From positions 1,792,001 through 1,856,000 of the forward strand of contig OY762209.1 in NCBI GenBank assembly GCA_963665295.1: a stretch of DNA of 64,000 nt, written 5' to 3'. Shown piece after piece: positions 1-64,000 of this stretch. Under the pieces are notes generated by a model. It saw nothing but the letters and a program-made list of their open reading frames with translations, did not search any database and was not told the origin of the DNA. A program made the translations under genes and the position numbers. This stretch comes from Syntrophorhabdaceae bacterium (GTDB lineage Bacteria > Desulfobacterota > Syntrophorhabdia > Syntrophorhabdales > Syntrophorhabdaceae). How positions within the stretch are numbered: position 1 is the first letter of the stretch; each line of letters opens with the position of its first letter.

Positions 1-354
1 TCTTTCTCTCGTCCTCTACGACTAATACCCGCACAATAACATCGATCTCCTGTCCACAGGGCAGTATTACATAATACCGGGCCAAGACGCAATAGCCGCG
101 GCGCGGGGTCAACCCCCGGGTTTGCCCGCAAAGATTGCCCACGGCGACCATGCCGCGAACAATCACGAATACTTCCTTATGCCGGCCCTCCTCCGGGGCC
201 TCCCGGATCATTACAATAATGTAATCCTCTTGTCATTATAGTGAAACCCCCGGTCATGTAGAATGTCATCATCAGGTTTTCAAGGGCAGGAAAGAGACGG
301 ACAGGAGCGATTATACGACCATGAACCCGTTGGCGCGCAAAAGGAAGGCAACCC

Positions 355-1089
355 ATGTCTAAGATTATATCGGAGAGCATGTCAGGGGGCCTGAGGGCTC
401 AGATGACGAGGATGGATGTTCTGACAAACAACCTTGCAAACGCCCTGACTCCGGGATACAAGGCGATGAGACCTGTGTTCCATGAGGTTCTGGCCGAAAA
501 AACATCCGATGCAAAAGACGCGGAGGACCTGCCCGACTCTTCCACGGTGTCCACCTCCACCGATTATTCTCAGGCCCCCCTGGCGAATACGGGTGAAATG
601 CTGAATCTGGCTATTGAAGGCCCGGGATTTTTTGTCATATCAGCGCCCGGGGGCCCCAGGTACACAAGGAACGGTCAATTTGCCCTCGACAAAGACAAGG
701 GGCTCGTTACGAACAGCGGCTATCCCGTGTCGGGTGAAGCCGCCGGAAAGATATTCATCAACGGTCGTATGGTGCGAATCGACACGGATGGCTCGGTCTT
801 TGTCGACGGGATTCGGGTCAATAGAATAAAGGTGGTGGATTTCACGGACAGGGAATCCCTGCAAAGGACAGGTGCGGGTCTTTTCACAAATATTCGTGAG
901 GAAAACCCCGAAATAACGCCCAAGGGCTACTCGGTCAGGCAGGGATTCATCGAGATGTCGAACGTGAGCGTCACCCGGGAGATGATCGACCTTATCAATT
1001 GTACCCGCGCCTATGAAGCATACAAAAAGGCAACCAGATCCGTGGAAGATGCCGAAGACAGGCTGTTCACCATAAGTCGAACGAAATAA
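355..1089 (+). CDS. flgF: Flagellar basal-body rod protein (FlgF/FlgG family)
   Basis: N-terminal DVLTNNLANALTPGYK, central LAIEGPGFF...YTRNGQF and C-terminal QGFIEMSNV...EMI rod/hook motifs. Confidence 0.85.
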   Translation: MSKIISESMSGGLRAQMTRMDVLTNNLANALTPGYKAMRPVFHEVLAEKTSDAKDAEDLPDSSTVSTSTDYSQAPLANTGEMLNLAIEGPGFFVISAPGGPRYTRNGQFALDKDKGLVTNSGYPVSGEAAGKIFINGRMVRIDTDGSVFVDGIRVNRIKVVDFTDRESLQRTGAGLFTNIREENPEITPKGYSVRQGFIEMSNVSVTREMIDLINCTRAYEAYKKATRSVEDAEDRLFTISRTK

Positions 1090-1149
1090 TTGTCGATCAA
1101 ATCAGGAAACGGGGACTGCGGCCCTGTCGATTGACGCCGCCCGGGAACG

Positions 1150-2253
1150 TCATGCCTGCCGTCTTCTCAGGCCCCGCTCCACGGTTACTATGAAGTCCTG
1201 GACGTTGGTGAGGATGGAGCGGGCGGTGAGGGTGCCCCGGTTGGCAAGCTTGGCGGCGGCGAATTCGGACATGTCAACAGAATAGAAATAGACGGGCCGC
1301 ACCTGGCCCGCGGCCGTGACCCGGTAGGAAGGCGTCATGTTTCCCGTGGCAATGGCGTGGAGTTCCGTGGCGAGGGTGATTACGGTGGTAGCAGACCTCA
1401 CAAGGGCGCGCATGCCGTCCTGGGCCTCGTATGCGTTGGCGATTACCTCCGGCAGGGGGCCGTCGTCGCGGATGGACCCCGCGAGCACGTAGGGCACGCC
1501 CTTTCGTATCAGCTCCTCCATGACCCCGTCCTTTATGAGCCCCTTCTTCATGGCGGCAGCGATGGAGCCCATGCCCCTTACCGTGTTGATGGCGTCAAGG
1601 TGTTTGTAATGACTCAGCTCCACGGTCTGTTTCGAGTATATCTCCTGCCCCAGGGCGGTTCCGAAGAGGGCCGCTTCCACATCGTGGGTGGCGAGGGCGT
1701 TTCCCGCAAGGACCCCGTGGACATAGCCGTTGTCGATGAGGGCCCGGAAGGCGTCCCGGGCGTCCCTGTCGAATACGGTGGCCGGACCGAGCACCCAGAG
1801 GATGAAGCCATGGCCGCGTTCATATTCCAGGAGGCTGTAAAGCTCGTCGTAATCAATGGAAAAGGACGTTTCACGGGTGATGCGCGTGCGGAAGGCGAAC
1901 TTTTCCGTCCCTTGCCGGGGGTGATCAAAGGCCCCTGTGTGGACGAGGATGCCTTCTTCGCCGTTTTCCTTTCTCCCGAGGGCTACCATGTCGCCTGCCC
2001 CGACATGACGGAACTCCCGGACTGTGAGAGAGCCGTCCCTGTCCCGCACCACGACGCAGTCCATGCGCGATTCTTCGAGTATCTTCCATCCCCGTTCCTT
2101 AAGGTTCAGGTATTCGGGGAAGATGGACGTGGCATGGTAGTATTCCGGGGCCACGCCCGTCTTTTCCGCCCTTTCGAAGACCACCGGGGGTGCATCCCGG
2201 AGAGAGGGGCTCGTAAAGTCGGGGGCGTGGTAAGGGGGCAGAGTAAAGGCCAT
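1150..2253 (-). CDS. Ornithine cyclodeaminase-like protein (TIGR00300 / ArgZ C-terminal-like family)
   Basis: Motifs VLGPA, LAGNALATHDVE, GSIRDDGPLP, HAIATGN; start reassigned to ATG 2253 behind RBS AAGGAG. Confidence 0.75.
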   Translation of the reverse strand: MAFTLPPYHAPDFTSPSLRDAPPVVFERAEKTGVAPEYYHATSIFPEYLNLKERGWKILEESRMDCVVVRDRDGSLTVREFRHVGAGDMVALGRKENGEEGILVHTGAFDHPRQGTEKFAFRTRITRETSFSIDYDELYSLLEYERGHGFILWVLGPATVFDRDARDAFRALIDNGYVHGVLAGNALATHDVEAALFGTALGQEIYSKQTVELSHYKHLDAINTVRGMGSIAAAMKKGLIKDGVMEELIRKGVPYVLAGSIRDDGPLPEVIANAYEAQDGMRALVRSATTVITLATELHAIATGNMTPSYRVTAAGQVRPVYFYSVDMSEFAAAKLANRGTLTARSILTNVQDFIVTVERGLRRRQA

Positions 2254-2267
2254 GGGCGACGCTCCTT

Positions 2268-3599
2268 TTATCCCAGGGATTGCCGGACCACCTCTTCGAA
2301 GATGGTGAGGCATGTATCGATTTCCTCCGCGCTTACCGTGAGGGCAGGGCAGAAACGGAGGGTATTCTCTCCGCACCCGAGAAGGAGGAGGCCTTTCCTG
2401 AACGCATTCTGGACGATGGCGTTTCTCAGTTCCCCAGCCCGCTCCCTGGTGTCGCGGTTTTTTACCAGTTCTACGCCCACCATGAGGCCCAGACCGCGCA
2501 CATCGCCCATGCATTCATAGGACTTCTGAAGACTTTTGAGGCCTTCCATGAGGCGCGCGCCCTCGATTGCCGCGTTTTCCATAAGCTCTTCTTCGAGGAG
2601 GCTGATCGTGGCAAGGGCAGCCTCGCACGAGACAGGGTTGCCGCCGAAGGTGGAGGCGTGGGAACCCGCTTCCCAATCCATGATCTCCGCCCGGGCGATC
2701 ATGGCCCCGAGGGGCAGGCCCGAGGCGATGCCCTTGGCAAGGGCTACGATGTCGGGGACCACGCCGAAGTGTTCCACAGCGAGCATCCTGCCTGTCCGTC
2801 CCATGCCCGACTGGACCTCGTCGGCCACGAAAAGGATGCCGTTCTTCTGTGCCACCCGATAAAGTTCCTTCAAAAATTCAGAGGGCGGCACGATGTAGCC
2901 CCCTTCGCCCTGGATGGGCTCCACAAAGATGGCGGCCACCTCCTCGGCGGGCATTACGGTCCTGAACAGGGTGTCTTCAATCCAGCGGACGCACTCCAGG
3001 CCGCAGTCCGGATAACAAAGCCCATAGGCGCAGCGGTAGCAGTATGCGTAGGGTACGTGGGTGATGCCGGGCACCAGGGGGTTGTAATGTTTTTTTTGGA
3101 TCGACTTGCTCGCCGTGAGCGAGAGGGCGCCCATGGTTCGTCCGTGGAATGCGCCGAAGAAGGCGATATTCAGTTCGCGCCGCGTATGCCAGCGGGCGAG
3201 TTTGAAGGCAGCCTCCACGGCCTCCGCCCCCGAGTTTCCGAAGAAGGTCTTTTTGTCCCCCGCCCCCGGGACGATGGAAGAGAGCTTTTCGGCGAGGACG
3301 ATCTGGGGGGTGTAATAGAAGTCCGTCCCCGACATATGGAGAAGGCGCTCGGCCTGTGCCTTGATGGCGGCCACCACTCGCGGGTGGCAATGGCCCGTGG
3401 CGGTGACGGCGATGCCCGCGGTGAAATCGAGGAACAGATTGCCGTCTGCGTCCTCGACCCAGAGCCCCGAAGCCTTTTCAACGACCAGGGGATAGGCCCT
3501 TGTATAGGATGGCGAAACATACCTTGCGTCGGTTTGGATTCTCCGGGACGCCTCGGGGCCCGGAAGGGTCGTCTTTATGATGGGGTATTTCATTTTCAC
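2268..3599 (-). CDS. Class III PLP aminotransferase (ornithine/4-aminobutyrate-type)
   Basis: DFTAGIA, NSGAEAVE, FHGRT, EPIQGEGG, DEVQSGMGRTG, LAKGIASG, STFGGNP. Confidence 0.9.
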   Translation of the reverse strand: MKMKYPIIKTTLPGPEASRRIQTDARYVSPSYTRAYPLVVEKASGLWVEDADGNLFLDFTAGIAVTATGHCHPRVVAAIKAQAERLLHMSGTDFYYTPQIVLAEKLSSIVPGAGDKKTFFGNSGAEAVEAAFKLARWHTRRELNIAFFGAFHGRTMGALSLTASKSIQKKHYNPLVPGITHVPYAYCYRCAYGLCYPDCGLECVRWIEDTLFRTVMPAEEVAAIFVEPIQGEGGYIVPPSEFLKELYRVAQKNGILFVADEVQSGMGRTGRMLAVEHFGVVPDIVALAKGIASGLPLGAMIARAEIMDWEAGSHASTFGGNPVSCEAALATISLLEEELMENAAIEGARLMEGLKSLQKSYECMGDVRGLGLMVGVELVKNRDTRERAGELRNAIVQNAFRKGLLLLGCGENTLRFCPALTVSAEEIDTCLTIFEEVVRQSLG

Positions 3600-3842
3600 C
3601 TCTCCAAAATGCCTGACCGGGGATGTGGGACGCCGCGGGTTTGCCCTCTGTCGCTCACACCGGTCGGGGCGGTTCCGCGCCCTTTCTTATAAGTTATAGC
3701 ACGGGGCATGAATGTTAAACGTGTTTTGCCGTAAAAAGAGGTCGAAAAAGCGCGTCCGGAGATATACAATAGAATGAAGGGCAAAGGGCGGGAACCGTGC
3801 CGACCGGAGCGCCTTGCACGACTCTCTGAGGTGAAGGGTGAT

Positions 3843-5183
3843 ATGGCGGAGAAGGTAATTATCATGGGGGCGGCGGGCAGGGATTTTCATAACTTCAATA
3901 TCTACTTCAGGGATAACCCCCGTTACCGGGTCATAGCGTTTACCGCCGCCCAGATCCCCACCATCGCAGGGAGGACTTACCCGCCCGAGCTTTCAGGGGG
4001 GCTTTACCCTGCGGGCATCCCGATCTATCCCGAGAGCGAGCTTACCCGGCTCATCCGGCTTTACCGGGTGGATCTGGTGGCCTTTTCCTACAGCGACCTT
4101 CCCCACGTGGAGGTCATGCACAAGGCTTCCCTCGTAATGGCGGAGGGGGCGGATTTCATTCTTATCGGGGCCACGTATACCATGCTCCGGTCGAAAAGGA
4201 AGGTCGTGGCCGTGTCCGCGGTCCGCACGGGTGCGGGAAAATCGCAGACAACCCGGAAGGTCTGCGAGATCATGGGGGACCTCGGAAAGAGGGTTGTGGC
4301 GGTCCGTCACCCCATGCCCTACGGGGACCTGAAAACCCAGGTGGTTCAGCGCTTCGCGCGGTATGAGGATTTTGATCTTCACCATTGCACCCTGGAGGAA
4401 AGGGAAGAATACGAACCCCTCGTGGACCGGGGGATCGTGGTCTACGCGGGGGTCGATTACCGCATGATCCTTGAAGCAGCGGAAAAGGAAGCCGATGTAA
4501 TCGTCTGGGACGGGGGAAACAACGACACGCCCTTTTACTTCCCCGACATCCACATCGTACTCTTCGACCCGCACCGGCCGGGCCACGAACTGCTCTACTA
4601 CCCGGGAGAGACCAACATGCTCATGGCGGACATCGCGGTAATCAACAAGGTGGATACGGCCCTTCCTGAAAACGTCGCCAAGGTCCGGGCCAATATCGAA
4701 GAATATGCCCCGTCGGCCTCGATCGTCTTGGCCGAGTCTCCCATTATCGTCAGCCGTCCCGACCTTATCCGCGGGCAACGGGTGCTCGTGGTGGAGGACG
4801 GACCCACCCTCACCCACGGAGGGATGTCCGTGGGGGCCGGCTACATCGCGGCGACCCAGTTCGGGGCGCGGGAAGTCGTGGACCCCCGGCCCTACGCAGC
4901 GGGAACGATCAGAGAGGTTTACACGAAGTACCCCCACATAGGACCCCTGCTCCCTGCCATGGGCTACAGCGCCGGGCAGATTTTCGATCTCGAGGAGACC
5001 ATCAACCGGACGGAGTGCGACCTCGTTCTCTTCGCCACCCCCATTCAGCTTACCCGGGTGCTGAGCATAAACAAGCCGACCCTTCGCGTGCGCTATGAGT
5101 ACAGGGACCGCGGGGAACCGCGCCTTGAAGACTGCCTCCTGTCCCGCCTCGGAGCCCTCCCGGAATCCCGGACGGACGGGTGA
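3843..5183 (+). CDS. arcE: Arginine synthetase ArcE-like / cyclic 2,3-diphosphoglycerate synthetase family P-loop protein
   Basis: VIIMGAAGRDFHNFN N-terminus, RTGAGKS P-loop, RHPMPYG, EEREEYEP, WDGGNND, EDGPTLTHG; ATG 3843. Confidence 0.75.
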   Translation: MAEKVIIMGAAGRDFHNFNIYFRDNPRYRVIAFTAAQIPTIAGRTYPPELSGGLYPAGIPIYPESELTRLIRLYRVDLVAFSYSDLPHVEVMHKASLVMAEGADFILIGATYTMLRSKRKVVAVSAVRTGAGKSQTTRKVCEIMGDLGKRVVAVRHPMPYGDLKTQVVQRFARYEDFDLHHCTLEEREEYEPLVDRGIVVYAGVDYRMILEAAEKEADVIVWDGGNNDTPFYFPDIHIVLFDPHRPGHELLYYPGETNMLMADIAVINKVDTALPENVAKVRANIEEYAPSASIVLAESPIIVSRPDLIRGQRVLVVEDGPTLTHGGMSVGAGYIAATQFGAREVVDPRPYAAGTIREVYTKYPHIGPLLPAMGYSAGQIFDLEETINRTECDLVLFATPIQLTRVLSINKPTLRVRYEYRDRGEPRLEDCLLSRLGALPESRTDG

Positions 5184-5187
5184 GGTC

Positions 5188-6168
5188 CTAAACCTCGATC
5201 ACGAGGCCGTCGTAGGCAAGGTCTATCACGAGAGACGATGATTCCTCGTAGATCCTGAGGTACCTCCGTGTATCGTCCAGGAACTTGTCAAGGGTCTCGT
5301 CATCGAAGGTAGGCTCGTTGTGAAAGATGCAAAGCCGTTTCACCTTCGCTTCCACGCTGAACTCCACGGCCATGATATTGCTGGAATGGCCCCAGTTTTC
5401 CTTGGAGGAGATGGCGTCCAGCAAGGGATACTGGGCCTCGAATATGAGGAGGTCCGCGTCCTTGAAGAAGGGGAAAAAGGATCGGTCGTCCCGGCCCAGT
5501 TCGCCCTTGTGCTCGGAATCGGTGGAATAGACGATTGCCTTGCCGTCCTTCTCGAACCGGTAACCCCAGGACGTGCCCGGGTGGCTCTGCCTTTTCGCTC
5601 TTACCCGGAAACCCGCGATATCATATTCCCTTTCCGCTTCGAGGACGGTGAAGGTAATGCGGGCGTTCATGGCGCTTAAAGGCACGGGGAAGAAAGGATA
5701 CTCCTGCTGGCTTACGAAGGCCCTTTCCAGTTCTTCATGAAGGCCGAAGATATTGATCCTGTTCCCCTCCTGGTATGCAGGGACAAAAAACGGAAACCCC
5801 TGGATGTGGTCCCAGTGGAGGTGGGACATGAAGATATTGTAGACGGACGTGTTGCTTTTCGGGTCCCCGGGCCCCCGGGAGAGAAGGTGGTTGCCGAGGT
5901 CCCTTATCCCTGTCCCCGCATCGCAGATGACATATTCATTCCCGCCTTCCACTTCGATGCAGGATGTGTTGACGCCATAGGTCCCCACGGCTGAAAAGGG
6001 GATATCCCCGCGGGCGAGGGCTTCGTTCAGAAATGTCTCTATGCCTTCATCGTCGGAGAATATGAGACCCTTTGAAGCGCCCAAGGCTCTGATGATCTTT
6101 TTTCTTATGGCCTCTGATGAAATGGAAGCAGGCAGAGATCCCCTCGTGCCCCAGAAACGGACTTTCAT
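5188..6168 (-). CDS. MBL-fold metallo-hydrolase (candidate cyclic-nucleotide phosphodiesterase)
   Basis: MKVRFWGTRGS start with RBS GGGAGG, DAGTG, SHLHWDHIQG, WGHS; divergent from an adenylate cyclase. Confidence 0.85.
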   Translation of the reverse strand: MKVRFWGTRGSLPASISSEAIRKKIIRALGASKGLIFSDDEGIETFLNEALARGDIPFSAVGTYGVNTSCIEVEGGNEYVICDAGTGIRDLGNHLLSRGPGDPKSNTSVYNIFMSHLHWDHIQGFPFFVPAYQEGNRINIFGLHEELERAFVSQQEYPFFPVPLSAMNARITFTVLEAEREYDIAGFRVRAKRQSHPGTSWGYRFEKDGKAIVYSTDSEHKGELGRDDRSFFPFFKDADLLIFEAQYPLLDAISSKENWGHSSNIMAVEFSVEAKVKRLCIFHNEPTFDDETLDKFLDDTRRYLRIYEESSSLVIDLAYDGLVIEV

Positions 6169-6375
6169 TACAAACCTCCCGGCAAAATAGGATACTCTCC
6201 CGCATTTCTTCTTTAATACTATCATACCCCGCTATCCAGTGAAATAATGAACCGCTCAGCTACGGTTAATTTTCGTCAATCTTCTTGTATTCTCTTTTTG
6301 AGCCGTGATACTCTTCCTCATGGATGAGCCGATTCCGGTCAAGGATTGCATCTTCGTGAAAAGGCGGCGGCAGGG

Positions 6376-8334
6376 GTGAAAAGGACCCTTGTACCGGTCA
6401 TTTTCGGCATTACCATCACCCTTATCTTTGCCTTTCTGGCGGCGACCAGGTTCCTTCCCTTTCAACGGCTTGAATTTCTCCTTTACGACATGGCATATCA
6501 GGTCCGGGGCAAGGCGGCCCCTCCCGGCGAAGTCATTATCCTTGGGGTTGACGACAGGGATATCGAAAAGATGGGAAGGTGGCCATGGGGCAGGGACACC
6601 CTCGCATCGGTAATACGCGCGGTGGCGGCCATGGGACCCAGGGTCATCGTATCGGACATCATACTGAGCGAACCGTCCCGGGGCGATGACGCCGTAGCGG
6701 ATGCCATTAAAGAAACGGGGAACCTTGTCCTCCCCATCGTCTTCCGGTTTAAAGGCGAGAAGAGGCGGGTGGAGGACGACACGTTCCTCAATAATGCCTT
6801 TACCACGGTGAGAAACCCGGACAGGCTCAAACTCTTTACCCCCATAACCGCAGGCAACGTGCTCCTTCCCCTGGAGAAATTATCGTCGGGTGCGAGCGCT
6901 CTCGGCCACATAAACATGTTTCCTGATAAAGACGGGGTCTTGAGGTGGGAGGTCATGGCAGTGGAGTATGACGGTGAAATCTACCCGTCCATAGACCTCC
7001 AGGCCGCAAGGCTCTTTCTCGGCCTTCCCCCCCAGGCGATGAAGCTTCTCGCCACGGAAGGCATAGATCTCGGTGGAAAGACCATACCCACGGACCCGTG
7101 GGGCAGGTCGTTGATACGCTACTACGGGCCGGAGAGGACCTTCCCTTACATTACCGTATCGGACATCATGGAAGGGAAGGTGAAGCCGGGGGCCGTCAAA
7201 GACAAAATAGTCATTCTCGGGGTGACCGCCGTGGGCGTATACGACCTGAGGGTGACACCTGCGTCCCCCGCCATGCCCGGTGTCGAAAAACACGCCAACG
7301 TGATAGCCTCGATTCTCCACAATAATTTTGCCGTCAAGGCGGACAACCTCATAAACCTCCTGGTGGTCCTCATATCCGGCGTTGCCTTCTCTCTCTTTAT
7401 CGCGAGACTCAGGGCCCTGCCGGGGGCGCTCCTGTCGCTCGCCTTCCTCGCCGTGCTGTTCCTCACAAGTTATTTCCTCTTTTTCCAGAAAGGCGTATGG
7501 ATTGCGTTGAGCTTTCCCGGGAACAACATACTCGTAATCTACCTGGTAGTTACCGCGTACAGGTATGCCACGGAAGAACGGTTCGCGAAGAGGATCCGGA
7601 ATATGTTTTCAAGTTATGTCACGGAGAAGATAGTGAACGAGTTGATCAGGAACCCGGACCTTGCGAAGCTCGGCGGAGAGAGGAGGGAGATAACCGTCCT
7701 CTTTTCGGACATCAAGGACTTCACTACCTTTTGCGAGCAGAACGCCCCCGAGGAGGTGGTGACCCGCCTGAACGAGTACCTCGGCGAGATGACCCAGGTG
7801 GTGTTGTCCTGGGACGGAACAGTGGACAAGTTTGTGGGCGACATGATCGTGGCCTTCTGGGGTGCTCCCCTTCCGCAGGAAGACCACGCCGTCCTTGCGG
7901 TGAAGTGCGCCCTCAACATGGTGAAAAGGCTGGGGGAACTTCAGGAAAAGTGGGCGAGGGAAGGCGAGGCGGTCCTCGACGCGGGCATCGGCCTCAACAC
8001 GGGCGACATGATCGTGGGGAACATCGGCGCGGAAGGAAAGAAGATGGAGTACACGGTGATAGGCGACAACGTAAACCTGGGATCGAGGGTGGAAGGGCTG
8101 ACGCGCAAGTATAACGCCCGCATCATCATCACGGAGTCTACCCTTGACCACATAAGACCGGCCCTGGAAGCAGGGAGGATATGGGGGCTCAAGGTGAAGG
8201 GCCTCGAAGAAGTCGTGGTGAAGGGGAGAACCAGGCCCGCAGCAGTGTACGAACTTGTGAGCCTGAAAAAAGGCGAAGAGTCGGTCATCATAGAATGTGA
8301 AAAGCGCGATGCCGTCTACTTGACGGAGAAGTGA
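6376..8334 (+). CDS. CHASE2-domain class III adenylate/guanylate cyclase
   Basis: GRWPWGR and MPGVEKHA (CHASE2), 3 TM helices, LFSDIKDFT, DKFVGD, YTVIGDNVNLGSRVE. Confidence 0.92.
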   Translation: MKRTLVPVIFGITITLIFAFLAATRFLPFQRLEFLLYDMAYQVRGKAAPPGEVIILGVDDRDIEKMGRWPWGRDTLASVIRAVAAMGPRVIVSDIILSEPSRGDDAVADAIKETGNLVLPIVFRFKGEKRRVEDDTFLNNAFTTVRNPDRLKLFTPITAGNVLLPLEKLSSGASALGHINMFPDKDGVLRWEVMAVEYDGEIYPSIDLQAARLFLGLPPQAMKLLATEGIDLGGKTIPTDPWGRSLIRYYGPERTFPYITVSDIMEGKVKPGAVKDKIVILGVTAVGVYDLRVTPASPAMPGVEKHANVIASILHNNFAVKADNLINLLVVLISGVAFSLFIARLRALPGALLSLAFLAVLFLTSYFLFFQKGVWIALSFPGNNILVIYLVVTAYRYATEERFAKRIRNMFSSYVTEKIVNELIRNPDLAKLGGERREITVLFSDIKDFTTFCEQNAPEEVVTRLNEYLGEMTQVVLSWDGTVDKFVGDMIVAFWGAPLPQEDHAVLAVKCALNMVKRLGELQEKWAREGEAVLDAGIGLNTGDMIVGNIGAEGKKMEYTVIGDNVNLGSRVEGLTRKYNARIIITESTLDHIRPALEAGRIWGLKVKGLEEVVVKGRTRPAAVYELVSLKKGEESVIIECEKRDAVYLTEK

Positions 8335-8379
8335 CGGCAGGAGCGGGAAAGGACCTGGAAGCGTCGGATAATGCCTTAC

Positions 8380-8413
8380 CGGGGGGGCGATGGAGACCCA
8401 TCCGCCCCCCCCG
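8380..8413. terminator. GC-rich hairpin between convergent genes
   Basis: CGGGGGGGCG...CGCCCCCCCCG stem between the cyclase and FecR stop codons. Confidence 0.45.
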
Positions 8414-8462
8414 TTGTTGAAACCCCGAACCGCAAGGCCGGGGTTGATAGACTTGTTCCCGA

Positions 8463-9302
8463 CTAGCGTGGCATGGGCTGGCTGTGGCCATGGGTGGCCG
8501 CCACTCCGCTGCCGCCGCCTCCACCGCCGGTAGCCGCTGCCGTGCCCGCGATCACTGCCGCCGCACCTGCAACAACGCCTGCGATCGTTCCCGCCGATAT
8601 CCCGGCGGCTGCCGCGTGGCCCGCCAATCCTCCTGCCGTGCCGGCTCCCGCGGGAGCCGGCACGCCGAGGTTGATGAGGATACCGATTATGGCCATCATG
8701 CTGAAGGCTGCGGGGATTGTGGGCGGACGCCCCTTGACGACCTCACTGTACTGACCCGCGTTCACCGTAACGTCCTGGGCGGGGAATTCCGGATTGGAGA
8801 CAGTTATCGATTTGTCGAGGGTGTAGAAAACCGACTTGGAGGGCGCCCCTTCGCTGGGCTCCTCAAGCACGGTCAGCCATTCCGTCCCTCTCGCGCCTGC
8901 CACGGCGTCCGGGGTCCGCACCTGAATCTTCGCCTCGGGAGTGAGCATCTTCAGTATCTTGGTGTGCACCGCGCCCGAGGTGACGGACAGTACACTGCTT
9001 TCTTTGCCGTCCTTCAGAAGAAAAGCGGTTATTTCGAGGCTTGACCGGGACGCGACGCTGCACTGGACATTATTGGCGAGCAACAATTTCGCCCTCGATT
9101 TTTCTTTTGTGGTGATAAGGTCTTTGACAAACACGGGGTCGTCGACGGCCGGCGTAAGGCTTCCGGAAGCCCGTTTCAGGGAGACCGTTCCCTTCACGTC
9201 GATAAATTTGCCCACCCCTTCCGCAAAAAGAGGAAAGGGAAGAAAAAGTTGAAATACGAGTAACCATAGGATCATTTTGCTGAGCGGGCCTGATAGGTTC
9301 AT
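8463..9302 (-). CDS. Exported FecR-domain protein with Gly/Ala-rich hydrophobic tail
   Basis: Signal peptide (PLFA|EG), VRTPDAVAGARGT FecR motif. Confidence 0.8.
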   Translation of the reverse strand: MNLSGPLSKMILWLLVFQLFLPFPLFAEGVGKFIDVKGTVSLKRASGSLTPAVDDPVFVKDLITTKEKSRAKLLLANNVQCSVASRSSLEITAFLLKDGKESSVLSVTSGAVHTKILKMLTPEAKIQVRTPDAVAGARGTEWLTVLEEPSEGAPSKSVFYTLDKSITVSNPEFPAQDVTVNAGQYSEVVKGRPPTIPAAFSMMAIIGILINLGVPAPAGAGTAGGLAGHAAAAGISAGTIAGVVAGAAAVIAGTAAATGGGGGGSGVAATHGHSQPMPR

Positions 9303-9461
9303 TACGTCTCTCCTCTCTTGATTGGGGCAAGGAAATTCCTCAACATACGCTTTACCGGCGTCGGTTTCGTCATTCCCATTTTGCTTTGAAATCCCCCATA
9401 GAGAAAATACCACAGGCCTCCACTTAAAATCCAGCGTAAAGGCAACCGGGCCGGCAGGTCA

Positions 9462-10435
9462 TCATTTCGATAACTGCAGGATTCTGTATGCGCCTCTTCC
9501 CACGAGCATGAAAATGATGGTTCCCACGATAAGGTCGGGCAGCTTGGATGTGGTCAGATATACGGCCACGCCCGCAACGATGACGCCCAGGTTGACGATG
9601 ACGTCGGTGGATGTGAAGATCACGCTCGCCTGCATATGGGCCTCCCGGCTCCTTGATTTCTGAAGCAGGTACAGGCAGATTGCGTTCCCGGCAAGGGCGA
9701 GAAAGGAGATAATGATCATGAGGTGAAAATCGGGTGTCTCTTCGTATCCCACAAAACGCCTGATTACCTCGGCAAGCCCCAAAACGGCCAATCCGAACTG
9801 GAAATAGCCCGCTACTCCGGCGACACGTTTTTTCCGGGAGATGGTCCCACCCACGGCGAAGAGGGAGAGGGCATACACGATGCTGTCCGCCAGCATGTCG
9901 AGGCTGTCGGCGACGAGCCCCATGGAGCCCGCAATGAAGCCGGTGAGCATTTCCAGGGCGAAAAAGAAGAAGTTGATACCGAGAACCTGCCACAATACCC
10001 GTCGTTCCTCCCGGTGGGTGCTGACCACGTCCACCGCGTCCGTCGGCTCCGAGGAGAGAAGCTTCGTGTCCAGGTGGAGGCTATCCAGGGCCGCGAGGAG
10101 GTTGTGGTAGTCTTCCGTATGGTGCACCACGAGGCTGCGTCCCGGTATGTCGAACAGGAGGGAGCGGACATTGCTCAACCCCTCCAGTTTCATCCGTATC
10201 ATGCGTTCCTCTGAAGGGCAATCCATCTTTGAGATACTGAACGTCGTCTTTGTCCGGCTTTCGTTTCCGTCGCCCGTCTCGCAAACCCGGTTGCCGCCCG
10301 GTTGTGGCGGCATTGCGGTCATTATCTGAACGAGTTGAGGCTGGGTGCTCTCCACGTCCACCGAGTCCTTCATCCGTATCATGCGCTCCTCTGAAGAGCA
10401 GTCCATCTTCGAGATGTGAACGTCGTCTTCGCCAT
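9462..10435 (-). CDS. Cation diffusion facilitator (CzcD-like) with N-terminal heavy-metal-binding domain; duplicated and frameshifted 5' end, true start uncertain
   Basis: KMDCPSEE HMA-like motif, GLVADSLDMLAD, TM helices; second degenerate KMDCSSEERMIRMK copy 180 bp upstream. Confidence 0.8.
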
Positions 10436-10559
10436 TTGTCTTCCCGGTACATATTGTAGCAGTGTGATGAAGGGTAAAGCAAGGGGCACAGTCGATGATC
10501 ACGGATGTTTCGGGCATGAAGGTCGGGATTGTGCTTGTGAGTCTTGCGTACACTTGGAC

Positions 10560-10709
10560 GGATCGCCGCACGGGACGAAAACGCTATATAGGCCGCTCTG
10601 CAAAGGGAGGCGTGCTCTGGCGTATGAATATACGCCGACGCCCAGCCTCCCTTCACAGCCCAACCTATCTAGTGTCTCCGCCCCGTGCGACGATCCACTC
10701 GACCCGGCA
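10560..10709 (-). ncRNA. Rod-like hairpin element A (candidate structured RNA or ssDNA)
   Basis: 48 of 52 stem positions pair on the minus strand, 8 of them as G-U wobbles; apical GGCGTAT/ATACGCC stem. Confidence 0.6.
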
Positions 10710-10731
10710 GCAATTAATCAAAAGAGCTAAT

Positions 10732-10889
10732 GATGCCGGGAGATTTGCACCAGGGGGGCGCAGGCCTACCGGCGTAGGAACATGTGTATGGCATCCGGGC
10801 CACAGATTGGAAACCCCGGGGGCACCACTATGGGGCCCCGGCTTGGGTGCAAGCCTTCGCTGATTCAACTGGTCGTTATTTCCGGCATC
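10732..10889 (+). ncRNA. Multi-helix structured element B (candidate ncRNA)
   Basis: GATGCCGG/CCGGCATC closing stem, GGCGCAGGC/GCCTTCGCT, GCATCCGGGC/GCTTGGGTGC (3 G-U), CCTAC/GTAGG and CCGGGG/CCCCGG hairpins. Confidence 0.45.
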
Positions 10890-10912
10890 CACTGATTGAG
10901 ATAAATAAGATA

Positions 10913-11070
10913 TGCCGGGTGGAGTAGGCGGGGGCATGGAGGGGAAGTTTCAGATGGGCTGCTCTGTGAAGGGGTGTGGCCTGGAGCCGTACTTAATGTA
11001 CGGAGGAAGGCTCGCCCCTTTGCAGAGGGGTCCATATGGAGCTTTCCCTTTATGCCCACTCCTATCCACT
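10913..11070 (+). ncRNA. Rod-like hairpin element C, homologous to element A
   Basis: 43 of 45 central positions pair on the plus strand with 10 G-U; shares the CTGTGAAGGG/CCCTTTGCAG core and 5' TGCCGGGT(C/G)GAGT with A. Confidence 0.6.
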
Positions 11071-11127
11071 AAAACAAGCCCTAAAACACACGACTTTAGA
11101 ACGCAAACCGTCGTGCCCCCTCGTCCG

Positions 11128-12336
11128 TTATTCGCCTTTTCTCGCGGTGCGATGGATTGCTTCTTCCAGGAGCGCGAGGCCTTCTTCCATTTCTTCCTGC
11201 GCGATATTGAGAGCGGGGAATATCCTGATCATCGTTCCCTGCGTCTGCCTGACAAAGAGTCGCCTGTCGAAGCACTCCGCAGTAACGTCACCGGCGGTTT
11301 CCTCATCCCGGAATTCGAGGGCGAGAAGCAGGCCCTTGCCCCGGACGTCAATTATCATCTCGGGGTACGCCTCCATCCACTTGTGCATGCGGTCGAGGGC
11401 GACACCGCCCATTTTGACGACATTGCCGGCTATATCATGGTCGAGAAGGTAGCGGATGACCGCGTAGGATACGGCACATCCCAGGGGATTGCCGCAGTAG
11501 GTCCCGCCATGATCGCCGGGTTCGAGCATCATCGCGACGGCCTCAGACATGGCGAAAGCGCCGAAAGGAAAGCCCCCGGCTATCCCCTTGGCCATGGTCA
11601 TAAAGTCTGCCTCCACGTTCAGGGGACCTATGGCGAACATGGAGCCGGTCCGGCAAAACCCCGTTTGTATCTCGTCGATGATAAGCATACTGCCGTTTGT
11701 CCGGCACAGTCGGCTTACCTCCTGAAGGTAGCCCTCCTGAGGACATATTACCCCGCCCTCACCTTGAACGGGCTCCAGTATCAGGGCCGCCACGTTTTCG
11801 TCAAGGGCCTTTTTAAGGGCGTCCAGGTCATCATAGGGGACAAACCGGTAATTGGGCATGAGGGGGTTGAACTTTTCCCGGTGCTTGGCCTGCCCCGTGG
11901 CCGATGCCGTGCTGATCGTCCTGCCGTGGAAGCCCTGGTCCATTGCGATGACGTCCAGCCTGCCTGTCGCCTTCCGGGCGAGTTTGATCGCCGCATCGTT
12001 CGCTTCGGCCCCGCTGTTGGAGAAGAACACCCGGGTGAGCGGCGGGGGAAGGATCTCGCTCATCAACGACAGGAGACGGGCCCGCGCCGGAGAGTAGGTG
12101 AGCCCGGAGTTCGGGTTCTGGATAATCTTCCTGCTCTGTTCCAGGAGGGCATCGGTAATCACCGGATGGGCGTGACCGAGGCACGTGACTCCCCAGCCCG
12201 AGGTGAAGTCGAGAAACCGGTTTCCCTCTTCATCCCAGACCTGAACGCCCGCGCCCCTCTCGATCGAGACAGGAATTTTCTTGAAAAAAGGCGGTGTCCG
12301 CTTATCTTCTATCTCCATGGTTATTGACGTTGTCAT
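11128..12336 (-). CDS. argD: Acetylornithine aminotransferase (class III)
   Basis: DFTSGWGV, NSGAEANDAAIK, FHGRT, EPVQGEGG, DEIQTG, MAKGIAGG, GTYCGNP. Confidence 0.8.
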   Translation of the reverse strand: MTTSITMEIEDKRTPPFFKKIPVSIERGAGVQVWDEEGNRFLDFTSGWGVTCLGHAHPVITDALLEQSRKIIQNPNSGLTYSPARARLLSLMSEILPPPLTRVFFSNSGAEANDAAIKLARKATGRLDVIAMDQGFHGRTISTASATGQAKHREKFNPLMPNYRFVPYDDLDALKKALDENVAALILEPVQGEGGVICPQEGYLQEVSRLCRTNGSMLIIDEIQTGFCRTGSMFAIGPLNVEADFMTMAKGIAGGFPFGAFAMSEAVAMMLEPGDHGGTYCGNPLGCAVSYAVIRYLLDHDIAGNVVKMGGVALDRMHKWMEAYPEMIIDVRGKGLLLALEFRDEETAGDVTAECFDRRLFVRQTQGTMIRIFPALNIAQEEMEEGLALLEEAIHRTARKGE

Positions 12337-12514
12337 TCTTTCCTCTCCACCGGATTATATTAGTGCCGCGGAAATCCGCGGGTCTGAAATCCTATCGCCC
12401 CTCACATCTTTTGTCAAACGGAATAAACGGTCCCGGCGGCCACGGGAGGGTTTCTCCTTCCCTTTTCTTACCCCGGAAGGTTACAATGTCTTTGGATTTG
12501 AGGAGGAAGACATC

Positions 12515-12973
12515 ATGGATTATCGGCAAATGACTTCACCATGCGGCCTTGACTGCTTTAATTGCCCCGCGTACCTGGCGAAGGGGGATGCGGAACTGAG
12601 GGCGGACATCGCCCGGAAACTCAACATATCTCCCGCGGAGGCCACATGCAAGGGGTGCAGGGACGCACGGGGCATCATATCCTTTTTGGGTGACAGCAAG
12701 GCATGCGCAATATTCGATTGCACGAGCAGGCAAGGCATTGAGTACTGCTATGAATGCGGCGATTTTCCCTGCGACCATCTCCACCCCTATGCGGACCAGG
12801 CATCGGTGAGACCGCATAACACCAAGCTTTTCAACTTGTGTCTGATCAAGAAGATGGGGATTGAACGATGGGCTGAAGACAAGGCGGCGAAGGTCAAGGA
12901 AACTTACTTCAAGGGCAAGCTTAGAGTACATCACGCAGATAACGGCGAAGCGGCCCCTAAAACGGAGAGCTGA
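12515..12973 (+). CDS. DUF3795-type Cys-rich protein
   Basis: PCGLDCFNC, CKGC, CYECGDFPC; RBS GAGGAGG. Confidence 0.8.
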   Translation: MDYRQMTSPCGLDCFNCPAYLAKGDAELRADIARKLNISPAEATCKGCRDARGIISFLGDSKACAIFDCTSRQGIEYCYECGDFPCDHLHPYADQASVRPHNTKLFNLCLIKKMGIERWAEDKAAKVKETYFKGKLRVHHADNGEAAPKTES

Positions 12974-13022
12974 GACGGGCAGACTCAGCCGGCAAGAAAG
13001 ATCCCCGCGTCCCGTCCGTCGC

Positions 13023-13778
13023 TTACTCCGCGCACATCCTGTCTATGAGACTGACCCCGTCATCTCTGATACAAGTGTACCAGATTCCGTTGGTCCAACT
13101 CGTCCGCCCGGCCCTGATGTTTTCAAAGACCGCGGCGATAAAGTAAGGAAGCTCTTTTGCGGGACTCATTGAGCCGCTCCACCCAAGGAGCCCGCCCCTG
13201 AAAGGCCCCGTCCTCGTCGTCACGTGGTTTATTTTGATGGCGCCAATCGTTTTTCCGCTCTTTGTATCGATTATTCTGACTTCCATCTCGCAGAGGCCGC
13301 ACTTGAGCCCTGCGGCAACTACTGTTTTGGCCAACTGTTTGCCGGTGATCTCCTGATACTTTGCGATGGAACCGAGCAACGCTATGTCGGCGCCTGGACC
13401 ATCGGTTCGGTCCACTCTGGTGAATAGCTCCTTCTGCAGCAGCACTGTCTTCACCTCGTCTGCCGCGCCCCTCGTGACGTCTTCCCCTGCCCGCGGGTCA
13501 GACGACTTGAAATCCGGTATATAGACCGACTTGACTCCGGTGAAGTCATAGTCTTTATGGACGTAGTACACCAGAGTCGGTTCGCAGGTCGATCCAATGG
13601 AGTTGCTCACCTTCGCCTGAGACAGGTTGGCTGCAGCCTCCAACTGTGCGTAATCCTCCTGCTCCAGTGCGCCCAGGGGACGAACCTTCATACTTACCGG
13701 CGCGTGACAACCTGTACAGATTGCGAGGACAATCGCCATAGCCGCCATCATCGATCCAAGCCGCTTTTCTCCCGTCAT
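13023..13778 (-). CDS. Lipoprotein (DUF4410-like)
   Basis: Lipobox-like CTGC after a hydrophobic stretch; RBS GGAGG. Confidence 0.65.
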   Translation of the reverse strand: MTGEKRLGSMMAAMAIVLAICTGCHAPVSMKVRPLGALEQEDYAQLEAAANLSQAKVSNSIGSTCEPTLVYYVHKDYDFTGVKSVYIPDFKSSDPRAGEDVTRGAADEVKTVLLQKELFTRVDRTDGPGADIALLGSIAKYQEITGKQLAKTVVAAGLKCGLCEMEVRIIDTKSGKTIGAIKINHVTTRTGPFRGGLLGWSGSMSPAKELPYFIAAVFENIRAGRTSWTNGIWYTCIRDDGVSLIDRMCAE

Positions 13779-13888
13779 TTCAACCTCCCATGCTGATCAG
13801 ACATTATATCGGTTCCCCTCGATAGAACACGTGTATTTTACCCGGCGTCGAATGAACCCCGTGTTCCGGAGCAACATGGAGCAGCGTA

Positions 13889-15016
13889 TTACAGGCTTCC
13901 CACCTTTTCATTGAAGGCTTTTTCCAACTCGGCAAGGGCCGCCTTGAGGTCGGCTTCCTCGATAGTCGGGCCGCACCAGAAACGATAGCCGGGGGGCGCA
14001 TCCTTGTAAGCGTTGATGTCGTGCACCGTGCCCGCCTTGCTCAGGTCCGACGCGACGCTCTTGAGGAAGGTGCGCTTTTCATCGGCGCTCAGCGCATTGA
14101 CTTTGGGGTGGGTCACGCTCAGGCACACGGATGTATTGGAGCGGACCTCGGGATCACGGGCCAGAAATTCAATCCAGTCGATTTTGGCGACCCAGTCGGC
14201 CACTGCTTTCAGGTTGGCCTGACTCTTCCTGATCAGGCCGGGAACGCCGATCTTGCCCGCCCAATCCAGCGCGTCGAGATAGTCTTCCACGCAGAGCATG
14301 GAAGGGGTGTTAATGACGTCGCCTTCGAAGATCGCTTTGTTTACCTTGCCGCCCTTCTTGAGACGGAATATCTTGGGCATGGGCCAGGGCGGATCGTATG
14401 ATTCGAGACGCGCCACCGCACGGGGACCCAAAACCATCATACCATGGGCAGCTTCGCCGCCCAGACATTTCTGCCAGGAGAAGGTCAAAACATCAACCTT
14501 GCTCCAGTCTATTTCCATGGCGTACGCGGCGCTGGTGGCATCACACAGAGACAGGCCTTCGCGGTCGGCGGGAATCCAATCATAGTCGGGAATTTTCACA
14601 CCGCTGGTCGTCCCGTTGGCCACAAACACCACGTCATTTGTCCAGTCAACAGATTTTAAATCGGGGAGCTTTCCGTAATCGGCCTTGATGATTTTGGGGT
14701 CGAGTTTAAGTTGTGTGGCAACATCTGTTGCCCAGCCTTCGGAAAAGCTTTCCCAGACCAATACGGTAACCGGCCTGGGGCCCAACAGGCTCCACATGGC
14801 GCATTCAAACGCTCCCGTATCGGATGCAGGCATAATGCCCACCAGGTAATCCGGCGGAATACTTAATAGTTGTCGTGTATCATTAATGGCTTTGACGATT
14901 CTTCCCTTGCCCGCCGGGGATCGGTGAGACCGTCCGACCGGCGCGTTCTTCAACGCATCGATACTCCACGACGGCCTCTTGCTGCAGGGTCCGGAACTGA
15001 AATTAGAGTTTCCCAT
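13889..15016 (-). CDS. serC: Phosphoserine aminotransferase (Methanosarcina/alphaproteobacterial type)
   Basis: FSSGP, GRSHRS, SDTGAFE, NGTTSGV, DATSA, FSWQK, INTPSML, RFWCGPT. Confidence 0.92.
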
Positions 15017-15127
15017 AGATAAGGTTCCTTAAAATGAATTTTTCAAAACTATCTTTTTCTTACCAATATTGAAGCTTTTACGCAATGAATTTTAATCACC
15101 TGAGCCTCCCCAGGCATGAGGCTCACC

Positions 15128-16352
15128 TCACCGGCGCACCGCACCAAAGCGCCTCCACGCCATGAGAACCACGGGCGCCGCCGCCATTGCCGCCGATGCC
15201 ACACCCATGACCGCGAAGCCGCCCGCAGCATACACCACCCCGCTTCCCACCTGACTCGCCGCCGATGCCAGATTCAGGAGCAGATCGTTGAACCCCTGTG
15301 TCTTGGCCCGTTCTCCCGGTGACAGGTGATCGGCCAGGAGTGTTGACCCGGCCACATAGGCGAAGTTCCAACCCAACCCGAGGAGGAATAGGGCAATCGA
15401 GAGGGACAGGAAACCCACGGAAGGCGCTGCGAGCAGGCACGATACAATGAGCACTGCCGATCCCAGAGTAATCACGGGCTTTCGCCCCCATCGGTCGGTC
15501 AGTCTCCCGGAAATCACCGAAAAAGCGTACATCCCCAGGGTGTGCGCGGAGATTACGAAGGACACGGCGGTCAGGGGGTGCTGATGGGCCCGCATGTGCA
15601 CTGATGTTATCGACATGGGCACCATCATCACCACCTGGGCAAAAACCATTGCCGTCATGGCAATGATGACCTCCGGCTGTTTCACAATCTCTGCAAGAGA
15701 GCGTGTTGTCTGTCGGCGGGCCGATTCGGGGTGGATAAGGGCAAGCTCACGGCCGACTTCGCGCGGGTCGGGTCTCAGTCGTGCGAAGATCAGCAGAGCC
15801 GCGAGAGCAAGGACCACAGAACCGAGTACGTAAGGCCCGGCAAGCTCCGGGAGTCCCGTCCATGTCGCCAGTTGCCCTGTAGGTCCCACCAGAAGCGGCC
15901 CCAGGATTGCGCCCACCGTGCTTCCCAGCACGACATTGGCGATGGCATGCCCCCGTTTCTCCGGCAGGTGGACCTCCGCTGCCGCGAAGCGTCCGAGATC
16001 GACGGCCGACCTCGCCATCCCCATCAGGACCAGGCCGATCAAAAAGAGTGGGAACGAGCGGCGGGCCACGGCAGCCACGGCAATTACCGAGCCTGCCACC
16101 CCTATTATCTGGCCGAGGACGATAGTGCGACGGCGGCCGATCCTTTATACTCAAACCCCAGACCATGGAGCCGCCTGCCTGCCCCAGCACATAGAGGGCC
16201 CCGGGCACTCCTGCCATGGCTGTTCGGCCGCTCAGTTCAATGCCCACTATGGCATTGACGGTGAAGGCGGCGATGAAGGCAGCGGAACTGAGGCCCTGGG
16301 ACATAAAGAGGGCCGCCGTAATTTTCTTTGCGAGTGAATCGTAATCTTTCAT
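15128..16352 (-). pseudogene. MFS transporter, frameshifted near 16145
   Basis: N-terminus MKDYDSLAKK...VWGLSI continues as RIGRRRTIVLG (MFS motif A) only in another frame; GRLTDRWGRK in the C-half. Could be an assembly indel. Confidence 0.8.
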
Positions 16353-16362
16353 ATTTCCATCG

Positions 16363-16797
16363 TCATTCAGCAGAAAGGGCATCACCTTCGATATTCCGGT
16401 CATTGCTCTGCGACGGTTGGCCTGCCAGAGTTATCCTGATGACGGAATTTGCCTTCAGCGTGTGGTGCACCGGGCAGTTCTCCACATGCTTCAGAAGTTC
16501 TTCGCTTTGGCGTGCGTCGAGTGCGGTGTCTTTCATGTCAATGACCATGTTGATGTCCGACAGCCGTTCTCTCCCGTTTGTAAGCCCGGCTTCGGCTTTT
16601 ATGGCAAAGCCCTTCGTGTCGATGTGCTCTCCCCGGATAAAGTCTCCCACCCAGTGCCCTGCGCCTCGTCATAGGCCTGCAAGAACGGTTTCGATGGGGT
16701 TTGCCCCCGTGCCTGCCGTGTCGATCACGAAACTGTAATCTTTTGTGGCTGCGAAATGCCGTGAATCTCCAATGTTCTCGATCGATGCACTATACAT
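16363..16797 (-). CDS. OsmC-family protein with in-frame TGA at 16669-16671 (candidate selenoprotein, otherwise pseudogene)
   Basis: GANPIETVLAGL*RGAGHW...ENCPVHHTL read in one frame; RBS AAGGAGG. Confidence 0.7.
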
Positions 16798-17199
16798 AAC
16801 TCCTCCTTTTGCCATTGTTCCGTTGCGGGACCTTTGCGTCGGCAATGGTCGCGCCCCCTTTTCTGCCTTATTTAAGCACAAGCGCCGAAAAGGTAACAGA
16901 CGCAGAATTCCAGTTTTTTCGTCTGACAGTTGCATCCTGAACGCAACTGTGCCCGTGGAATATGGGCCAAAGTGTATTTGTATTCACTCCTTAAGACGCG
17001 GTATAATGGGGCTGTCATGATGGAGAATTCCGGGGTGGAATCGAAAAATCCGTTGCTTTATGAAGATGTCGCCCTCAGAGTGACCGCGATGATCGACAAG
17101 TCAATTAGGTTAGACCGGTCGGCTCATGGTTGGTGTTTCAACTTGAAAACCAGCAGGGATTTGAGCATAATAGACTCAAATGGAGCAGGAGGGAGAGGC

Positions 17200-18693
17200 A
17201 TGATACGCGGAACTTCGAGTCTTACAGTCACGAGTGAACTATCATATTTGCCTGCAATACAGGCTTTCGCACGAGAGTTTGCAAGGGAAACAGGATTCGG
17301 CGGCAATGATCAGGAAATGATCGTTCTGGCCCTTGAGGAGGCTGTTACAAATGTAATCGAGCACGCCTTCGAGTCCGGGGAGCAGCCATTTCAGATTATC
17401 TTCAAGCCCTCGACAGGGGGTATCGAGATCATAGTTAAAGACATGGGCTTGCCTTACGATCTTAGCCTCCTCCCCAAATACGAAGCGCCTACGGACATTG
17501 AGGGGATGCCTTCCAGAGGCCTCGGATCTCTTATCATGGGGAAATGTGTTGACGAGGTGTTTCTCTGTAACCTGGGAAAGGGAGGGAAAGAACTGCATCT
17601 CGTTAAACGCCTACCGGTCAGGAGCGTCGTGGAACTGGTTGAGTGTCCGGAACCTGGCCCGTCTCGGAAACCCGTCGCCGACAAGGATGTGCCCGACTCG
17701 TCCTCTTCAGTTGAGTTGAGGTTGATGAAGTCCTCCGAAGCACTGGAAGTATCCAAGCTCTTCTATCGGGCATACGGGTATTCATACCTGTCGGACGTGA
17801 TGTACTACCCGGAAAGGCTTGCCGAGTACAATCGGGAAGGTCTCATCACTTCGATTGTCGCAGTATCTGAAGAAGGGGAAATTGTCGGACACCTGGCCAT
17901 GACCAGGGAAAAGCGTGACGATACGGTGGCTGAAGCGGGAAAAGGCGCGGTGAAACCAAGCTTCAGGGGCAAAGATATCTTCACGGGGATGCAAAGACTT
18001 CTTAACGACACAGCCAAAGCCATGGGAATCAGGGCCCTTTACGGGAGGGCGGTCACGGTTCATAGCGCTACACAGAAGATGGTGGAGAAGACGGGCTACA
18101 AATTGTGCGGGGTGGTTCTCGGTTACGCTCCGGCTGATATGGCGTTCAAGGGGATCCAGGAGCAACTCTCCCAGCGGGAAAGCCTGATATATTGTTTTCA
18201 GCCCGTCGTTGAGCTGCCGGTCACATCGGTGTTCCTCCCTTCCCATCACGAGGCCATCTTACGCCGGATATACTCGCATCTCGGCCTGACCAGGAATTTC
18301 CACACACCATTCGAAATAGTTCCGGTGGCGGACCTGTCGGTAATGGAAGTGAAGGTGTATTCCGAAATAAACAGTGCGGAGATCGTGGTTCGCCAATATG
18401 GCAAGGATGTTATAAGAGTCCTTCGGGACCACCTGAGAGACCTTTGCGCCAAAAGAATTGATCATTTTACTCTCTTCCTGGATTTGGGGGACCAGGCAAC
18501 GGCCCTCATGTGTGAAGAGATAGAAAGACTGGGATTCTTCATGGGCGGGATCATCCCTTGCCTTCACTTTGAAGACACGCTGATACTCCAATACCTGAAT
18601 AACCTGATTGTCGATCCTTCCAAGATAAAACTGCATTCCCCTATGGTAAAGGAAATTGTCGCCTACGTTAATGACCACATCGGCGGGAAATAG
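17200..18693 (+). CDS. RsbW-like HATPase (anti-sigma) fused to a GNAT acetyltransferase domain
   Basis: LALEEAVTNVIEHA, VKDMG, GLGSLIM; then VKPSFRGKDI GNAT motif; RBS GGAGGGAGAGG. Confidence 0.8.
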   Translation: MIRGTSSLTVTSELSYLPAIQAFAREFARETGFGGNDQEMIVLALEEAVTNVIEHAFESGEQPFQIIFKPSTGGIEIIVKDMGLPYDLSLLPKYEAPTDIEGMPSRGLGSLIMGKCVDEVFLCNLGKGGKELHLVKRLPVRSVVELVECPEPGPSRKPVADKDVPDSSSSVELRLMKSSEALEVSKLFYRAYGYSYLSDVMYYPERLAEYNREGLITSIVAVSEEGEIVGHLAMTREKRDDTVAEAGKGAVKPSFRGKDIFTGMQRLLNDTAKAMGIRALYGRAVTVHSATQKMVEKTGYKLCGVVLGYAPADMAFKGIQEQLSQRESLIYCFQPVVELPVTSVFLPSHHEAILRRIYSHLGLTRNFHTPFEIVPVADLSVMEVKVYSEINSAEIVVRQYGKDVIRVLRDHLRDLCAKRIDHFTLFLDLGDQATALMCEEIERLGFFMGGIIPCLHFEDTLILQYLNNLIVDPSKIKLHSPMVKEIVAYVNDHIGGK

Positions 18694-18887
18694 GGGACAG
18701 GGATGTCCATTAAACTATCAAATAAGCCATACTATAGCCTTTCTGTACCCCTAAGATGATGCACCGCCCCTGCGGCACCAATGCGAGCTTTTCTCGGCAT
18801 GAAGATATCAGGGGGAGCACGGATGTCAAATGAATGTGATTATTTAATGGCCGTCCCTAATGTACCCTAATGTACCCTAATGTACCC
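18693..18887 (-). mobile_element. Internally deleted RAYT derivative (MITE 1) with tandem 10-bp units
   Basis: 21-bp imperfect IRs 18700-18720 / 18837-18857 (17/21); encodes RAYT-like start MPRKARIGAAGAVHHL joined to a KGYSMAYLIV* 3' end; TAATGTACCC x3 at 18858-18887. Confidence 0.8.
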
Positions 18888-19413
18888 TTTTAATGGACGT
18901 TATATATTCCCATGCATTCACACCAGACTCCGGAGCATAGCAGAAAAAAAGGTTTTTTATCAGACTACCAAAAAATGAGACCCCCTGTTAAGATTGAAGT
19001 TCCACCAACAAACTCAACCAGGAGGTCTCAGATGAAACAAAAAGATGATAGCAGGTTGAAGGAATTTCGTCAATTGAAGCGCGAGATTCGCGGCTCCAGG
19101 GAGTATCTGGTGATCGGCATAGACATCGCGAAGGAGCGCCACCATGCCTTCTTCGGCATGCCCACAGGAAAGACCCTTTTGCGAAGGCTTGTATTCGATA
19201 ATACGAGAGAAGGCTTTGAAAGCCTCTGTCTCCATGCGGATACCCTTGCAAAACAGTACGATCTTAAGAAGGTCGTCTTCGGCATGGAGCCTACGGCAGA
19301 CTATCATAAACCTCTCGCTGAGTATCTCATAGGGCAGGGACATATGGTGAGTTAGGATGGATATAGTGGACACCATATGCGGTACAATATGGATACATAA
19401 CGGAGGTGTCCGA

Positions 19414-19722
19414 GTGGCAAAGATTCCCAGAGGAGTGTTTACAAAAGAGTTCAAAGAGGAAGCGGTAAGAATGGTGACGGAGGGCGGTCTCGGCATACCT
19501 GAGGTAGGCAGAAGACTGTCACTTGCGAAGTCAACCCTCGCTCGGTGGGTAGCCCAGGCAAAAAGGGGCGGCCTTGTGGTAACGCGAGGTCAGGCGACGG
19601 ACCAGGACATGGAAGTGGCCCGCCTGAAGCGTGAGATAGCTGAGCTCAAGATGGAGCGCGATATTTTAAAAAACGCGACCGCGTACTTTGCCAGAGAGTC
19701 GCTCAAAGGTACGCGATCGTGA
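19414..19722 (+). CDS. IS3 transposase OrfA
   Basis: FTKEFKEEAV HTH, LKMERDILK; AAAAAAC slippery site at 19668-19674. Confidence 0.9.
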   Translation: MAKIPRGVFTKEFKEEAVRMVTEGGLGIPEVGRRLSLAKSTLARWVAQAKRGGLVVTRGQATDQDMEVARLKREIAELKMERDILKNATAYFARESLKGTRS

Positions 19723-20579
19723 AAATCCTGCGACTCAAATATCCCCTTGCCCTTCTCTGTCAGGTACTCGAAGTATCTCGAAGCGGTTACTATGCATGGT
19801 TTAACCGCCCGCTTTCGCGACGCGCCCAGGAGGAAGAACGGCTGGAGATAGAGATAAAAGCTGCTCACAAAAGAACCCGGAAGACCTGCGGTCCCGAGAG
19901 ACTGCAAAAGGATCTTGCCGGGCATGGCGTAAAGGTGGGCATCTCAAGGATCAGACGGATAAGGAAGAGGCTCGGTATACGGTGTAAACAAGTGAAGAAG
20001 TACAAAACCACCACAGACTCGAATCATTCGCTCCCCGTGGCGGAGAACATCCTTGATCAGGATTTTACCGTGGAGGCTCCCGACGAGGTGTGGGTCAGCG
20101 ATATCACCTACATCCCTACCGATGAGGGCTGGCTCTACTGTGCCGCCCACAAGGACCTTTTTACCGGGGAGATCGTGGGCTACGCCCTGGGGGCGAGAAT
20201 GACCAGGGAGCTTGTGCTTAGGTCTCTCATAAGAGCAGTGGCAGTAAGAAAGCCACCGAAAGGCCTGATCCACCACTCGGATCGGGGAAGCCAGTACTGC
20301 TCTACTGAATATCAGAGACTACTCCTGCAGTTCGGCATGAAAGCTTCAATGAGCAGAAGGGGCAACTGCTACGACAACGCGCCCATGGAAAGCTTCTGGG
20401 GTACGTTGAAAAATGAGCTTATCCATCACCGTAATTACCATACGAGGGATGAGGCGACCGGGGAGATTACCGAGTATATAGAAGTCTTCTATAACCGGGA
20501 GAGGCGCCAGAAACGGCTCGACTATTTATCTCCTGCGGCATACGCAAGAAGATACTATGCCCAGAAAAGGGCGGCGTGA
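19719..20579 (+). CDS. IS3 transposase OrfB (DDE)
   Basis: WVSDITY, HHSDRGSQY, CYDNAPMESF. Confidence 0.95.
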   Translation: MKILRLKYPLALLCQVLEVSRSGYYAWFNRPLSRRAQEEERLEIEIKAAHKRTRKTCGPERLQKDLAGHGVKVGISRIRRIRKRLGIRCKQVKKYKTTTDSNHSLPVAENILDQDFTVEAPDEVWVSDITYIPTDEGWLYCAAHKDLFTGEIVGYALGARMTRELVLRSLIRAVAVRKPPKGLIHHSDRGSQYCSTEYQRLLLQFGMKASMSRRGNCYDNAPMESFWGTLKNELIHHRNYHTRDEATGEITEYIEVFYNRERRQKRLDYLSPAAYARRYYAQKRAA

Positions 20580-21582
20580 GAGACATTATTGGTGTCCACT
20601 ATTGACATCGGGGGTCATGGTGGCGCTTGTAGGAGGCGCTGCGGTAAAGAAGAACCGGGAGCTCCTCGATGGACGATGGGATAAACACGATACCAAGGAT
20701 GCCGCGAATGTGGCCGATCTCATTACCCAGGGGAAGTGCCTCTACTATGATCTTCCTTCTCCCGATATAAGAAGCCTAAGAAACCTCCTCTCTTTGTTGA
20801 GACGTCTTAAGAAACAGGAGCAGGGGTATAAGGTAAGGATCAGGAATCACCTTATCGCCCGTTTCTTCCCCGAGATGGATGAGCATTTCCATCACAGTGA
20901 AGGACCGGCCATTGTGAAATGGTGCCTCGATCCGAAAGAGATTACCGCCCTTCCTTTTGAAGAATTCTTTCGTATGGTCTCCCAGGGAAGAGAGAAACAG
21001 CGGATGAGGATACAAGCGATCCATAACAAGGCGGCATCCTCCATAGGCTGTGAGGTGACCCCGAGCGTCCCCTTCGAAGCACGGATGCTCCTTAAGGGGC
21101 TGGAGGAGATCCGTGCCATGGTGCAGGCAACGGACGGGGCAATTGCCAAAGCATGCGCCGGGCTTCCCGAGTACGACTGTCTCCTGAGCATCCCCGGGTT
21201 CGGCCCCCGCATCTCTGCAATGGTACTCGGAGCAATAGGCAATCCCTATAGATTCGAAAATGAGCGCCAGGTGCTTAAGATGGCGGGACTCGATCTCTCT
21301 AAGAACCAGAGCGGGAAGAGCGAGGGTATCCCCGTCATCTCCAAGAAAGGCAAGGCCGATCTCCGATATGGTCTCTACCAGGCGGCGCTTGTCGCCTCTA
21401 CTGCGAATCATCGCCTCATGGCGTACTTTACGGGAAAGCTCCATGGCAGGGAACGGGAGAAAGGGATCGCCACCAAGATGAGGGTGAAGCTCTCCGCAAA
21501 GATGCTGGTCATTGCATGGACCTTGATGAAGAAGAAGGAGATGTTTGATCCGGACATAATGAAGTGAAAGATTATTACCGGC

Positions 21583-21720
21583 GAGAGAGCCCGTGAATGG
21601 GCGTAGAGGCATATGACCTCGTGGGGGACAATAAAGGGCCTCTCACCAGAATCATGCAACCTGGATAAAGGATGATGGGTGGCCTTAGTGCACACCGGAT
21701 AATGATAACGCTGAGGTGCG
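21583..21720 (+). ncRNA. Predicted IS110 bridge RNA (target- and donor-binding loops)
   Basis: Stem-enclosed guides AATGGGCGT and GGGGGAC match target AATGGAC-GT-CCC; AAAGGATGA and ATAAC match donor ATAGGAT-GT-TAT. Confidence 0.7.
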
Positions 21721-21937
21721 GGTTCGCGGTACGGTGAGAATAACCGCCGGATAAGAAGGAAGAGAGGACGGGAGGGGTGTGTACTCGTGAAGGTCGTTAT
21801 GAATAAGGGGCTGATATTATTGGCAGTCTGTCGTATTGAAATTAGCTGTTGACAGGAGGATTATAGGATGTCCCTGATGTACCACGACCGGGATCATATC
21901 GAGAGTCGGCCGTAAGTTATGGAGGTCCCCTTCCCTC

Positions 21938-22321
21938 CTAGTAGTGGTCAGCTGAATTTTTCCCAAATTTCCCTTTGTTAGCCTCATAAAACAACTGGTA
22001 TTGAAATCTTCCTTTTGCATCGTAGACATTCATGTACACAAAAGAACTGTCGTCGCGCTTTTCATTATGTTGTTCGTCCCAAAAGAACGTCCTATAGATC
22101 TTAATTAGTTCATCTTCAGCGGGTATTGACCCTTTCTTGCATTGGACCGTGATATAAATCTCCGGTTCCAACGCAAAACTAAACCTATCCCCGTATTGTT
22201 TCTCCATATTATCCAATCGCCGGATATCTTCTGGAGTTGCACGGCTACAGGAAGTCGCAACGAGCAGTATCAACGTGAGCACCGCAATTCTTAGCATCAC
22301 CGGGAGATTCGTATAGAACAT
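21938..22321 (-). CDS. Hypothetical lipoprotein, candidate orphan immunity protein
   Basis: Lipobox VATSC, AT-rich, co-oriented with and downstream of the Rhs gene. Confidence 0.65.
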   Translation of the reverse strand: MFYTNLPVMLRIAVLTLILLVATSCSRATPEDIRRLDNMEKQYGDRFSFALEPEIYITVQCKKGSIPAEDELIKIYRTFFWDEQHNEKRDDSSFVYMNVYDAKGRFQYQLFYEANKGKFGKNSADHY

Positions 22322-22412
22322 GATAGCCTCGTTAGTAACCCTGATAGGGTTTTCTTGCCGCTGCGATACCTGCTTCGTTTGCGGTCAAATCACTCCACTG
22401 AAATGCCCAAGG

Positions 22413-22630
22413 GGGCACAGGGACGCCCATCAAACCATCAAATCATCCATGCTATAGCCATTCTCTCTCACCAGGGCTTCGCCTCTTGCGACTGCAATGC
22501 TTACTGCGGGCTGACCCATACCTAGCCTCCCGGCCACTGCCGTTGCGGTCATGTGAAGCCGTCTTACGGTATCAGGGAGGGGTACGGATGTCAAGGAAAG
22601 TTCATTAGCTAATGCCCCCCTAATGTCCCC
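22413..22630 (-). mobile_element. Internally deleted RAYT derivative (MITE 2)
   Basis: Ends resemble MITE 1; TTGACA promoter joined to TAVAGRLGMGQPAVSIAVARGEALVRENGYSM, homologous to the RAYT C-terminal HTH. Confidence 0.8.
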
Positions 22631-22646
22631 TCTATGGGTTTGTCGC

Positions 22647-23102
22647 CTATGGGTTCGCCGGTTCCATACGTTCCAACTTCAGTTCCTTTCTGCTTGGCAC
22701 TGGGGAAATTCTCTCTATATCTGTCAGACCGCCGGAGTATATGTCCGGGGCGCTCTTGGGTTTGGCCTTAAAGGTACCCTGCACCAATATATACTGTTCG
22801 TTGAATTTTCTTGCATCCGGAAATTTGCCAATATGGATTCTAACGGCATTCTTCATTAGAAGATATTCGAAATCTTCACGGTGAAAATACAAGGCATTGC
22901 TTTCGAAATCTAAGCAGAGATAACCAAAAGTAGTAACCTCTTTGCCGTGATAAACGTGAGGGTTCGCCATGAGATCAACCATTGATGCCAAATATCCAGT
23001 GGGAGGACTCTCGCCGTAAGGTAATGTGTTGAAGGACGCACAGGAAAAGAGAGACATTCCCACCCATGAAATGCAACCTACCAGAACCAGGAATCTTTTC
23101 AT
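22647..23102 (-). CDS. Hypothetical lipoprotein, candidate orphan immunity protein
   Basis: Lipobox LFSC, AT-rich, RBS GGAGAGG. Confidence 0.65.
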   Translation of the reverse strand: MKRFLVLVGCISWVGMSLFSCASFNTLPYGESPPTGYLASMVDLMANPHVYHGKEVTTFGYLCLDFESNALYFHREDFEYLLMKNAVRIHIGKFPDARKFNEQYILVQGTFKAKPKSAPDIYSGGLTDIERISPVPSRKELKLERMEPANP

Positions 23103-23118
23103 CTTTAAACCTCTCCAG

Positions 23119-23136
23119 GGGGGACTAAACTATTAC
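23119..23136. repeat. Solitary copy of the IS66 terminal inverted repeat
   Basis: GGGGGACTAAACTATTAC vs GGGGGACTAAACTGTTAC at 27219-27236 (17/18). Confidence 0.65.
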
Positions 23137-23159
23137 GTTACGCCCCCACGTACGTCTTC

Positions 23160-24107
23160 TCAGGAGATCCATGTTGGGAATAGACCGACTACCCGCCAAC
23201 CTTCTCCATCATACTTGAGGACATAGTCATACCCATAACCGCAGGTGTTTCCGCAAAAAAGACCAACCGAGCACATGGCCCGCTTCCCATCCTTTGTCAC
23301 GAAGACGTCGAACGAAATGAAATGGTGATATTTATCGTAATCGATGAGTGGTTCGTAGCGCCATGTGTCAGCGGTGCGTTTCCAGATACGCTTTGCCTTC
23401 AGCTCAACAAAGGCATCGCTCATGCTAATATTGGGAATTCCAAATCGGAATACTGTGAGAATTACCGCATCCGGGCCCTTTGCCGAAACCGCCTGAGGAG
23501 TGTGCCATTCCCTCCCATTAACTCGTTCAAGGGTAAATTTTACTTCTTCGCTTGGGACGGTGAGTTCCTTAGACCTATTCTTGAGAGCCGTCTTGGCGAT
23601 CTCTGGCTTCAGAACCGCGAGGGAATATGCTGCCGCCCTGGGCGCCAGGCCTTTCACCCCTCCCCAAGCCGATCCCGACAAGGAATCCATGAGAAAATTG
23701 ATATCTTCGCCCGAACCGGTACTTTGCATCGCTTTACAAAGGATGGCTCTCATGACGTCCCTATAAGTTTCATCTGCACTTTCATCATACATCTTGCGGA
23801 AGAATCGCACTACCTCAGGACCACCTATGCGCACAAGGCAGTTTACCGCTATATCGGCCTGGCCGACGTTCGAAGCGGTCACGTTTTTGACGGCTTCCGA
23901 CAAAATAGGTATAGCCTTGTCCCCCGCTTCCAGGCAGACTTTAGGCATAGACTCTTTCGCAGACACCAACTCTTCCGTTGGATGGGGGTTAGCTGAAAAG
24001 AAGTCCTTTAGGATTGTTCCCTCGCTGCGCGACTGGGCATCGCAGTCAACGAAGCGAAAGAACATGATAACGAACACCAGCACCATCACAAGGTTCCTGT
24101 TCTTCAT
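23160..24107 (-). CDS. Exported HEAT-like hypothetical protein, candidate immunity protein
   Basis: Signal peptide MKNRNLVMVLVFVIM, helical repeats, C-terminal CGNTCGYG motif. Confidence 0.65.
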   Translation of the reverse strand: MKNRNLVMVLVFVIMFFRFVDCDAQSRSEGTILKDFFSANPHPTEELVSAKESMPKVCLEAGDKAIPILSEAVKNVTASNVGQADIAVNCLVRIGGPEVVRFFRKMYDESADETYRDVMRAILCKAMQSTGSGEDINFLMDSLSGSAWGGVKGLAPRAAAYSLAVLKPEIAKTALKNRSKELTVPSEEVKFTLERVNGREWHTPQAVSAKGPDAVILTVFRFGIPNISMSDAFVELKAKRIWKRTADTWRYEPLIDYDKYHHFISFDVFVTKDGKRAMCSVGLFCGNTCGYGYDYVLKYDGEGWRVVGLFPTWIS

Positions 24108-24240
24108 TTGTCCCCTTCTTCTATTTTCACCACTTGCGAGGTATCGTCCCACTCACTGCCCCAGGCACCCCGAAACCATAGGCGTGCTGCCAACCACATA
24201 GGCTTTGGGCTTTGGCAACGACCGTAAATAACTAAATAAC

Positions 24241-25212
24241 TCATAGTACATAGCCCTTCTCACGAGCAATCCTCTCCCCCCGTTCAACTGCGTATCCTAT
24301 CCCCGGCGGAGTCATGTTGAGAAATCGGGCGATCCGGGCCGCAGGAAATCGTCCGTGGAGATGAGCCCAGAAGCAGAAAAGACTTCGAGCTTCCACCACG
24401 GCAGACCTGCGGCTTCCACTGCCGAGACTCTCGAGGGTAATGCCATAGAGCTCGCGGACCCGTCCGGCGAGATAATCGAGGGTCGGACCTTCCGGGTCGG
24501 CCGTGATGCGGCGGGGTTCTCCGGTAAGCATCCTCTGAACAAAATCGCTGTCTCCCAGTATGCGTTCATCGCCTTTTACGCGTTGACCGGTCTTTTTCAC
24601 CGCTGCCCACGAACCATAACTTCTTATCAGTCCGCCGCCTACCAGGTCAGGCCTCTTCCCTCTGAGAAGTCGGTTCTCCATCGAGGAAAGGTATGCCTCT
24701 CGTGCAGTCTTCAGGCCGAAATAACGGAGCACGTAGTCCGTATCCTGCCATGGATGAAGGACCTCGCCCATGAGGACGGCATGACCGGAGTAAGGGTAGG
24801 TTGAAAGCCCCGCAAGGTCCTTGATGATTCCTGCCCTTATGGGATTGAGATGAATATATAAGACCAGTTCGGTGAGATAGGCGTCTTCCTGACAGAGAAT
24901 CGACTTGTATCGATTCTGAAAGAGTTGGCCATGGCGGTGATATTTTTTATTGAAGGTGACTGCATGACCCGTAAGAAGACGGGCCATGACTGTGTGGAGA
25001 GGAGTCTCGCCTGTTTTGAGCAAAAGGTGGGCGTGATTGCCGAGGAGCGCCCATGCGTAACAGGGAGTGTGGGTGTCGTCGAATATCTTCCCCATCCGCT
25101 CCGCAAAACGGTCTCTGTCACTATTATCACGGAAGATTAACCGTCGCTCGATGCCACGGACAATTATATGGTGGAGCACACCTTCGGCGTCCAGACGGGC
25201 ATGGCGCGGCAT
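24241..25212 (-). CDS. REP-associated tyrosine transposase (HUH Y1) with C-terminal HTH
   Basis: MPRHAR, HHIIVRG, NHAHLL (HUH), LFQNRYKS, YIHLNP, YPYSG. Confidence 0.92.
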   Translation of the reverse strand: MPRHARLDAEGVLHHIIVRGIERRLIFRDNSDRDRFAERMGKIFDDTHTPCYAWALLGNHAHLLLKTGETPLHTVMARLLTGHAVTFNKKYHRHGQLFQNRYKSILCQEDAYLTELVLYIHLNPIRAGIIKDLAGLSTYPYSGHAVLMGEVLHPWQDTDYVLRYFGLKTAREAYLSSMENRLLRGKRPDLVGGGLIRSYGSWAAVKKTGQRVKGDERILGDSDFVQRMLTGEPRRITADPEGPTLDYLAGRVRELYGITLESLGSGSRRSAVVEARSLFCFWAHLHGRFPAARIARFLNMTPPGIGYAVERGERIAREKGYVL

Positions 25213-25217
25213 AGGTG

Positions 25218-25246
25218 ATGGTATCAGGTGGAGAGGGGCATGTCAA
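25218..25246 (-). promoter_or_regulatory. sigma70 promoter of the RAYT gene (probably leaderless)
   Basis: TTGACA-17 nt-TACCAT ending 5 nt before the ATG. Confidence 0.6.
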
Positions 25247-25422
25247 GGGTTATTTACTTATTTACGGTCGTCCCCCAATGTTCCGGTGGAGAGGGGGTAA
25301 CAGTTTAGTCCTCTCGGAACTTTTTCCAGCAAAATATTATGTCTAATTTCCACAAAACCTTTGATTTCCTTGTTCCATGATGGTATTATAATAGGAGTAC
25401 TACTACTCAGTCGGAGGGTTCA

Positions 25423-25701
25423 ATGGAACAAATCGATCTTCTTAAAAGGCAGCGGGAGAGACTTAAGGAGGACATTGTCGCACAGCTGGATTTCTTCCTT
25501 ATCGGGACGGTGGCCAAGTCCCCTTCCATGACGGGCCACTCCCTTACCACAAAAGTGAAGGGGAAGACCGTAACCGTGTATGTGAGAAAACAGATTGCCG
25601 AGAAGGCGAAGGAGATGACGAAGCGGTACAAGATGATGTGGCTTCTCATACAGAAGCTTTCTAAGATCAACTGGGAGATACTGAAACAGGAGAGCGAGTG
25701 A
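25423..25701 (+). CDS. Small IS66-associated protein
   Basis: 92 aa, LTTKVKGKTVTVYV, overlaps the transposase start (GTGA). Confidence 0.7.
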   Translation: MEQIDLLKRQRERLKEDIVAQLDFFLIGTVAKSPSMTGHSLTTKVKGKTVTVYVRKQIAEKAKEMTKRYKMMWLLIQKLSKINWEILKQESE

Positions 25702-27218
25702 AGAGGGTCTATCCTCCATACGGCTACGATTGTCTTTATAAGGACAATTGCCCCCATCTTAACTTTCTCTCCACCCTATGGGTCTTTGGAGAATATGAGC
25801 GGGCCCATGAGGTGTACGAAGAGCATCTTCGGATTATCGATGTGTTCCGGGACAGGCTGGATGACACCATGAAGCGTATCCGTCTTTTAGAGAAGGAGAA
25901 CGAGGAACTGAAGGCGAAGAATACCGCATTGCATCGAAGACAGTTCAAGGCGAACAAAAAACCGGAGCATGCGGTCTCTTTGGCAGGGAGGAAGCGCGGC
26001 GCTCCGGTCGGACACCCCGGGTGGTTCAGGCCCGAGCCTGCCCGCGTGGATGCGACGGTTCACGTGCCCGCTCCCGATCGATGCCCCCATTGCGGGTCAG
26101 GCCCTCTTGTCCCCGGGGAAGGGATCCGTGAGCATGTGCAGGAAGACATTGTCATAAGACCCCGCACGGTGGTGAGACGGTATGTGCATAAGGAAGCATA
26201 CTGTAGCCGTTGCGGGCGTTCTGTGGTGAAGGCGGCTCCCGACGAACTTCCGAATGCTCCTATCGGACCGGTTACGAAATCCGTTGCCTTATACTTGCGG
26301 TACAGGATAGGTATGAGCTATCGAAAGGTAGAGGAAGTTATGAGGGAGATCTTCGGCCTTGCCTTTGTCCCTGCTTCGGCAGTGGGGTTTGACAGGGCTG
26401 CGGCGAAAAGGGGGACACCTCTTTATGAAGACCTCCGGGAGAAGATACGCGCCTCGGAAATAGTTCATGCCGATGAGACATCATGGAGGAACGACGGGAC
26501 CGGTCATTACGCGTGGTATGCGGGAAACGCCGATCTTGCCCTCTTCCATATCGACCGGCACCGCTCGACAGACGTGGCTCAACATCTTCTCGGGGACAAC
26601 TTCGACGGGGTGCTCATCACCGACCGCTATGCCGCGTATAACGGAGTTCATGCGAGAGAAAGGCAGACATGCCTTGCCCACCTTATCACCAGGGCCAGGG
26701 AGTTGACCCGGGAGCTCGTCCTCATGGAGACAAGAGATACAAAAGCGGAGGCGTTCTGTGATGCGGTCGGGAGGCTCTTCTCGGATGCCTGCGCCGCGGG
26801 CGGGGATCTTCTTAAGGGAAAGAGAGAGTGGGGAGATGCTCCCCGCATCGAGAAGCAATTGAGAGCAACCCTCGGGAAGATATGTGCAAAGCCCCTCAAG
26901 TATAAGCCGGCGGAAGGGCTCCGTACCTTCCTTACCGGCAAAGACCGGAAGTTTCTCTTCACGTTCCTTCGCTATCCGGGAGTACCACCTACCAACAACC
27001 AGGCAGAACAGTCGATCCGCTTCCTGGTGATCATGAGGAAGCTCATGTTCGGTACGCGGTCGGCAACGGGACTGAAGACCCACAGTATCCTGCCGAGTCT
27101 CATCATTACTTCCATGAGGCAAGGGAACGATCCACGGAAGTTCCTGGAGACGCTCCTGGTGTCGGATACCGTGACGGCAAAGGCGGCACTCTATCGCAAT
27201 GGGGCGAGGGCTCCGTGA
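25698..27218 (+). CDS. IS66 transposase (TnpC-like DDE)
   Basis: RKRGAPVGHPG, CPHCG...CSRCG zinc finger, HADETSW, TDRYAAY, QTCLAHL, PTNNQAEQSIR. Confidence 0.93.
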   Translation: MKRVYPPYGYDCLYKDNCPHLNFLSTLWVFGEYERAHEVYEEHLRIIDVFRDRLDDTMKRIRLLEKENEELKAKNTALHRRQFKANKKPEHAVSLAGRKRGAPVGHPGWFRPEPARVDATVHVPAPDRCPHCGSGPLVPGEGIREHVQEDIVIRPRTVVRRYVHKEAYCSRCGRSVVKAAPDELPNAPIGPVTKSVALYLRYRIGMSYRKVEEVMREIFGLAFVPASAVGFDRAAAKRGTPLYEDLREKIRASEIVHADETSWRNDGTGHYAWYAGNADLALFHIDRHRSTDVAQHLLGDNFDGVLITDRYAAYNGVHARERQTCLAHLITRARELTRELVLMETRDTKAEAFCDAVGRLFSDACAAGGDLLKGKREWGDAPRIEKQLRATLGKICAKPLKYKPAEGLRTFLTGKDRKFLFTFLRYPGVPPTNNQAEQSIRFLVIMRKLMFGTRSATGLKTHSILPSLIITSMRQGNDPRKFLETLLVSDTVTAKAALYRNGARAP

Positions 27219-27967
27219 GGGGGACTAAACTGTTACACGTTTCCCTCCCTGGAATTATTGTTCGCAGCACGGCAACGCATCATGGAGCTTGTACCTTCGG
27301 GATAGATGATGAGAAGCGGGGAAGAGACTCTTTGTGGAACGAGACGGCGAAAGGAGGGGTGTGCCCAAATCTTACCCGTCACAGAGGCGTGTGCCATGTC
27401 TGGATAGACGAAACGGAACAAAAGTTCATATTTGATTCCGATTTAAAGGGTGGTGGGGAAAGACGGCTCGGATGGAGGGCAAAGCAGCGGTAAGGGCGAG
27501 AGGGGTGGTGGATTATGGTTCATCAAGCTGCTTGACTTTTGCGCATGGTCATAGGATCATATTAGGTAAAAAGTTTGTTTCAAGCGAAGATCGATTGCCA
27601 TACTGTGAGGTGAGCCGGGTTCCACAATTCTTGGATATGAGAGAGGAATGACGCAAAATGAGAGCTTATTTGTCGCAAGTTCCTATGAGGAGAACGGAGA
27701 TCATCCCTATTTCCAGATTACGAAGAAGAATAGTGCCCAGCCTTGTGGTAACGGTTGGTGGATTGGGTTTTTGATGGTTTAGGCATCGAGGGGGCTGGTT
27801 TGGTGGAAATCTGAATGGGAAAAATGGCAAAAGCGTTCGAACTTCGCAAAAGATGGAAAAGATTTAGGTGTCAGCCAGTCTTTCTGGAGATTTGCCCTGA
27901 CTACGGTAGGGTCTGGACAGAAGAAAAGGCTAGACCATCGAACCGCTTAGCGTTTTTCCTGGCAAAG

Positions 27968-28483
27968 ATGAATATTGGTCCGAGGGAGCGGCGTTTTTGT
28001 GTTGTAATTCTTTTAGTCTTTCTCGTTGGGCTCGCAATTTCAGCGAACGCCGAGGTTTTGATTCATGATGAGCATATAGCGGCTGCCAAGGCGGTGGAAT
28101 TTGGACGGGCAGCATTTGTGGAACAAGATTTTCAAGATGCTTACCGACTTCTCAGCGATGAAACAAAAGCAAATTGGTCATTCTCACAGATGACTGAAAT
28201 GATTAAGAAGATGCACCCATATGGATTTCCCTTGAAGATCATAGCTGTCGAATTTGAACCCATGCCTGGAGAACGATCCATGAATATCTTTCTTCGAGGT
28301 TCGAGGAAGAGCGAGGACTTTCATTACCGTTTGGTGATGCATGGAGATGCGGGTGCCGGTTACCACATATCAGGCTTCTTTCGTGGAACCGGCCCATATC
28401 CTCCGTCGCCGATGCGGATGCGTTTGAAAAATGGAGGCCAAAACTGCTCAATGGAGAAAATACTTTTCAAAGATTATTACTAA
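27968..28483 (+). CDS. Exported hypothetical protein
   Basis: Signal peptide ending ISANA; start uncertain (ORF open from 27815). Confidence 0.55.
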   Translation: MNIGPRERRFCVVILLVFLVGLAISANAEVLIHDEHIAAAKAVEFGRAAFVEQDFQDAYRLLSDETKANWSFSQMTEMIKKMHPYGFPLKIIAVEFEPMPGERSMNIFLRGSRKSEDFHYRLVMHGDAGAGYHISGFFRGTGPYPPSPMRMRLKNGGQNCSMEKILFKDYY

Positions 28484-28521
28484 TGTATTTCTGTTTTTGG
28501 CAAAACCCTCCCTTTCTTCTC

Positions 28522-28752
28522 TCAAAAGAACTTAACAATTCCAACAACTGTATATGCCAAACCTCCTATACAAGCCGCCAAAGCCATCAGTAAAGACAAT
28601 ATTTCATAGGTTTGTCTACTGAGCCCAAGCGATCTTTGTACCTCATAGAACTGGAATAGTTGCCAAGCCCTGCGCTTATAAGAGACTAGAGAGAACAGCC
28701 CTACAGCGAGAAACAATGTCCCCGCAAGGATGTCACTCAATCCGTCCGTCAT
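28522..28752 (-). CDS. Two-TM small protein, candidate cognate immunity protein of the Rhs toxin
   Basis: Begins 25 nt after the Rhs stop; two hydrophobic helices. Confidence 0.6.
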   Translation of the reverse strand: MTDGLSDILAGTLFLAVGLFSLVSYKRRAWQLFQFYEVQRSLGLSRQTYEILSLLMALAACIGGLAYTVVGIVKFF

Positions 28753-28777
28753 GAGGCCTTCGCTGAGATCATAACGG

Positions 28778-31700
28778 TCAAAAGAACTTTCGAAAATCTA
28801 CAATCGGATTCTTTTGGATGTAACACCTCTGCGCAGAATAACCAGGTGTTCCACCGCCAGTCTCGGTGAATGGCCCAGATTGGTCGCCCCTGCCCCATGA
28901 GGCTGCTGTCCCACCTTGCGAGCGTTGGTATTGCGTAAACCACTCGCCAGGAACAAAATCAGAACCACCGTAAGTAATCGACAGTCCTGCAATTGTGGGA
29001 CCTCCAGATACTCCGTAACAATTGTAAGGATATATGCCGTTAGAATTGATTAGGTATCCTCCTCCCACAATAATGAGCGAGCCACTAATATCTACATAAC
29101 CCGCGGGGGTGACCGTTCCGTAAGAGACATTCAGACTTGATGATATTTGTTCTTGTGCCTGTTGTGGCGAATTACTATTGTTAGTGGGCGACTGTTTCAT
29201 GATTTTAGTCATCCCTATGCTCGCAAAATATCCCGCCGCAGCTCCCACTGCGCCATTAACGAACCCTTGCCCAAAGTTTCCTCCCGCGAGTGCCGTGATT
29301 CCACCGCCTACCAGTCCGCCGGCCGCTATAGAAACCCCAGCCTGCACAAACGCGTCTTTGATACCCATCGCGCCAACGCCCATCCCGGTTAACCCGCCAG
29401 CCGCTGCCCCTATTGCGCCGTAAAGCGCGCCTTGTCCCATATCACCGCCCGTAATGGAGGCGTTAATCACTCCGGCCATTGCACCACCAACCATGCCTCC
29501 GGCATAGACCAAAGACCCCGAAATAGCCCCGGTAAGCATCCCTTGTCCAATGTTTGTGCCATTGACCGCCGCAACCGTGCCCCCGGCTACGGCACCAATA
29601 ATAGCCATTATGGCCATCCCTATAAGGAGCGACAACCCGAAGTCATTCCCACTGGGGTCCACATATGTTACCGGATTATTCACGCAATAGCTATACCTGT
29701 TGAACGCCTGGAGGTTCCCCGGTTCGGGCACTATGCTGTCGGGGGAGATGAATCTTCCCAATACGGGGTCATAGAGCCTTGCCTTGTAGTTGTAGAGACC
29801 CGATTCGTCATCATATTCCTGATCGGTGAAGGTGTAATTCACGAGCGGGAAGCTGTAGGTCTCGTGGACCCGGTATGTCCCGAAGGGGTCGTACTCGACC
29901 TTTTCTTTTCTTGCTCCGTTGTCATCGGTTACTATGGATGCGGAGTTCAGGTGGTTCCCGTGGATGGTCTGGTTCCCGTCCGACCGTAGGGACATGACGC
30001 GGGTAGAGCCCGCGAATATATGGAAGACAGGTATCGAGTTTCTCTCTTCATAAATTTCCCCGAAATAAAGGACCGTCCCTGAAGCCCCCATCTTTCTCAC
30101 CCTTGAGCCGTTGCCGTCATAAGTATAGGTTGTTGTCCCAATGGTAAGGGGTCTATTGTCCGTTGTCCATGTGATGTCCAGGGTCGGGCCGCCGGAGACG
30201 GCCCTCTGGGTCATATTACCGTTCGCGTCATAACCGAGACCGATGTTCAAAACTCCTACCGTGTTACGCACGGCATGAGGCTTATCGGCATAATTATAGT
30301 GATAAGTCCCCACATCAGATTTGGTAAGGATATTCCCCAACGTGTCATAGGTAAAGCTCTGGGTGTACGCGCCCGTGCCGGTCCCCACCGCCGAGGTAAG
30401 CCTGTCAAGGCTGTCGTATTCGTAATCATGGACGATGTTATTCACCGTATCGGTAACGATGTGCGCATTGCCGTTTGCATCGAACTGATAGGCAAGGGCC
30501 TGATAGGTTTCCACGGGGGATCCGCCGTTCAGCCTGGTGGTGGTGAGAGACGAGAGTCTCCCCATTGCCGGGTCGTAATTATAGTCCGTCTCCACGGAAT
30601 AGGGATACGCTTTGGGGGATGTCGCCTTCTTGTGTTTATTGAGGGCATTATAGTCGGAGTACATAACGAGGGTGCTCGATGCGGTAACATTGGTAATCGA
30701 TGCGATGTTCCCCGCTGTCAAGGTCGCGTTTGTCCCGGGGTCAAAGGTGGTGTCGTAGGCGTAAGCGATTTGCTTCCTTTTGATGGGGTCGTCCGGAAAA
30801 TAGGTAAGCGTCCTCATCCTCCCCGCCGTGTCGTACTCCCTGGCGATTACGGTGGAGACCGGATTCAACAGGGGGCCGATCGATTTCCGGCTCTTCGTGA
30901 TCCTCTGCATGATGTCGAGTTCAAGGACCGTGTCCTTCTTGTATTCCTTGGCTCCCGAATTGTTCTCTGCGGACACATCGGTGAGCTTGCCCGTGGCGTA
31001 TGAGCAAGATGGAACGCCGGTGACGCACGCGTCATAGGTGTAGGTAACGGTGTCGGTGGCGGTCGTCTTGGTATGCACGCGGTTAAGCTGGTCATAAAAA
31101 AAGTTGGTTTGTTGGTATTTGGCGTCTGTCTGAGACGTGAGGTTTCCCGATTTGTCGTAAATATAGGTCCAGTATCCCATATCGGGATCGTTCATGGACT
31201 TCTTTTTTGACATGCTGTCGTAGGTCATGGAAGTAGTGATGAAAAGAGAGGCGTTTTCCGGGTTCGGCCTTATCACGTGGGCCAGGTTCCCGAGGAGATC
31301 ATAATCATAGGTGGTGAGCGTACCGATGGCATCGGTAACTCCTCTCAGCTTCTCGAACACGTCATAGCATGACCTGGTCGAGAGGCCTCTTTGGTTCGTC
31401 ACTACTTTGCAACGCCCCTCGTAGGACGTGCTAATATGATTGTCGTCGGGCAGCTTCACGTCTACGACCCTGGAGAGGCCGTCATAGGTGTGCTCGGTCC
31501 AATAGTTCGGACGGCTCGTGTCGGAGAAGTAGGGGTTCCACTTCTTCCATACCCTTCCCACGTTGTCATAGTCCGTATCCAGCACGATGTTCCTGGGTGT
31601 GCCCGTGTCGTTGGAACCCGTGGTGGTGGCCCTGTAGGTGCGGCCCAGGCCGTCAAAGAGAGAATAGGTGTCGTGCTGGATCACGGACAACCCGGAGTGG

Positions 31701-34700
31701 ATTTCTTCGGTCTTCTGCACGTACTGCGTGGCGGGATCACCGAAAAGCATGTAGTCATAGGTGGTAACGCCCCCGTCCGGCCGGGTCTCGGTTGAAATCC
31801 GCCCCAATGGATCGTACGCGTAGGAGAAGCCGTATGAGGTACCCTGAAGATAAGGTGGAATCATGGTGACGACCTTCCCGATGCCCGGGTCATACATGGT
31901 CGTGGTGACGTGGCCGACGCAGTTGGCGGTCGTAGAGACATAGGTGCTCGTGGCGCTGTCGTAGGTCATGGTGGTGGTGCAGCCGGGATAGAGATCATTC
32001 CCTGCCCCCGTGATTGTCCAGGGGTTGCCGTTGTCATAATAAGCATACGTGACCGTCGGGTCCCGGGTGATATTCGGGCTCCCGCAGTCATTGGCCGGGT
32101 TGTCGCTCTTGCACGCAGTTTCCGTGAGGAGATTACCCCTTGCATCATAGCTCATCCACTTTCTGCTCACCATGTGGTCTGAGATGTCCGTTACGATAAT
32201 ATCAGTAGGCTTGCCGAAGCTGTTATAATCGAAATGGGTGACTATGTCGTCCGTGGTCCCCATGCCGTGTTTGTGCTCCATGGATACCTTAAGGACACCC
32301 GGATGGTAGTCGTAGTCGACCTGCCATGTGTATTGACCGTCCTGCACATTGTCCGTGTTGGTGGCGGTGGAGGAACGCATGGCGGGGAAACAGACATCAA
32401 CACGGTTGCACGTGGGTCCGTCGGAAGGGCTGTTGTCGTAAATCCCGAGCACCTCCCACGTGTTGGCAACTTCCCTGGTATGGCCCTCACGGGATGTCGT
32501 TATCTGAGAGTACATCTGGCCTTTTCGGATGGCGTCCTGATGGAAGTAGGACACGGTAGTGGCCTCCGTCACGGAGCCGTTCATCTGAGTTGTGGTGGCG
32601 CTCCCGAATCCATAGAAGTCCCTCTCAGGGGCATAGTACAGTCCCTGGGTATATGAGTAGCCGGTGGTGATAGGCGTGGTTGCCCTTCCGTCATACACGT
32701 CTTTCTGCGACACTGTCTGAAGCACAAAAGGGAGAAGGGTGTTGACGTATACCGTGGAAGGCGTATAAGTAAGGATGGTGCTGCCCCCTATGCCGTTATG
32801 GATGGCGTAGAGGAGATCGGGAAATCCGGTCTGCGGCGCCGGGTCGTTTTGGCGATCGGGGACCACGCGATTTTGGAGATATACGTCGAGCGTATTTCCA
32901 CTCGTGGAACTATTCCAGGCCGCCATATCGGTCTTGCCGTCCCCGTCATAGTCGCCCGGCCAGACCCTGACACCCGTGTAACCATCATAATATGTTGTGA
33001 TGTCCCAAGTCTCCGCCGTACTGAACCCGTTGCCTATCGATTTGAGGATATACAGATGATTCGCATCGTCATATATGGCGAGGTCCGTTTTGCCGTCGGC
33101 ATTGAAGTCGGCAAACCATTGGATGAACCCGACGGTCCCGTTATAATGGAGGTCCCTGCTCAACGACCAGGCTTCGTAGGTCGGGACCTGATTGCTGCGA
33201 GCGAAAGAGCTCCCCGTTGATAAATGCACCGCCAGCGACGAATTACCGAGGGTGCTGAGATAGCCCGCAATATCGGTCTTGCCGTCGCCGTTGAAATCCC
33301 CTGTCCAGACATAGGGGCCGGACGCGCCGCTGTAGAGGGTGGCAGGCCAGGGGCTCCGGCTGAAACCGGTGAAATGTCCACCGGAGTCTGTCGTTGACAG
33401 ATGCACGTTCAGATGGGTAAAACTTTGATTATTATCCCAGGCGGCAATATCGGTCTTGCCGTCGCCATTGAAGTCTCCGAGCCATACGAGGAGGTTATAT
33501 GCGCCGCTTTTGTAGAGATCGCACGCCCATAGATTATTTGGGGTATTGGGAGAAGCGGGGGGACTCGCCAGGTATTCGCCTGCCCTTGCTCCGTCCTGGC
33601 CCACAAATCTGTGGTTGTCCGGGTCTGAAATATACACCTTGACCCAGTCTGCGTTATACCAACTCATAAGGTCGGCTATCCCGTCTCCGTTGAAATCTCC
33701 CACCCTCGTGTTGGCAATGCCTCCGCTCACATAGGCGCGTATGCCCCATGCGTTGGTATACGACTGGAATCCGTCGCCCGTGGAGGTATACACATAAATG
33801 TTGCCGCTGCCATCCATGGTGGCCACATCCGTCTTGCCGTCGCCGTTAAAGTCTCCGAGCCAAAGTCTGGGGTTTCCGTTTCCGTCCGTATATATCTGAC
33901 CGACTTGCCACGTGCTCGCCGCAAAAGCGGCGCCCGTGGAAAGATAGACAGACAAATGCGTACCGTCCACCCAACTCATATGGTCCGTCCTGCCGTCGCC
34001 GTCAAAGTCTCCCGACCAGTTGAAATTCATCGCGGCCGGCCCGGTCTTGAGCGCGGGACTCGTAGGCCATGATACGGCGTTCGCAAAGTTGTTCTCCGCC
34101 GTCTGGTAGACAAAGGCGGTCGGAGGTAACTGGGTGATGGCGTCGCTTCCCTTCCGGGTAACGGAGGCGAGGACGGAATGGGCGGTGTAGCCGTTCCAAT
34201 TTGGATGATAGGCGAGTTCATAGCTTTTTACCAGCCTGACGTCGTTTTCTCCGTATTTCGCATACGTTCGTATGGCGGAAAGCATCATTGTCGTCTGGAC
34301 CGGATAGTTGGTGGCATACGAAGTCCCGTCGCCGAGATAAGGCATCGCTCCCATCTGCTCTGCGGTGAAGGTCACAAAGGAAACCTGGTTTGTCGTACCG
34401 CTGCAGGTTGACCCGTTCCACTGACCGGTATAGTCTATCTGCTTAAGGTAAATATTCCCGTCACCGGTACGAGGATAATAGCTTATTGCCATGCAGTTGC
34501 CGTTGGTGTCCACAACCGTGTCAAGGGCCCACTTGAAGATCTTGTTACCCCCGTCGAAGTCCTGACGGGAGTCGGTCGTGGTCCCATAGTAGTATCTGGT
34601 GCCGTCCAGGGCCGTTACTTCCCAGCCGCGTGTTGATATGTTGTGGTAGTATTTGGACCGTGCTCCTTCCACCCTGGTATTGTAAAAGACCTGACCATTT

Positions 34701-35278
34701 CCACCCGGACCATCAAGCTCTATCCGTACCAGTTCCACCGACGCGCCGTCTATGGTCGCCACGTAGCCGTTCATGTCGTAGACCACACCCCATTTTGTGG
34801 ACTGCTGGATCGATCCCATGTCGAGACTCCAACCTACCCCTATCCAGCCGTTCTTCTGGTAGCTGTTGTACTTGAGGGCGAGATGGGGGGCCATGCCCTT
34901 TCTTCCGGGAGGCACTTCTATGGGGATGCTTGTAGAGGCTGCTCCGGTGAAGAGGGACATTTCCACGGTGGCGGGCGAGATACCCGTTGCGCCTGCGTCG
35001 CTTTCCCCGGACGCCTTCGAGGGGGTTCCTCCCGTCCCCTCGCCTGCCGCCGTTGCCTGGACGGAGCTGTCGATGACGGCGTTGGACATAGCGCTGCCGG
35101 ACTGATCCTGGACCGCTTCGGGGTCGGGGTCGGGAGCCGATACTGCTGCATGGGCCTCCGACACGATAAGCCTCGCCATATAGGGAAAGACAAGCTCTAT
35201 ATGGGGCGTGGAGGTTATGGTAAAGGCAATGATGAGGAACCAGATGAAGGGCCGGAAGCGGAGAACCAGGGACGGCAT
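28778..35278 (-). CDS. SpvB/FG-GAP/YD-Rhs polymorphic toxin (TcB-TcC-like fusion)
   Basis: SIPIEVPPGR...GVGWSL SpvB domain, 7 GDFxGDG-type repeats, YD repeats, GLYNYKARLYDP...NPVTYVDPSG core; ATG 35278 with RBS AGGAGG. Confidence 0.93.
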   Translation of the reverse strand: MPSLVLRFRPFIWFLIIAFTITSTPHIELVFPYMARLIVSEAHAAVSAPDPDPEAVQDQSGSAMSNAVIDSSVQATAAGEGTGGTPSKASGESDAGATGISPATVEMSLFTGAASTSIPIEVPPGRKGMAPHLALKYNSYQKNGWIGVGWSLDMGSIQQSTKWGVVYDMNGYVATIDGASVELVRIELDGPGGNGQVFYNTRVEGARSKYYHNISTRGWEVTALDGTRYYYGTTTDSRQDFDGGNKIFKWALDTVVDTNGNCMAISYYPRTGDGNIYLKQIDYTGQWNGSTCSGTTNQVSFVTFTAEQMGAMPYLGDGTSYATNYPVQTTMMLSAIRTYAKYGENDVRLVKSYELAYHPNWNGYTAHSVLASVTRKGSDAITQLPPTAFVYQTAENNFANAVSWPTSPALKTGPAAMNFNWSGDFDGDGRTDHMSWVDGTHLSVYLSTGAAFAASTWQVGQIYTDGNGNPRLWLGDFNGDGKTDVATMDGSGNIYVYTSTGDGFQSYTNAWGIRAYVSGGIANTRVGDFNGDGIADLMSWYNADWVKVYISDPDNHRFVGQDGARAGEYLASPPASPNTPNNLWACDLYKSGAYNLLVWLGDFNGDGKTDIAAWDNNQSFTHLNVHLSTTDSGGHFTGFSRSPWPATLYSGASGPYVWTGDFNGDGKTDIAGYLSTLGNSSLAVHLSTGSSFARSNQVPTYEAWSLSRDLHYNGTVGFIQWFADFNADGKTDLAIYDDANHLYILKSIGNGFSTAETWDITTYYDGYTGVRVWPGDYDGDGKTDMAAWNSSTSGNTLDVYLQNRVVPDRQNDPAPQTGFPDLLYAIHNGIGGSTILTYTPSTVYVNTLLPFVLQTVSQKDVYDGRATTPITTGYSYTQGLYYAPERDFYGFGSATTTQMNGSVTEATTVSYFHQDAIRKGQMYSQITTSREGHTREVANTWEVLGIYDNSPSDGPTCNRVDVCFPAMRSSTATNTDNVQDGQYTWQVDYDYHPGVLKVSMEHKHGMGTTDDIVTHFDYNSFGKPTDIIVTDISDHMVSRKWMSYDARGNLLTETACKSDNPANDCGSPNITRDPTVTYAYYDNGNPWTITGAGNDLYPGCTTTMTYDSATSTYVSTTANCVGHVTTTMYDPGIGKVVTMIPPYLQGTSYGFSYAYDPLGRISTETRPDGGVTTYDYMLFGDPATQYVQKTEEIHSGLSVIQHDTYSLFDGLGRTYRATTTGSNDTGTPRNIVLDTDYDNVGRVWKKWNPYFSDTSRPNYWTEHTYDGLSRVVDVKLPDDNHISTSYEGRCKVVTNQRGLSTRSCYDVFEKLRGVTDAIGTLTTYDYDLLGNLAHVIRPNPENASLFITTSMTYDSMSKKKSMNDPDMGYWTYIYDKSGNLTSQTDAKYQQTNFFYDQLNRVHTKTTATDTVTYTYDACVTGVPSCSYATGKLTDVSAENNSGAKEYKKDTVLELDIMQRITKSRKSIGPLLNPVSTVIAREYDTAGRMRTLTYFPDDPIKRKQIAYAYDTTFDPGTNATLTAGNIASITNVTASSTLVMYSDYNALNKHKKATSPKAYPYSVETDYNYDPAMGRLSSLTTTRLNGGSPVETYQALAYQFDANGNAHIVTDTVNNIVHDYEYDSLDRLTSAVGTGTGAYTQSFTYDTLGNILTKSDVGTYHYNYADKPHAVRNTVGVLNIGLGYDANGNMTQRAVSGGPTLDITWTTDNRPLTIGTTTYTYDGNGSRVRKMGASGTVLYFGEIYEERNSIPVFHIFAGSTRVMSLRSDGNQTIHGNHLNSASIVTDDNGARKEKVEYDPFGTYRVHETYSFPLVNYTFTDQEYDDESGLYNYKARLYDPVLGRFISPDSIVPEPGNLQAFNRYSYCVNNPVTYVDPSGNDFGLSLLIGMAIMAIIGAVAGGTVAAVNGTNIGQGMLTGAISGSLVYAGGMVGGAMAGVINASITGGDMGQGALYGAIGAAAGGLTGMGVGAMGIKDAFVQAGVSIAAGGLVGGGITALAGGNFGQGFVNGAVGAAAGYFASIGMTKIMKQSPTNNSNSPQQAQEQISSSLNVSYGTVTPAGYVDISGSLIIVGGGYLINSNGIYPYNCYGVSGGPTIAGLSITYGGSDFVPGEWFTQYQRSQGGTAASWGRGDQSGPFTETGGGTPGYSAQRCYIQKNPIVDFRKFF

Positions 35279-35415
35279 GGGAATATTCCTCCTGTGTCGG
35301 AATGGGTGACGCTCTATGTGTAAGGGTGCTTCCCCCCCCGGAAAGCAGAAAGCGGGAGACAAAACGATGTGGACCTCCCTCGTTCCGTCGCCGTGCTTAT
35401 ATCGCGTATATTTCT

Positions 35416-35445
35416 ACGATAAAAGATTCCGGGGGGGGGTGTCAA
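35416..35445 (-). promoter_or_regulatory. Candidate sigma70 promoter of the Rhs gene with a C9 tract in the spacer
   Basis: TTGACA-C9-GGAATCTTT-TATCGT (18-nt spacer). Confidence 0.5.
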
Positions 35446-35668
35446 GCTCTTTTGTGAATAATTGTACTTATTCGGGTATGTATAGGGATAATAGGGGTTT
35501 TTTAAGGCCAAAGGGAATTTAGTTTCGTGAGAAGTCCCCTCCTGTGCGATAGGTGTATTGCGGGGCGGGGCTGACGCATTTATCCCGCGAGGTCCACGGA
35601 GCATCCATAGAGACTTCCCAGAATGAGGCAGCACAGCAACATCTTTTTGATGGCAGGCGCACCGGTCT

Positions 35669-36466
35669 TTATCCGGCGCGGGGTCCTCGGACCAGGGCTT
35701 TTAAGAGGGATATGGACATGGAGACCTGTCTCAGGGCCTCCTTTTGGGTGATGACCCTTTTTCCTGCGTGGCACCTGTTGGCGAGGGCGAGGGACTCGTT
35801 CGCGATTCTGGAGATTTCCTTCCTGAGATCGTGTTCCGACGTGATTTTGAGGGGGAGCGCCATGGCGGCAAGGGAGGCGCGTGAATTTTCATCCAAAGGC
35901 AGGGAGGAGTCGAGGGCCTTGTCGAAGTCCATGTGCGCGTTCTTTGCCCACCGGCCTGCTTCCCTGTAGACCAATCCGTCCGCGGCGGGCAGGTTCCCGT
36001 ATGGAAAATTGTGGAGAGGCTGGGAGAGGTCGCCCACGTAATGGGCCAGGCTCAAAAGGTAGTACTCCCGCTCCCATCCCGCGGAGTTCTTCATGTGCCG
36101 GTAGAGATCGACTATCTTCCAGTAGAGCACGCCCGCGGGGTCGGGCACACGGATGACGATGGTCCCCGATTCCGGAGCGCCTGCTTTGACGTAGGGGCCT
36201 TCCGTAATCCCGTACCGGTCGATGTAGCCGGGCGTCACTACCGCGTGGGGCGCGGCGTTGTGCCAGTGATAAGGCCCGAGCAAGGTGTCGTTCTCTTTCT
36301 TGCTGAGATCGGGGAAGCACGCTGCCTGGGGGTCGGCCAAACCCGCTTCCCGGGCGATAAAGGCGTGGGTCTTACACGACCAGCCCAGAACGCCCGTAGA
36401 CAGGACGGGGAGGGCAAGCATGACGGTGAGGACGGCACAGAGGCAACGCGGGACAATCCGCTTCAT
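35669..36466 (-). CDS. Exported S1/P1 nuclease / phospholipase C-like zinc hydrolase
   Basis: Signal peptide then WSCKTH, WH, HYVGDLSQPLH, HMDFD. Confidence 0.8.
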   Translation of the reverse strand: MKRIVPRCLCAVLTVMLALPVLSTGVLGWSCKTHAFIAREAGLADPQAACFPDLSKKENDTLLGPYHWHNAAPHAVVTPGYIDRYGITEGPYVKAGAPESGTIVIRVPDPAGVLYWKIVDLYRHMKNSAGWEREYYLLSLAHYVGDLSQPLHNFPYGNLPAADGLVYREAGRWAKNAHMDFDKALDSSLPLDENSRASLAAMALPLKITSEHDLRKEISRIANESLALANRCHAGKRVITQKEALRQVSMSISLLKALVRGPRAG

Positions 36467-36537
36467 CTTCAGTCGATAGCCCGTCCCAGGGTCCGACGGC
36501 TTGCAGAGCGGTATCCTTACCGCCCGAAGATGCCCGG

Positions 36538-37116
36538 TCAAGACCTTCTTCTTGGCGCGGGCGCCGCCGACTTCTTCCTGTATGGTTCCGAATGGGCCTT
36601 ATGCTTGAGCCAGTTATCGAGGTACGGGCCCGCCAGGTCCTTTGACCTTATGAGGAGGATATTCTCCATGTCCTTTCCGTCGGCGGTCCTCCGGAAGTTG
36701 AAGGAGCCGGTGATGACGGTGGTCTTGTCGATAATGAGCACGTTGTCACGGGCAAAGGCATGGGAGCCGTCAACATAGGCCGGTACCTTCCAGTTCGTGA
36801 GGAAGAGGGCGGAGACGTATTTTTCGGACCGCTGGGACCTGTCGAGGATCACCTCTACGCTTACCGCCCTCTTCGCAGCGCCCTGAAGAGCCCGGGCGAT
36901 CTGAGGGGACGAGAAGGAAGAGGCTTGAACGAGGACCTCCATGGCGGCGTTGTCTATCTCCTGGACGATGGTTTTCACACACTCCGGGGCGGGAGAGAAA
37001 TAGACCTTTGCAGGGGCGTTGTTGAGGGTGAGATCCGTCGCGCCCGCGTTCCATGGGTATGCGACCGCCGCAAGGACAATGGAAACGAGGACTGCCGTAA
37101 AACCTTTATTAGCCAT
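36538..37116 (-). CDS. Exported PLD-family (Nuc-like) protein with degenerate HKD motif
   Basis: VYFSP, VILDRSQ, IIDKTTVITGSFNF, ENILLI; HNK replaced by RDN. Confidence 0.82.
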   Translation of the reverse strand: MANKGFTAVLVSIVLAAVAYPWNAGATDLTLNNAPAKVYFSPAPECVKTIVQEIDNAAMEVLVQASSFSSPQIARALQGAAKRAVSVEVILDRSQRSEKYVSALFLTNWKVPAYVDGSHAFARDNVLIIDKTTVITGSFNFRRTADGKDMENILLIRSKDLAGPYLDNWLKHKAHSEPYRKKSAAPAPRRRS

Positions 37117-37300
37117 GGAACCCTCCGATTTGTGATGGGGACCCGCCGGACGGCTTTCTCTGCCCTATTCCCGCGTGGTGCTCGCTATTTTATCACAGGC
37201 GCAATCAAATGTCCCGTCTCCCTCGCCGGTATGGGATGCCGGGCTTATTCGCCCGACCGTCTTCCGTCCCCGGGAATTTCATCGGCCCTGAATTTTTTTC

Positions 37301-37352
37301 TTGACTTATTAAAATACATATTTAAAATATACAATTGAATTAGACGTTTTAA
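37301..37352 (+). promoter_or_regulatory. Promoter and probable TetR operator
   Basis: TTGACT-16 nt-TAAAAT overlapped by AT-rich TTAAAA...TTTAA quasi-palindromes. Confidence 0.45.
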
Positions 37353-37378
37353 GTGGTGAAAAACGGTTGTCCGGGGGT

Positions 37379-38056
37379 ATGATGAAAACGGCGAGAAAAG
37401 ATGCGGAACAGACCCGTCAGAGCCTGCTTTCCGCAGGGCGCGAGATCTTTGCGGAGAAGAGCTACAGGGACGCGACCATTGCCGAGATATGCGAACGGGC
37501 ATCGGCGAACGTGGCGGCTGTGAACTACCATTTCGGGGACAAAGCGACCCTTTACAGCGAATCGTGGCGTTATGCCCTCCGTAAGTCTCTGGAGACCTTC
37601 CCCATCCATGGAGGGGTGAGTGACGATGCGCCGCCGGAAGAGCGTTTGCGGGGCCAGATATCGGCCCTTATGCGCAGGATTTCCTACAAGGAAAACAAGG
37701 AGTTCTTTATTGTGCTCAGGGAACTTGCCAATCCCACGGGGATCCTCGATCAGGCCATAAAGGACGACGTGTGCGAGGTGCATGACAAGATGCAGGCCGT
37801 GGTCCGCGAACTGCTGGGCAGCAGGGCTTCCGAAATGCAGGTCAGGTTCTACGGGATAAGCATCATAACCCAGTGTGTGAATATAATGGTGGCGGAGGCG
37901 TGGAAGGAAGAGGAGAAACAGAACAAATTCGGTCTCCCCAAAATAGGTGATGTCGAAGCGTACATCGACCACGTGGTCCGGATGGCCCTCGTGAGCATGG
38001 CGGCAACGCGGAACATGAACGGGATGGGCGGCGTGGAGATTATGGACAGGGCATAA
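37379..38056 (+). CDS. TetR-family regulator (CerR/YbiH-like)
   Basis: ATIAEICERASANVAAVNYHFGDKATLY. Confidence 0.9.
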   Translation: MMKTARKDAEQTRQSLLSAGREIFAEKSYRDATIAEICERASANVAAVNYHFGDKATLYSESWRYALRKSLETFPIHGGVSDDAPPEERLRGQISALMRRISYKENKEFFIVLRELANPTGILDQAIKDDVCEVHDKMQAVVRELLGSRASEMQVRFYGISIITQCVNIMVAEAWKEEEKQNKFGLPKIGDVEAYIDHVVRMALVSMAATRNMNGMGGVEIMDRA

Positions 38057-38257
38057 TAAAGGTCCGGATGGGTACGGCAGGGGAAAAGCCATGGAGAGCG
38101 TGGTGTGCGGCATCCCCGGTAAGAGGCGGATGCCCCGGCAACGCTGCCCGTATCGCGGAGTGATAGCACAGAAGAAGAGCGGAAGGAAGGAAAACTTCAT
38201 ATTCCCCGAAAACTTTTGAGGGTAGGCAGTCGAAATCAACCCAGGGAGAGGTGTTGT

Positions 38258-39418
38258 ATGCAGGAAATCGGCAAAGTCAAATCTATCATCATTGCGGGAC
38301 TTCTCATCGCGGTTCTTATACCGGCCGGATGCGGAAAGAAGTCGGCAGGCGGCCCGCCGCCCCAGAATGCCGAGGTGTCCGTGGTGGTCATGAAAACGGA
38401 ACCCGTAACGATCGCCACTGAATTGCCCGGCCGTACATCGCCCTATCTCGTTGCCGAGGTCCGGCCCCAGGTAAACGGCATCATCCAGAAGCGCCTGTTT
38501 ACCGAAGGGGACGACGTGAAGGCGGGCGACCTCCTCTACCAGATAGACCCTGCTCCTTACCAGGCAGCCTACGATAACGCAAAGGCGGCCCTTACCAGGG
38601 TAGAGGCCAACCTGCCCCCGGTCCGGCTTAAGGCCGAGCGCTACAAGGAACTGGTTGCCATGAACGCGGTGAGCCGGCAGGAGTTCGATGAAGCATCGGC
38701 GGCCCTCAAACAGGCGGAGGCTGAAGTGGGGGTGTACAAGGCCGCGGTGGAGACGGCGCGTATCAACCTCGCATATACACGGATCACGGCGCCCATATCG
38801 GGCCGTATCAGCAAATCCCATGTGACCGTGGGCGCTCTCGCCACCGCGCATCAGGTGATCCCCCTCACTACCATCCAGCAACTCGACCCGATCTACGTGG
38901 ACGCGACCCAGTCGAGCGCCAACCAACTCCAGCTCAAGCGCCATCTTGCGGAGGGCCGGATGAAGGGTGCCGGAGCGTCCCAGACGTCGGTGAAACTGCT
39001 CCTGGAAGACGGCACGCCTTACCCGCAGGAAGGGAGCCTCAAGTTCTCCGATGTCACCGTCGATCCCAGCACGGGGTCGTTCATTCTCCGCATACTGTTC
39101 CCCAACCCGAAACATACCCTTCTTCCGGGCATGTACGTGCGTCCCGTGATCAAGGAAGGAATAATCGACCGCGCAATCCTTGTTCCCCAGCAGGGGGTCT
39201 CCCGCGACCCGAAAGGTAATCCCCTCGTATGGATGGTAAACGGTGAAAGCAAGGTTGAACAGCGGATGATCACCGTGGATCGCGCCATGGGAGATAAGTG
39301 GCTCGTTACCGATGGGCTCGCCTCCGGCGACAGGGTAATCGTTGAAGGTGTCCAGAAAGTGCGGCCCGGCGCCTCGGTAAAGGCGGTCCCTTTCAACGCC
39401 GCACCGAAAGCGAAATAG
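38258..39418 (+). CDS. acrA: RND efflux periplasmic adaptor
   Basis: Lipobox PAGC, AEVRPQVNGII, ITAPISGRI, LLPGMYV. Confidence 0.9.
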   Translation: MQEIGKVKSIIIAGLLIAVLIPAGCGKKSAGGPPPQNAEVSVVVMKTEPVTIATELPGRTSPYLVAEVRPQVNGIIQKRLFTEGDDVKAGDLLYQIDPAPYQAAYDNAKAALTRVEANLPPVRLKAERYKELVAMNAVSRQEFDEASAALKQAEAEVGVYKAAVETARINLAYTRITAPISGRISKSHVTVGALATAHQVIPLTTIQQLDPIYVDATQSSANQLQLKRHLAEGRMKGAGASQTSVKLLLEDGTPYPQEGSLKFSDVTVDPSTGSFILRILFPNPKHTLLPGMYVRPVIKEGIIDRAILVPQQGVSRDPKGNPLVWMVNGESKVEQRMITVDRAMGDKWLVTDGLASGDRVIVEGVQKVRPGASVKAVPFNAAPKAK

Positions 39419-39431
39419 GCGGAGGAGACCG

Positions 39432-42400
39432 ATGCTATCAAACTTTTTTCTCGATCGTCCTGTTTTTGCCTGGGTCATCGCCCTCATCCTGATGCTCACG
39501 GGCGGCCTCGCCATATACAACCTGCCCATCTCCCAGTATCCTCCTATCGCGCCCCCGTCCATCTACATCCAGGCTTTCTATCCCGGGGCCTCGGCGGAGA
39601 CGGTGGAGAACAGCGTGACCCAGATCATCGAACAGAAGATGACGGGTCTCGACAAGATGCTCTACCTGTCCTCCACCAGTGATTCGGCCGGCTCCGCCCG
39701 TACGGAACTGACCTTTGCGCCGGGGACCGATGCCGACCTCGCTTGGTCCAAGGTCCAGAACAAGCTCCAACTCGCCATGGCGAGCCTTCCCGAGGTGGTG
39801 CAGCGCCAGGGTGTCACGGTAGGGAAGGCCACGAGGAACTACCTGATGATCGTGGGTCTGATCTCGGAAGACGGGAGCATGGACGGCAACGATCTCAGGG
39901 ACTACGCCCAATCCAGTCTCGAAAAGGTGCTCGCAAGGGTGCCGGGCGTGGGTGAGGTGGAGAACTTCGGGTCCCAGTACGCCATGCGCGTCTGGCTCAA
40001 TCCCGACAAGCTGACCGACTATAAGCTTACCGTCGAAGACGTGGTGGCGGCCCTCAAAACCTACAACGTGGAAGTCTCTGCGGGCCAGTTCGGCGGCACC
40101 CCGGCGGTGGGGGGGCAGCGGCTGAATAACTCCATCATCGTCCAGAGCCTGCTCAAGACTCCCGCGGAGTTTGCCGCCATCCCCGTCCGTGTCAACCCCG
40201 ACGGCTCGATCGTGAAGGTCGGTGATGTGGGACGGGCCGAGCTTGGGACCGAGACGTACGATATCGACAGTGCATATAACGGCAAACCTTCTTCCGCCAT
40301 GGCGATCAGGCAGATGGCGGGCGCGAACGCCCTGGATACGGCCAACGCAGTGAAGACAAAACTGGCCGAAATGAGCAAGTATTTCCCCCCGGGGATGAAG
40401 GTCGTCTACCCCTATGACACCACTCCCTTTGTCAAAGTGGCTATTACCGAGGTCATCAAGACCTTGCTGGAAGCGATTTTGCTGGTTTTCCTCATCATGT
40501 GGCTCTTTATGGGGAACATCAGGGCCACCCTGATCCCCACCATCGCCGTGCCCGTAGTACTCCTCGGGACCTTTGCGGTGCTGGGATTCTTCGGCTTCTC
40601 CATCAACATGCTCACCATGTTTGCCATGGTGCTCGCCATAGGGCTCCTCGTGGACGACGCCATCGTGGTGGTGGAAAACGTGGAGCGGATCATGAGCGAG
40701 GAGGGGCTTTCACCTAAGGATGCGACCCGGAAGTCCATGGGCCAGATCACGAGCGCCCTTATCGGCATCGGGCTCGTGCTCTCGGCGGTTTTCGGTCCCA
40801 TGGCGTTCTTCGGAGGCTCAACAGGCGTCATCTATCGCCAGTTCTCCGTGACCATCATCGCCTCCATGCTTCTGTCCGTGCTGGTGGCGTTGATCCTTAC
40901 TCCGGTGCTCTGCGCGTCCCTCCTGAAGCCCGTTCCCGCGGGTCATGAACCTGCGGAAAATGCCATCTCTTTCCTGCGTCCCTTTTTCAGATGGTTCGAC
41001 CGCTCCTTCTTCCGGATCAGGGACAAGTATGTAAAGACAGTGGAACGCTCCTTTTCGAGGAAGCTGCGCTACTTCGTCATCTATATCCTCATCGTGGTGA
41101 CCGTGGGTATCCTCTTTACCCGTCTGCCCAAGGCCTACGTACCCGACGAAGACCAGGGAATACTCCTTTCCCAGGTAATGCTGCCCACGGGGGCCACCCT
41201 GGAGCAGACCCAGAAGGTCGTGGCCGACGTGGAGCGTCATTTTCTGGAAAATGAAAAGAAGACGGTGGAATCGGTCATGGCCATCTCCGGTATCGGCTTC
41301 TCCGGGAGGGCCCAGAACAATGGCATCCTCTTTATCAAACTGAAAGACTGGCACCTTCGGGGCCGGAAGGACCTGAGGGTGAAGGCGATTTCGGAGCGGG
41401 CCATGAAGGCCTTTTCCCAGATGCGCAGCAGCCTTACCTTTGCTTTCCCGCCGCCTTCCGTGATCGAACTGGGCATGGGTATCGGTTTCGACTTCCAACT
41501 GGTCGACCGGGGCGGGGTAGGTCACGAAAAACTGATGGCTGCCCGGAACCAACTCCTCGGCATGATTTCCAAAGACAAGCGTGTCGCAAAGGTCCGGCCC
41601 AATGGCATGGAAGATGTGCCCCAGTACCGGATCGACGTGGACTGGGGGAAGGCGGGCGCTCTCGGGGTGCCTATCTCCTCCATTCATAATACCATCTCCG
41701 AGGCCTTCGGCAGTGTTTATGTGAATAACTTTGTCCAGAACGGCCGGGTGAAAAGGGTCTACGCCCAGGGCGACGCCCCTTACCGGATGCTGCCCAAGGA
41801 CCTGGAAAAACTCTATGTCCGTAACAACGCGGGGAAGATGGTCCCCTTTTCCGCCCTTGCCTCCAGCCGCTGGACCACAGGCTCTCCGAGGCTCGAGCGT
41901 TTCAACGGTTTTCCTTCAATGAACATATGGGGAGAGCCTGCGCCGGGGAGAAGTTCCGGCGAAGCGATGCAGGCCATGGAAGAGATGGTGGGGAAATTGC
42001 CCCAGGGGATCGGCTTTGAATGGACGGGCCTTTCCTACCAGGAGCGTATGGCGAGTTCCCAGGCGCCCCTCCTCTATGCCTTTTCCATACTTGTAATCTT
42101 CCTCTGCGTGGCGGCCCTCTACGAGAGCTGGCCCATACCGCTGGCCAACATGCTCATGCTGCCCCTGGGCATATTCGGTGCGGCCTTCGCGACCTGGGCG
42201 CGGGGCATGCACAACGACGTCTATTTCCAGATCGGGTTCCTCACTACCCTCGGTCTCACCACAAAGAACGCCATCCTTATCATCCAGTTTGCAAGGGAGA
42301 GGATGGCCCGGGGAGAAGGGCTGATGGAAGCGACCCTCGGGGCCGCGCGGGTCCGGCTGCGGCCCGTTATCATGACGTCTCTCGCGTTCTTCTTCGGTGT

Positions 42401-42683
42401 TCTGCCTCTGGCTATGGCATCCGGCGCGGGGGCCGGCGCAATGAACGCCATCGGTACCGCTGTTACGGGCGGAATGCTCTCCGCCACATTTATCGACCTT
42501 TTCTACATTCCCCTGCTCTTTGTCCTCGTATCCCGCACGTTCACGCGGAAAGGGCCGAACGGGACGCTACCAAAAGGTTCCCCGCCTTCTTCAGTCGCCG
42601 GCCCTGATGCGCAGACTGCGGGCGCCCCCATGGGGACGGGGCCCGGGGTGGATCGCATTGCGCCTTCGGAGGTACACCCGTGA
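39432..42683 (+). CDS. acrB: HAE1 RND efflux permease
   Basis: DRPVFAWVI, GLLVDDAIVVVENVER, KNAILI, RLRPVIMTS. Confidence 0.95.
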   Translation: MLSNFFLDRPVFAWVIALILMLTGGLAIYNLPISQYPPIAPPSIYIQAFYPGASAETVENSVTQIIEQKMTGLDKMLYLSSTSDSAGSARTELTFAPGTDADLAWSKVQNKLQLAMASLPEVVQRQGVTVGKATRNYLMIVGLISEDGSMDGNDLRDYAQSSLEKVLARVPGVGEVENFGSQYAMRVWLNPDKLTDYKLTVEDVVAALKTYNVEVSAGQFGGTPAVGGQRLNNSIIVQSLLKTPAEFAAIPVRVNPDGSIVKVGDVGRAELGTETYDIDSAYNGKPSSAMAIRQMAGANALDTANAVKTKLAEMSKYFPPGMKVVYPYDTTPFVKVAITEVIKTLLEAILLVFLIMWLFMGNIRATLIPTIAVPVVLLGTFAVLGFFGFSINMLTMFAMVLAIGLLVDDAIVVVENVERIMSEEGLSPKDATRKSMGQITSALIGIGLVLSAVFGPMAFFGGSTGVIYRQFSVTIIASMLLSVLVALILTPVLCASLLKPVPAGHEPAENAISFLRPFFRWFDRSFFRIRDKYVKTVERSFSRKLRYFVIYILIVVTVGILFTRLPKAYVPDEDQGILLSQVMLPTGATLEQTQKVVADVERHFLENEKKTVESVMAISGIGFSGRAQNNGILFIKLKDWHLRGRKDLRVKAISERAMKAFSQMRSSLTFAFPPPSVIELGMGIGFDFQLVDRGGVGHEKLMAARNQLLGMISKDKRVAKVRPNGMEDVPQYRIDVDWGKAGALGVPISSIHNTISEAFGSVYVNNFVQNGRVKRVYAQGDAPYRMLPKDLEKLYVRNNAGKMVPFSALASSRWTTGSPRLERFNGFPSMNIWGEPAPGRSSGEAMQAMEEMVGKLPQGIGFEWTGLSYQERMASSQAPLLYAFSILVIFLCVAALYESWPIPLANMLMLPLGIFGAAFATWARGMHNDVYFQIGFLTTLGLTTKNAILIIQFARERMARGEGLMEATLGAARVRLRPVIMTSLAFFFGVLPLAMASGAGAGAMNAIGTAVTGGMLSATFIDLFYIPLLFVLVSRTFTRKGPNGTLPKGSPPSSVAGPDAQTAGAPMGTGPGVDRIAPSEVHP

Positions 42684-44128
42684 TGAAACGAAAAGCACTG
42701 CCCATCATCCTTATTGTTGCCTGCCTTGCCGGGTGTGTGAGCCTTGCCCCTGAGTACAAACGTCCGGCGCCGCCTGTCCCCGCAAACTGGCCGACGGGCG
42801 CTGCCTACAAGGGGCCTGCCGGCGGTGAAACCGGTCCGGCTGCCGTCGACATGGAATGGCGGAAGTTCTGCATTGATGAAAAGTTACGGAAGGTCATCGG
42901 CCTCGCCCTCGACAACAACCGTGATTTGCGGATGGCGGCCCTGAATATCGAAAGGGCCCAGGGCGTATACCAGATACAAAGGGCCGTTCTTTTCCCCCAG
43001 GTCAGCGCGTCGGCCGTCGGCAACGAACAACGCCTGCCCGCCGACCTATCGGCTCCGGGACTGTCGGCGACCGGAGTGCCCTTATCACCAAGCCCCACGG
43101 TGTCCCGCCAATACAGTGTCGGCCTGGGCGTCAACTCATATGAACTTGACCTTTTCGGCCGCGTGAGGAGCCTCAAGGACCAGGCCCTGGAACAGTTTTT
43201 CGCCACTGAAGAGGCCCGCCGGAGCGTGCAGATATCCCTTGTGGCCTCCGTGGCAAACGCATACCTGAGTCGCGCCGCCGACTATGAAAGCCTGAAAGTC
43301 AGCCGCGATACCCTCGAAAGCCAGGAGGCCTCGTACAAGATCATCGAGCGCAGGTTCTCCGTAGGCACTTCCTCACAGCTCGACCTTCGCCAGGCTCAAA
43401 CCCGTGTGGACGCGGCCCGGGTGGACATAGCCCTCTTTACCGCCCTGGTGGCCCAGGACGAGAACACCCTGACGTTTCTTGTCGGTTCGCCGGTTCCCGC
43501 TGAACTGCTGTCGGACGAGATGGGAGCGGACGCGGTCTTTGCGGACATAGCAGCCGGTGTCTCATCCGAGGTGCTCCTTCGCCGTCCCGACATCCTGCGG
43601 GCCGAGCATCAGCTCAAGGCTGCCAACGCGAACATAGGCGCGGCGAGAGCGGCCTTCTTCCCCACCATCCTTTTGACTACCAACGTGGGTACCATGAGCA
43701 GCCAGATGACGGGACTTTTCAGATACGGGCAGGACACGTGGGGTTTCGCCCCCCAGATAACGCTGCCTATCTTCGATGCCGGTTCACGATGGGCAAGTCT
43801 CAAGGTGGCAAAGGCTGATCAGGCCATATTCCTTGCCCAGTATGAGAAGGCCATTCAAACGGCTTTCCGGGAAGTGGCCGATGCCCTTGCCGTGCGTGGA
43901 ACCGTAGGGGACCAACTGACGGCGCAGGAGTCCATGGTCTATGCCTCCTCCGAGGCCTATCGCCTCTCCGACGCCCGCTATACAAAGGGAATCGACAATT
44001 ACCTGGGTGTTCTGGACTCGCAGCGGTCCCTCTACGCGGCCCGTCTCAGGCTCATAAACATCCGGTTCTCCCGGTTCGCGAACATGGTGAACCTGTACAA
44101 AGCGTTGGGCGGAGGCACGGGAGAGTAA
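42680..44128 (+). CDS. Efflux outer membrane lipoprotein (NodT/OprM)
   Basis: LAGC lipobox, YELDLFGR, RRPDI, LYKALGGG. Confidence 0.93.
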   Translation: MMKRKALPIILIVACLAGCVSLAPEYKRPAPPVPANWPTGAAYKGPAGGETGPAAVDMEWRKFCIDEKLRKVIGLALDNNRDLRMAALNIERAQGVYQIQRAVLFPQVSASAVGNEQRLPADLSAPGLSATGVPLSPSPTVSRQYSVGLGVNSYELDLFGRVRSLKDQALEQFFATEEARRSVQISLVASVANAYLSRAADYESLKVSRDTLESQEASYKIIERRFSVGTSSQLDLRQAQTRVDAARVDIALFTALVAQDENTLTFLVGSPVPAELLSDEMGADAVFADIAAGVSSEVLLRRPDILRAEHQLKAANANIGAARAAFFPTILLTTNVGTMSSQMTGLFRYGQDTWGFAPQITLPIFDAGSRWASLKVAKADQAIFLAQYEKAIQTAFREVADALAVRGTVGDQLTAQESMVYASSEAYRLSDARYTKGIDNYLGVLDSQRSLYAARLRLINIRFSRFANMVNLYKALGGGTGE

Positions 44129-44394
44129 ACGGGCGAAAAGGTCATGGCCAAGAAAGGCGTTGAGCCGGCCTCCGGACATTTGGCGTAAGTTGACTTTACA
44201 CATTCTCGTACCGGAAGATATGTATGATTACAGATAGGTGGTATATACAGCGCAGACTCACGGCTGTCTGACAGGACATCTTAAACAGCCTGAAATAACC
44301 GTGCACGCCGGGCCCCGCCGATCCGGGCCCTTATGGCCCGATTGGGCGCGTTAATTGCTTGCAAATCCAAGGGCGTGCTATTAGAATAGAACTT

Positions 44395-45165
44395 ATGGAC
44401 GAACTACTGGAATTTGCGGTCAACTGCGCTTTCGAATCGGGACGGATTCAGCGGGAATATTACGGAAAGGGGTTCGATATACGCCACAAAGGGGAGAAGA
44501 ACCTCGTCACCGACGTGGACGTGGCGTGTCAGAACCGGATTATCGAGCTTATTAAAGGGAGCTTCCCCGACGATGAGGTGATTGCGGAGGAGAAGACAAA
44601 CTATTACGGCGGGAAGAAGAACCGGTGGATCGTGGATCCCCTTGACGGCACGACGAACTATGCCCACGCGTACCCTTTCTTCTGCACCTCCATCGCCTAC
44701 GAGGAGCGGGGCGAGGTCACTCTGGGCGTGGTATACAACCCCATCTTTCGCGAGCTGTTCTTTGCGAGAAAGGGTAAAGGCGCGTTCCTGAACGGCGACC
44801 CCATAAGGGTCTCCGGGGTGACGGACCTCAAGCAGGCCTTGCTCGCTACGGGCTTTCCCTACGACCTTGCCACGAACCCCCGTAACAATATCGACCAGTT
44901 CGTGCGCTTCCTCTACGAGTCTCAGGCAGTGAGAAGGGACGGCTCGGCGGCCCTCAATCTGAGCTACCTCGCGTGCGGGAGGTTTGACGGTTTCTGGGAG
45001 CTGAAGCTCAACCCGTGGGACGTGGCGGCAGGGGCCCTCATGGTCCGTGAAGCGGGCGGTCTTATCACGGACTTCAAGGGCGGGGAATACAGCATCTATT
45101 CCGACGAGATACTTGCTTCCAACGGACATGTCCATCAAAAAATGCGGGACGTACTGGGAGGTTGA
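44395..45165 (+). CDS. suhB: Inositol monophosphatase
   Basis: WIVDPLDGTTNY, RRDGSAAL, WDVAAG. Confidence 0.9.
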   Translation: MDELLEFAVNCAFESGRIQREYYGKGFDIRHKGEKNLVTDVDVACQNRIIELIKGSFPDDEVIAEEKTNYYGGKKNRWIVDPLDGTTNYAHAYPFFCTSIAYEERGEVTLGVVYNPIFRELFFARKGKGAFLNGDPIRVSGVTDLKQALLATGFPYDLATNPRNNIDQFVRFLYESQAVRRDGSAALNLSYLACGRFDGFWELKLNPWDVAAGALMVREAGGLITDFKGGEYSIYSDEILASNGHVHQKMRDVLGG

Positions 45166-45617
45166 TTGTGAAGGAATATGCCCTCGACGACATCAGGCAC
45201 ATCGTGAGGCCGCAACTGGGGAACGACATTCCCCTGGTCCTCTACAGGTCGCTCAGGATCATCGGCATGAGGCAGATCCTGGGAGACGCTTCCGGCGCAA
45301 CTCTCTACATGATCGGCAAGCAGATCGGGACCATGTTCGAAGCCCATGACGCGGACGAGTTCACGCAACGCATCATCGATCTGAAGGTGGGTATTCCCGA
45401 ACTTACGACCATAGATGAGGACCACGTGACGGTCAAGCTTTACGAGTGTATTACCTGTGCAGGCTTTACCTATACGGGAGAGATGTTCTGCGACATGGAA
45501 AGCGGCATCATCGCGGGCCTTCTCGAACACGTGTACGGGAAAAAAGCGAGGTCCACCCAGACCAAGAGCTGGTCCATGGGCTACAATTTCTGTGAGTTCG
45601 AGGTGCTCCTTTACTGA
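45162..45617 (+). CDS. V4R-domain protein
   Basis: YECITCAG...FCDMESGIIAG. Confidence 0.8.
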   Translation: MIVKEYALDDIRHIVRPQLGNDIPLVLYRSLRIIGMRQILGDASGATLYMIGKQIGTMFEAHDADEFTQRIIDLKVGIPELTTIDEDHVTVKLYECITCAGFTYTGEMFCDMESGIIAGLLEHVYGKKARSTQTKSWSMGYNFCEFEVLLY

Positions 45618-46495
45618 TGCCTGAGGATACGGGGTCATTGCAAAGGCGGGAGAAGGAACTTGAAATGGAACTCGAGGAGACGAAAAGTCTCTCCCAGGCA
45701 AGGAGCAAGCTTCTTGAAGCCAACATAGGCGAACTCAACGAAGTCTACATCATCCTGAACGAGAAGATCAAAGACCTGAGGCGCAAGGATGCGCGGATCA
45801 AGGGCTTTGAAGAAGAACTGACGAGGGCGAACAAGCTCTCGGCACTCGGAGAGATGGCATCCTCCATCGCCCATGAGATAAAAAACCCCCTTATCTCCAT
45901 TCAGGGCTTTGCGAAGAGGATCGAACGCACGGACGACCCTGCCAATATCGAACGCTATGCGAAACTGATAGACGGGGAGGCGGAACGTCTTTCGAAGGTC
46001 CTCGCGAAGCTTCTCGATTTTTCGAGGATGGACGAGCCGAAGAAGGAGCCGGTGCGCCCCGACGAGATCGTGGACGATACGGTCCTTTTCATGGAACACC
46101 ATCTCACGCGGTTCAAACAGGTGACCCTGGCTCTTGAGAAAGAAGAAGGGCTGCCCATGATCACCGTGGAAAAGATACATATCCAGCAGGCCCTCATCAA
46201 CATTATCCTCAACGCGGCCCAGGCCATGCCTGACGGGGGAACCATCACCATACGCACAGGACACATTGACGGATACGTCGCCCTTGCCGTGTCCGACGAA
46301 GGCCCCGGCATAAGTGAAGAGTACCGGGAGAAGATCTTCGAGCCCTTCTTTACCACCAAGGCGAAAGGCGAGGGAACAGGCCTCGGTCTCTCCTTGAGCA
46401 AGAGGCTGGTGGAAGCGAACGGTGGAAAGCTGGAAGTGGCAAACAACCCCGTAAAAGGCTGCACCTTCACCATCTACCTGCCGATAGACGCCTGA
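45617..46495 (+). CDS. Cytoplasmic sensor histidine kinase
   Basis: IAHEIKNPL, NAAQA, DEGPG, FFTTK, GTGLGL. Confidence 0.93.
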   Translation: MPEDTGSLQRREKELEMELEETKSLSQARSKLLEANIGELNEVYIILNEKIKDLRRKDARIKGFEEELTRANKLSALGEMASSIAHEIKNPLISIQGFAKRIERTDDPANIERYAKLIDGEAERLSKVLAKLLDFSRMDEPKKEPVRPDEIVDDTVLFMEHHLTRFKQVTLALEKEEGLPMITVEKIHIQQALINIILNAAQAMPDGGTITIRTGHIDGYVALAVSDEGPGISEEYREKIFEPFFTTKAKGEGTGLGLSLSKRLVEANGGKLEVANNPVKGCTFTIYLPIDA

Positions 46496-46499
46496 GAAG

Positions 46500-46644
46500 C
46501 AAAGGCTGTCTTCTTCCGGCCAAAGGCTGTCTTCTTCCGCATCTCTTCGTTGCCTGCGGCGTCAGTCGTCCTCGACGTACTTGAAGTACGCCTGCGGGGA
46601 CTGACGCCTTGTCGCCTCGACCTGCGAAAGAATACAGCCTTTGG
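46500..46644. repeat. REP/MITE-like nested palindrome with a 19-bp tandem duplication
   Basis: CCAAAGGCTGT/ACAGCCTTTGG, GGCGTCAGTC/GACTGACGCC, CGTAC/GTACG; CAAAGGCTGTCTTCTTCCG x2. Confidence 0.7.
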
Positions 46645-47210
46645 CGGCCATTTCTTGAACATTATTCACTGAACAGGAACGTCAATACTCCCCCACGAGT
46701 CTGTTCAAGCCCCGCCTGTCCCGGCATAAGAGACGATAACAAATGGGGCAGGAGCTGCCAACTGAACTATTGATTCCTGAGAAGTAACCCATTTTGCGGA
46801 TATTGCCGGAAAACTCCGCCTGTAACGTGCCGTAAATACTAGGCAAAGTATTTGCTTCAGCACTCATTATCTTGGAAATGGCACTTACTTCTCCGGAATC
46901 ACTATTGAAGGATGTCCCCACGCCTTCTGCATGACATGGCGAATAGCTCCGGGGGCATCTATACGGCTTTTCCTCGGCATGGGCATAGAGTGGCACAGAA
47001 TATCGGTAAGGTCAACATTGCCAGAGCCCCCCTATTACCCTAAGATCCGGAATACCAGCGCATGATGGCCACTCTTCTTGTTCTCCTTGCGTTAATCGGA
47101 AGACGCTGCGTTTACACCGGCGACCATCCCATTTGAGAAAAGATGGCCAAAAAAGTATCTCGACAATCTCAGTCGCCACGACGTGGCGGTGATCCCTGCG
47201 AGAAATATTC

Positions 47211-48938
47211 CTATGTTGCCATAGAGGCTGTGACCGCCTTGTAGGCTTCATAATACTTGAGCGCGGCAGCGCTCCAAGTGAAGGTCTCGGCCTTCTTGAA
47301 CCCGTTAATGACCAGTTCATAATACTCATCGGGACGTTCTTGATAGAGGCGGACTGCCTCTCGCATAGACTGGTGCAGAGCCCCTACCATGGTGGAAGCC
47401 CATTGATTTCGCTTTCTTGTCTGGGCAAAATAGCTTGACCCGACAAATTCTCTGATATTGTTCAAAGTATAGTCTGAACCATCTTCCCTGTACGATATAC
47501 CGCACCTGTCATCAATCTGGTCTACCAGCCCGCCCGTTGCCCTCGCTATGTTGACTGTGCCATTAGCCATGTACTCGACGGCAGCGCCGAATGGCTCATA
47601 GATTGAGGGCATAACGCCGAATGTACTCCCTAACTGCAGTTCCATGAACCCCTCTTTCATCCTGGTTGGAAAGACCGTGAGATTCCCTTTGCGCTTACAG
47701 GCGACTTCATAGAAGAAGTCCAAATCCGACATTCTGACGGGCATGGGAGTCATAACCACCTTGATTTCATCAGCCTCAAATTCCTCTATAGCTTGGAGCA
47801 GGATATCATAACCTTTTTGGTTGGGATCCAAGCGGCCGCTCATAACGAAAATGGGGATATTGTCCGGCAAATCCGTTATGGGACCATCCCTGTAAGAGAG
47901 TTCACCAAAACGCTCCCTTGGTCTATATTGGCCTAGAATCTCCAGTAAAGCCCTTCTGTTTCTCAGCTTGACTTCCCTCACCTCGGAAATCGTGTGTTCG
48001 TGTCTCTTGGGAAATTCAGGAGAGAAATCGACAAACATCCCATTGTTAACACCGAAGACGCCACCATGGTTGAATATGTCTTGGAGATGGGGCGCAAAAT
48101 GCTTCGTCTGCAATATGTCGGAGACGAACTCCCGTGCGAAGTTCTCGCTCACCGTCGTGATGGGGCCATCGACCAAGCCAAGCCCGATCTGATAGGCGGT
48201 CAGCCCTTTGCCCATATCAAAATTTCTGCGTCTCCACCCGTCAAAGACTCCTTCCGAAAGTTCTTTTTCTGAAAAGAAGGAATCGTAAGGGTTGTGCATC
48301 GTTTGAACGGTCGCGCAGGATCTCAACGTACCTTCGAGAACCGCCTCTTTCGATGTGAGCGCTATGAGTGCTGTTTGCCATTCCTGAAGATGAAATACAA
48401 TGTTTGCCGTAATACCTAGGGCTTTCATTGCGAAGGGTACGGCACAGCAGAAGAAGAGACTGTTTTCTCTCAGCAGAGTCTCGTTCCTCTCTTGGTTGCC
48501 TTCATCGTAAATGTAAGGATCTTTTGACGCACCAAAAAAGCCGTCTCCCCCTATGTAGTATTCAACTAATTTGCCTGCTCCGGGTTTATCATAGATGAGG
48601 GTATATTCATAAAGTGTAGCCCTTACCGAGCGACCTGCGTAAGGCACATCAAAAGAGATGTTTGACGGCTTCAACTCGGACATTTTCACCAGCTTTGGGT
48701 ATAGCGGAGTAAGCAGACATACAAAAGGGATTTTGTTCACCTCCTTAAGGTATGGAAGGACATTTGCAGCCACCGCAGCCAGCCCGCCGCTTTTCGCAAA
48801 TCGGTTCTCGAAAGAACAATAAACGACGTTTGCGATCTCCATCTCGCCGAGACTTTTCTCGAGCGCCTCAATTTCGTCCGGTGCAAAAAAGGTGCTCACC
48901 AGCCGCCAGTCTCTTCGCCACTCTGATGTATCCATCAC
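47211..48938 (-). CDS. Divergent glycogen/starch synthase-like glycosyltransferase (GT5)
   Basis: KSGGL, FHLQEWQT, GRLDPNQKG, PSIYEPFG, ATGGLVD. Confidence 0.85.
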   Translation of the reverse strand: MMDTSEWRRDWRLVSTFFAPDEIEALEKSLGEMEIANVVYCSFENRFAKSGGLAAVAANVLPYLKEVNKIPFVCLLTPLYPKLVKMSELKPSNISFDVPYAGRSVRATLYEYTLIYDKPGAGKLVEYYIGGDGFFGASKDPYIYDEGNQERNETLLRENSLFFCCAVPFAMKALGITANIVFHLQEWQTALIALTSKEAVLEGTLRSCATVQTMHNPYDSFFSEKELSEGVFDGWRRRNFDMGKGLTAYQIGLGLVDGPITTVSENFAREFVSDILQTKHFAPHLQDIFNHGGVFGVNNGMFVDFSPEFPKRHEHTISEVREVKLRNRRALLEILGQYRPRERFGELSYRDGPITDLPDNIPIFVMSGRLDPNQKGYDILLQAIEEFEADEIKVVMTPMPVRMSDLDFFYEVACKRKGNLTVFPTRMKEGFMELQLGSTFGVMPSIYEPFGAAVEYMANGTVNIARATGGLVDQIDDRCGISYREDGSDYTLNNIREFVGSSYFAQTRKRNQWASTMVGALHQSMREAVRLYQERPDEYYELVINGFKKAETFTWSAAALKYYEAYKAVTASMAT

Positions 48939-49723
48939 TTCCCCCCTTTTCGAATGGATATTGTTTTCTTCGCGAACATTTTTTTGATATCATCGTCAAC
49001 AACAAGCACCCACTTGGTTCTTTCGCTCTCAATGAAAGGGTCAATATGGGAATAGTGTGCGGAGCGTAAGGCAGTATACAGGAAGTAACAGGTCGAAGCC
49101 GCCAGAACTGCTGCACCCAATAGATTCGGAGTATCCAGCAACCCGAAAAAGCGAAACACATCATGTGTTACCAATGTGAGCCGGTCCCCGATCTTCTTCA
49201 AATTCAGCCCTACCAGAAAGGCCCATGCCATGACAACCAGACAGATATGGAGTGACCACAAGGCTGGATAGGATCCTTTATTTATGTGTGAGTTCGGAAT
49301 AGCCATCGGGTCGTTGCCATTATTGATCCGACTCGCTGCCTCTTCCCCTTCGTGCTGCTCCCATATCCGGTATTCCCTCAATGCGTTTTCCCATCCGATC
49401 CATTTATCCTTGTAGGATCCTTCATGAAATATCTGAAGGTATGCTATAATGCGGGCGTCACTTTCCAGTCGATGCACGGTAAATTTTAGATTATAAGAGA
49501 AGAGAAAGATCAAAACCGCTACAAGTATACTCGTGCTTAAGAAATTACCTTGGTCAAATACCTTTGCGGATGCCGCGACAATCGCAAGTATCACGACTGT
49601 TCTCTCGAATACATAACTTCGATTCCTTCTGTGCTCTTCCAAAAGAGCCTTATACTCTTCCAGTTGAACGCGGGACTGATCAGGCATAGTTAATTGCTTC
49701 CCAGACTGTAATAGGGGGTTCAC
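48935..49723 (-). CDS. Hypothetical multi-TM membrane protein
   Basis: About 4 hydrophobic segments; stop overlaps the GT5 start. Confidence 0.65.
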   Translation of the reverse strand: MNPLLQSGKQLTMPDQSRVQLEEYKALLEEHRRNRSYVFERTVVILAIVAASAKVFDQGNFLSTSILVAVLIFLFSYNLKFTVHRLESDARIIAYLQIFHEGSYKDKWIGWENALREYRIWEQHEGEEAASRINNGNDPMAIPNSHINKGSYPALWSLHICLVVMAWAFLVGLNLKKIGDRLTLVTHDVFRFFGLLDTPNLLGAAVLAASTCYFLYTALRSAHYSHIDPFIESERTKWVLVVDDDIKKMFAKKTISIRKGGK

Positions 49724-49882
49724 GTGTCATTCCTATATATCCATTATCGACCAATTCTGCTCATTATTTCAACCTAAAACTACGTCTATGCATAATCCGC
49801 AGTCGCCACGTTGGTAATGGGTGCTGATAAGGACGCGTTATGTAAACTGGAGGGGGAGAGTGAGGAAAGAGGGGGGGTAATA

Positions 49883-50016
49883 GGGGAGGCTCGTCCGGCT
49901 TTTGCCGGTCGAGGGGGCGACGTGAGCCCTTAGGTCCAAGTGCCACCCAGCACGCACGGCGTGCGAGAGGGGGAGGCTCGTCCGGCTTTTGCCGGTCGAG
50001 GGGGCGACGTGAGCCC
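49883..50016. repeat. Two identical 47-bp direct repeats with an internal hairpin, 40-bp spacer
   Basis: GGGGAGGCTCGTCCGGCTTTTGCCGGTCGAGGGGGCGACGTGAGCCC at 49883-49929 and 49970-50016. Confidence 0.85.
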
Positions 50017-50039
50017 CTTTAATAAGCTGCAATGCCCCT

Positions 50040-50810
50040 TTAACTGAAATTGAGTTTCATGCCGTCGTAGGCCGCTACTACCTCGATCCCTGTTCGTTTT
50101 TTCAGTTGTTCCGCAAGGAGGTAGGGCTTTCCTTTTATCATGGTCAGGCCGAAGTGGGTCATGACAGCCACCTTTGGTCTCACTTTCTCGATAATGACGG
50201 CGAAGTCATCGACCGAGAGGTGGTCTATGGGCCGGTCCTTCTCGATGGGCCGGACCCGGAGTACATTCACGATAAGGTAATCCGCGCGATAATGGTCGGG
50301 GAGCGCGTCAAAGAACCTCGTGTCGGAGATGAGGCCGACCGTGGTCCCGTTCAGGTGGAACAGGAGCCCGTATGTCTCCACCCCGTGTAAGTGCCTCACC
50401 GGGGTGGTAAAGGTGACATCCTTGATGGTATAGCTCTTCCCTTCCTTGAGCAACTCGATTCTTTCGAGGAAGGCCCGGGTGTGGCGGAGCACGACAGGAT
50501 CGTCGGTCACCGCGTCTTCAGGGCAAAAAAGGACCCCTCTCTTCTTGAAGCCCCCTTCCGTCATGGCCTCGATCACGATGTTCGTGTCGTTGGAATGGTC
50601 CAGGTGTTTATGGGTAAGGATGATGCCGTCCAGGCGGGCGGGATCGAAATGTTCTTTTGAGCCGTGGATTCTCACGACAGCCCCCGGACCGGGGTCTATG
50701 CAGAGGTTCGTATTCCGGTGCTTGAGCCAGAGTCCCCCTGTTGCCCTTACCTGACTCGCTGCCACGAACCTCGCGCCGCCGCTTCCGAAGAATTTGATAA
50801 AACCTTCCAT
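50040..50810 (-). CDS. MBL-fold metallo-hydrolase
   Basis: IDPGPG, THKHLDHSND, DHLS, THFG. Confidence 0.88.
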   Translation of the reverse strand: MEGFIKFFGSGGARFVAASQVRATGGLWLKHRNTNLCIDPGPGAVVRIHGSKEHFDPARLDGIILTHKHLDHSNDTNIVIEAMTEGGFKKRGVLFCPEDAVTDDPVVLRHTRAFLERIELLKEGKSYTIKDVTFTTPVRHLHGVETYGLLFHLNGTTVGLISDTRFFDALPDHYRADYLIVNVLRVRPIEKDRPIDHLSVDDFAVIIEKVRPKVAVMTHFGLTMIKGKPYLLAEQLKKRTGIEVVAAYDGMKLNFS

Positions 50811-50864
50811 TCATACCCTCCTTATGGTATTCCTATTGTAGGAACAACGGTAAGGAATGTCAAT

Positions 50865-51395
50865 TTGGAAGTGATAGAGTTTTCAATCAGAGAGACGTCC
50901 CTGGGCAATCTGGTGCTCGTGGCGAGAGAGGGCAGGATAATCGAACTCGACATCTCGCGGGAGCCCGGTTACGGGATAAGAAAGGCGATTCTCGCCCGGT
51001 TCGGGGAGGGGATCGAGTCGGATAGATCCTTCAGGATGGCGCACCTCCTTCTCGACAGGTACTTGAGGGGGCAGAAGGTCGATTTTGACATTGCCCTGGA
51101 CATCTCCGGCGAAGGTGAGTTCACGAGAAGGGTGCTTACCGAACTGATGAAGGTCCCTTACGGACAACTCACGAGCTACGGCAGGCTTTCTCAGAAACTG
51201 GGTTACAGGAACGCGGGCCGCGCGGTAGGCCAGGCGGTGGGGAGAAACCCTATTCCCATAATCATACCGTGTCACAGGGTTATCAGGGAGGACGGCACCA
51301 TCGGTGGTTTTTCCATGGGCCTAAGGGTCAAGGAGCGTTTGCTCGCATTGGAGGGTGTCAGGCTTCATTCATGCTACCCGTTCTATAACCTCTGA
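50865..51395 (+). CDS. ogt: Methylated-DNA-protein-cysteine methyltransferase
   Basis: RAVGQA...NPIPIIIPCHRVI; start approximate. Confidence 0.9.
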   Translation: MEVIEFSIRETSLGNLVLVAREGRIIELDISREPGYGIRKAILARFGEGIESDRSFRMAHLLLDRYLRGQKVDFDIALDISGEGEFTRRVLTELMKVPYGQLTSYGRLSQKLGYRNAGRAVGQAVGRNPIPIIIPCHRVIREDGTIGGFSMGLRVKERLLALEGVRLHSCYPFYNL

Positions 51396-52158
51396 GATCG
51401 AGGGCGACGTAGGTGAAGCCGTAATCCTTGAGACGGCCTGTTATGGTTTCCCTGTTTGCAATCACCACATCGAATTCCCGGTCTATTACCTCTATTCTTG
51501 CGAGGTCACCGTGGTACCTTACCCTCACCTGGGTTACGCCAAGCCCTTTCAGGAACTCCTCGGACAGCTCGATCCTTTTCAACAGGCCCGTATCGATCGG
51601 GGTCCCATAGGGTATTCTCGACGCGAGACACGCGAGAGAGGGTTTGTCGTAGGTCGGTAGCCCGAGGTCTCTGGAGAGCTTTCTCACTTCTGCCTTGGTG
51701 AGGCGTGCCATAAGTATGGGACTCAGCACCTTCTTTTCCGCCGTGGCCCTTCTCCCCGGCCTGAAATCATCGAGGTCGTCAAGGTTCGAGCCTTCCACGA
51801 TACAGGTGAGGCCCCTTGCCCGCGCCGTTTCCTCCGCTTTGCCGAAGAGGTTCAGCTTGCAGTAGTAACAACGCTCCCGCGGGTTCCGCAGGAAATCGGC
51901 GTCTTCCATTTCGGTGGTATCCACGGAGACGTATTCTGCGCCCATGAGGTCCGCATATTCCCTGGCCTCCCGGATTTCCCTTTCAGGATATGAGGGGGAC
52001 AAGCCGATAAAGGCAAGCACCTTTTCCCTGCCCAGCACGTCGATACAGCATTTCAGAAGGAATGTGCTGTCGACGCCTCCCGAATATGCGACGAGCACCT
52101 TTTCAAGCCCCTTTATAATCCTTTTCAGGTCTTCGAATTTTGAGGCGGTATCATTCAC
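51358..52158 (-). CDS. larE: ATP-dependent sulfur transferase LarE-like
   Basis: AYSGGVDS, RCYYCK, DFRPG, ACLASRIPYG, GYRTGSMN. Confidence 0.88.
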   Translation of the reverse strand: MNDTASKFEDLKRIIKGLEKVLVAYSGGVDSTFLLKCCIDVLGREKVLAFIGLSPSYPEREIREAREYADLMGAEYVSVDTTEMEDADFLRNPRERCYYCKLNLFGKAEETARARGLTCIVEGSNLDDLDDFRPGRRATAEKKVLSPILMARLTKAEVRKLSRDLGLPTYDKPSLACLASRIPYGTPIDTGLLKRIELSEEFLKGLGVTQVRVRYHGDLARIEVIDREFDVVIANRETITGRLKDYGFTYVALDLRGYRTGSMNEA

Positions 52159-52255
52159 ATCCCTACTATAACAGGATGACGGCTGATATGCAACGGGGCC
52201 ATGTGCCATGATGCGGCGGCCCGGCAATCCCGGCCATAAGGGGCACCCGCTCCCC

Positions 52256-52918
52256 TTATGGCTTGTAAAGGCGGAAGGCCTCGAAAATGCCGCCTATAAT
52301 AAACTGGACCGCGATGGAGAGGAGCATGAGACCCATTATCCTCCTTGCGACCCTGGTGCCCGTCTTCCCGAGATAGGCGAGGATCGGCCTGGCTTTCACG
52401 AGTATCACATAGGAAATGGCGAAAACGAGGGCGATGTTGCCGAGCAGGATGATCCTGTTGAGGAAGTGCCCTGCGGTCTCGAAAAGGACTATGCCCGTAG
52501 TGAACGCGCCGGGACCCGCGAGGAGGGGAATGGCCAGGGGGATAACCGTGATGTCGTCCATGGCCGCGCTGGTTTCTTCCTCTGCCGAGGAGGACTGGGT
52601 CTTCGTGCCCTGCCCCAGAAGCATTTCTATGGAGATGATCATGAGGAGAATGCCGCCCGCAATCCTGAAGGCGAATATCTCCACGCCCAGAAGCCGGAAG
52701 AACAGATTGCCGCCCACGGTCACCACCATCACGGTCAGGGCGGCGATGAAGGTCGCCTTCTTCACCATGGATGTCTTCTGGACCTCTCCGAAGCGGTCAA
52801 GGAGGGCGACGAAGAGAGGGACGTTCCCTATGGCATTCACTATGACGAACAATGATATGAAGGAGTGGAGAAAAAAGGTGCCGCTGTGGGAGCGGATCAG
52901 GTTGTGCAGGATATCCAT
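52256..52918 (-). CDS. MarC family membrane protein
   Basis: AFRIAGGILL, PLAIPLLAGPG, RIMGL. Confidence 0.92.
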   Translation of the reverse strand: MDILHNLIRSHSGTFFLHSFISLFVIVNAIGNVPLFVALLDRFGEVQKTSMVKKATFIAALTVMVVTVGGNLFFRLLGVEIFAFRIAGGILLMIISIEMLLGQGTKTQSSSAEEETSAAMDDITVIPLAIPLLAGPGAFTTGIVLFETAGHFLNRIILLGNIALVFAISYVILVKARPILAYLGKTGTRVARRIMGLMLLSIAVQFIIGGIFEAFRLYKP

Positions 52919-53020
52919 TGAGAGAATATAGGCAGTCTGTGCCGATATTTAAATGCCCGGGCCGGAAACAGTATGTCCCGGAGGCGTTGGGCGTGCGCCC
53001 CTAACGCGGGTGGAGAAGGG

Positions 53021-53224
53021 TCATCGGGCAAGCTGAGCCCGTTCCGGCACACCGTTCCTCGCCCGTGAAGAGAAGTTCTTGCAGGACGCGCAGATGGTCT
53101 CTATCCTGGTGCGGGCTTTTTCGGTAAGGAATCCGCCGTACCTATCCGCCGCACGGATCAGGACCTGCACCTCGCCGCTGCATTTGTATGTACGGGCGTT
53201 GTCGCATAAGGTGAAGACGTTCAT
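53021..53224 (-). CDS. Small Cys-containing hypothetical protein
   Basis: RBS GGAGGG, C...C...CASC pattern. Confidence 0.5.
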   Translation of the reverse strand: MNVFTLCDNARTYKCSGEVQVLIRAADRYGGFLTEKARTRIETICASCKNFSSRARNGVPERAQLAR

Positions 53225-53442
53225 GGTGAAAAAATTCCCTCCCTGATCCGAGACTGAGACCTTACCGGTCCGAGACAATTGAGCGCCGGTCGCTGCGGGG
53301 ATTTGTACATCAAACCAAGGACATGGGCCGTCGGGCCGAATCGTGCCGGCGGCGCGTCAATCTCTTAGAAATATAAGCTCTCCCACGGAAAAGTCAATGG
53401 GACAGGCCAGGGAATTTCGACTCCGGAAGGAGTCAATTCCTT

Positions 53443-55890
53443 TCAGGGAGATGCGCTCCGGACCATTTCCATAAGGAGCCGTTCAAGCTCCCTGACCGTG
53501 TCTACATCCTCGAATATCCGGTGGTTGGTGGAGAGTATCTTCTCTTTTATCTCCCTTCGATACGACGGATCAGAGGCCAGGCGCACCGCCATCGTCACAT
53601 ACTCGTCCGGCGTGGAAACCACGCAGTCCATAACACCCATCCGTTGATAGAGGGAGATGGTCTGGCGGCCCCGCATGAAGGCTCCGGGCATTGTCACCAC
53701 CGGCGTCCCCACTGTGAGAGCGTCGAAGGTCGTAGCCCCTCCGTTGAAATGCACCGTGTCCAGAACCACGCCGGAAAGGGCGACGAGGTTCATGTAGTCG
53801 TCGTAGTCGTACCTTGGAATTATATGGACGCGGTCCGTCATGTCGCCCAGCCTTCGACGAAGCCGCCCTGTGAGGAGGTCCGCCCAGCTTCCATGTTTCC
53901 CGTGGAAGAAGACGATGATACCCTCCCTGTCGCGATTCAGTATCCCTTCGATGATTTCGTCGAAATCAGGATGGACCTTGAATAGGGACTGGCAGCAAAG
54001 ATAGAGGTGGCCTTTGTCCGGGAGGCCGAAATACCCTCTCGTTCCGGTGAGTTCCTTTATGTCTGGTTTCAAATAGCATGCGTAGGTTACCCTTCCCGGG
54101 AGCTTGACGAGTTTTTCGCGGTAATGGGCGTCACTCCCCTCGATCTCGCAAAGCTCGTGGGAGATGAAGTAGTCCACCGTCTCGATCCCCGTGGTGATGG
54201 GGTGTCCGTAAAAGGCGCACTGGACGGGGGCCAGCCGGTTGAAGGCGAGAAAATAGGTGTAGGGCTCCATACCTATGTCGGGATAGAAGAGAATGTCCAG
54301 TTCCGCCTCCGAGACAACCCGGCATATGGCTGCCATCGATTCGGGAACGGGAGTAGCCGAATCCGAATGTCTCTCCACGAAATCCACCACTTCATCCTTC
54401 CTGTTAGGGAAGAGAAAGGTGTGCACTTCAAAGATGTCACGGTTGAGATGGGCTATGATGCCCGACATGTATTTACCTATGGTGTGATTTTTCAAATGCC
54501 TCGACAGGAAGCCTATCCTTATCCTTCCGTGTCTTCCCTGCTGCCCGGACGTGCGGCAGTGAGGGGCCGTAAAACCGAGACCCGGGCATATCCGCTTGTA
54601 GAACCCGGCGAGTTTTGTCTGAAGGGCCTTCCCATCAGTGCCGTGATAGGCGAGGTAGAAGTTGGCCCTCCCTATCTGCTTTATGGGGTCGTCGATGGTG
54701 AGTCCTTCCCGGAGCAGGGCGTCAATGCCTTCTTCAAGGTCCTGTCGCGTCCATTCCATCTCCTCCGTGGACCGATAGATCACGGGGACGAGGGTTGCCA
54801 GGGCGACCTTGAGGCCGGGGTGCGGCTCCAGGGCATATGCCCTTCGGTAACACGCGCGGGCAGCCTCGGTGAACCCTTCTTCGGCCAGTATCATTCCGAG
54901 GTTGGTATGACCTGTTGCGTAGCTGTCCCTGATTCTTACCGTCTTTTCAAAATGTTTTTTCGCCTCCTCAAACAGGCCGAGACCGTAACAGGCGACTCCA
55001 AGGTTGTTGTGGGCCTCCGCGAAACCGGGTTTCAGCCTGACCGCTTCCATGAAACAGCCGGACGCTTCTTCGTAGCGCCCGAGCTTCTGGTAGGCAAGGC
55101 CGAGGTTGTTAAGGCCGTCGATAAAGGAGGGGTCAAGGCCGACCGCGTCGCGAAAGCAGGCCAGGGCCTCTTCGACGGCGCCCTGTCCCACGAGCACGGT
55201 CCCCAGGCAGTTAAAAATCTCTACGGAATGGGGGTCCGCCTTCACATCCTCCCTGTACTGCCTCAATTCGCCGGAAATGCCGCCCGATTCACGGAACGCA
55301 ACGAGGAGCCCCGCATATGCGTCCATAAGTCCCGGTTGGTGACCGTTAACCCTTTTGAAACACCGGGCCGCGTCCCGAGGACGGTCCGTCTGGAGGAAGG
55401 TGCTTCCCAGGTTCATGAGGACCGTAGTGGATGCCGGGTTTATGAGAAGGGCGCGCTCGTAGGCCCCGATGGCCCGGCCATAAAGTCCCAACTCGTGAAA
55501 GAGTATGCCGAGGTTGTTCAGGGCCTCCACGAAGTCCGGCCGGAGGACGATCGCCCTTTCGTAGCATTCCACCGCGTCCGGCGCAAGATAAAGCGCCCGG
55601 TACACGTCCCCAAGGGTATAATGGTAAAAGGGGTTCTCCGGCTCGGCCCTTATGGCCCGGTCCACATATTCCTTCGCCGATTCATATTCGGCCTTGTTGC
55701 AGTGGACGAGGCCGAGGAGCCACGACGCGCGGCCATGTGAGGGCTCCCGGGCGAGGACGTCCCGGCACAGGCGCTCCGTCTCTCCGGGGTTCCCGGATCG
55801 TAACTGCTCGAGGGCAGTCTCCAGAATTTCGTTCATGCCGACAGTGTCCTGTTCAGAAGATATACCGGCGCCTTCGCTCAAATCCGTCAA
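53443..55890 (-). CDS. TPR-repeat O-GlcNAc transferase-like protein (GT41)
   Basis: Multiple TPRs (EALNNLG), RIGFLS...HTIG, RLAPVQC...GHPITTG, FKVHP, LDT...GGATT; alternative start 55836. Confidence 0.9.
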   Translation of the reverse strand: MTDLSEGAGISSEQDTVGMNEILETALEQLRSGNPGETERLCRDVLAREPSHGRASWLLGLVHCNKAEYESAKEYVDRAIRAEPENPFYHYTLGDVYRALYLAPDAVECYERAIVLRPDFVEALNNLGILFHELGLYGRAIGAYERALLINPASTTVLMNLGSTFLQTDRPRDAARCFKRVNGHQPGLMDAYAGLLVAFRESGGISGELRQYREDVKADPHSVEIFNCLGTVLVGQGAVEEALACFRDAVGLDPSFIDGLNNLGLAYQKLGRYEEASGCFMEAVRLKPGFAEAHNNLGVACYGLGLFEEAKKHFEKTVRIRDSYATGHTNLGMILAEEGFTEAARACYRRAYALEPHPGLKVALATLVPVIYRSTEEMEWTRQDLEEGIDALLREGLTIDDPIKQIGRANFYLAYHGTDGKALQTKLAGFYKRICPGLGFTAPHCRTSGQQGRHGRIRIGFLSRHLKNHTIGKYMSGIIAHLNRDIFEVHTFLFPNRKDEVVDFVERHSDSATPVPESMAAICRVVSEAELDILFYPDIGMEPYTYFLAFNRLAPVQCAFYGHPITTGIETVDYFISHELCEIEGSDAHYREKLVKLPGRVTYACYLKPDIKELTGTRGYFGLPDKGHLYLCCQSLFKVHPDFDEIIEGILNRDREGIIVFFHGKHGSWADLLTGRLRRRLGDMTDRVHIIPRYDYDDYMNLVALSGVVLDTVHFNGGATTFDALTVGTPVVTMPGAFMRGRQTISLYQRMGVMDCVVSTPDEYVTMAVRLASDPSYRREIKEKILSTNHRIFEDVDTVRELERLLMEMVRSASP

Positions 55891-55969
55891 TAGTCTGACG
55901 CCCTTTCAGGGTCCGGGCCGCTTATGGGCCTCGATTCCCTACGGTTTCCCAGTTTCACACTGATTAACA

Positions 55970-55985
55970 AGCAAACCCCGTGCCA
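55970..55985 (-). promoter_or_regulatory. sigma54 promoter
   Basis: TGGCAC-N5-TTGCT consensus upstream of the GT41 gene. Confidence 0.75.
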
Positions 55986-56092
55986 TTCAGCCTGATAGGG
56001 GGTTACGAAAATCAATCCGCACCGCGGGCAAATTCGGGGAGAGGGCATTATATTACGGATAGCGGTAAAAAACGAAATAACCAGGGAGGATT

Positions 56093-56992
56093 CTATGGAT
56101 AGAAGAAGTTTTCTGAAGGGAGCGCCGACATAACGGTAGCCTCATAGTGTCGCGGAGGTGAGAGGAATCGGGCTTTCTGTTCCTTTTTCGGCGGGGTCCG
56201 GGAGCCGAACATCCTGAAAGGATAGGTGATAGTATCCCACAGAAGGCCCAACCATGTCCTGCTGTACGCATACCCGTGGATAAGGTCCTGCCTTTCCGAT
56301 ATGTCCGGCGCTACGGAAAAGTCCCTCCACTTGTTCCGGGCGATCTCTTTCCTGTCTTCTTCGCTGAAGCAGACCGTCTTGTTGGCGCACAGGTGGTCGC
56401 CGACCACACAGATGGTATAGGCGCTCATGGCCTCACCCGTGTGGACGTGTCTGAACAGGAATGCGTGTCCCAACTCGTGGACCAGGACCTGGGGGTTGTC
56501 CCGCCGGAGCACCACGTATCTCCGGTACTCGTCGTCGATGGCCCCTGTCCAGCCGCCGAACATATTGAAAACGAGGGCTTCGGCGGGGTCCATGTCGTAA
56601 AAGGCTATTGCCATATCAAAGGGCTTCGGGTATGTCTTCATGGCGTCTATGAGCTGCCCAAGCATCTCGTCCCGGGTCCCGGGCGCCCACTCGATCGTGA
56701 GGGTGTCCTTCACGGTGAGTTCGATGCCCGTCTGCTCATAGAATATTCCGCAGGCCTTTTCCAGAATGTCCCTGACCTCTTCCCCGTCGGCGGCATCATC
56801 CACGACCAACACGGCGGCGATCTCCCGCGTCGGCCGGACTTCGGCGGGTGTCTCGCCGTTCAGGCAATGGGTCGTAAAGCTGCACGCGGAGGCGGTAAGC
56901 CAGATTGCCAAGGAGAGCATCAAGGGAAGCACGGGGAATACCCTGCTTCGCCGGCCCGGCCCCCCGGACCTGTCGTTTCCGGTTTGCTCCAT
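56093..56992 (-). CDS. Lipoprotein zinc metallopeptidase-like protein
   Basis: ASAC lipobox-like, HELGHAFLFRH followed by Met. Confidence 0.65.
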   Translation of the reverse strand: MEQTGNDRSGGPGRRSRVFPVLPLMLSLAIWLTASACSFTTHCLNGETPAEVRPTREIAAVLVVDDAADGEEVRDILEKACGIFYEQTGIELTVKDTLTIEWAPGTRDEMLGQLIDAMKTYPKPFDMAIAFYDMDPAEALVFNMFGGWTGAIDDEYRRYVVLRRDNPQVLVHELGHAFLFRHVHTGEAMSAYTICVVGDHLCANKTVCFSEEDRKEIARNKWRDFSVAPDISERQDLIHGYAYSRTWLGLLWDTITYPFRMFGSRTPPKKEQKARFLSPPRHYEATVMSALPSENFFYP

Positions 56993-57076
56993 GATTTTGA
57001 CTCCTGACTGAAAGCTAATGACTTGGATATGACCTGTCAACGAGCCGACTTTGCCGGAACAACAGCCGCCTGTTTT

Positions 57077-58192
57077 CTATCGCGGAAGGGTAATCACGAA
57101 CCGGGTGTCCTGACCGGGGGTGCTCTCAGCCCTGATCGTCCCTCCATGGACGAGGACAAAAGCGCGCGCGAGGCTGAGGCCAAGACCGTTTCCCGGTGTG
57201 GACCTGTTCTTCTCTCCTCTGAAGAACCGGTCGAAAATATGCGGGAGGTCTTCTTCGGATATGCCGTCGCCCGGGTTCTCCACACGTATGAGGGCGGCCG
57301 ACGGAATCTCTTCCACCGAGATGCCGACCGATCCCCCATGATGAGTGTACTTTATTGCATTGTCGACAAGGTTCGAGAAGACCCGTTGCAGCTTCTTGAG
57401 ATCGCCCCGCATCGACAGGGTTTCCGGGGCCCGGATGACCATGGTTATGTTCCGGTCTTCGGCCAAAGGTTGAAAAAGATCGCACACGTCGCGAAGCAAC
57501 GCGACAAGATCGACATCCTGCGGAACAAGTTTCATGAGTCCCGACTCCGCCTCGGAGATGTCGAGCATGGCGTTGATCATCCCCAGAAGCCGGTCGCATT
57601 CTTCAATGATGGTTCCCGCCATGGCCGCATGGTCCTCATCGATGTTCTTGCCCACGCCTGTAATATCCATCTCGGCCACGCCCCTCATACGCGTTATGGG
57701 GCTCCTGAGGTCGTGGGCTATATTTTCCGTAATCTCCCTCATCTGGCCGATGAGGTCCCGGACCCGGTTCACCATTGCATTAAACGCCTGGGCCAGGCGG
57801 TCTATCTCGTCCCCGCGCCCTGTGATGGGCACCCGCCTGTCGAGGGCTCCGTTCGTGATATCGACTGCGGCCCGTGTCACCTCTTCGACCCCGGAAAGCG
57901 CCCTTTTCGCCATGAGCCAACCGCCCCCGGCAGACAACAGTATGATGATCGCCAAAGGCATGCCGAAGTAATGGCGGAACGCTTCCCGAAGCTCCGACAG
58001 CGCATGACGGCCGACGCCGTGGCTCCCATGAAGCTGTAGTATATAGAAGGCGAGCAAGGTCGCAAGAAGCGACACGGCAAAGAACCCCGCATACCAGATG
58101 GTGAGGCGGAATGCGACCGAACGGCTGAGGTTACCGAGACGCTTTAAGAACGTATCCCGCTCCCCGGACCGTGTGGATAAGCTTGTTTTCAT
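57077..58192 (-). CDS. HAMP histidine kinase with a very short extracytoplasmic loop
   Basis: 2 TM, GDEIDRLAQAFN, AHDLRSP, NAIKY, GLGL. Confidence 0.92.
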   Translation of the reverse strand: MKTSLSTRSGERDTFLKRLGNLSRSVAFRLTIWYAGFFAVSLLATLLAFYILQLHGSHGVGRHALSELREAFRHYFGMPLAIIILLSAGGGWLMAKRALSGVEEVTRAAVDITNGALDRRVPITGRGDEIDRLAQAFNAMVNRVRDLIGQMREITENIAHDLRSPITRMRGVAEMDITGVGKNIDEDHAAMAGTIIEECDRLLGMINAMLDISEAESGLMKLVPQDVDLVALLRDVCDLFQPLAEDRNITMVIRAPETLSMRGDLKKLQRVFSNLVDNAIKYTHHGGSVGISVEEIPSAALIRVENPGDGISEEDLPHIFDRFFRGEKNRSTPGNGLGLSLARAFVLVHGGTIRAESTPGQDTRFVITLPR

Positions 58193-58823
58193 AATCCCCG
58201 TCCACCTTGTCCCGGAGTTTGCTGATCCGGGCCTCGACGATATTGGTTTGCGGATCGAAGTTCAGGTCCCACACGTGTTCCATGATCATGGTTTTGGAGA
58301 CGACCCTGCCCGTGTTCCGCACGAGGTATTCGAGAAGGCCGAATTCCTTGGGCTGAAGGTCGATCCTGCGGCCCGAGCGGAAGACCTCTCTCGAAAGAAG
58401 GTCGATCGTGAGGTCCGCTACCTCCAGCACGGTGGGACTGGGCGCGCCCGTCGCCCGGCGGATCAGGGCATTGACGCGGGCGAGAAGCTCGGAAAAGGCA
58501 AAAGGCTTTGTAAGGTAATCGTCGCTCCCCGTTTGCAGGCCCTTCACCCGGTCTTCCACTGAACGCTTTGCGCTCAGCACTATTATGGGGACATTCGGTT
58601 TCGGCCCCCTCAGTTCTGCGATGAGCGTGAGACCGTCCTTCTTCGGCAGCATGATATCCACGACAATCACGTCATAGGGCTCGGTAAGGGCGAGATGGAG
58701 ACCATCCTCCCCGTTGTCCGCGTGGTCCGCCGCAAAACCCGCCTGCCTCAATCCCTTTATCACAAAAGAAGATATGCCCTGATCATCTTCCACGAACAAA
58801 ACCCGCATCGCCGTTTCCTCCAT
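58131..58823 (-). CDS. OmpR-family response regulator (CusR/CzcR-like)
   Basis: VEDD, DIMLP, DYLTKPF, IHTVRGAGY. Confidence 0.95.
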   Translation of the reverse strand: MEETAMRVLFVEDDQGISSFVIKGLRQAGFAADHADNGEDGLHLALTEPYDVIVVDIMLPKKDGLTLIAELRGPKPNVPIIVLSAKRSVEDRVKGLQTGSDDYLTKPFAFSELLARVNALIRRATGAPSPTVLEVADLTIDLLSREVFRSGRRIDLQPKEFGLLEYLVRNTGRVVSKTMIMEHVWDLNFDPQTNIVEARISKLRDKVDGDYENKLIHTVRGAGYVLKASR

Positions 58824-58952
58824 GCGCCATTGGTCCCATGTACTCTACCATGAATCGGTCAACCCCGCCAGATGCGGCCTGCCCCGGCGGACCTTCCTTC
58901 ACGCCACGCGCTCCCCACGGCTACCCCGCCGTTGAAGCGCCGGATCAGGAAT

Positions 58953-60659
58953 TCATCGCCCCGGGCCGGCGTTGACGGCAAGGCACCGGTTGTCCCGACA
59001 GACAGGGGCTACCTCTTTTCCGATCCCCAGCCCACGAAGGCGCTCAAGCCTTTTTTCCCTGAATAACACCCACACTTCCCTGTCCGACCGGAAGAGACGC
59101 GCCAGTTCGTCCTCGCTGATGAAGTACTGCTTTGCATCTTCGTACCCGGCGCCCATCGCGAGTTCCCCGGTGTACGCGGCAATATGGGTTCTCTTCTTGA
59201 GGTAGAAGGGAAGGGTCTCGTCAAAAGTGCCGTAGCTCACCACAAGGGCATCGGCTCTGGCCTCCCTGCTCACGGTCCCGGCCTGCCCTTTCGTGGTATT
59301 GAGTTCGTCTGCCACGTGGGCATGAAGCATAAGGGCAATGGTCACAAAGAGGGAAAAGCCGACCAGCAGGGAGAATAAGGAACTTACGGTGCGCATCCTT
59401 TTCACCACAAGGGAAAGGGCGGCAATAAAAGAAATACCCGCCAGGGCCCATGAAAAGCCCCGGACGCCATGGAGCACTGAGGCGATGTCCGGCTTCGCGG
59501 CGAGATACGGGTAAATGAGGCCTGAACCGCAGGCAAGGCCCGCGCACATAATCAAAAAGAAGAAGACTCCGTAGACGATCGTTTCCCAGCCTTGCGCCAC
59601 ATGATGCCAATTCTCCTCGAAGAATGCCGCCAGCACGACGCAAAGGGCGGGGAAGACGGGAAGGATATAGGGCGGCAGCTTCGACCCCGACACGCTGAAA
59701 AAAGCAAACACAACAGCGGACCATATGAGGAGCAGCCTGAGATCCCTCCTGCGCCACAGGCTGTCGAGTGCCCTGGGGAGAAAGACGGACCACGGGAAGA
59801 GGCCTCCCAGCAAAACGGGGACGAAATAATAGATGGGTCTGGACCTTTTGTGCTTCTTTGTGAGAAACCTTAATATGTGCTGGTCTATAAAGAAGAAGTG
59901 AAAGAACTCCTTTTCCATTATCGATACTGCCACAAACCAGGGAGCCGCGATGAGAACAAAGAGAAGGATGCCCTTTATGGAGGCCATTTCTTTGAGGAAG
60001 GATATCCTCTTCTCGGTTATGAGAAAGAGGACGATCGTGACACCCATGAGGATTATGGCGACCGGTCCCTTGGCCAAAACGGCAAGAGCCCACGTGATAG
60101 AGAAAAGGTAGAGAAACAGGGCCCTCTTTTCCCGATAGAACCCAAGAAAGGAAAGGAGTGAAATGAAAAGAAGGGACGAAAAGAGCATGTCTATGGTCAC
60201 GATATGGGCAAGGGCGATGAAACTGAAGCACGACATGAGGATAAGGGCGGCGAGAAGACCGGTCTTAACGGAAAACCACCTGGCTGTGAAGAGATAGGTA
60301 ACCACCACGCAGAGCAGGGCGACGAGGGCGTTGGGCGGCCTGAATGACCACTCGTTCGCGCCCGATATCCTGAAGGAGAGAGCGGTCATCCAGTAGTGCA
60401 AGGGAGGTTTCTCAAAGTACCGCACATAGTCGAGGCGGGGCACCATGTAGTCCCCCTGTTCTACCATTTCACGGGGGATCTCCGCATACCTGCCCTCATC
60501 GGGTTCCTTGAGCGAATAGCTGCCGAGGTTGAAAAAGAAGAAGAACAAGGACAAAAGGAAGATGGCGAGCAGGCCGAGGGCTTTCTTGTTTTTGACGAGA
60601 TGTGCCTTCGTATCCTCTATGAGCCCCTGTTTCATGGTTCCTTCGTCAGGGACTTTCAC
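58953..60659 (-). CDS. ArnT/GT39-like membrane glycosyltransferase
   Basis: DEGRYAEIPREM, FEKPPL, LAKGP, KLPPYILP. Confidence 0.9.
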   Translation of the reverse strand: MKVPDEGTMKQGLIEDTKAHLVKNKKALGLLAIFLLSLFFFFFNLGSYSLKEPDEGRYAEIPREMVEQGDYMVPRLDYVRYFEKPPLHYWMTALSFRISGANEWSFRPPNALVALLCVVVTYLFTARWFSVKTGLLAALILMSCFSFIALAHIVTIDMLFSSLLFISLLSFLGFYREKRALFLYLFSITWALAVLAKGPVAIILMGVTIVLFLITEKRISFLKEMASIKGILLFVLIAAPWFVAVSIMEKEFFHFFFIDQHILRFLTKKHKRSRPIYYFVPVLLGGLFPWSVFLPRALDSLWRRRDLRLLLIWSAVVFAFFSVSGSKLPPYILPVFPALCVVLAAFFEENWHHVAQGWETIVYGVFFFLIMCAGLACGSGLIYPYLAAKPDIASVLHGVRGFSWALAGISFIAALSLVVKRMRTVSSLFSLLVGFSLFVTIALMLHAHVADELNTTKGQAGTVSREARADALVVSYGTFDETLPFYLKKRTHIAAYTGELAMGAGYEDAKQYFISEDELARLFRSDREVWVLFREKRLERLRGLGIGKEVAPVCRDNRCLAVNAGPGR

Positions 60660-62392
60660 CGGGACACCCGCCTACTTGCGGCGACGCTCTTTCCCGGTAC
60701 GTTTTTCATAGTCCCGGTACTTTGCGCCGTCCTGTTCGTGAGGAGCACCAGGGCGCCGTCCGTTCCCATATCTCGCTTGAAGACGACGGAGAGTCGGCCC
60801 GTGGCCGACAATTCCTTCTCGTGCCTCATCTTCCTGTCCCTGATTACTATGTACAAAGGCTCTCTCCCCTCAAGGACGTGTCTCGCGACCTCTCCGGTTT
60901 CTATGACATACCGTCCCGTGTAGAAAGGGATCGCGCCTCTTAACGTCTCGTCGGGCTGATACGCGTAAAGGGGCGCTCCGACGGGCATCGCAGCTGCTAC
61001 CTGTTCGCAGAAAGGGACGAAACTCTTGTATCTGTCCAGTATGGGCACGAACACGACGAGGGTGAAGAGCAGTATGCAGTAAATGGAGATGGCGATTGAG
61101 ACCCAGTATCTCTTCATGTTCTCCCGGACAAGATACCGGAGCGCACCCAGGGGAAAAGCGGTGAGAAAGAAAGAAACCGCCACGATGGACACGGAAAGGC
61201 CGCGAGAGGCGTCCGGAACGTAGGCCTCTCTGAAACGAAAGTAGGCGGGTGTCAATCCGAGTCCGATGACAAGGAGGAGGAGGACGTTGAGCCACAGGAA
61301 CACCTTTCCTATCTTGTCGAGCCGTGTGTCGCTCATGCCTGCACTGATGGTGTAATCGATATAGAGGGCGGTCAACATGGCCATAGGGGCAAACAGAGGC
61401 ATAAGGTAGAGGATCCTCTTTGTTGACGCCAGGCTGAGAAAGGCCATTCCCGCGAAAAACCAGCATTTGGCAAAGAGACGTCCCTTGGCGGAAGGGGTAT
61501 GAGAGAGGCCTGTTTTCGAAAAAGCGAGATAGAGGGTAGGAACGAGAAGGATGCTCCAGGGAAGGAAACCGCCGGGAAATTCGGTGACATAGTAGTAAAA
61601 AGGATTGTGATGGCCTGAAGGGCTTCCCGCCATACCGGCCGGAAGAAACCTCTGGAGGTGGTTGTGGAGCAGAAAGACCTTCAGGTGTTCCGCGTCGGCC
61701 TGCCACACGGCCAGGAACCACGGAAGGGTCATGGCCAAGAATATGAGGATGCCGAGCCAGAGGTGCATCCTCATAAGCTCCTTGAGGTTTTTCTCCATTG
61801 CGAGAAACGCAACGATACCGAGCCCCGGGATCGCAATACCGATGAACCCTTTAACGTAGAAGGCAAGGCTGCATGCCACATAGAAAAGAATATAGAGGAG
61901 CAGTTTCTTTCTGCCGGGCTTTGCATGGTATCCTGAAAGGAAGAAGCCCGTTGCCGAGATCACGAAGAAGGTAAGGGCCCCGTCCACTATGACCCAGTGG
62001 GCTACCCGAAAGTATTCTCCTGTCGTAGCCAGGATAAGGCCCGAAAAAAGGGCAATCCGAGGCCCGAAAAGAAGGTTGGCCACAAAGAAAAGGGCGAGCA
62101 CCCCTGCGAAGGCGAAGAGGGCCGAGGGAATTCTCGCCACCCTGTCGGAGGTCCCGAAGACCTTATAGGCAAGGGCCAGAGAGCCGTAATACAGGGGAGG
62201 TTCCTCCAGGAAAGGCCTTTGATTGAGGGTGGGAACGGCCCAGTTGCCGGTAATGGCCATCTCCCGGCCGATCTCCGCCACCCTGGGTTCGTCGGCCGTC
62301 CAGAGACCGTGGTTCGCGAGGCCCAGCGAATAGAGGGGCGCAACTACGACAAGAAGAAGGATAAGATAGTGTAAAGCCTTTTTGTTTACCAT
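60656..62392 (-). CDS. ArnT/GT39-like membrane glycosyltransferase
   Basis: DEPRVAEIGREM, EEPPLYY, VKG, KRILYLMP. Confidence 0.9.
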   Translation of the reverse strand: MVNKKALHYLILLLVVVAPLYSLGLANHGLWTADEPRVAEIGREMAITGNWAVPTLNQRPFLEEPPLYYGSLALAYKVFGTSDRVARIPSALFAFAGVLALFFVANLLFGPRIALFSGLILATTGEYFRVAHWVIVDGALTFFVISATGFFLSGYHAKPGRKKLLLYILFYVACSLAFYVKGFIGIAIPGLGIVAFLAMEKNLKELMRMHLWLGILIFLAMTLPWFLAVWQADAEHLKVFLLHNHLQRFLPAGMAGSPSGHHNPFYYYVTEFPGGFLPWSILLVPTLYLAFSKTGLSHTPSAKGRLFAKCWFFAGMAFLSLASTKRILYLMPLFAPMAMLTALYIDYTISAGMSDTRLDKIGKVFLWLNVLLLLVIGLGLTPAYFRFREAYVPDASRGLSVSIVAVSFFLTAFPLGALRYLVRENMKRYWVSIAISIYCILLFTLVVFVPILDRYKSFVPFCEQVAAAMPVGAPLYAYQPDETLRGAIPFYTGRYVIETGEVARHVLEGREPLYIVIRDRKMRHEKELSATGRLSVVFKRDMGTDGALVLLTNRTAQSTGTMKNVPGKSVAASRRVSR

Positions 62393-62592
62393 GACAATCC
62401 CTCCCGGATAGTGTGTTCCTGTTGTAGCACGGCCGGGTTAACCGGGAGGTTGCGCGAACATTACCGATTGGTAATGTGATTGAACGGGGTTTATGCATCC
62501 CTGCGTTCTTGCTCCTCACGCCGGGATGTGTTTTATTTACGTGACATATGCCCCTGTTTTTCCTTAAGGAGAGGGATGGAACGAGAGTGAGC

Positions 62593-63569
62593 ATGCAAAG
62601 CGGATGGTTTTTCAGATTACTGGCTGTCGCGACATGTGTCGCAATAGCAATGGTTGCCCAGGCAGGAAACAATTACAAAGGGTACGTCAAGGGAGGCGTC
62701 TTTATCACCGCCGCGGAACTCCGGGGATTGATCCAATCCAGGGACCCCAAACTCGTCATTATCGCGGTGGCCAATCCGATGGACTACCACCTGGGCCACA
62801 TACCCGGAGCCATGGAACTCTGGCGTCCGGACTACGAGGCCGACCCTGCGAGCCAGGGCGGGGCGACGGACAATCTGATCGAGGCGAGGGTTTCACGAAA
62901 CTCATGCAGAGGGTGGGCGTGAACCCCGGTTCAAAGGTTGTTCTCTACGATCACAAATATGATGCGACCCGGCTGTGGTGGGCCTTTTACTATTATGGAA
63001 AGACCGACGTGAGGGTCCTCGACGGCGGAATAAAGGCATGGAAGGACGCAGGCTATCCGACAGACCTCTTTTCATTCAAAGACCCGGCCCGCGGCACGTG
63101 GATTGCGAAAATCACCTACCCCTTCATGCGCGTGGACACGGCCGACATACTGGCGCTCAGGGGCCGCAAAGACGCGCAACTCTGGGACACACGGGGCGAC
63201 TCCGAATTCTGCGGCAAAGAGATCAAACAAGACGCCCATCGCGCGGGGCGCATCCCGTGGGCGGTGCAGGCCGACTATGTTCTCGTGAAAAAGAAAGGGA
63301 ATGACGGCGAGTGGCGAACAGCGGACGACGTGCGGAGGACCATGAATGAACTCGGTTTTGACAGGCAGAAACAGCAATACTTTGTCTGCCAGTCGGGCGT
63401 CCGCACTACGCAATGGATAATCACGCTTTATGCGATGGGCTGGCCGGTGGAAAACCTCCACAACTACGACAGTTCATGGGTCGGATGGTCCCGGGACCCA
63501 ACGCTTCCCGTGGAGACAGGGTGTCCGGACACTACTCCCGCCCCATGGCAAACGAAGCAGGAACGATAG
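62593..63569 (+). pseudogene. Exported tandem rhodanese sulfurtransferase, frameshifted near 62885
   Basis: GHIPGA in one frame; ATRLWW, VLDGG, GRIP, CQSGVR, YDSSWVGW in another. Could be an assembly indel. Confidence 0.82.
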
Positions 63570-63603
63570 GTACAGGAACAAGGGGATACCCTCTCGGGAG
63601 GGC

Positions 63604-64000
63604 CTACTTTTCAGCGCATTGCAGGTCTTCGGCGAATCCGGAAACCCTGGAGGCGATGCCCGCAAAGAGGTCGTCTATCGCTTCTTCCCGGGGCAGTTCT
63701 TTCCGTATGCGCCACAGCAGGTCTCGTTCCATCGCAAGGCGCAGTGTGGATGGATAATTCAGTTCGTAAAACCATGTGGCTATCATGACAAGGATATCTC
63801 CCAGGGTGGAAAGATTACCATAGGGAACTGATTGCGTGTTTTGTGCTTCCTGAAGGGCTTCAGGGCTCACCTCACGAGAGAGGCGGATATGGGGCAGTAT
63901 GGTGCGCAGGTCCTGAAAACCGTCGGATGTTACGGCACCCAGGACAAGTTCCATGATGTCCAGTTTGTCCGCATCCCGAATCAATTTCAACAGCCGATCC
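63604..64000 (-). CDS. HD-domain protein, C-terminal part (runs off the window)
   Basis: LIRDADKLDI motif. Confidence 0.75.
   Translation of the reverse strand, partial: DRLLKLIRDADKLDIMELVLGAVTSDGFQDLRTILPHIRLSREVSPEALQEAQNTQSVPYGNLSTLGDILVMIATWFYELNYPSTLRLAMERDLLWRIRKELPREEAIDDLFAGIASRVSGFAEDLQCAEK

Follow-up and report, generated by a model that had tools for sequence, protein, structure and literature searches.

The window, the whole stretch of 64,000 nucleotides that we analysed, holds an IS110-family insertion sequence whose recombinase gene is split by an IS3-family element (Table 1). The N-terminal piece of the gene begins at an ATG with AGGAGG 6 nt upstream, and the C-terminal piece continues in the same frame; together they amount to 420 codons, and intact relatives have recombinases of 421-428 aa. 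The DEDD (PF01548) and Transposase_20 (PF02371) domains were both found across the two pieces. Against the NCBIfam model NF033542 ("IS110 family RNA-guided transposase") the C-terminal piece gave E 3e-35, a score under the whole-protein cut-off because one piece alone was scored. The C-terminal domain of the recombinase also matches PDB chains of IS621 (E 1e-9) and ISCro4 (E 3e-8).

The IS3 element, whose presence the original prediction, made from the letters alone, had noted, lies at 19348-20617, with HTH_Tnp_1 and rve open reading frames and a 3-bp target duplication, TGG, at 19345-19347 and 20618-20620. The genome contains four identical copies of it, each with a 3-bp duplication, and contigs of the other copies break at its borders (19347/19348 and 20617). 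Without the IS3 element and its duplication, the IS110 element measures 1698 bp. It is present once in its own genome at the DNA level, and neither a DNA search nor tblastn with the window's own recombinase pieces found further copies there. A second, distant IS110-family gene (Pfam Transposase_20 at genome 675406-675621) is cut by the same IS3 element, and a weak Transposase_20 fragment lies at genome 1090134-1090256. Contigs from four sequencing runs re-find the assembly and the IS3 borders only; none skips the IS3 or the IS110 element, and no excised or empty form appeared among them. The IS110 copy is dead and cannot move by itself in this genome and, being single and broken, gives no reading of activity from this genome.

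Table 1. Features of the nested elements, in window coordinates.
Feature	Position	Strand	Basis or remark
MITE-like deletion derivative of ~1.02-kb RAYT-like Y1 element	18690..18870	.	blastn vs genome
Tandem array CCCTAATGTA x3.4	18855..18888	+	Tandem Repeats Finder, 100% matches
Target-left AATGGAC, 7 nt	18892..18898	+	vs LTG AATGGGC: 6/7 match, seventh = G.T wobble
Core GT, left copy	18899..18900	+	read from sequence; GT common in relatives
IS110-family element incl. right core copy	18901..21871	+	2971 bp; junctions read directly
TATATA, left-end start	18901..18906	+	-10 half; promoter formed only on joining of ends
Recombinase gene, N-terminal piece (RuvC-like DEDD domain)	~19032..19347	+	Pfam PF01548 DEDD_Tnp_IS110, E 4.4e-11
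IS3-family insertion sequence splitting recombinase gene	19348..20617	+	Pfam HTH_Tnp_1, rve; NCBIfam transpos_IS3 E 3e-102
IS3 orfA	19357..19722		
IS3 orfB	19719..20579		
Recombinase gene, C-terminal piece	~20620..21567	+	Pfam PF02371 Transposase_20, E 1.9e-20; PF01548
Predicted bridge RNA gene, ~175 nt, directly after stop codon	21577..21751	+	alignment A1 (57 sequences), structure counts, closing-stem duplex test
Left target guide (LTG) AATGGGCGT = AATGGGC + core GT	21596..21604	+	hypervariable segment in A1
Hairpin within target-binding loop (GAGGC...GACCTC)	21606..21620	+	5 pairs, 99.3% paired, 2 compensatory
Right target guide (RTG) GGGGG + AC	21623..21629	+	complement of core GT and adjoining CCC(T)
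Left donor guide (LDG) AAAGGATGA, read as AAAGGATG(A)	21667..21675	+	compared with right end ATAGGATG(T)
Hairpin within donor-binding loop	21678..21696	+	6 pairs, 97.7% paired, 4 compensatory
Right donor guide (RDG) ATAAC + G	21705..21710	+	ATAAC = complement of core GT + left-end TAT
TTGACA, right end	21849..21854	+	-35 half of junction promoter
Core GT, right copy	21870..21871	+	read from sequence; relatives' right ends
Target-right CCCTGATGTACC	21872..21883	+	read from sequence

Both junctions of the IS110 element carry the core dinucleotide GT, which follows TAATGGAC on the left (18891-18900) and ATAGGAT on the right (21863-21871). There is no target duplication other than this shared dinucleotide, and the relatives described below are alike in this. 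The non-coding ends of the element measure 131 nt on the left and 302 nt on the right. If the two ends were joined, TTGACA would stand before TATATA across a 17-nt spacer (21855-21871); this predicted spacing is borne out, and both halves are conserved in relatives. A promoter scan of the linear form returned 5 sites against 3.4 +/- 2.0 expected, none of them just upstream of the RNA, and the same scan found no terminator-like site.

We read the region after the recombinase gene as encoding a bridge RNA with two arms, one for binding the target and one for binding the donor, and a closing stem (21578-21583 with 21745-21750). The target-loop stem pairs GAGAGAGCCC (21583-21592) with GGGCCTCTC (21636-21644), and the arms of the hairpin inside that loop, GAGG and CCTC, lie at 21606-21609 and 21617-21620. 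The LTG has the same sense as the top strand and would therefore pair with the bottom strand; against the window's target it gives 6/7 matches, a wobble and the core. The RTG matches the core and three further bases, with one more wobble. On the donor side, 7 of the 8 programmed bases of the LDG match the right end (7/9 over the whole segment), the second core base being unmatched, and ATAAC of the RDG (21705-21709) fits GTTAT at 5/5, followed by a G at 21710 that complements target position 7 and is referred to here as the handshake base. At 7/9 for the LDG and 5 nt for the RDG, the donor-side match in the window is weak. The stem, the GAGG/CCTC hairpin, GGGGGAC, the 7/9 donor guide and ATAAC had all been predicted, as had an LTG fitting target-left plus core at 8/9 with a G-T wobble, and every coordinate and match of that prediction proved correct. 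Rfam 15 matched no family on window positions 18000-23000 at E<=1; as a model for this branch may be missing from the library, this does not count against an RNA. Single-sequence folding of the region was no better than that of shuffles (z -0.06 and -1.33).

We compared flanks and ends across 78 related loci (protein identity 46-78%), found in MAGs of Desulfobacterota, Nitrospirota and other groups. More widely, at least 5904 protein clusters are related to the recombinase at E<=1e-20, mostly of 420-424 aa. The relatives' left ends were set by a motif rule (GTTATATAT, at most one mismatch), by which a few may be misplaced. Relatives share the core and the ends of the window's element, with TATATAT after GT on the left and TATAGGAT before GT on the right. 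GT stands at the left junction in 52 of the 54 relatives with a listed left flank; L042 reads GG/GT and L031 G/GA, the slash marking the junction. CTTGACAGG, in the TTGACA region, is conserved in their right ends. Where no extra insert is present, most relatives measure 1.67-1.81 kb. Across phyla, their 3' RNA region keeps 70-80% DNA identity; such conservation is absent from the stretch that follows the RNA, up to the last ~26 nt.

The predicted two-loop RNA is conserved and covaries in a 57-sequence alignment (A1) of the region. RNAalifold found the structure in part only, and we completed it by a column-pair scan and a duplex test. The resulting scaffold has 26 pairs, with 96.3% of cells paired versus 89.8% in shuffles (0/500 reach the observed value; shuffling leaves kinship among loci in place), and slid controls were 33-52% paired. 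Both sides change in a compensatory manner in 15 of the 26 pairs. The longer target-loop stem of the original prediction is 99.6% paired in relatives. For the closing stem, own partners gave a mean of -8.9 kcal/mol versus -5.2 +/- 0.33 for swapped partners (0/5000 reach).

The hypervariable guide segments track the sequences that flank each element, as the original prediction requires. The LTG matches its own left flank at 5.28 of 7 positions versus 3.42 +/- 0.17 when permuted (43 distinct guide/flank pairs), and the RTG its own right flank at 3.67 of 5 versus 2.53 +/- 0.13 (49 distinct pairs); none of 10,000 permutations reached the observed value on either side, and these permutations likewise retain the kinship among loci. 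The RTG signal is confined to the 4 positions that directly follow the core. Loci that show the tracking clearly are L015 (GGCTTAGT, GTTCTCCAC), L038, L022, L052, L071, L051 and L031; poor flank matches occur in 4 of the 43 distinct LTG pairs (<=3/7) and 4 of the 49 distinct RTG pairs (<=2/5). Few tests of the donor guide are possible because donor ends are nearly invariant. The donor guide does change with the element end in L060 and L061 (end ATAGAATGT, guide AAGGAATGA) and in L013 (end ATAGCATGT, guide AAGGCATGA). The handshake base, which follows TAAC, complements target position 7 in 55 of 57 rows when G.U is allowed: C at position 7 goes with G, A with T and G with C, plus four rows in which G goes with T (G.U), the exceptions being L031 and L059. 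When we looked in the relatives for a two-base handshake guide as in IS621, the first base alone fitted and the second was weak. It is the guide-flank covariation of the relatives, not this copy alone, that establishes guide matches above chance.

The insertion lies beside a MITE-like element. Two parts of this element, positions 60-173 and 8-55, correspond to the two ends of the full elements located at genome 848934-849952 and 860433-861459. In the MITE both ends survive and carry the inverted terminal repeat TTAATGG(A/C)C(G/A)TCCCT, and the two full elements have inverted TTAATG(G/A)(A/G)CGTCCCT-type repeats at both ends and ORFs of 312-316 aa that match Y1_Tnp. The Y1 protein scores 38.2 bits against PF01797 (cut-off 23) and 54.4 bits against the NCBIfam RAYT model NF047646, under its cut-off of 80. 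The MITE matches only 13 places in the genome at E<=1e-3, and REPs are given as typically >100 copies per genome (PMC2817692). "RAYT-like" is the safer name because of the score under the NF047646 cut-off and these 13 places. The original prediction of a RAYT owner thus stands as far as a Y1 gene with inverted repeats, and falls short at the RAYT model itself.

The predicted closeness of the empty site to the neighbouring MITE end is borne out: the rebuilt site agrees at 20 of 22 positions with TAATGGCCGTCCCTAATGTACCC (18845-18867, an exact match). Positions 18889-18900 and 21872-21883 together rebuild a 21-bp terminal repeat, TTTAATGGACGTCCCTAATGT, with one mismatch. The tandem array separates the terminal repeat of the MITE itself from the duplicated one in which the IS110 element is inserted. 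The predicted type of repeat is right, but the insertion is in a second, solo copy of the MITE end, ~48 bp beyond the MITE's own end. These similarities support as target the terminal inverted repeat, in a duplicated copy, of a RAYT-like Y1-transposase element family in the genome.

We judged the subgroup, tentatively, by length, guide order, BLASTP to IS4321 of R751 and the names of plasmid matches. It is improbable on these grounds that it is an IS1111-type element with a short seekRNA, of which only the target-matching part would matter and whose ends would be recognised by subterminal inverted repeats. Such an element would share the long non-coding region and the RNA downstream of the recombinase that are described for the IS1111 group (PMC11208160; PMC11187229), including the IS1111-family seekRNA elements ISEc11, ISPa11 and ISKpn4 (Siddiquee et al. 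2024, PMC11187229). One can also draw by eye an imperfect subterminal inverted repeat, left TATATATTCC against right GGATTATAGG, at 7/10; it is weaker in relatives, and the IS1111 criterion is 7-17 bp. However, the recombinase has ~420 aa and IS1111-family transposases are given as 330-350 aa (PMC11187229). BLASTP to IS4321 of R751 returned 25% over 125 aa for the C-terminal piece and E 0.03 for the N-terminal piece, and IS4321/IS5075 are absent among the best 85 of 1044 plasmid records matched at E<=1e-5; the nearest named element among the plasmid matches listed is ISRel25, at ~30% identity. The guide order also stands against it, with the bottom-strand guide (LTG) first and the RTG second, as in ISEc21 and IS621; in the IS1111 family the top-strand guide is described as lying 5' of the bottom-strand guide (PMC11187229). 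A donor loop that covaries with the element end is a further point against an IS1111-type element.

Still less credible is that the conserved 3' region acts as DNA, through protein-binding subterminal sites, or as an mRNA 3' element, with the resemblance to flanks a by-product. The scaffold is partly invariant, which would equally fit a protein-binding site, but compensatory changes preserve five helices and the closing stem. The variable segments, moreover, lie ~240-275 nt inside the element and yet follow the sequences outside it at either end, each in the strand sense that RNA-DNA pairing would require. We also regard it as very unlikely that the RAYT-like link is incidental, the element preferring a short palindromic motif (GGACGTCC) that is also present in those repeats. 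For this speak the window's insertion in a solo duplicated repeat rather than the end of a complete Y1 element, the detection of a RAYT-like gene or fragment within 400 nt (34-176 nt) of the IS left end in only 10 of 56 judgeable relatives, and the unoccupied guide-compatible 13-mers in the genome, of which 2 of 7 are not ends of this Y1 family. Yet in 8 of those 10 relatives the RAYT-like match stops 34-65 nt short of the IS left end, an arrangement shared with the window, and in L041 and L048 an inverted copy of the rebuilt target lies on the far side of the Y1 gene (0/16 and 7/26 mismatches). With only 5 Y1_Tnp matches in this 5.5-Mb genome, we put chance adjacency at far below 1%, as an estimate rather than a computed test.

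The locus is thus very probably a single, dead copy of an RNA-guided (bridge-RNA) IS110-family insertion sequence aimed at a RAYT-like Y1 terminal repeat. By analogy with IS621, ISEc11 and ISEc21, an intact element would leave as a circle, and its joined ends would create the promoter TTGACA-17-TATATA, which would drive a single transcript covering both the recombinase gene and the bridge RNA. The bridge RNA would then link donor and target in a recombinase tetramer, with strand exchange at GT. As read from the sequence and its relatives, the 5' guide of the target loop repeats the 7 bases left of the insertion plus GT, and the 3' guide complements GT and ~4 bases to the right; the donor-loop guides match the element's right end (ATAGGAT-G) and left end (GT-TAT).

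IS621 of Escherichia coli, a member of the IS110 group with a 177-nt bridge RNA (PDB 8wt6; Durrant et al. 2024, PMC11208160), is alike in many respects. Both have a recombinase of DEDD and Tnp domains and a two-loop RNA of ~175 nt in which the target loop precedes the donor loop. Both have an LTG of 7 nt plus the 2-nt core in top-strand sense, then a hairpin, then an RTG that complements the core and the right flank. In both the LDG matches only the first core base (the IS621 template has 7 bases plus 1 core base), a handshake base follows the right donor guide, and the insertion is in a Y1/RAYT-linked repeat; the layout also follows the BridgeRNADesigner template LLLLLLLCC / RRRRRCCHH / lllllllc. 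In contrast, the IS621 RNA precedes its gene, whereas here it follows the gene, in the right end, and its 5' and 3' ends are closed by a covarying stem to give a three-way junction. The IS621 recombinase has 326 aa versus ~420 aa here, with likeness restricted to the C-terminal domain (41 bits), and its core is CT rather than GT; the window's system, unlike IS621, is known from sequence alone. The GT core is nothing special because BridgeRNADesigner, the IS621 design tool, accepts CT or GT. In the IS110 group sensu Durrant 2024 the RNA lies upstream of the gene, in the left end, unlike here; this is stated for the "vast majority" of the group, not all (PMC11208160). Some IS110-type elements are described as having a downstream non-coding region (PMC11187229), and a downstream-encoded RNA is described for some of them as well as for the IS1111 group (PMC11208160; PMC11187229). 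In IS1111-family elements, too, the circle-formed promoter was the sole one seen, according to PMC11187229. We found nothing relevant to RNA position in the preprint 10.1101/2024.06.21.599552. Two look-alike rows in Durrant's tree table are without an ISfinder name.

IS4321 and IS5075, as Partridge and Hall are said to have described in 2003, reside in Tn21-family terminal repeats. ISEc21 inserts into an IS3-family transposase gene, and ISPa11, of the IS1111 family, targets REP sequences (PMC11187229). IS4321/IS5075 and ISEc21 belong, like the window's element, to the IS110/IS1111 family and have a fixed target that forms part of a different mobile element. In the window's case, by contrast, the element hit is a RAYT-like Y1 element, and a whole branch shares the habit, with a left guide that differs between Y1 repeat variants.

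A bridging RNA for an IS110 recombinase has been published since 2024, so the locus adds no new principle. The reading of a GT-core, downstream-encoded bridge system on RAYT ends holds, but its novelty does not: 3'-encoded bridge or seek RNAs, REP targeting, targeting of one mobile element by another and junction promoters are already in print. IS110-type elements with a 3' RNA may already figure in Durrant Supplementary Table 5 and in Siddiquee fig 1b and supplementary figure 2. The locus clearly exemplifies, in an unnamed IS110-family branch, a mechanism that has been known since 2024.

What the branch offers is a natural experiment: dozens of relatives have scaffold and donor in common but differ in their target guides, and each guide can be compared with the flanks of its own copy. 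The pairing rules that emerge are 7+2 bases for the left side, the core with ~4 more bases for the right side and a handshake of one base, and they are obtained for a branch without a named or tested member, found mostly in anaerobic Desulfobacterota and Nitrospirota. For annotation, the analysis explains a nest of three mobile elements, an IS3 within an IS110 within a Y1-element repeat. The known habit of the IS110 family, insertion into REP-type repeats, is also extended, to the repeats immediately beside RAYT-like genes. Tentatively, and as a possibility we hold to be doubtful, this very large unnamed branch could be a third architecture, combining an IS110-type enzyme and guide order with an RNA behind the gene and a three-way junction. 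It would be a hyperparasite of RAYT-like Y1 elements, with a left guide that diversifies to follow the terminal repeats of the separate Y1 subfamilies and a core GT and right guide that remain constant on the conserved ACGTCCCC; if so, an insertion might disable the end of the Y1 element.

Reading of window positions 18600-22200 bore out every coordinate of the original prediction, which had described an IS110 element with a GT core and a bridge RNA, encoded downstream of the recombinase gene and aimed at RAYT terminal repeats. The N-terminal piece of the recombinase matches DEDD_Tnp_IS110. The C-terminal piece matches Transposase_20 and DEDD_Tnp_IS110, as well as the NCBIfam model "IS110 family RNA-guided transposase". 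Between them lies an IS3-family element, which has four identical genomic copies with a 3-bp duplication at each. Once it is subtracted, the IS110 element measures 1698 bp and its gene 420 codons, in agreement with intact relatives (421-428 aa). At the DNA level, this is the one copy of the IS110 element in the 5.5-Mb genome; because its recombinase gene is split, the system is dead here.

Features of the IS110 locus and of related sequences (window coordinates unless marked genome or locus)
Feature	Position	Strand	Details
587-aa ORF	16930-18693
MITE (Y1 deletion derivative)	18690-18870		left repeat 18699-18712
IS110 left border	18891-18900		TAATGGAC then GT; element begins after GT
Recombinase ORF	start 19032; stop 21565-21567		behind AGGAGG; broken at 19347; resumes in frame at 20621
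IS3-family element	19348-20617		1270 bp; orfA/orfB; TGG duplication
Bridge RNA	~21577-21751		closing stem 21578-21583 with 21745-21750
Left target guide	21596-21604		AATGGGCGT
Right target guide	21623-21629		GGGGGAC
IS110 right border	21863-21871		ATAGGAT then GT; CCCTGATGTACC outside
C-terminal RAYT-like gene fragment	22413-22618	-	70% identity over 61 aa
Second RAYT-like Y1 gene	24244-25212	-	43.7% identical to IS-targeted family
Terminal-repeat variant of second Y1 gene	25261-25281		TTTACGGTCGTCCCCCAATGT; adjoins gene start
Full Y1 elements	genome 848934-849952 and 860433-861459		~1.02 kb each
Second IS110-family gene	L085:1430-3803	-	303-aa ORF with Transposase_20
IS3 copy in second IS110-family gene	genome 674140-675409 (L085:1641-2910)
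Passenger ORF of a relative	L018:3580-4551		323 aa; DUF3991 + Toprim_2

The sole other IS110-family gene found in the genome (locus L085) is distant and is interrupted by the same IS3 element, such that two of the four identical IS3 copies lie inside two different IS110-family recombinase genes. In this small sample, the IS3 element may have a target preference for such genes, the mirror image of ISEc21, which inserts into IS3 genes. The 587-aa ORF upstream ends directly before the left repeat of the MITE; hence, the nest of mobile elements begins immediately after the end of that gene.

Scanning a single genome for each species identified 78 related loci (L002-L079) with 46-78% identity to the C-terminal recombinase piece, mostly from MAGs labelled Desulfobacterota/"Deltaproteobacteria", Nitrospirota, Syntrophus and Syntrophorhabdus. 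In the protein database, a threshold of E<=1e-20 gave 5904 clusters, whose names do not go beyond "transposase" and "IS110 family transposase". Relatives retain a left end of GT then TATATAT and a right end of CTTGACAGG…TATAGGAT then GT, and they diverge directly outside these motifs. Conserved ends with immediately divergent flanks establish that the predicted junctions and GT core are correct. Where no extra insert is present, most elements of the relatives measure 1.67-1.81 kb. One sub-branch carries a passenger ORF between the recombinase stop codon and the bridge RNA (ORF checked in L018 only), and element lengths of 2826-2872 bp suggest the same ORF in L008, L022 and L023.

The ~165 nt directly 3' of the stop codon keep 70-80% DNA identity across these phyla, followed by ~100 nt that are not conserved and a conserved final stretch of ~26 nt. 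We aligned the bridge RNA regions of the window and 56 distinct relatives (alignment A1), starting from 60 loci with the scaffold pattern and leaving out L007 (too short) and L017, L020 and L057 (identical to retained rows). Against controls that preserve column make-up rather than phylogeny, and therefore somewhat overstate significance, a five-helix structure of 26 pairs had 96.3% of cells paired versus 89.8 ± 0.3% in shuffles (0/500 as high), and the stem joining the 5' and 3' ends of the RNA had a mean of -8.9 kcal/mol with its own partners versus -5.2 ± 0.33 with swapped ones (0/5000 as low). Pairing fell to 33-52% when partners were slid by 1-3 columns. Both-sided changes occur in 15 of the 26 pairs. 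The supported closing stem sets the extent of the RNA.

The longer target-loop stem of the original prediction, GAGAGAGCCC/GGGCCTCTC, is 99.6% paired on A1. It differs from the five-helix model solely in the partner of CUCU (21640-21643), which is GAGA upstream in one and GAGA downstream in the other. A single compensatory event at this position, in four sequences, is compatible with both models. A three-way junction could accommodate the two, with 21584-21587 pairing to 21640-21643 and 21644-21647 to 21733-21736. The segment CUCUCACC (within 21640-21647) has either GAGAG upstream (21584-21588) or GGUGAGA downstream (21733-21739) as its pairing partner; these alternatives could reflect a three-way junction or a conformational switch.

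Within the invariant scaffold are two hypervariable segments, and the predicted target guides coincide with them exactly. At each locus, the first segment corresponds to the left flanking bases followed by GT, and the second, reverse-complemented, to GT followed by the right flanking bases. For instance, the left guide and left flank are TTGGCTTAGT and CCGGCTTAGT in L015, both AATAAGCGT in L038 and both TATGGACGT in L022, while the reverse-complemented right guide and right flank are both GTTCTCCAC in L015 and both GTAGGTG in L071. As predicted, guides covary with targets: the own-flank match was 5.28/7 versus 3.42 ± 0.17 under permutation for 43 distinct left pairs, and 3.67/5 versus 2.53 ± 0.13 for 49 distinct right pairs, with 0/10,000 permutations as high for either guide. 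Poor own-flank matches were few (left, 4/43 pairs at <=3/7; right, 4/49 at <=2/5), and the right-guide signal is limited to the first four bases past the core.

Two variants of this plan were observed. The 2018-bp element at L059 has two tandem target-loop-like modules (L059:2791 and L059:3000), whose left guides differ (GCAAACAACGT and AGCACGAACGT). In a sub-branch of L002, L031 and L051 (A1 columns 27-35 and 62-70), the left guide terminates in GAT rather than CGT; 3' of the right guide, L002 and L031 have the scaffold sequence ACACT, and the others have ACAAT. The right donor guide of L031 is altered too (GATAT), and its flanks are compatible with a core shifted to AT. The core may thus have changed naturally here.

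The donor loop and the element ends that it would read are both almost invariant. Where the right end diverges, the donor guide diverges too: ATAGAATGT is paired with guide AAGGAATGA in L060 and L061, and ATAGCATGT with AAGGCATGA in L013. The base after the right donor guide (the handshake base) follows target position 7, being G in all 44 rows where that position is C, and T in 5/5 rows where it is A; where the target has G, it is C in L051, T in four rows (a G.U pair) and G in L031. L059 is divergent at the handshake place. The IS621 design template (Durrant et al. supplement, PMC11208160) has a left target guide of seven bases plus two core bases, two handshake bases after the right target guide, and a left donor guide that programs the first core base only. 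The guide plan here is alike, but only the first handshake base fits; a second of the IS621 type found no fit in this branch. The final-base "mismatch" of the predicted donor guide AAAGGATGA (7/9) is explained by this template, whose left donor guide leaves the second core base unprogrammed. The base past the G of the left donor guide is A or C in the A1 rows inspected, and T in none.

The 21-bp terminal repeat TTTAATGGACGTCCCTAATGT recurs, with a single mismatch, as the rebuilt empty site TTTAATGGAC-GT-CCCTGATGTACC. This repeat bounds two full Y1 elements and three ~170-bp deletion derivatives, including the MITE. The Y1 ORF (312-316 aa) matches Y1_Tnp above the Pfam cut-off and scores 54.4 bits against the NCBIfam RAYT model, below its cut-off of 80. 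The predicted target thus holds as a terminal repeat of Y1 elements, and we call the family RAYT-like because of the sub-cut-off score and the few repeats (the MITE has 13 matching places in the genome). In the window, the IS occupies a second, solo terminal-repeat copy, which comes after the repeat of the MITE itself and a CCCTAATGTA x3.4 array. Five of the seven unoccupied guide-compatible 13-mers in the genome are ends of the targeted Y1 family. Two further RAYT-like sequences lie in the window, one with its own terminal-repeat variant and the other, a fragment, with the repeat GATGGGCGTCCCTG, whose G at position 6 is shared with the window's left guide and absent from the occupied target.

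The association recurs in the flanks of relatives. A search with a profile of eight Y1 proteins placed a RAYT-like ORF or fragment <=400 nt from the IS left end at 10/56 loci (those with >=300 nt of left flank) and on the right side at 1/50. In eight of these ten, 34-65 nt separate the end of a match from the IS end, and L041 and L048 have an inverted copy of the rebuilt target at the side of the Y1 gene distal to the IS. The link between IS110 and RAYT-like elements holds across the branch.

The sequences show the domains, ends and RNA structure, the four guides together with their covariation, and what kind of target is used; the transposition cycle would follow IS621, ISEc11 and ISEc21 (PMC11208160; PMC11187229). 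The element would leave as a circle whose joined ends would form the promoter TTGACA-17-TATATA, both halves of which are conserved among relatives. A single transcript would run through the recombinase gene and bridge RNA; apart from the predicted junction promoter, no promoter-like site directly precedes the RNA in a promoter scan. Recombinase and RNA would then synapse donor with target, with strand exchange at GT. The original observation is confirmed, and its interpretation is supported.

IS110 bridge RNAs and IS1111 seekRNAs were published in 2024, and those papers already report that the IS1111 group encodes its RNA in the right end, that promoters form at the junction, and that REP sequences or parts of other mobile elements serve as targets (PMC11208160; PMC11187229). 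This branch combines traits of both groups. It shares RNA location with the IS1111 group, whereas its enzyme length (about 420 aa versus 330-350), its guide order and the weakness of its likeness to IS4321 are those of IS110-type elements. Some IS110-type elements whose non-coding region lies downstream are noted by Siddiquee et al. (PMC11187229), and two rows of the Durrant tree table, neither with an ISfinder name, resemble this branch. The branch to which the locus belongs has no name, and its layout is a variant of that of known bridge-RNA systems.
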